A stretch of 24,000 nucleotides of DNA from Phormidesmis sp. (GCA_051860365.1 JBHYED010000005.1:114888-138887), one strand, 5' to 3'; numbered from the stretch's first letter, positions 1-24,000 are shown. Translations and numbers: made by a program. Notes: generated by a model not told the origin, from the letters alone.

Positions 1-565
1 AAGCTGGTTTTTCGGCCCAGGATTTGGCGTCTCTGCAATCTTTAGATTTTTGTTGTTCTTTCAAGGCTTTCACAACTACACCCTCAATCCCTTCCACATG
101 ATGGGCGTAACTGGGGTGCTCGGTGGTGCTTTACTCTGCGCTATTCACGGCGCTACGGTGCAAAACACTTTGTTCCAAGACAACCGAGGTAAAAACACAT
201 TTAGTGGCTTTGCCACCGACCAAGAAGAAGAAACCTATTCTATGGTGACAGCCAATCGCTTTTGGTCTCAAATTTTCGGCATTGCTTTTTCCAACAAGCG
301 CTGGCTGCACTTCTTTATGCTGTTTGTGCCGGTGACAGGGCTGTGGATGAGCGCAATTGGCATGGCCGGACTGGCCTTTAATCTGCGGGCTTATGACTTT
401 GTAAGTCAGGAGATTAGAGCGGCTGAGGATTCAGAATTTGAGACGTTTTACACCAAAAACATTTTGTTGAACGAGGGGCTTAGAGCATGGCTTTCAGAAA
501 TGGATCAGCCTGCCAAGAAGTTTGTTTTCCCCGACGAGGTTTTGCCACGTGGCTTTTCTGAGTAG
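1..565 (+). CDS. psbD: Photosystem II D2 protein, far-red paralog (3' partial; reading frame opens at nt 2 and the gene starts upstream of the window)
   Basis: Translation from nt 2 gives [53 protein letters not shown]...[24 protein letters not shown]...[11 protein letters not shown]. It is collinear with the C-terminal half of canonical D2 ([38 protein letters not shown]...). Scattered substitutions are typical of a divergent paralog. Stop TAG at 563-565. Confidence 0.95.
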
Positions 566-598
566 ATCGCTCTAATAGTACCGCAAGGATTATGGCAT

Positions 599-2074
599 TT
601 GTTTTTTACGAGAATCATTCTAATGGAAACACCTTTTGAAACCATTCCAGATTTAGCGGCGCCCTTGCCCGCTGACTCGGGCTCAGTTTTAGCACCGCTG
701 AGTCCTGGCTACGATGAAGCTTCTAGTGGATACGCCTGGTGGGCCGGTAACGCTCGCTTTATTACCCCCGAGCTGACCGGACGATTTTTGGGTGCTCATG
801 TCGCTCACGCTGGGCTCGTCGCCCTATGGGCCGGCGGCATGTTGTTGTTTGAAGTCTCTCACTACAATCTCTATCAGCCTATGTACGAGCAAGGGTGTAT
901 TTTAATGCCCCATATTGCTACGCTCGGTATTGGCGTCGGTCAAAATGGAGAAATCACCAGTATCTTTCCCTTTTTTGCCATTGGCGTCGCCCACCTGTTG
1001 GGCTCTGCAGTACTCGGTATTGGCGGCATGTATCACGCCATCAAAGGGCCAGAAAAGCTCTATGGCTTCTTCCAATTTGACTGGACAGATAAAGCAAAAG
1101 TCGCGCAGATATTAGGCTTTCATATCGCAGTGTTGGGCGCTTTTGCCCTTTTGTTTGCTGCAAAGGCAATGTACTGGGGCGGGCTGTACGACCCCTGGGC
1201 TCCGGGCGGTGGTGACGTGCGGCTCATATCGCACCCAACGTTAGATCCCCGCATTATTTTTGGCTACCTGATTAAAAAACCAACCGGCGGCGAAGGCTGG
1301 ATTGTCAGCGTTGATAATTTAGAAGACGTGATTGGTGGCCATATCTGGATTGGCTGCATTCTGATTGTCGGTGGAATATGGCATATTTTAGTGCCGCCGC
1401 TACGCTGGACATACAATCTCTTTCCTTGGACGGGCGAGACATATCTTTCTCAAAGCTTAGGAAATGTAGCGGGTCAGGCGTTTATCGCATCGGCCTTTAT
1501 TTGGTTCAACAATACGGCTTATCCTAGCGTCTTTTATGGGCCGACGGTTCCAGAAGCTTCGCAGGCACAGTCTTTTGTGTTCTTGATGAGAGATCAGGGC
1601 ATGGGAGCAGATGTGGCGGCGGCGCAGGGGCCAACCGGGCTTGGGAAGTATTTGCAGCGATCGCCTACCGGAGAAATCATCTTTGGTGGTGAAACCATGC
1701 GCTTTTGGGACGCGCGTGCCCCTTGGCTGGAGCCGTTGCGCGGTAGAAACGGGCTGGATCTCGACCGGCTTCAGAACGATGTTCAACCCTGGCAGTTGAG
1801 ACGCGCCGCAGAATATATGACGCATTCTCCAATTGGATCGCTCAATTCAGTGGCAGGGCTAGCCACCGAATCGAATGCGTTCAACTACGTATCGCCGAGA
1901 GCATGGCTAGCGTCCGCACACTTTATCTTTGGCTTCTTCTTTTTGGTGGGCCATCTGTGGCACGCCGGGAGGGCGAGAGCCGCCGCCGCAGGCTTTGAAA
2001 CCGGGCTAGATAGAGAAAATGAGCCGGTGCTCTCGATGCCGCCAATCGATCCAGGCATGCGGTCAGACTATTAG
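599..2074 (+). CDS. psbC: Photosystem II CP43 chlorophyll apoprotein, far-red paralog
   Basis: CP43 hallmarks: [27 protein letters not shown], large lumenal loop, C-terminal [20 protein letters not shown] at 599 has an AAGGA Shine-Dalgarno 9 nt upstream (585-589). The alternative ATG at 623 (METPFE) has no obvious SD. Confidence 0.94.
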
Positions 2075-2099
2075 AATTGTTTATTAAGGAGAACGTTTC

Positions 2100-3629
2100 A
2101 TGGGACTACCTTGGTATCGCGTCCATACCTCTGTGATTAATGACCCTGGCCGGTTGATTGCGGTGCATATTATGCACAACGCGCTTTGTGCTGGGTTTGC
2201 AGGTTCGATGTTGTTGTTTGAGCTGTCGCTGTTTGATCCAAGCGATCCGGTGCTGAACCCGATGTGGCGACAAGGGTGCTTTTTGATGCCGTTTGTGGCT
2301 CGCCTGGGCGTTGTGAACTCCTGGCAAGGTTGGAGTATTACTGGAGAATCGTTCATTAATCCTGGGCTTTGGACATTTGAAACGGTTGCGATCGCCCACA
2401 TTCTCTTCTCCGGCCTCTCCTTCCTCGCTGCCTGCTGGCACTGGGTGTACTGGGACATCGCCACCTTCTTTGATCCAAAAACCGATGAGCCCATCATCGA
2501 CTTGCCTAAAGTCTTTGGTATTCACCTCACACTAGCCGGACTGCTGTGCTTTGGCTTTGGCGCTTTCCATCTCACCGGAATTTTTGGCCCTGGCATGTGG
2601 GTTTCTGACCCTTTGGCGCTAACCGGACATATTCAAGGGGTTGCCCCAGAATGGGGGGCTGCTGGCTTTGATCCACAGAATCCAGGTGGCGTGGTTGCCC
2701 ACCATATTGCCCTCGGAATTGTCGCCATCATCGGCGGGCTGTTTCATATCTTTGTTCGTCCGCCACAGTATCTCTTTGAAGGCTTGAGAATGGGCAATAT
2801 TGAAGGCGTGTTAGCTAGCGGATTAGCGGTGTTTTTCTCAGGTGCTTTCATCGCGGCGGGTACTATGTGGTATGGCACGGCAACTACACCAATTGAGCTG
2901 TGGGGGCCAACTCGGTACCAGTGGGATCAGGGCTATTTTCAAACAGAGATTAGTCGCCGGGTGAAAGCAGACATTAGCCAGGGCAAAAGTCTTTCTGAGG
3001 CATGGGATGCTATTCCGCCCAAGCTGGCCTTTTATGACTACGTGGGCAATAGTCCAGCAAAAGGCGGTTTGTTTCGAGTCGGTCGTATGGTGGATGGTGA
3101 CGGGCTGCCGACAGAATGGCAAGGACATCCTGTCTTTAAAGACAAAGAGAATAGAGAGATTTCAGTGCGACGACTGCCTAATTTCTTTGAAAACTTTCCA
3201 GTGGTTTTGTTTGATAAAGATAATATTGTTCGAGCTGATATTCCATTCCGTCAAGCAGAGTCCAAGTATAGCTTTGAGCAAACGGGCGTCACTGTTACCT
3301 TTTATGGCGGTGCGCTAGATGGCCAAACGTTTAGCGATCCTCAAACGGTGAAAAAGTATGCGCGTAAGGCTCAGCTAGGAGAAGTGTTTGAGTTTGATCG
3401 CGACACGTATGATTCAGATGGATTCTTTAGAACGACCAATCGCGGATTCTTTGCCTTTTTCCACGTTTGTTTTGGTCTACTCTGGTTCTTCGGCCATATC
3501 TGGCACGGACTGCGAGCGCTGTTCCAAGACGTATTCTCTGGCGTCGATCCAAGCTTGAGTCCTGAGCAGGTAGAGTGGGGCTACTACAAAAAAGTGGGCG
3601 ATCCGACGAGCCGACCAACCACCATTTAG
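2100..3629 (+). CDS. psbB: Photosystem II CP47 chlorophyll apoprotein, far-red paralog
   Basis: [29 protein letters not shown]..., 509 aa, the canonical CP47 N-terminus and length. AAGGAGA SD just upstream (2087-2093). Follows psbC after a 25-nt gap. Confidence 0.97.
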
Positions 3630-3642
3630 GGTTGTCGATGCT

Positions 3643-3697
3643 AGGACGTAACGATATGGGACTGTTCATATCGCTGCGTCCTTTTCCTTTTCTTTTT
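3643..3697 (+). terminator. Stem-loop plus T-tract between psbB and psbH (intrinsic terminator or attenuator, or an RNA stability element)
   Basis: AGGACGTAACGATATG (3643-3658) pairs with CATATCGCTGCGTCCT (3667-3682): 16 positions with one wobble and one mismatch, and an 8-nt loop. It is followed directly by TTTTCCTTTTCTTTTT (3683-3698). Confidence 0.5.
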
Positions 3698-3724
3698 GAC
3701 TGTGTTCACAGATAGGAACTAACC

Positions 3725-3928
3725 ATGCCACAAAAATATGTTTCAAGAAAAGCAGCTCCGTTTCAGTACTTTTTCAGACGGCTAAACTCTGAGGCTGGCC
3801 GAGTATCTCCTGGCTGGGGAACAGCGCCTATTATGGGTGTCATGCTAGTGATGTTGCTGCTGTTTATCCTAACTATTTTACAGCTGTATAACGGCACTGT
3901 TTTGCTTGAGGGCGTCAATATAAACTGA
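3725..3928 (+). CDS. psbH: Photosystem II reaction centre protein H, far-red paralog
   Basis: 67 aa. RRLNSEAGRVSPGWGTAPIMGVMLVMLLLFILTILQLYNGTVLLEG matches the PsbH core ([20 protein letters not shown]...ILQIYNSS..LEG) with a single TM helix. Confidence 0.9.
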   Translation: MPQKYVSRKAAPFQYFFRRLNSEAGRVSPGWGTAPIMGVMLVMLLLFILTILQLYNGTVLLEGVNIN

Positions 3929-3991
3929 CAGTAGTTTCTATAGAGATTGGAGCTATAGAGGCTAGAATGCTCTGAAATAAAAAATAAAGAT

Positions 3992-4028
3992 GGCTCTCAA
4001 GGCGCAATCCTTGGGGGCCATTCTTATT
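3992..4028 (+). terminator. Candidate intrinsic terminator of the psbDCBH transcription unit
   Basis: GGCTCTCAAGG (3992-4002), loop CGCAAT, CCTTGGGGGCC (4009-4019): 11 bp including two G-U pairs, followed by ATTCTTATT. The T-tract is weak. Confidence 0.4.
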
Positions 4029-4307
4029 AATGAAGAGCAATATATCCTCATATATCTCTATTTACCTCATATATATCCATTTATCTATCAATCTACTAAG
4101 ATACCGTCCGTTATTTCCGTAAAACTAACGCTTCTGAAAGAACATTTTGTCCTTTTTGAAAATAGACGTCTAAAGATAGACTATAGCGGCTGTAAGCTAT
4201 GCTACGGGACGCTTTGACAATAGATAAAAAGTTAGTGTATAACGGTAAAACAGCTCCATATAATATATAATACTTTATAAAAATAAAAAAGAGATTTTCA
4301 ATATTAA

Positions 4308-5315
4308 ATGAAAGGCAATCAAAATTCTGAGCCGGAACGTCTTTTTCAGGGCTCAGTTCCCGCAGACTACCCTGATAACGAAGAAGACAGAATTCAGCAG
4401 CTTCTGCGCTATCGAATTTTAGATACAGAACCGGAAACAGCCTATGATGATTTGGCTGCGATCGCGGCTCATATCTGCGGTACAGAGATTTCCTTGGTCA
4501 GCTTTATCGACGTTTCCAGGCAGTGGCTTAAGTCTACAATAGGAATAGACGTCATTGAAACTGCTCGCGAGATAGCCTTTTGCTCGCACGCTATTTTGCA
4601 GCCTCAGGTCATGGTTATTCCAGATACCTTGGCAGACGAACGCTTCGCGCATAATCCACTGACAACGGGCGCTCCGCACATTCGGTTTTATGCAGGGGCA
4701 CCTCTCATTACGGCTGGAGGCCATGCCTTAGGAACACTCTGTGTGATAGATCGCGAGCCCAAGCAGCTTACAGCCGAACAAATCAGTGCGCTTGAAGCCC
4801 TCGCGCGGCAGGTCGTTAATCAGCTAGAAACGCGGCTAATGCTGCAAAAGATTCAGAATGAGGTTGCCGAGCGCGAGCAGACGGAAGCAAAGCTACAGCA
4901 GTCAAACATTGATTTGGAAAACCGTATCAAAAAGCGGACAGAACTTATTCGCTATCAGAACCGGCAGCTCGAACGCGCTTTTGAAAATGCTCGACAGGCT
5001 CAGGCTCAGCTTATTGATCTGGAGAAAACGGCGTCTTTAGAGCAGTTGGTCTCTAGCATTGCTTATGAAGTTAACAATCCGCTGGGCCTGATCGCTGGAA
5101 ATATTCAGCGTGTGCAGGCATATGTAGCTGATCTGATAGCGCTGATATGGCTGTATCGAGAGCAGTATGGAGAAGTAGATGATGCGATCGCAGCCCAAAT
5201 AAAAGAGAGCGAGCTAGATTTCATTAGCGTAGACGTTATAAAAAAACTCAGCGCTATGCAGAAATCGGGTGATGACCTGCTCATAATTTTTCAATCGCTG
5301 CAAAACTTTACTTGA
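4308..5315 (+). CDS. GAF-domain protein with coiled coil and a truncated HisKA/DHp remnant lacking the phospho-acceptor His (degenerate sensor kinase, no ATPase domain)
   Basis: Common bacterial GAF signature (LLRYRILDTEPE..YDDLAAIAAHICG..ISLVSFID..RQWLKS...FCSHAI...IRFYAGAPL...GTLCVIDREPKQL). A Q/E/R-rich coiled coil follows, then SLEQLVSSIAYEVNNPLGLIAGN...ELDFI....LQNFT. This aligns to the H-box region of cyanobacterial kinases (..AHEINNP...LRNFSR..). The His codon is TAT (Tyr, 5064-5066), and the ORF stops where the rest of the DHp and HATPase_c would follow. Confidence 0.8.
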   Translation: MKGNQNSEPERLFQGSVPADYPDNEEDRIQQLLRYRILDTEPETAYDDLAAIAAHICGTEISLVSFIDVSRQWLKSTIGIDVIETAREIAFCSHAILQPQVMVIPDTLADERFAHNPLTTGAPHIRFYAGAPLITAGGHALGTLCVIDREPKQLTAEQISALEALARQVVNQLETRLMLQKIQNEVAEREQTEAKLQQSNIDLENRIKKRTELIRYQNRQLERAFENARQAQAQLIDLEKTASLEQLVSSIAYEVNNPLGLIAGNIQRVQAYVADLIALIWLYREQYGEVDDAIAAQIKESELDFISVDVIKKLSAMQKSGDDLLIIFQSLQNFT

Positions 5316-5379
5316 AAAACAGAGATCATCAAGATGAATTGGAAAGACTTTTAGAAGACGAAAACATCAAGATAATCTG

Positions 5380-5901
5380 TTACGACTGCTTGTTTGCATC
5401 ATTCTGATGACTCTCTTTGCTTTTCAACCCAGCGATACCTGTGCCACCCAAAACGCCTGCTGCAACAGAAAGCACAGTCAGCGGAATCTTTCCCTCTGCA
5501 TCTTTAACAACATAGGCAAATCCTAAAGATGAGATGAAAACTGCTAAGAAAATGCCCAAACCCCAGCGGACACTACTTTGAACAAAATTTCGATCAGCGG
5601 TGCGATCAGCGGCTTTACTCGCGTCTCTTTTCTCTTCTAAAGATAGCTTTGCCTGAGCTATTTGTAGCTGATGGGATCGTTCTTTATCGCGATCTTGATA
5701 CTCCAGGTTCACCCATTTATCAATATAATCCAGAGCCATATCGGGTTCAACCCTGGAGATGGTTTGAGTAATTTCGACTGGAATTCCTGACCTGCCTGGT
5801 ACCTGTAACTCTTGCACGACTGGAATAACAGGCGCAGGAAGTGACTGGGAAGATGTCGGTTTATTTTGCGGAGAGGATTCTGGGGCTGAAGAAGTACTCA
5901 T
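5380..5901 (-). CDS. Hypothetical membrane-anchored protein (Pro/Ser-rich N-terminus, charged helix, two C-terminal TM helices); last gene of the TPR-CHAT operon
   Basis: 173-aa ORF with an ATG start 3 nt after the stop of the upstream gene. Predicted TM segments are WGLGIFLAVFISSLGFAYVV and IPLTVLSVAAGVLGGTGIAGL. The topology resembles DUF2335-type proteins, but I cannot confirm homology. Confidence 0.6.
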   Translation of the reverse strand: MSTSSAPESSPQNKPTSSQSLPAPVIPVVQELQVPGRSGIPVEITQTISRVEPDMALDYIDKWVNLEYQDRDKERSHQLQIAQAKLSLEEKRDASKAADRTADRNFVQSSVRWGLGIFLAVFISSLGFAYVVKDAEGKIPLTVLSVAAGVLGGTGIAGLKSKESHQNDANKQS

Positions 5902-5904
5902 TGT

Positions 5905-6582
5905 TTAGGAAGGTTCGGAGAGCTTGGCGGGCGTCGTGCCAAAAATTTGAACTAGGGCAGGAGCCACAATTTGATTCAGCGTTTGATTCATGAGATAGGC
6001 TGCATGGGTGGTTGCATACTGTTCATCTTTGTGAATCAAGATAATTGCATCCGCTTCTCCAGGATTGCGACGGTCGTGACTAACAACCCAATCAGGGTTA
6101 CTTTGCCGAATGGCTTCAACTTGCTTAGAGAATATGATCACAGCTTGAGGCGAGGCTGTATCTGGGAGTGTGTAGCGATAAACAATAGGCTGAGTTGGAG
6201 ACAGTGTCGATGTCGCGAAAGCTTTAGAGCTATCGTCAGATGTCGAATGGGGTGTAGGTTTTATCTCCCGAGATGAAAAAGGAGAATTGAAAGACTGTTT
6301 TGAAAATGGATCGGACTGTTTTAGCAAACTGTGATTATCAGTACTCATACGCTTATTGCGATCGCCCTCTGCTTTGCGCAACAATTTCCTGGCAGTTTGG
6401 TAAGCTGCATTGAGCTGAGGATATTGTTTAGCAGTCTTGCTCAATTCTGTAATGTATTGCTCTGGAGATTGGGCGATCGCCCACACCTTTTCAGGCAACT
6501 CAACGCCCTCCTCACGGCAGGTTTCAAGGGCCGTGACAAAAGCCTCAACAGCAAGTTGTTCGAGTGGTTCAAGAGAGTGCAT
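5905..6582 (-). CDS. Hypothetical protein (helical N-domain, Ser/Thr-rich linker, ~85-aa C-terminal domain); middle gene of the TPR-CHAT operon
   Basis: 225-aa ORF. Its ATG (6580-6582) overlaps the end of the CHAT gene by 14 nt, which suggests translational coupling. I recognise no family. Confidence 0.6.
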   Translation of the reverse strand: MHSLEPLEQLAVEAFVTALETCREEGVELPEKVWAIAQSPEQYITELSKTAKQYPQLNAAYQTARKLLRKAEGDRNKRMSTDNHSLLKQSDPFSKQSFNSPFSSREIKPTPHSTSDDSSKAFATSTLSPTQPIVYRYTLPDTASPQAVIIFSKQVEAIRQSNPDWVVSHDRRNPGEADAIILIHKDEQYATTHAAYLMNQTLNQIVAPALVQIFGTTPAKLSEPS

Positions 6583-9500
6583 TGGTCGGGCCTCCGAGTC
6601 CCATGAGCGTAAAGGCCGCCCAGTAGTAAGGATGACGATAACGGCGCTGATCTGAGTCTATTGTATCAAGGTCATTCCGCTCGTCTTCTAAGAATTCCCT
6701 CACGTTTACAGACAGATCAAGCGTGAGCCAGTAGTCATAGCGGGTTTTGAGCTGAGCTACGGTAAGATCGCGCAGGGTACGACGACTGTGATGATAGGCG
6801 TCAGCAGGGCCGAGGTGAAGATGAGTATAAAATTCGACCATAAAAACCATACTGGCCGCAGATTCTACAGTCCAAAAGGTGCTGAGAACGTGCGGAATGT
6901 CTTGGCCGAGAAAGGCGCTAGCGATGCCGACATATTCAGCCGTGATAGTTTGGTTGCCGCTAAGAGCAGTTTCGCAACTGGCGAGGGTAACTAGGCTGTA
7001 GGCCTCTAGAGAAATTTGAGACAGGTCTTGAACCGTGAGGTTGTCGCTACCAGTAAGCGCAAGGGCAGAGTCTTTAGGGTTCGTAAAATTGTAAGCAGCA
7101 TGGCCATTGAAGTGGAAAATTAGATGAGGGTTAGCTAGCGCTTGGCTAACGGTAGAATGATTGGCTTTGCCAGCGGTTACCGTTTCCACTGAATAGGATT
7201 TAGCAAGTATCTGATTGATCAAATGCGTTTCGGCTTCGGCATGATAGAGAGGGCCGAGATCAGCATGATTGGGAGCGGTGATGGTGAGGGCGCTAGACGA
7301 CGTATCGAGTTGAGTGATTGCAGGGCGGAGGGTTTGGCCTAGCTGGAGGCTGGGTAGCGTAGTGGTTTGATAGTCGCTGAAGAAATAAGGTAGCGGCAGA
7401 CGATGGAGATCACGATGAGGGACGAGGGTGAGGTGAGCGATGTCTGGAAGAAGCTGAGCTTTAATCGCATCAACTTGGAGAATTTCGGCGAGGCGGTGAA
7501 GCTGATCGGGGAGAGCCTTGAACCAGTCAGACTTATTGCTGGGGAGCGAACCTTTACTTTTGTCGATGTGAAACTGATAGGTCTGATTCCAGTTTTTGAG
7601 CCAGGTTTCTAGCTTCCTAACTTGCTGAATATTGGACTTGATGTCGTCGTCTGTGGCACGACTGAGCGTGGTGGGTTGTGCTTTGTCCCAGCGCAGGATG
7701 AAGGTAGTCAGAGCGTCGGCGCTAAGATGCCAGTAGACAATCGCTGAATGGGGGCGAAGCAACTGACGCATCGCGTCGTAAGTAGCCGTTGGGATATCGT
7801 CTGGGTCTTGCCAGCGCAATAGCCAGGTCATCAGCCAGTTTTTGTCTGCTTCCGCAGTTTCTAAGGCTTTAACGATTTCTCCTTTTTGCAGGAGTAGATC
7901 AACCGTTATTTGTCCAAAGTTAGCGAATTGGAGTCCGAGTCGCTTTTTCTGAGGGTCAGAGGTCGCTTCAGCAAGGATGCGGCGCAAAAGTGCTGTTCCT
8001 TGGCGCAAAAGGGCCGCTACGACCTCATTGTTAATTTGCAAGGCTCCATAGGTACGCAGTAAAAGCGTCAGCAGTTCCAGTCTTGCTTGGGGAAAGGCCT
8101 CTGCTGTAAAAATTTTCAGTGCGGCTTCGTAGCTAGCGGTGGCTTTGCGCCAGTAGGGCCGGGGATTTTCCTGACGGTTGCCCCAATGACGATGAGCTTC
8201 ACCCAGGCCTTGGTGCAATTTCCCACAGTTTTCACTATCTGCTTGAGCATACTTAAAGCCTTCCTGAATGCAGGCAATCTGTCCCTCATATCCCCGTAAG
8301 TCTAGTTGAGAGTTTTGCATTTGAGGTGGCAAAGAATGAATCACCAACGTTTTCTGACTGCTGCGAAGCGAGGAACTGAGAGAAGCGTTCACAGCGCTAA
8401 TTCCTCGCCCAATCCATGCATCAGCAAAATCGGGTTTGTAGTGCAGTGCCTTGTCACAGCTATTGATCGCTTCCTCATCTTGTCCTAAATTGGTTAGCGC
8501 AAGGGCACGACCATGCCAAGCTTCAACATAGTCGGACTTGTACCGCAAGGACTGATCGTAGTCGATGACTGCCTCTTCGTAGCGTCCTAACGCACCTAGC
8601 ACAGCTCCTCGATTCGTCCAGGCAAGAGCAAGGTCAGGCTTATACTGTAGCGCCCTCTCACAATCTACTAGAGCTTCTTCATCACGTTCTAAACTGAGTA
8701 GTGCACAGCCTCTATTATTCCAAGCCATTGCATCACTGGGCTTGTACTGCAATGCACGATCTAGGCTGACTAACGATTCTTCGTAACGACCTAACTGACC
8801 GAGCGCCGCACCGTAGTCACCCCAAATTTCAGGAGCATCTGGTTGATATCGCAGGGCTTGATCAAAACTGGTGATGGATTCTTGATGTTGATCTAAGCGA
8901 CACAGTGTAAAACCACGATTTTTCCAAGCTTGTGTATAGTCCGGCTTATGTTGCAAGGCTTGATCGTAGTTAGACAGTGCCTCTTCGTGGTGTCCTAGCT
9001 TCGATAGGGCAAACCCCTTGTTGTTCCAAGCATCAGCATCATTTGCTTCATAGACTAAGACCTGCTCAAAATCAGCGATTGCTTCTTCGTAGCGTTCCAG
9101 CCTAACCAGCACGAAACCGCGATTTCTCCAAACCTGAACATAGTCCGGCTTATGTTCTACTGCTTTACCGTAGCTAACAAGCGCTTCCTCACAGCGGCCC
9201 AGCTTTTCCAGCACTGCACCACGATTATTCCAAGCTTGAGCGTAGTCTGGCTTGTATTCTATCGCTTTGTCATAGCTAATAAGCGCTTCCTCGTAGCGTT
9301 CTAAATTATTGAATGCGAAACCCCGATCAAGCCAAGCATTATGGTTGACAGGATTGAGCGCCAAAGCCCGATCATAGCTAGCAATAGCATCCTCACAGTG
9401 GCCTGCATGTCGTAAAGCTAGGCCTTTGATGAACCAGCCCTTCCATACCTCAGGCTGAAGTGCAATGCTTCGTTCAGCCGATTCAATCGCTTCCCAGTAC

Positions 9501-10192
9501 CTTTCGCAGATATTTAGGATAGCTGCCCGACTGTTCCAAACATCAGACAAATCAGGATTGAGGTGTAATGCTTGATCGTAGTTGGAGATCGCCTCTTCAT
9601 ATTTCTTGAGTTCGGCTAATGCGCTGCCTCGATCAATCCAAGCTTCGATATAGTCTGGTTTATACTTCACAACTTGCTCGCATCTATTAATTAGATCTTC
9701 ATAGCGATTTAATTCTTTCAAAGCCGAACTCCGAAGCTGCCACCAAACAGCAGGAAAATCTTGCTGATGGTCTAACGCTTTGTCGAAGCTGACAACTGCC
9801 TCTGAATACTCTCTTAATCCTATGAGCACTACACCTCTACGGTGCCAGGCTAGAGCTTTCTCTGGCTGATATCTCAGAGCATTGTCGTAGCAAATGATTG
9901 CATTCTCAAGTTCCCTCGCAAGAAACTGCTGATATCCCTGTTTCTGCCAATAATCCGCCTCCAATTTCAGGTTGCCACCAAGCGCGATCGCCTGCTCGAG
10001 GGCTACCTCCGCTTCCCTATATCGCTGCAACTGCTTTAGCGCTTCTATCTTTCCTTCCCAAGATTCAAGTAGCTCAGGATTCAGGCTCAAGGCACACTCA
10101 AAAGACTCCAGTGCCGTTTCGTAGACGCTTGAATAAATCTGCCGTTCGGCGAGGGATTGCCATTCTACTGCCTGCATTGGAAAAATCCACAC
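6569..10192 (-). CDS. TPR-repeat / CHAT-domain (caspase-fold) protease, 1207 aa
   Basis: The N-terminal ~610 aa hold 17-18 consecutive 34-aa TPR units (pattern xxAWxNRGxAL..LxRYEEAL..YD.AL.yKPDy). The C-terminal ~300 aa is a CHAT domain with an intact dyad: HFNGH (His codon 7100-7102) and LASCETA (Cys codon 6974-6976). GTG start at 10192, alternative ATG at 10177. Confidence 0.9.
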   Translation of the reverse strand: MWIFPMQAVEWQSLAERQIYSSVYETALESFECALSLNPELLESWEGKIEALKQLQRYREAEVALEQAIALGGNLKLEADYWQKQGYQQFLARELENAIICYDNALRYQPEKALAWHRRGVVLIGLREYSEAVVSFDKALDHQQDFPAVWWQLRSSALKELNRYEDLINRCEQVVKYKPDYIEAWIDRGSALAELKKYEEAISNYDQALHLNPDLSDVWNSRAAILNICERYWEAIESAERSIALQPEVWKGWFIKGLALRHAGHCEDAIASYDRALALNPVNHNAWLDRGFAFNNLERYEEALISYDKAIEYKPDYAQAWNNRGAVLEKLGRCEEALVSYGKAVEHKPDYVQVWRNRGFVLVRLERYEEAIADFEQVLVYEANDADAWNNKGFALSKLGHHEEALSNYDQALQHKPDYTQAWKNRGFTLCRLDQHQESITSFDQALRYQPDAPEIWGDYGAALGQLGRYEESLVSLDRALQYKPSDAMAWNNRGCALLSLERDEEALVDCERALQYKPDLALAWTNRGAVLGALGRYEEAVIDYDQSLRYKSDYVEAWHGRALALTNLGQDEEAINSCDKALHYKPDFADAWIGRGISAVNASLSSSLRSSQKTLVIHSLPPQMQNSQLDLRGYEGQIACIQEGFKYAQADSENCGKLHQGLGEAHRHWGNRQENPRPYWRKATASYEAALKIFTAEAFPQARLELLTLLLRTYGALQINNEVVAALLRQGTALLRRILAEATSDPQKKRLGLQFANFGQITVDLLLQKGEIVKALETAEADKNWLMTWLLRWQDPDDIPTATYDAMRQLLRPHSAIVYWHLSADALTTFILRWDKAQPTTLSRATDDDIKSNIQQVRKLETWLKNWNQTYQFHIDKSKGSLPSNKSDWFKALPDQLHRLAEILQVDAIKAQLLPDIAHLTLVPHRDLHRLPLPYFFSDYQTTTLPSLQLGQTLRPAITQLDTSSSALTITAPNHADLGPLYHAEAETHLINQILAKSYSVETVTAGKANHSTVSQALANPHLIFHFNGHAAYNFTNPKDSALALTGSDNLTVQDLSQISLEAYSLVTLASCETALSGNQTITAEYVGIASAFLGQDIPHVLSTFWTVESAASMVFMVEFYTHLHLGPADAYHHSRRTLRDLTVAQLKTRYDYWLTLDLSVNVREFLEDERNDLDTIDSDQRRYRHPYYWAAFTLMGLGGPTNALS
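8348..10174 (-). repeat. Diverged tandem 102-nt (34-codon) TPR coding repeats inside the CHAT gene
   Basis: The 34-residue periodicity is clear in the protein. The DNA copies are too diverged to be exact repeats. Confidence 0.7.
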
Positions 10193-10294
10193 TAAAGTCG
10201 TTCTGCTAAAAACTGTAGCGCCTTGCCCACAAGCTTAGATGTCAAGTCAGTTTTTCTTAGCACTAATAACATCAAATCAGAAGCTTCAGTGCAC

Positions 10295-10323
10295 AAAAAA
10301 GCACCCTCTAGAAAAGAGAGTGC
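10295..10323 (-). terminator. Intrinsic terminator downstream of far-red psbA
   Basis: The minus-strand RNA reads GCACUCUCU-UUUCU-AGAGGGUGC (9 bp, one G-U) followed by UUUUUUGUGC. It lies 63 nt after the psbA stop and upstream of the CHAT gene start. Confidence 0.55.
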
Positions 10324-10385
10324 TGGGAGAGGAATCCTGAGGAAATCAAATAAATTCCCTCACCGCGTGGACTAGAAAAGTTGGA

Positions 10386-11465
10386 CTAAGCCTGAATATC
10401 GGGTGCCTGCATGGCCACAGGTGTAGACTCACCGCTGGCCAAATCTAACGGGAAGTTATGGGCGTTGCGTTCGTGCATGACTTCAAACCCCAGACTGGCC
10501 CGGTTCACAACATCAGCCCAGCTCGGCAGCACTCGCCCTTGAGCATCTAGTACGGAGTGGTTGAAGTTGAAGCCGTTGAGGTTGAAGGCCATGGTGCTAA
10601 TGCCGAGTGCAACAATCCAGATGCAGACAACAGGCCAAGCCGCTAGGAAGAAGTGGAGCGACCTGGAATTATTAAAGCTGGCGTACTGAAAAATAAGCCT
10701 GCCAAAGTAACCGTGCGCTGCCAAAATGTTGTAAGTTTCTTCTTCTTGACCAAACTTGTAGCCGTTGTTTTGTGATTCTACTTCAGAGGTTTCGCGAATG
10801 AGGCTAGAGGTGACGAGTGAACCGTGCATGGCGCTAAACAACGCGCCGCCAAAGACACCAGCTACACCAATCATATGAAACGGGTGCATCAGGATATTAT
10901 GCTCTGCCTGGAAGACGAACATAAAGTTAAACGTGCCGCTGATGCCCATGGGCAGGCCATCAGAAAAACTGCCCTGGCCGATAGGATAGATGAGGAAAAC
11001 AGAGATAGTAGCCGCTACGGGCGCCGAGTAGGCGATACAGATCCAAGGGCGCATGCCTAGTCGGTAGCTCAGTTCCCACTCGCGGCCCAAGTAGCACAGC
11101 AGCGCTGGAATGTAGTGAAAGCCAATCATCTGATAGGGGCCACCGTTGTAGAGCCATTCATCTAAGCTGGCCGCGCCCCAAATGGGGTAAAAGTGCAGGC
11201 CGATGGCGTTAGAGCTAGGCACTACGGCAGCAGTGATGATGTTGTTGCCGTATAGCAAAGAGCCTGAAACGGGTTCGCGAATGCCGTCAATATCGACGGG
11301 TGGAGCCCCGATGAAGGCGATCACAAACACGGTGGTGGCGACGCCGAGCAGAGGAATCATCAAGACCCCAAACCAACCGATATACAGCCTGTTTTCAATA
11401 CTGGTAACCCAGCGACAAAATCTTTCCCAAAGAGAGAGATTTGGGCTTTGAATAGCAATAGTCAT
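10386..11465 (-). CDS. psbA: Photosystem II D1 protein, far-red paralog (PsbA3-type, water-oxidation competent)
   Basis: [22 protein letters not shown]... is the canonical D1 N-terminus. It retains Tyr161 (LIYPIGQG), Asp170 (FSDGLPMG), Glu189/His190 (QAEHNIL), His198, His215, His272 and the C-terminal ligand block [16 protein letters not shown], followed by a 16-aa extension (CtpA-type cleavage site). The ORF track start at 11507 adds 14 non-homologous residues, so ATG 11465 is preferred. Confidence 0.93.
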
Positions 11466-11547
11466 GGTTTTGTTTTGTGATGAAAAGGATTGTATGAACA
11501 TCCTCATTAGAACAAAACAAAGTGAAAATCTGATGAAGAAAAAAAGA

Positions 11548-11934
11548 CTATAGTAGCGCGGCAGCGATTTGATCGGAGATGGTTAGCGGGTCGTAAGGCT
11601 TTGTGATTACGGCTGCAACGTTAAGCTGGGCAAACGTCTTTTTTTCGCTAGCCTGCGCTTTTGCCGTCAAAATAATAATCGGAATATTGCGCGTTTCAGG
11701 GTTTTCTCTGAGCTTTGTCAGTATCGTAATACCGTCCATTCCAGGGAGCATCATGTCGAGCAAAATGGTGTCAGGCTGTTCTATTTGTGCGATCGCAATG
11801 CCATCTACTCCATTACCCGCCTTTAGCACCTCCCATTCACCCATAATCTCTAAGCAGAGCTGTGTGGCCTCTCGAATATCAGCATCATCATCTACAATAA
11901 GAATCCGCTTAGTTGCCATAACTGTCCGTCCCAT
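11548..11934 (-). CDS. rfpC: Single-domain CheY-like response regulator RfpC
   Basis: [14 protein letters not shown]...[12 protein letters not shown]...IIILTAK...KP is a complete receiver domain and nothing else. Its position immediately after the phytochrome kinase matches the rfpBAC arrangement. The alternative ATG at 11919 (MATKRILIV) is plausible. Confidence 0.85.
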
Positions 11935-11988
11935 AGATCTTTTAACCCTTCATATATAGCGCTAATACAACAGGATGCAACCAGTCAG

Positions 11989-14556
11989 CTAGTCGAAATC
12001 GTCGGGAATTTTCTTTATAATAGGCAGGGTGAGGAAAAAAGTACTGCCCGTACCGACTTCACTCCCGGCCCATATTTCTCCCTGATGCTGTTGAATAATG
12101 CTGCGGCAGATAGCCAGCCCTAGCCCTGTCCCGCCCTGATGGCTAGCATCTGAGGTGTTAAGCTGCTCAAACTGATTAAAAACAGCTTCTAGCTTGTTTT
12201 TAGGAATACCTTTTCCCTGATCAATGACCTGTATCAGCAGTAAAGAATCTGCTATTTCTAATCCTGCTGCGATCGCGAGCTGGCCTTGCTTATTTAGACC
12301 CGATGTTTGCTGAAAGCCGTCGCCTAATTTTATCTGCTGAGCAGTGACTCGAACCGTTGAGCCCTCGGGGGAGAACTTAATAGCGTTACTCAATAAGTTA
12401 GTCAGCGTTTGAATAATTCGATCAGAATCAGCCCATAGCTGCATAGAAATCGGAGAGGTCGCAAGGTGAATATGATGATTTTCTGCCATGGCGCGCATTT
12501 CATCGGCAGATTGGGCCATAATCTCAGAGAGGTCACAGATGCTTTTATTCAGCTTAATTCTACCTAACTTGATTTGTTCAACATCTAGAATATCGTTGAC
12601 CAGTCGAACCAATCGATTCGTATTGGAAGAGGCAATTTCAACCATCCGCTGACGCTTATCTGTTGGAATTTCGAGTTCTTTTTTGGAGAGTAGACCTAGG
12701 GCGGCGCGAATTGAGGTCAGCGGTGTTCTCAGCTCGTGACTAACCACGGCGATAAATTCGTCTCTCATCGACTCAACGGCCTGCCGCTCGGTAATATCTT
12801 GAAAAATAACCACTGCACCAATAATGTTCCCTTTTTCTTGAATAGAGGTGCTAACATATTCTACTGGAAAGCGCAGGCCATCTTGCCGGGTAAACAGATC
12901 GCCTGCTACGTGATGCGTTCTGCCGTGCTTGAGCGTATTAAAAATCGGACTTTTTTCCCACGTATAGGGCTTACCTTTAGGCGTAGCGTGGCGCAGAAAA
13001 TCATGCGTAAACTGCCCTACTATCGTTTGACGCCTACTCCCTAGCATTTTTGCCGCAGCAGGGTTAACAAACACAATTTTTCCCTTGGGATCAATGCCGT
13101 ATATGCCTTCTCCTGCGGCGTTAAGAATCAGCTCATTTTGATGGCTAATACGCTTTAAAGAGTCTCTCGCTTCTTGTAGGGCCTGCAGGGTCTTTTCTCG
13201 CTCAGTAATTTCTCTTTTGAGATCTCTGTTGGCTGCTTGAAGCTGTAGAGTACGCTGTTTTACGCGTGACTCCAAATCAGCATTCAGCGCCTGAACCTTC
13301 TGATAAAGCTGATCTTGATATATCGCCGAGGCAAACTGATCGGCCAAGTCTTGGGCAAGTCCAATTTCTTGTGATGTCCATGGATTAGCCTGTTCTTTTT
13401 TGATTTCTTTCCACACTGAGAACGACTTGCGAGGAAGCCTTTGTCTCGGATCAACACTGTCTAACCGACCGGCCCAAACGGTCTCTATATCGGTCGCGTG
13501 GCGCAGCAGGCTCAGGTAGCCTAAGAAATGATTTTGATGAACCAGTTTGACCACTAAAATACTTCGGATCTGACTGCTTTCTAATGCTGCCACCATACCT
13601 GAAGGTATTTTTGAGCGCCGAATATCAGGAATAGCCCACAGGTTTGCTACAATCTGATGAGCCGCTTCAGCTTCCAGCCACTTTGGCCAGTCAAAGAAGT
13701 GTTCTAGGATAGCTGATTTGCGCTCAGGAAATTGATCGGCTGAGCAATGCTGAGGCAATGAGCTGTGCGGCAGCAAAGGCTGTTTTCCGACAGTTACTAC
13801 TTTTGTCGGCAGATAGATGCGACCCCCAGCACATTGAAGTGCTGCAACCATTTGACCTAAGGCCCGTTTTACCGGATGCTGAGCCGTCGCGTGCAGGTGG
13901 GATACGATTTGATTGATGGTCGATTCGTGCTGTCCTTGCTGGCGGGTAATACTCAGCAAATTGGCATGGGCGATCGCCACAGAAACCTGGTCGGCAATGA
14001 GCTGCACAATCTCCAGGGTTCTGTTGCCAAATCGCTTCGGCACGCTATGGTGTGCGACCAAAAGTCCCCAGAGCTGATAGTGATGAAGAATCGGCACCAC
14101 CAAAGAAGCCTGCACGCCCATCTCTTTTAAATATTCAACGTGACAAGGATCGACCATTCGAAACGCCACCTGTGCAAACAGCTCTTCTTGGGCCTCTTTC
14201 TCTAAAACGGGGCTAATGCCAATCTCTCCTTTGTCAACGTTAACGATGCTGCGCTGTCGGGCCGTCAAAAACAGATTACGGGCCTCTGTTGGAATATCTC
14301 CGGCAGGAAACCGCTGCCCCAATAGAGAGGGAAGCTGCTGATTTCGAATAGACTCAGCGACCACCTCACCGCTACCATCGTCTTGAAACTGATACACTTT
14401 TACCCGGTCAGTTTTCAGAAACCGGCGCATTTCATCTGCTGTGGCCTCTAAAATTTCGGATAGCTCCAGCGATTTACGAATGCGATCGGTCATTCGATGC
14501 AGTAAATCTTCTAGGCTTTTAATGGGAAGAGGGGTATTCATAAGACCGATAGACAT
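11989..14556 (-). CDS. rfpA: Knotless phytochrome histidine kinase RfpA (GAF-PHY-like-PAS-HisKA-HATPase)
   Basis: The N-terminal GAF carries the phytochrome bilin-lyase motif RMVDPCHVEYLKEMGVQASLVVPI (Cys138 codon 14143-14145). There is no PAS/knot N-terminal extension. It continues with a second GAF/PHY-like region, a coiled coil, a PAS domain (GEGIYGIDPKGKIVFVNPAA), the H-box VVSHELRTPLTSI, the N-box LLSNAIKFSP, G1 DQGKGIP and G2 GGTGLGLAICRSI. Confidence 0.9.
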   Translation of the reverse strand: MSIGLMNTPLPIKSLEDLLHRMTDRIRKSLELSEILEATADEMRRFLKTDRVKVYQFQDDGSGEVVAESIRNQQLPSLLGQRFPAGDIPTEARNLFLTARQRSIVNVDKGEIGISPVLEKEAQEELFAQVAFRMVDPCHVEYLKEMGVQASLVVPILHHYQLWGLLVAHHSVPKRFGNRTLEIVQLIADQVSVAIAHANLLSITRQQGQHESTINQIVSHLHATAQHPVKRALGQMVAALQCAGGRIYLPTKVVTVGKQPLLPHSSLPQHCSADQFPERKSAILEHFFDWPKWLEAEAAHQIVANLWAIPDIRRSKIPSGMVAALESSQIRSILVVKLVHQNHFLGYLSLLRHATDIETVWAGRLDSVDPRQRLPRKSFSVWKEIKKEQANPWTSQEIGLAQDLADQFASAIYQDQLYQKVQALNADLESRVKQRTLQLQAANRDLKREITEREKTLQALQEARDSLKRISHQNELILNAAGEGIYGIDPKGKIVFVNPAAAKMLGSRRQTIVGQFTHDFLRHATPKGKPYTWEKSPIFNTLKHGRTHHVAGDLFTRQDGLRFPVEYVSTSIQEKGNIIGAVVIFQDITERQAVESMRDEFIAVVSHELRTPLTSIRAALGLLSKKELEIPTDKRQRMVEIASSNTNRLVRLVNDILDVEQIKLGRIKLNKSICDLSEIMAQSADEMRAMAENHHIHLATSPISMQLWADSDRIIQTLTNLLSNAIKFSPEGSTVRVTAQQIKLGDGFQQTSGLNKQGQLAIAAGLEIADSLLLIQVIDQGKGIPKNKLEAVFNQFEQLNTSDASHQGGTGLGLAICRSIIQQHQGEIWAGSEVGTGSTFFLTLPIIKKIPDDFD

Positions 14557-16499
14557 TACGGCGTGCTGTGGGCGATCGCAGCAATAGCCTGCTGGAGATG
14601 CGATCGCCTAATGTGATCTCGCAGGTGACTCTGTAGTTCTGAGTGGGGCAACGATTTTTCAACAAAGTCATTGGCACCGACTCTAAAAGCAGATTGTTGT
14701 AGATGCCTGTCGCTGTAGGCCGTGAAGAACACAATGGGCAAATGGTTCCAGGCGGGCGACTGTCTTACCGCCTGACACAGCTCAATCCCACTAAACTCAG
14801 GCATCAAAATATCTAACAGCAGCAGATCAGGCGCGGTTGTTTGCAGCGTGTCCCAAAAGTTGAGCGGGTCGTTTAAGGTCACGACCTCAAATCCCTGGCC
14901 TTCCATCCGAAGCTGCAGTGCACTTAGCGCCTGCGCATCATCATCAACAATCAGAATTTTGTGGGCGTGCTTTTGAACGTGCGATCGCAACAGGACAATG
15001 CCCTCGACCACTGCTGCCACCTTAGGCGTATAGAGAAAAGGATAGTCACCGAGCTGAGCGGCTTTAATTCGATTGGCCAGCGATCCATCTGAGCTGCATA
15101 TCATCAGCATCAGGTCGGGTATTGGGCGAGTGAGCGCCGATAGCATTTTGATCTGATCGCTGCTAGCTTCTGACAGCGAAAAATCAAGCAGCACGACATC
15201 AGGAAACGTTCTTTTTGCAGAAGAAGTATCTGCAGGCGGCTGGCTTTGAACGCATTGCAAAATATTGGCGAGTCTTTGCAGCGCCTTAATGTCGGGCGAT
15301 ATTTTGACAGCAAGCCCCTTTTCCCAAAGCGCTTTAACGAGCACAGAAGTCAGATCAAGCTGAGGATCGATCAGCACAACAAGCGGTAGCTCGCATTCTT
15401 TTCTAACCGGTTCTGAGTCCTGAATGGCGTGGTTAATATCACGATCGAGTGATTCGATCAGCGGGATGAGGCGATCGCACATCTCAGCAGAAACCACGGC
15501 CTTGCCTGCCAGCAGCTCCTGAACCTCTCTGGCCGTATGGGATCCAGATCTCATCCCAAAAACACCGAGCGCTCCTGTCAAACCGTGGGCCGCTCGATAT
15601 CCAGCTTGTCTTAGCGCGTCATCGGTCTGCCCCGATTGAAACCTTTGCAACATCTCTTTCAACAAATCTAATCGCTCAATCTGTTGAAATTGAACTGACG
15701 TCCAAAGTGTTGCCAGCATCGCCTTGGTTTTCTGTTGACGCGCTTGCTTCTCAACCTGTTCTACGTCCTGTGTAGCCGCAGCTTCCGTTTCCTCATCACG
15801 AGCATTATTAGAAGACTCAGACGACGTGAGCGGATTGAGCCGGTAGCCCACGCCATAAATTGTTTCGATAAAATCAGCCGAAGCACCTGCTTGAGAAAGC
15901 TTTCGTCTGAGCCCTTTAATGTGAGAGGTAACGGTTTCTTCTCCAGGCGCTTCGCTATAGCTCCACAAACTGTCTAAAATTGCCCTGCGGCTGAATACCT
16001 GCGACGAATTTCTTAAAAAAAGCTCCAGCAGCGCATACTCTTTTGGCGTTAAGTTTAGCGAAGTCTGACGATAGGTGACTTCTCTACTGTTTGTTTCCAA
16101 ACGTAAGTCTCCCCAGTCAAGGCTAAGCAGCACAGAGGTTTTGGCGCGTCTTAACAGAGCCCGAACCCGAGCCAGTAGTTCTTCTACTTCAAATGGTTTT
16201 GTGATGTAATCGTCTGCGCCCGCGTTGAGCCCAGCAATTTTTTTGTCGCTGCTATCTAACGCCGTCACCAGTAGCACCGGCATCCCATACGAAAACTCGC
16301 GCAGCCGTTTACAAAACGTCAGCCCATCTAACTTAGGCAGCACAATATCCAGAATCACCAAATCATAGTGAGAGGCGCTCACCATTTGCCAGCCAGAATC
16401 ACCATCGCTAGCAACGTCAATGGCGTAATGCTCATTTGACAATACTTTGTGAAGAGCTTCAGCAATGGCTGCGTCATCTTCTACAAGTAAAATCCTCAT
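14556..16499 (-). CDS. rfpB: Multi-domain DNA-binding response regulator RfpB (REC - OmpR-type winged helix - HPt-like - degenerate REC - REC)
   Basis: REC1 is MRILLVEDD...LVILD51IVLP...TALD...KPF. The winged helix is LTPKEYALLELFL...VTSHIKGLRRKL...IYGVGYRL. The C-terminal REC is KILIVDDD...LLLLD563ILMP...FFTAY...K. Its stop TAA overlaps the rfpA ATG (TAATG, 14554-14558). Confidence 0.88.
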   Translation of the reverse strand: MRILLVEDDAAIAEALHKVLSNEHYAIDVASDGDSGWQMVSASHYDLVILDIVLPKLDGLTFCKRLREFSYGMPVLLVTALDSSDKKIAGLNAGADDYITKPFEVEELLARVRALLRRAKTSVLLSLDWGDLRLETNSREVTYRQTSLNLTPKEYALLELFLRNSSQVFSRRAILDSLWSYSEAPGEETVTSHIKGLRRKLSQAGASADFIETIYGVGYRLNPLTSSESSNNARDEETEAAATQDVEQVEKQARQQKTKAMLATLWTSVQFQQIERLDLLKEMLQRFQSGQTDDALRQAGYRAAHGLTGALGVFGMRSGSHTAREVQELLAGKAVVSAEMCDRLIPLIESLDRDINHAIQDSEPVRKECELPLVVLIDPQLDLTSVLVKALWEKGLAVKISPDIKALQRLANILQCVQSQPPADTSSAKRTFPDVVLLDFSLSEASSDQIKMLSALTRPIPDLMLMICSSDGSLANRIKAAQLGDYPFLYTPKVAAVVEGIVLLRSHVQKHAHKILIVDDDAQALSALQLRMEGQGFEVVTLNDPLNFWDTLQTTAPDLLLLDILMPEFSGIELCQAVRQSPAWNHLPIVFFTAYSDRHLQQSAFRVGANDFVEKSLPHSELQSHLRDHIRRSHLQQAIAAIAHSTP

Positions 16500-16747
16500 T
16501 TTGGGTGACCTGAGTAAAAGGTGAGCTAATTTCAGCTTTTATAGCGATACTAAAAGCAGCGCATCAAAGGAAACTTTTTAGAGTGCTACCAATGCACTTC
16601 TTAATGAAAAGAAACTCAGCAAGTAGAGATTTCTTTCTTAAAATAATTTTAGCAATCTTATTTAAACTCTCATCAAAGTATATAAAAATTTAAGTCGATC
16701 AATACCTGCTATCACCAGTTTTATCAGCGCTTTCTTACAATCAAGTA

Positions 16748-16785
16748 AGCGTTTAGAGATACATGGTTTTATATCTCTAAACGCT
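16748..16785. repeat. Perfect 14-bp inverted repeat (AGCGTTTAGAGATA / TATCTCTAAACGCT) with a 10-nt loop, in the psaJ-rfpB spacer
   Basis: Arms at 16748-16761 and 16772-16785 are exact reverse complements. The repeat lies 58 nt downstream of the psaJ stop and ~250 nt upstream of the rfpB start. Neither strand has an adjacent U-tract. Confidence 0.6.
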
Positions 16786-16842
16786 GTGTTAGATATGCAA
16801 TTTTTAGCGGTGCGGTGTCAACTTTAATCGTAGGCGGCTCAC

Positions 16843-16983
16843 CTAGGGAACGCTGTGAAAGTAGGTGCCATACTGCAGGCCAGGAAAGAGATGATTTAGC
16901 TCAATCATGACGACAGAAAGAGACACCAAAGCAGCCGTCGCCATAATGGGCGCGCTGGTTAAGTATTTCATCAAATATTTCAT
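16843..16983 (-). CDS. psaJ: Photosystem I subunit IX (PsaJ), far-red paralog; absent from the supplied ORF track (<60 aa)
   Basis: Hand translation gives MKYLMKYLTSAPIMATAALVSLSVVMIELNHLFPGLQYGTYFHSVP*. The LTSAPIMA...IELNHLFPG pattern resembles PsaJ (..YLSTAPVLA...IEFNRFYPD..). A GGAGA SD lies between the psaF stop and this ATG. The canonical psaF-psaJ order is kept. The internal ATG at 16971 is an alternative start. Confidence 0.8.
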   Translation of the reverse strand: MKYLMKYLTSAPIMATAALVSLSVVMIELNHLFPGLQYGTYFHSVP

Positions 16984-16997
16984 AAGAATCTCCAAAT

Positions 16998-17483
16998 TTA
17001 GCGAGGGGATACAGATATCTCATTGGCTGGGGCCGTGAGCGCGCCAGTTGTGAGTTCTTTTACCGCGAGCAGCGGCCATAGCAGCCCCTGTGCAAACGCC
17101 TGGATTGCCAAAGCAACATCAATGAAAATTTCAGGTTCTTCTGGCTTGTCCACACGGTTACTCTTCAGCAAATAGGCGCGGCCCGACCAGCCAATAAATC
17201 CAGCGACGTAAAAGAACAGGGCGAAAGGAATGGCGATGTCAGCGGCTCGATCAAACCGTAGCTGCAAATGAGGCAGCCCCTCTGCGCCGCAAAGTAGATT
17301 GGCGGCATAGGACTGGTAAGGCGTGTCAAAGTAGTAGTTGTCAGGCGCGCTTTGCATCCGCTCTTGAAACGCGGCTGAATCTTGGCAAGGGACTAGGTGA
17401 GTGTCTGCAGTGGCTGGCGATGCGACGCTAGCCCAAATGAAAACAATCAATAAAAACGAAAAAACTTTACGCATCGGAAGCAT
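16998..17483 (-). CDS. psaF: Photosystem I subunit III (PsaF), far-red paralog
   Basis: Signal peptide followed by ADTHLVPCQDSAAFQERMQ....LLCGAEGLPHL and a TM region, all PsaF hallmarks. The ATG at 17474 (MRKVF) has an AGGAG SD 9 nt upstream and may be the true start. Confidence 0.92.
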   Translation of the reverse strand: MLPMRKVFSFLLIVFIWASVASPATADTHLVPCQDSAAFQERMQSAPDNYYFDTPYQSYAANLLCGAEGLPHLQLRFDRAADIAIPFALFFYVAGFIGWSGRAYLLKSNRVDKPEEPEIFIDVALAIQAFAQGLLWPLLAVKELTTGALTAPANEISVSPR

Positions 17484-17682
17484 CTCCTAATGTCACATCT
17501 CGGCCAATTTCTTGGCCCATTGACTCCAAATTCATTACGCTTTTTTCGCCGCCCTCCCGCTCTATCCATAGGAAAAGAATTGCAAAGACAGGAAAGGGAA
17601 GAATATAACAAATTAGAGGAATCATAATCCAAGGAAGCCATGATGCGGCATAGGCTCCGCTGAGCTGAGTGATATCTGCCAT
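17467..17682 (-). CDS. psaI: Photosystem I subunit VIII (PsaI), far-red paralog with an unusually long C-terminal tail
   Basis: GAYAASWLPWIMIPLICYILPFPVFAILFLWIEREG matches the PsaI core (SYAASYLPWILIP..GW.FPAVTM.LLF.YIE.E). It sits between psaL and psaF. The ORF runs ~25 aa past the usual end and overlaps the psaF start. Confidence 0.8.
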   Translation of the reverse strand: MADITQLSGAYAASWLPWIMIPLICYILPFPVFAILFLWIEREGGEKSVMNLESMGQEIGRDVTLGDASDA

Positions 17683-17731
17683 AGTGCAGTCTCCTTTTTT
17701 ACCGTAGGTTCATAGTTTGTTGGCTTTGCCG

Positions 17732-18304
17732 TTATCCAAAAGCGCCTGAAACAATCGTCTGACTGAGATTAACGGCTCCTCTCAAAATGGCGTCAAGCTC
17801 GTCAAAATTTTCAAGCAGTGCGTAGGCAAAAACAGCTCCTCCCATAGAGCCTAAGAAAATGCCGCCGCTGAGCTGATACCAGTCCTCCTTTTTGCGTAAG
17901 GGACGCAGCATATCTTTAGAGTGAGAGTTGTAGGTGCCTCTTGGATCGCCTTGAAACGTTGCCAACGCAAAAATAGAGATTCCCAGACAGGCCGATACGG
18001 TGATATAAATTGCCGTAATCAGCCCGCTAAGATTGGCCACGTGGCTGGCTTCTCGGATGGGGCCAAACACAACTTCTGGCCCGACGAGAAAGTACCCGTG
18101 GGCCATCCCGATTTCTAGCCCTCTGAGGAATGGTGTGAGCCCAGGGCGATAGGCTGGAAGGTTGTTGATATAGGCTTTTACAAGGTTAGAGCTGTTGATG
18201 GGCGTGGCTAAATTGCCGAGTTGAGGATCGCCTTTGTAAGGCTGAATAGGATCCTCAGTCATGTAGGCATCGGCGGCCCACATCGTTTGTTGAGTGGCGG
18301 GCAT
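17732..18304 (-). CDS. psaL: Photosystem I subunit XI (PsaL), far-red paralog
   Basis: KGDPQLGNLATPINSS..V..YINNLPAYRPGLTPFLRGLEIGMAHGYFLVGP is the canonical PsaL motif block, 190 aa. Confidence 0.92.
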   Translation of the reverse strand: MPATQQTMWAADAYMTEDPIQPYKGDPQLGNLATPINSSNLVKAYINNLPAYRPGLTPFLRGLEIGMAHGYFLVGPEVVFGPIREASHVANLSGLITAIYITVSACLGISIFALATFQGDPRGTYNSHSKDMLRPLRKKEDWYQLSGGIFLGSMGGAVFAYALLENFDELDAILRGAVNLSQTIVSGAFG

Positions 18305-18377
18305 GGGGTGACCTCACAGTATGAATAATAATGAGATGAGTGCGAATACAGCACGTGCGAAAGAGATAGAGAAGAAA

Positions 18378-18403
18378 GTCCTGACCGGTCTAGCAATCAG
18401 GAC
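18378..18403 (-). other. Small stem-loop followed by a U-rich tract in the psaB-psaL spacer (weak attenuator or processing-site candidate)
   Basis: GTCCTGA (18378-18384) and TCAGGAC (18397-18403) form a 7-bp stem with a 12-nt loop. The minus-strand RNA continues UUUCUUCUCUAUCUCUUUC. Confidence 0.3.
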
Positions 18404-18498
18404 CTGTCTGAGGACGAGGAGAGTCCACAGAATTTGTGCCAAAGGTTAGTTTTTAGACTGTTAGCGAGAACAAAACCAACCTTCGGCAATGCTGGTTA

Positions 18499-20730
18499 TC
18501 ACGGAAATCGGCTACTGGTAGAGGCAATCAGGAATGCACCATAGGTAGCAATATAGCCAACGGCAAAGTGCGTGAGCCCCACCAATCTTGCCTGCACAAT
18601 AGACAGCGCGACTGGCTTATCTTTGGGATAGCCAAAGGAGAGCGGCGTGTTTTCATGCGCCCACATTAGGGTTTCGATCAGCTCTTGCCAGTAGCCTCTC
18701 CAGGTAATGAGAAACATGAAGCTAATCGCCCAAACCAGGTGGCCAAACAGGAAGATCCAGGCCCAAATGGCAAGGTTGTTGGTGCCGTAGGGGTTATAGC
18801 CGTTGATTAGCTGGGCAGAGTTGAGCCACAGGTAGTCGCGGAACCAGCCCATGAGATAGGTGGAGCCTTCGTTAAACTGGGCGACGTTGCCGCTCCAGAT
18901 GGCGAGGTGCTTCCAGTGCCAGTAAAAGGTCACCCAGGCTAGGGTGTTGAGCATCCAAAACGTGGCCAGATAAACCGAGTCCCAGGCGGAAACATCGCAG
19001 GTACCACCACGGCCGGGGCCATCACAGGGGAAGGCATAGCCGAAGTCTTTTTTGTCGGGCATCAGCTTAGAGCCACGGGCGTCGAGCGCGCCTTTTACCA
19101 GGATGAGAGTAGTGACATGAAGGCCGAGGGCGATCGCATGATGCACCAAAAAGTCTCCCGGCCCAATCGCCAGAAACAGCGAGTTGGTGCCACTGTTAAT
19201 CGCCTCTAGCCAGTTAGGCAGCCACACGTTGGCATGGTTCGGCCAAGCCGTCGTCGCAATGCTGTCCGGGTTAGAGAGCAGCGAACTAATGCCATAGAGC
19301 GCTTTACCATGCACCGACTGAATCCACTGGGCAAACACCGGTTCAACCAGAATCTGCTTATCAGGTGAACCAAAGGCCACCTCACAGTCGTTGTGAACAT
19401 AGAGCGCCAGCGTATGGAAGCCGAGGAAAAGAGAAACCCAGCTCAAATGAGAGATGATGGCCTCTTTATGGTCGAGCACTCTGGCGAGCACATTATTCTC
19501 GTTCATCACCGGGTCGTAGTCTCGGACGAGGAAAATACCGCCGTGGGCAAACGCGCCGAGCATCAGGAATCCAGCAATGTACTGATGGTGCGTGTATAGC
19601 GCGCCCATGGTGGTGTAGTCGCGTGCCATGAAGGCATAGGGCGGCATGGCGTACATATGCTGGGCTACCAGTGAACAAACCACGCCTAAGCAGGCTAGGT
19701 GCCATCCTAACTGAAAGTGCAGAGAGTTGTTGTAGGTGTCGTAAATTCCCTTGTGACCGCGCCCGGTATTAGGTGCGATGAAAAAGCCTTTGATGCCTGG
19801 GCCTTGAAGAGATTCTGTCATCTCTTTAATGTTATGGCCGATGCCAAAGTTGGTGCGGTACATGTGGCCCGCGATGATGAAAATGACTGCGATCGCCAAA
19901 TGGTGATGCGCCATATCTGTCAGCCAAAGCGACTCCGTTTGCGGATGGAACCCACCCAAAAAGGTCAGAATCGCCGTCCCCGCGCCCTGAGACGTATTAA
20001 ACAGATGCTCTGTCGTATCAGGGTTGAGCGCATAGGCTCCCCAGTCTCCAGTAAAGAAAGGCTTTAGCCCTGCTGGGTGGGGTGGCATCGAAAGGAGATT
20101 GTTCCAGCCCACATGCACGCCGCGTGATTCAGGAATCGCCACGTGCACCAGGTGACCTGTCCAAGCCAGCGAGCTAACGCCAAACAGCCCAGCTAAGTGG
20201 TGATTAAGACGAGACTCTGCGTTTTTAAACCAGCCCAGACTAGGCCGGTAGCGAGGTTGCAGGTGCAGCCATCCGGCATACAGCATCACCGCCGCTAGCA
20301 GGAGTAAAAACATTGCGCCGACAAACAAATCGTTGCTGGTGCGCATCCCGATGGTATACCACCAGTGATACACTCCCGAATAGCAGAAGTTAACTGGGTT
20401 GCCCGCACCGGCAGGTGTAAAGGCTTCAATAGCCGCAGGGCCAAACTGTGGATCCCAAATTGCGTGAGCAATCGGTGTGGTGTTGAGTGGATCTTGAATC
20501 CACCGTTCAAAGTTGCCTTGCCAAGCGACATGAAAGAGAATGCCAGAGATCCAGAGAAAGATAATGGCAATATGGCCAAAATGGGAGGCAAAGATCTTTT
20601 GATAAAGACTCTCCTCAGTCATTCCATCGTGGCTTTCAAAATCATGTGCTGTGGCGAGAGAATAGAAGATCCGCCGGGTGGTCGGGTCTTGCTGCAACTC
20701 CTGACTAAATTTTGGAAATTTTGTTGCCAT
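18499..20730 (-). CDS. psaB: Photosystem I P700 apoprotein A2 (PsaB), far-red paralog
   Basis: [23 protein letters not shown]..., 743 aa, with the FX cluster motif [18 protein letters not shown]. Confidence 0.97.
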
Positions 20731-20760
20731 GGTTCCAAATAGGTAATGAGTTTGAATGAT

Positions 20761-20794
20761 TTTGTAGGGCCATAGTACGGCTATGCCCTACAAA
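20761..20794 (-). other. Strong hairpin in the 88-nt psaA-psaB spacer
   Basis: TTTGTAGGGCCATAG / CTATGCCCTACAAA forms 14 bp with one bulged C and a 5-nt loop (TACGG). No U-tract follows on the transcribed strand. Confidence 0.5.
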
Positions 20795-20818
20795 CTTGTC
20801 ATCTGTCAGCGTTATCTG

Positions 20819-23098
20819 TCAGCCAATCGAGGCCATCCTGGCCAAAAAGAACGCCCACGTGGTCACGATGCTGCCCAGCAAATAGTGAGCCGCCCCCACC
20901 GCGCGACCCTGAGTAATGCTCAGAGCCCGAGGCTGAATAACCGGCGTAATTCTCAACTTGTTATGTGCCCACACAATCGACTCAATCAGCTCTTGCCAAT
21001 AGCCCCGGCCGCTAAATAAGAACATTAGGCTAAAGCCAAAGACAAAGTGACCGGCCAAAAACATCAGGCCGTAGGCAGAAAGCGCCGAGCCATAGGAACT
21101 AATGACCTGAGTAGACTGAGCCCACAGAAAGTCTCTGAGCCAGCCGTTGATAGTAATAGACGAGAGCGCGAAGTTACCACCTGTAATGTGAGAGATACTG
21201 CCATCGGCATTCACCGTGCCCCACACATCCGACTGCATTTTCCAAAAGAAGTGGAAAATAACGATCGCAATCGAGTTGTACATCCAGAACAACCCTAGGA
21301 ATACGTGATCCCAAGCCGACACCTGGCAGGTGCCGCCCCGTCCTGGCCCGTCGCAAGGGAACCGAAATCCCAGCGCAGACTTATCAGGCACCAGACGGGA
21401 GTTGCGGGCAAACAGCACTCCTTTTAGCAGCACCAGCACCGTTACGTGAATCGTAAAGGCATGAATGTGGTGAATCATAAAGTCGGCGGTGCCTAGCGGG
21501 ATCGGCATCATGGCAACTTTGTCGCCTACGGCTACGACACCACCGCCAAAGGCATGGCTGACCGGGTTGGCCAGTCCTGGTGCGGTTGTGCTAATTGCCG
21601 TAGTTTGAATGCCCTGTATCCACTGGGCAAAAATCGGCTGCAATTGAATTCCCGTATCGGAGAACATATCTTGCGGTCGTCCAAAAGCTCGCATTGTGTC
21701 GTTATGACAGTAGATAGCAAAGCTGTGGAAGCCGAGGAACTGACAGACCCAAACAAGATGAGAGATAATCGCATCTCGATGACGCAACACTCTATCTAAA
21801 ACGTTGTTGACGTTTTCAGCCGGGTCGTAGTCGCGAATGAGGAAGATGCCGGCATGGGCCGCTGCGCCTACAATCAAGAATCCGCCGATCCACATGTGGT
21901 GGGTAAACAGAGAGGTGACTGTGTTGTAGTCTGTCGCTAGGTACGGGTAAGGCGGCATGGCGTACATGTGTTGCGCCACAATAATGCTCAAAGAGCCCAT
22001 CAGCGCTAGGTTGATTGAGAGCTGAGCGTGCCAGGATGTGGTGAGAACTTCAAAGAGACCTCTGTGCCCAACTGGCCCGATAAAACTCAAGAATGGCAGC
22101 ATTTTAGGGTATCTGGCATCTTCGAGCATGGTTCTAATATCGTGACCAATGCCCCAGTTGGTGCGGTACATGTGGCCTGCAAAGATGAACAGAACTGCGA
22201 TCGCCACGTGGTGATGCGCAATATCGGTCATCCACAAGCCTCCGGTCACCGGATTCAATCCACCCTTAAAGGTGAGAAAGTCAGCATAAACGCCCCAGTT
22301 CAGCGTAAAGAAGGGTTTGATGCCTTGGGCAAAACCAGGGTAGAGTTCGGCCATTAAAGCCGGGCTCAGAATAAATTCGTGCGGCAGCGGGATGTCTTTG
22401 ACGGCGACGCCTGCATCCAACAATTTGTTGGTGGGTAGCGCGACGTGGATCAAATGACCCGCCCAGCCCAGACTTCCTAGACCGAGCAGACCGGCCAGGT
22501 GGTGGTTGAGCATAGACTGCACGTTTTGAAACCATTCCAGCTTGGGCGATCGCACATGGTAGTGAAACCACCCCGCAAAAATCATCAGCGCGGCCATCAC
22601 CAGCGCTCCAATTGCCGTGCAGTAAAGCTGAAACTCGTTTGTAAAGCCTTCTCCGCGCCACATCTGAAACAGCCCAGAGGTAATTTGAATGCCTCTAAAA
22701 CCGCCTCCCATATCGCCGTTCAGAATATCTTGGCCAACCAGCGGCCACACGACCTGAGCACTGGGCCTCATGTGGGTTGGATCGGCCATCCACGACGAGA
22801 AGTTGGAAAAGCGAGCCCCATGAAAATACATGCCGCTCAGCCACACAAAGACAACGGCTAGATGTCCAAAGTGAGCAGAAAAGATTTTCCGAGAAACATC
22901 TTGTAAATCATTAGTGTGCGTATCAAAATCATGCGCGTCGGCATGCAGGTTCCAAATCCAGGTGGTGGTTTTGGGCCCTCTCGCCAACGTGCGATCAAAG
23001 TGTCCTGGTTTTGCCCATTTTTCAAAAGATGTGGGCACCGGACTGCTTTCGGTAGCAATCCTCACCGGATTCTCCTGTTTTGGAGGACTGGCGGTCAT
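20819..23098 (-). CDS. psaA: Photosystem I P700 apoprotein A1 (PsaA), far-red paralog
   Basis: [36 protein letters not shown], 759 aa, FX motif [28 protein letters not shown] upstream of ATG 23098. Confidence 0.97.
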
Positions 23099-23182
23099 GA
23101 GAACTCTCCTTTTTATTCAAATAAACCTGAAAAATTAAACAGCCTTTACGAGTATTGAAACGAGCCTTGAACAGAAAAGCCG

Positions 23183-24000
23183 CTACTCAATGGGCACAGC
23201 CCACTCAATATGGCCGTCGTGCTCTTGCTCATCAGGATGCTCTATAAACAGCGGCAGCCGTGAGGTAGTGGTTTTTCCAGCCGCACGCACACCCTGGTTA
23301 GCATGAATAACAATGTCAGACCAGGTAGGCACAACCGTCTTTTTTACTGAGACATGCGAGGGCAGCGTCAGTGAGAATCGGTCGAAGTCAAAAGCGGCTA
23401 GATCAACGCCCAGTGCGGCTGACCAAATGCCTGCAACCGGCAGGGCCGCTAAGCAAAAGTGAACCGCCCGTGAGCTGTTGAACTGCGCCCCTTTCCAAAA
23501 AAGCCGCTGTTGAAACGTTTGGGCATGCTCAAAGCTATAGGTTGTTTCAGCAGGTGGCCGGAGAATGGTGGACGTCACCAAAGCGCCGTGAACAGAACAC
23601 AGCAGGGCTCCGCCTAACACGCCAATAACGCCCATTTGATGTAGAGGACTAGCCAAAATGTTGTGATCGGCCTGAAACTGCATCATAAAGGTGAACGTGC
23701 CAGAGATGCCAAGGGGCATCCCTGAGGCAAAGCCTCCTTGTCCCATCGGATATATAATCAGAACTGACACTGAGGCGGCGACGGGTGCGGTAAACGCCAG
23801 CGAAATCCACGGGCGCATACCCAAGCGGTAGCTCAGCTCCCATTCTCGGTCTTGATAGCTAATAATGCCGATAATAAAATGCAGCACAATGAGCTGATAA
23901 GGTCCTCCATTTGTGAGCCACTCATTGAGTGAGGCGGCTTCCCAAATGGGATAGAAATGCAGCCCAATCGCGGCTGAAGTTGGCACAACAGCCGCCGTGA
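23183..24000 (-). CDS. chlF: Chlorophyll f synthase ChlF (super-rogue D1, PsbA4); 5' end outside the window
   Basis: D1 fold ([24 protein letters not shown], Tyr161, His198, His215 and His272 kept), but Asp170 is Ser (FASGMPLG) and Glu189 is Asp (QADHNIL). The C-terminal [13 protein letters not shown] ligand block is replaced by unrelated sequence. A QD dipeptide precedes REWELSY (ISYQDREWELSY). The 'M' at 23986 in the track is an internal GTG Val, and the frame stays open to 24000 (..TAAVVPTSAAIG). Confidence 0.88.
   Translation of the reverse strand, partial: TAAVVPTSAAIGLHFYPIWEAASLNEWLTNGGPYQLIVLHFIIGIISYQDREWELSYRLGMRPWISLAFTAPVAASVSVLIIYPMGQGGFASGMPLGISGTFTFMMQFQADHNILASPLHQMGVIGVLGGALLCSVHGALVTSTILRPPAETTYSFEHAQTFQQRLFWKGAQFNSSRAVHFCLAALPVAGIWSAALGVDLAAFDFDRFSLTLPSHVSVKKTVVPTWSDIVIHANQGVRAAGKTTTSRLPLFIEHPDEQEHDGHIEWAVPIE

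Follow-up and report, generated by a model that had tools for sequence, protein, structure and literature searches.

A TPR-CHAT protease gene and two conserved small partner genes within the FaRLiP cluster of Phormidesmis sp.: a candidate protease-gated membrane-directed module

Gene content and organization of the locus

In the window analyzed here, a 24,000-nucleotide stretch of Phormidesmis sp. DNA, three tightly packed minus-strand genes encoding a 1207-aa TPR-CHAT protein, a 225-aa protein, and a 173-aa protein were found within the FaRLiP cluster (Table 1). The operon-like packing of this trio, as described in the first-pass annotation, was borne out by the ORF coordinates: the CHAT gene and the 225-aa gene overlap by 14 nt, and a 3-nt gap separates the 225-aa gene from the 173-aa gene. 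The flanking genes likewise agreed with the earlier placement of the trio between the far-red PSII block and the psbA/rfp block: the trio is bordered at one end by psbA/rfpC/rfpA/rfpB and at the opposite end by a GAF-HisKA gene, beyond which come psbH/psbB/psbC/psbD/apc. The trio thus adjoins the far-red psbA on its downstream side and on the same strand. A terminator scan also recovered, at 10324-10300, the hairpin and U-tract that had been noted between the trio and psbA; this likely psbA terminator, with a stem of 10 bp, was the sole site in the region, the total number of sites in the scan being no more than in shuffled sequences. A consensus promoter scan of the minus strand across 10193-10294 found none.

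The GC content and HIP1 density of the trio were like those of its surroundings, and no insertion scars were seen. HIP1 sites were indeed present at 6358, 6473, and 9984 as annotated; the argument for long residence built on them was, however, non-discriminating, since homologous cassettes from other cyanobacteria carry HIP1 to the same extent.

Table 1. Features of the trio and of its psbA-proximal flank (positions counted in the window)
Feature	Position	Strand	Residues	Basis
2-TM membrane protein gene	5380..5901	-	173 aa	ORF, homologs, hydropathy
TM2, Gly-rich	5425-5481	-	141-159	hydrophobic segment (hydropathy)
TM1	5506-5562	-	114-132	hydrophobic segment (hydropathy)
Two-domain adaptor gene, start overlapping the CHAT stop by 14 nt	5905..6582	-	225 aa	ORF, homologs, AF2 model
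C-domain, beta-alpha-beta-beta-alpha	5938..6195	-	130-215	AF2 pLDDT about 94
Hypervariable disordered Ser/Thr/Pro-rich linker	6202..6339	-	82-127	pLDDT below 50
N-domain, four-helix	6343..6582	-	1-80	AF2 pLDDT about 90
TPR-CHAT protease gene, from GTG 10192	6569..10192	-	1207 aa	ORF; Pfam TPR families and CHAT
CHAT domain (caspase-fold, clan CD)	6599..7501	-	898-1198	Pfam PF12770
Helical middle region	7502..8386	-	603-897	between TPR array and CHAT
TPR array, 17 in-phase 34-residue units	8387..10120	-	25-602	repeat HMM
Hairpin (10-bp stem) and T-tract, likely psbA terminator	10290..10324	-		terminator scan, sequence; between psbA stop and CHAT gene

Domain architecture and conservation of the three proteins

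The public gene call places the start of the TPR-CHAT gene at ATG 10177, which is the probable start and yields a protein of 1202 aa. Where 17-18 TPR units had been annotated, the repeat HMM resolved 17, consecutive and uninterrupted (Pfam TPR_1, E 7e-95), and the corresponding DNA was composed of repeats with a 102-nt period and 60-74% identity. The array, which is presumed to be the sensor or ligand-binding part, varies in length among orthologs, whose total sizes range from 783 to 1892 aa. The region between the array and the CHAT domain matched no domain in a Pfam search; together with CHAT it was 67-83% identical across the trio loci, except for the locus designated L006 (only 42%). The CHAT assignment was supported by a Pfam match of 116.2 bits (gathering score 24, E 2.5e-33). 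As annotated, the catalytic dyad is intact, consisting of His1031 (codon 7100-7102, within HFNGHA) and Cys1073 (codon 6974-6976, within LASCET); neither residue varied among seven orthologs, and both align with the His/Cys pair in P0188, a minimal caspase-like relative. From these sequence features, the protein is a CHAT protease for which proteolysis is predicted.

Neither partner protein matched Pfam, NCBIfam, or PADLOC, in agreement with the earlier impression that they belonged to no recognized family, and PADLOC-DB v2 returned only generic TPR matches to the large protein and none to the partners. The 225-aa protein nevertheless had homologs in 22 clusters, and an exhaustive profile search of 1.84 billion proteins retrieved 148 representatives of its family. 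Its Ser/Thr-rich linker, which had been recognized previously and is predicted to be disordered, is flanked by two confidently modeled domains. The N-domain (dN/dS 0.09-0.16) occurs elsewhere by itself or in fusion with DUF4325, DUF433, or HEAT, and a near-invariant R75-x-K77-R78 precedes the linker. The linker itself was relaxed relative to the folded parts (dN/dS 0.36-0.87), varied in length and sequence among homologs, and was missing in a few of them (P0011 and P0020), which argues against it as an obligatory cleavage substrate.

The C-domain was under purifying selection (dN/dS 0.03-0.13) and carries the motif YRYxLP...NPxW...D...GE.[DE]A...Y. Its three-stranded AF2 model had a loosely RRM/KH-like fold, and a Foldseek search of the PDB gave no significant match. 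It occurs standalone and at the C-terminus of TIR, Pkinase, caspase-like, COR-A/B, AAA_16, and GAF proteins; judged by this distribution, it would be a mobile, adaptor-like domain. A gasdermin fold for the 225-aa protein, by analogy to which the locus had been discussed at first, was rejected, since the AF2 model comprised a four-helix domain and a small beta-alpha-beta-beta-alpha domain and no gasdermin appeared among the Foldseek PDB matches.

The 173-aa protein has a variable N-terminus, a conserved and predicted cytosolic helical region (residues about 39-110), and two hydrophobic segments that coincide with the two C-terminal TM helices described previously. Ten homolog clusters were found (dN/dS 0.03-0.15); the AF2 model was poor (pLDDT 58). 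Matches to PF20712 (CyanoTRADDas_TM) were sub-threshold, in four of nine family members with a best E of 0.021, and the protein of the window reached 13 bits, the cutoff being 24.3, in the TM region only.

Conserved linkage and a proposed wider modular family

The trio was found in the same order in at least eight further cyanobacterial loci, none of them within a FaRLiP cluster. TPR-CHAT orthologs lie directly upstream of the small-gene pair in L004, L006, L007, L009, L010, L011, L012, and L016, and the two intergenic gaps were confined to -14 to +6 and -4 to +21 nt in the window and in L004, L006, L007, L009, L011, L012, and L016; in L010 and L008, the C-terminal end of CHAT is retained at the contig edge. 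The CHAT gene is decayed in L005. In L002, where it has been replaced, the pair stands without an adjacent CHAT gene, so a protease encoded in cis is not strictly necessary. Defence-type neighbors occurred at several loci, namely a type I R-M system and PIN (L006), a mad3-like ATPase and a mad6-like kinase (L011), a LeoA-like dynamin (L002), and ParE (L005); ordinary neighbors were also common, including RuvA, arginyl-tRNA synthetase, an ABC transporter, MinD/E, and Fe-ADH.

A 2-TM homolog followed every C-domain gene inspected. Two non-CHAT architectures were covered: in L019, LRR-Roc-COR(-TIR) is followed by TIR fused to the C-domain and, with a 4-nt overlap, by a 180-aa 2-TM homolog, and in L020-22 a caspase-like domain fused to the C-domain precedes a 104-aa 2-TM homolog. 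The HMM matches of these distant 2-TM homologs scored modestly, at 22-32 bits, and came from very small search spaces. The recurrence of a 2-TM gene after the C-domain in both architectures suggested that the conserved core consists of the C-domain adaptor and the 2-TM protein, with swappable sensors. On this comparative basis, the trio is predicted to belong to a wider, so far undescribed modular family with a constant C-domain protein followed by a 2-TM protein. Its upstream sensor or switch appears to vary among TPR-CHAT, LRR-Roc-COR-TIR, and a directly fused minimal caspase-like domain, and the attachment of the C-domain among the four-helix N-domain, TIR, kinase, and others.

These observations bear on three other explanations of the locus. 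It had been doubted whether the small ORFs are genes at all, and the lack of matches in curated family libraries would also fit a trio of chance neighbors around a common TPR-CHAT protein. This reading was refuted: homologs in 22 and 10 clusters and strong purifying selection in the folded regions (dN/dS 0.03-0.16) indicated that both ORFs are real genes, the AF2 domains of the 225-aa protein were confident, and gene order and tight spacing were the same at all loci. The first-pass annotation had further offered two functional readings, a resident protease-gated membrane module, which fits the comparative evidence, and recruitment to far-red photoacclimation, in which the trio would be co-expressed with the far-red psbA and would act on white-light photosystem or phycobilisome components by remodeling or degrading them. 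The position directly downstream of psbA, on the same strand and inside the cluster, the unscarred sequence of matching GC and HIP1 density, and possible read-through of the terminator are in favor of recruitment. However, the three closest FaRLiP clusters (L013, L014, and L015; RfpA 67-73% identical) lack the trio, their psbA/psbH junction holding different cargo or the cluster being split there, and the functional link to FaRLiP offered earlier was thus not sustained by synteny. The psbA-type T-rich FaRLiP motif, derived from four clusters and the sole variant tested, had one copy in the window (11506-11524, upstream of psbA) and, with as many as 3 mismatches in 19 allowed, none ahead of the CHAT gene. 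Because of these absences and of the non-FaRLiP setting of the other copies, recruitment is disfavored by the refuting conditions given in the first-pass annotation and seems highly improbable; the terminator after psbA also speaks against it, as does the report that most large insertions and splits in FaRLiP clusters lie downstream of the rfp genes (10.1101/2024.05.15.594131), that is, in the same part of the cluster. We favor a passenger cassette in the variable junction between the convergent units rfpBAC-psbA and apc-psbDCBH, self-contained and vertically conserved, which may act as a protease-gated membrane-directed conflict or cell-death module (probability roughly 0.55 for the explanation as a whole). 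This reading fits the conservation of the trio in many non-FaRLiP contexts and the presence of the C-domain in TIR, kinase, caspase-like, and Roc-COR proteins likewise followed by a 2-TM gene.

The remaining explanation, regulated proteolysis of a housekeeping or developmental kind, is rather unlikely, being given about half the weight of the passenger-module reading. The 2-TM protein would then serve as an anchor or regulator and the 225-aa protein as a substrate or regulatory adaptor whose level is controlled by TPR-CHAT, as for HetF/PatU3 in Anabaena (PMC9457339). Strong purifying selection, a CHAT half that is 67-83% identical between genera, and the single-copy, chromosomal, non-plasmid location, often amid ordinary genes, agree with such a role. 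Against it stand the patchy and rare distribution (148 representatives in the protein search and three loci in a species-representative genome scan), the shuffling of the C-domain among TIR, kinase, caspase-like, STAND-like, and Roc-COR modules of the kind characteristic of conflict systems, the highly variable TPR copy number, the decay or replacement of CHAT in L005 and L002, and the defence-type neighbors.

Proposed mechanism and comparison with known systems

If the trio is a conflict module, the TPR array would bind a protein or peptide cue and thereby license the CHAT protease, which may act on the adaptor; by analogy to the Arg-specific HetF, cleavage would likely occur at or after R-x-K-R, where the N-domain meets the disordered linker. 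The C-domain could then link cleavage to the helical cytosolic region of the 2-TM protein, and the Gly-rich hairpin of that protein might perturb the membrane and lead to growth arrest or cell death.

Such logic recalls Craspase (type III-E), which comprises gRAMP/Cas7-11, the TPR-CHAT protease Csx29, its substrate Csx30, and Csx31/RpoE, and in which activated CHAT cleaves the product of an adjacent gene to release a downstream response. In both cases, a TPR-CHAT gene adjoins the gene of a multi-domain partner whose domains are joined by a flexible region, and there is an additional small partner. In contrast to Craspase, the trio has a far longer TPR array, of 17 units, and its partners show no sequence relationship to those of Craspase; gRAMP/Cas7-11, Csx30/Csx31, a sigma factor, and a CRISPR array were absent from the window and from the 10-kb flanks of the homologous loci. 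In bacterial gasdermin operons, a repeat-fused caspase-like or other protease accompanies a pore-forming gasdermin. The adjacency of a repeat-sensor protease gene to the gene of a presumed membrane-acting protein is shared, whereas the predicted 2-TM hairpin would be membrane-integral without processing.

HetF of Anabaena sp. PCC 7120 is a CHAT protease with TPRs that cleaves the specific substrate PatU3 after Arg in a Cys-dependent manner (PMC9457339). The trio protein resembles it as a cyanobacterial TPR and CHAT protein, and the 225-aa family carries R-x-K-R at a domain boundary. HetF, however, is membrane-anchored with periplasmic TPRs and has its substrate encoded elsewhere, whereas the trio protease has no TM segment and its partners are downstream and translationally coupled.

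A further parallel is offered by the conflict systems that Kaur, Burroughs, Iyer, and Aravind described in multicellular bacteria, namely the EAD-coupled, EACC1/caspase membrane, and bacterial TRADD-N systems, which combine a constant small adaptor with rapidly varying TIR, caspase, kinase, STAND, and TPR modules, predominate in cyanobacteria, and include membrane helices that bear conserved Gly patches and for which a sensor or effector role has been proposed (PMC7159879, PMC8195603). The Pfam EAD, EACC, and TRADD_N models did not match the C-domain or N-domain even at E<=10. TRADD-N is marked by an RRM-like fold whose beta2-beta3 turn has a small residue just before Ser (PMC8195603, PMC7159879), whereas the C-domain carries an invariant G-E at this turn, and neither the PDB profile search nor the Foldseek search returned a TRADD chain. 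The 2-TM protein showed a weak, below-threshold likeness to the Pfam 'Cyanobacterial TRADD-N associated 2-TM domain' (PF20712). Unlike those systems, the CHAT version has no NTPase switch, and unlike in homotypic EAD coupling, the C-domain is absent from both the TPR-CHAT and the 2-TM protein and the constant partner is the 2-TM protein. In good agreement with the EAD principle (Kaur et al. 2020), the C-domain is found standalone as well as fused to many alternative effector and signaling modules.

The three-gene unit and its products

The observation of the three-gene unit was confirmed. The ORF calls exactly matched the positions that the first-pass annotation had assigned to three minus-strand genes, with a 14-nt overlap between the protease and 225-aa protein genes and a 3-nt gap between the 225-aa and 173-aa protein genes. 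In the public gene call the protease starts at ATG 10177 (1202 aa), versus GTG 10192. The unit is flanked on one side by far-red psbA, rfpC, rfpA, and rfpB, and on the other by a GAF-HisKA gene followed by psbH, psbB, psbC, psbD, and the apc genes. The terminator proposed beside psbA was recovered as a hairpin plus T-tract, the sole terminator-like site in the region, and no consensus promoter was detected on the minus strand within 10193-10294. The positions of all features discussed are collected in the table.

Positions of the features discussed (window, the stretch under study; L-numbers, homologous or comparison loci in other cyanobacterial genomes or MAGs)
Feature	Locus	Position	Strand
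TPR-CHAT protease gene	window	6569-10192	minus
225-aa protein (adaptor) gene	window	5905-6582	minus
173-aa protein (2-TM) gene	window	5380-5901	minus
Terminator-like hairpin and T-tract	window	10324-10300	
T-rich block upstream of far-red psbA	window	11506-11524 (within 11465-11547)	minus
GAF-HisKA gene	window	4308-5315	plus
19-nt tandem direct repeat	window	4046-4083	
Variable junction	window	3900-5380 and 10193-10385	
Variable junction	L013	14264-16375	
Variable junction	L015	14746-17304	
Variable junction	L014	6414 onward	
Adaptor/2-TM pair and neighbors	L002	5925-14038	
CHAT C-terminus remnant	L005	453-849	
mad3-like ATPase and mad6-like kinase genes	L011	1039-2181 and 14716-16056	
LRR-Roc-COR, TIR+C-domain, and 180-aa protein genes	L019	185-4147	
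Overlapping 131- and 111-aa ORFs	L020	7408-8135	

Pfam assigned a CHAT domain to protease residues 898-1198 (score 116 bits, cutoff 24) together with many TPR families, and an HMM made from the unambiguous repeats resolved 17 uninterrupted, in-phase, 34-residue TPR units over residues 25-602, where 17-18 had been counted. No recent tandem DNA repeats were found in the TPR region. The catalytic-type residues H1031 and C1073 (codons 7100-7102 and 6974-6976) were invariant across 7 orthologs and lined up with the His/Cys pair of a minimal caspase-like relative; the caspase-fold dyad is intact, as had been claimed.

As to the concern that the two small ORFs might not be genes, 22 homolog clusters were found for the 225-aa protein and 10 for the 173-aa protein, all cyanobacterial or metagenomic. 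Against six orthologous loci, dN/dS was low in the folded parts of the 225-aa protein (N-domain 0.09-0.16, C-domain 0.03-0.13; linker 0.36-0.87) and in the 173-aa protein (helical region 0.03-0.11, TM region 0.06-0.15). Judging from this conservation, both small ORFs are genes. The AlphaFold2 model of the 225-aa protein, built on the family alignment, comprised a confident four-helix N-domain (residues 6-80, pLDDT about 90), a disordered linker (82-127), which is absent in a few homologs, and a confident beta-alpha-beta-beta-alpha C-domain (134-214, pLDDT about 94). The model of the 173-aa protein was poor (pLDDT 58, chiefly one long helix) and unfit for structure search; hydropathy indicated two TM-like segments (114-132 and 141-159), the second of them glycine-rich. 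Neither small protein matched Pfam, NCBIfam, or PADLOC, and a PDB profile search with the C-domain profile found nothing. The only recurring family signal was PF20712, "Cyanobacterial TRADD-N associated 2-TM domain," which matched the TM region in 4/9 members of the 2-TM family below threshold (best E 0.021). The C-domain and its 2-TM partner are two uncatalogued protein families.

Recurrence and modular architecture of the cassette

Direct Pfam scans combined with tblastn identified TPR-CHAT proteins upstream of the small genes in L004 (1659 aa), L007 (1605 aa), L011 (1892 aa), L006 (783 aa), and L016 (at least 1640 aa), and the incomplete upstream ORFs of L009, L010, and L012 were likewise TPR-CHAT; at the edge of its contig, L008 kept the final 32 residues of CHAT. 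A varying upstream gene, which the precomputed annotation had suggested, was ruled out by the same scans. The long TPR array was variable, and its differing repeat number accounted for protease lengths of 783 to 1892 aa, with the non-TPR half showing 67-83% identity among most loci (42% in L006). Over every locus the gaps ranged from -14 to +6 nt between the CHAT and adaptor genes and from -4 to +21 nt between the adaptor and 2-TM genes. The divergent downstream genes of L004 (184 aa) and L005 (104 aa) were assigned as 2-TM homologs by HMM score (33 and 27 bits) and architecture. Scanning metagenomes with the trio-type profile contributed one more full trio, L016, probably of the same species as L010, and a scan with a narrower C-domain alignment gave no confirmed loci. 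The genome scan gave 3 loci, a lower bound with this pattern-based method; a tblastn search of plasmids returned no match. The three genes are a conserved, portable cassette with operon-like coupling.

The sole locus lacking an adjacent CHAT gene was L002/L003, from one MAG, in which genes for a LeoA-like TerB-dynamin protein and for an unrelated protein of 429 aa precede the adaptor/2-TM pair, with an ORF of 100 aa and a gene for HSP70 after it. The 429-aa protein, considered as a CHAT relative, showed no similarity to the CHAT protein. This arrangement may be another architecture of the family. In L005, a fragmented, frame-shifted CHAT remnant lies 5' of a divergent adaptor gene, followed by the shortened 2-TM gene and a ParE toxin gene, and the locus looks like a decaying cassette copy. 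Defense-type neighbors also included a type I R-M system and a PIN gene in L006, in addition to the LeoA-like gene of L002 and the ParE gene of L005. In L011, the Elainellaceae copy, PADLOC identified genes for a mad3-like ATPase and a mad6-like Ser/Thr kinase flanking the cassette, which suggests a defense-island setting.

Among 1.84 billion representatives, an exhaustive profile search yielded 148 relatives of the 225-aa protein, in which the two domains were separable. The N-domain was present in numerous proteins of about 120-160 aa and in fusions to DUF4325 (STAS-like), DUF433, and HEAT repeats. The C-domain occurred alone (about 80-106 aa) and was found shuffled among TIR, kinase, caspase-like, STAND-like, and Roc-COR modules, standing at the C-terminus of a TIR protein (P0182), a Ser/Thr kinase (P0199), a sub-threshold CHAT/caspase-like domain with an intact dyad (P0188), a COR-A/COR-B protein (P0184), an AAA_16 protein (P0172, weak), a two-GAF protein (P0207), and coiled-coil proteins. 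The fusions to COR and caspase-like domains are Rosetta-stone hints that the C-domain works physically with the upstream protein.

Two non-CHAT architectures could be placed in genomes. In L019 the first of three successive genes encodes an LRR-Roc-COR protein ending in a TIR-like region, the second a TIR+C-domain protein, and the third, with a 4-nt overlap, a 180-aa protein. Along its whole length this last protein aligned to the 173-aa family, at 30.7 bits, and the alignment took in the Gly-rich second TM segment; this locus is a GTPase/TIR counterpart of the CHAT cassette. In L020-22, a caspase-like+C-domain fusion precedes a 104-aa 2-TM homolog (22 bits). These 2-TM scores were modest and came from very small search spaces; architecture and position agreed with them. 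Since a 2-TM homolog follows the C-domain protein in both architectures, the C-domain and 2-TM pair is the constant core; what can be exchanged is the sensor or switch, and likewise the module that the C-domain carries. Directly 3' of the L020 pair lie overlapping 131- and 111-aa ORFs with no Pfam hit, also kept in L021 and L022, which may be additional components or form a toxin-antitoxin pair.

The cassette within the far-red gene cluster

The closest FaRLiP clusters were located with RfpA as the anchor, its relatives coming from marine Phormidesmis-like, PCC 7335-like, or Leptolyngbya-like cyanobacteria. These clusters, L013, L014, and L015 (RfpA identity 73%, 72%, and 67%, respectively), shared the order psa genes, rfpB, rfpA, rfpC, psbA and differed past psbA. 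The convergent apc-psbD-psbC-psbB-psbH unit of the window was kept in L013 and L015, where the psbA-psbH interval held an unrelated 366-aa gene and Usp, CBS, and 179-aa genes, respectively; L014 has no psbH, its cluster being split after psbA with unrelated genes next. The psbA/psbH junction is thus a variable cargo slot, different in every related FaRLiP cluster inspected. This agrees with reports that insertions and splits concentrate downstream of the rfp genes (10.1101/2024.05.15.594131) and that some clusters carry additional unrelated genes (PMC4390838).

The window's GAF-HisKA gene, 3' of psbH and convergent with the cassette, encodes a 335-aa GAF, coiled-coil, and HisKA protein without HATPase_c, a truncated or non-canonical histidine kinase. 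It was not conserved at the junction in L013 and L015, which carry other genes, and the L013 366-aa gene, considered as its counterpart, proved unrelated. The AT-rich spacer between psbH and this gene contains two copies of the repeat CCTCATATATCTCTATTTA.

The trio had also been read as a proteolytic factor recruited to far-red acclimation, consistent with its position between the rfpBAC-psbA and apc-psbDCBH units. This reading was not supported: the trio was absent from L013, L014, and L015, and no photosystem or rfp genes lay near any other cassette locus inspected. According to the FaRLiP survey, FaRLiP operons are preceded by a conserved T-rich motif (10.1101/2024.05.15.594131). Alignment of the psbA upstream regions of four clusters gave the invariant block CAYTTTGYTTTGTTCTAAT. 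It has a single copy in the window, the T-rich block CACTTTGTTTTGTTCTAAT upstream of far-red psbA, which is invariant in the three related clusters; no copy was found upstream of the CHAT gene, even allowing 3 mismatches. The cassette carried no signs of recent insertion, namely flanking direct repeats, an IS element, or a compositional break, and its GC content and HIP1 density were unremarkable. The HIP1 sites reported inside the unit were present; HIP1 was equally frequent in homologous cassettes of other cyanobacteria, and therefore cannot separate long residence, for which it had been taken as an argument, from transfer between cyanobacteria. From the viewpoint of photosynthesis the cassette is ordinary. 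For FaRLiP biology the finding is a caution that position within a FaRLiP cluster does not make every gene part of the acclimation program.

Because the T-rich block runs over ATG 11507, given as the first start of the psbA ORF, the true psbA start is probably ATG 11465 (359 aa), the one chosen in the public gene call.

Proposed mechanism and comparison with known systems

The view of the trio as a resident module was supported and extended to a portable cassette, one member of the modular C-domain/2-TM family. In the mechanism that we propose, the TPR array would sense a protein or peptide cue and thereby license the CHAT protease, which would act on the adaptor. A candidate site is the near-invariant R75-x-K77-R78, which closes the N-domain directly ahead of the hypervariable linker; HetF, the one characterized cyanobacterial CHAT protease, cleaves its substrate after Arg (PMC9457339). 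Through the C-domain the event may then reach the 2-TM protein at its cytosolic helical region, and the glycine-rich hairpin of this protein would compromise the membrane. The absence of the linker in a few homologs and of a CHAT gene in cis at one locus, however, tempers this scheme, and a regulatory housekeeping role is compatible with the strong purifying selection on the small proteins. A bolder reading, less likely than not (probability about 0.35), is that the C-domain/2-TM pair is an undescribed adaptor and membrane effector defining a new cyanobacterial immune or programmed cell death family whose sensors and activators can be exchanged (TPR-CHAT protease, LRR-Roc-COR-TIR GTPase, minimal caspase), maybe a distant functional analogue of TRADD-N signaling, and here, given its place directly downstream of far-red psbA, possibly expressed in far-red light by read-through.

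For the biology of immunity and cell death, a compact, experimentally tractable three-gene unit is now delimited, and prokaryotic immunity gains a clean, testable, apparently undescribed module. In multicellular-type cyanobacteria, the two families tie a membrane protein to caspase-fold proteases, to TIR domains, and to Roc-COR GTPases. Were the mechanism true, it would provide a new route from repeat sensor through proteolysis to membrane effector, and one more adaptor domain in the set common to bacterial conflict systems.

The cassette resembles type III-E Craspase, in which a TPR-CHAT protease cleaves an adjacent multi-domain partner, but has no cas genes. Its overall logic is also that of HetF-PatU3 and of bacterial gasdermin operons; the gasdermin analogy drawn earlier was rejected on fold, as the AlphaFold2 model of the 225-aa protein had no gasdermin similarity. 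The EAD-coupled, EACC1/caspase, and TRADD-N conflict systems of multicellular bacteria described by the Aravind group (PMC7159879, PMC8195603) follow a similar logic, whereas the Pfam EAD, EACC, and TRADD_N models did not match the small proteins. TRADD-N membership of the C-domain was unsupported, there being no Pfam or PDB profile match and the hallmark turn motif being replaced by an invariant G-E; the TRADD-N-associated PF20712 was matched by the 2-TM protein below threshold only. Membership in each of these systems fails on a defining feature. Repeat sensors combined with a caspase-fold protease, an adaptor, and a membrane protein are a familiar theme in cyanobacteria, and here the theme draws on two families not yet catalogued.
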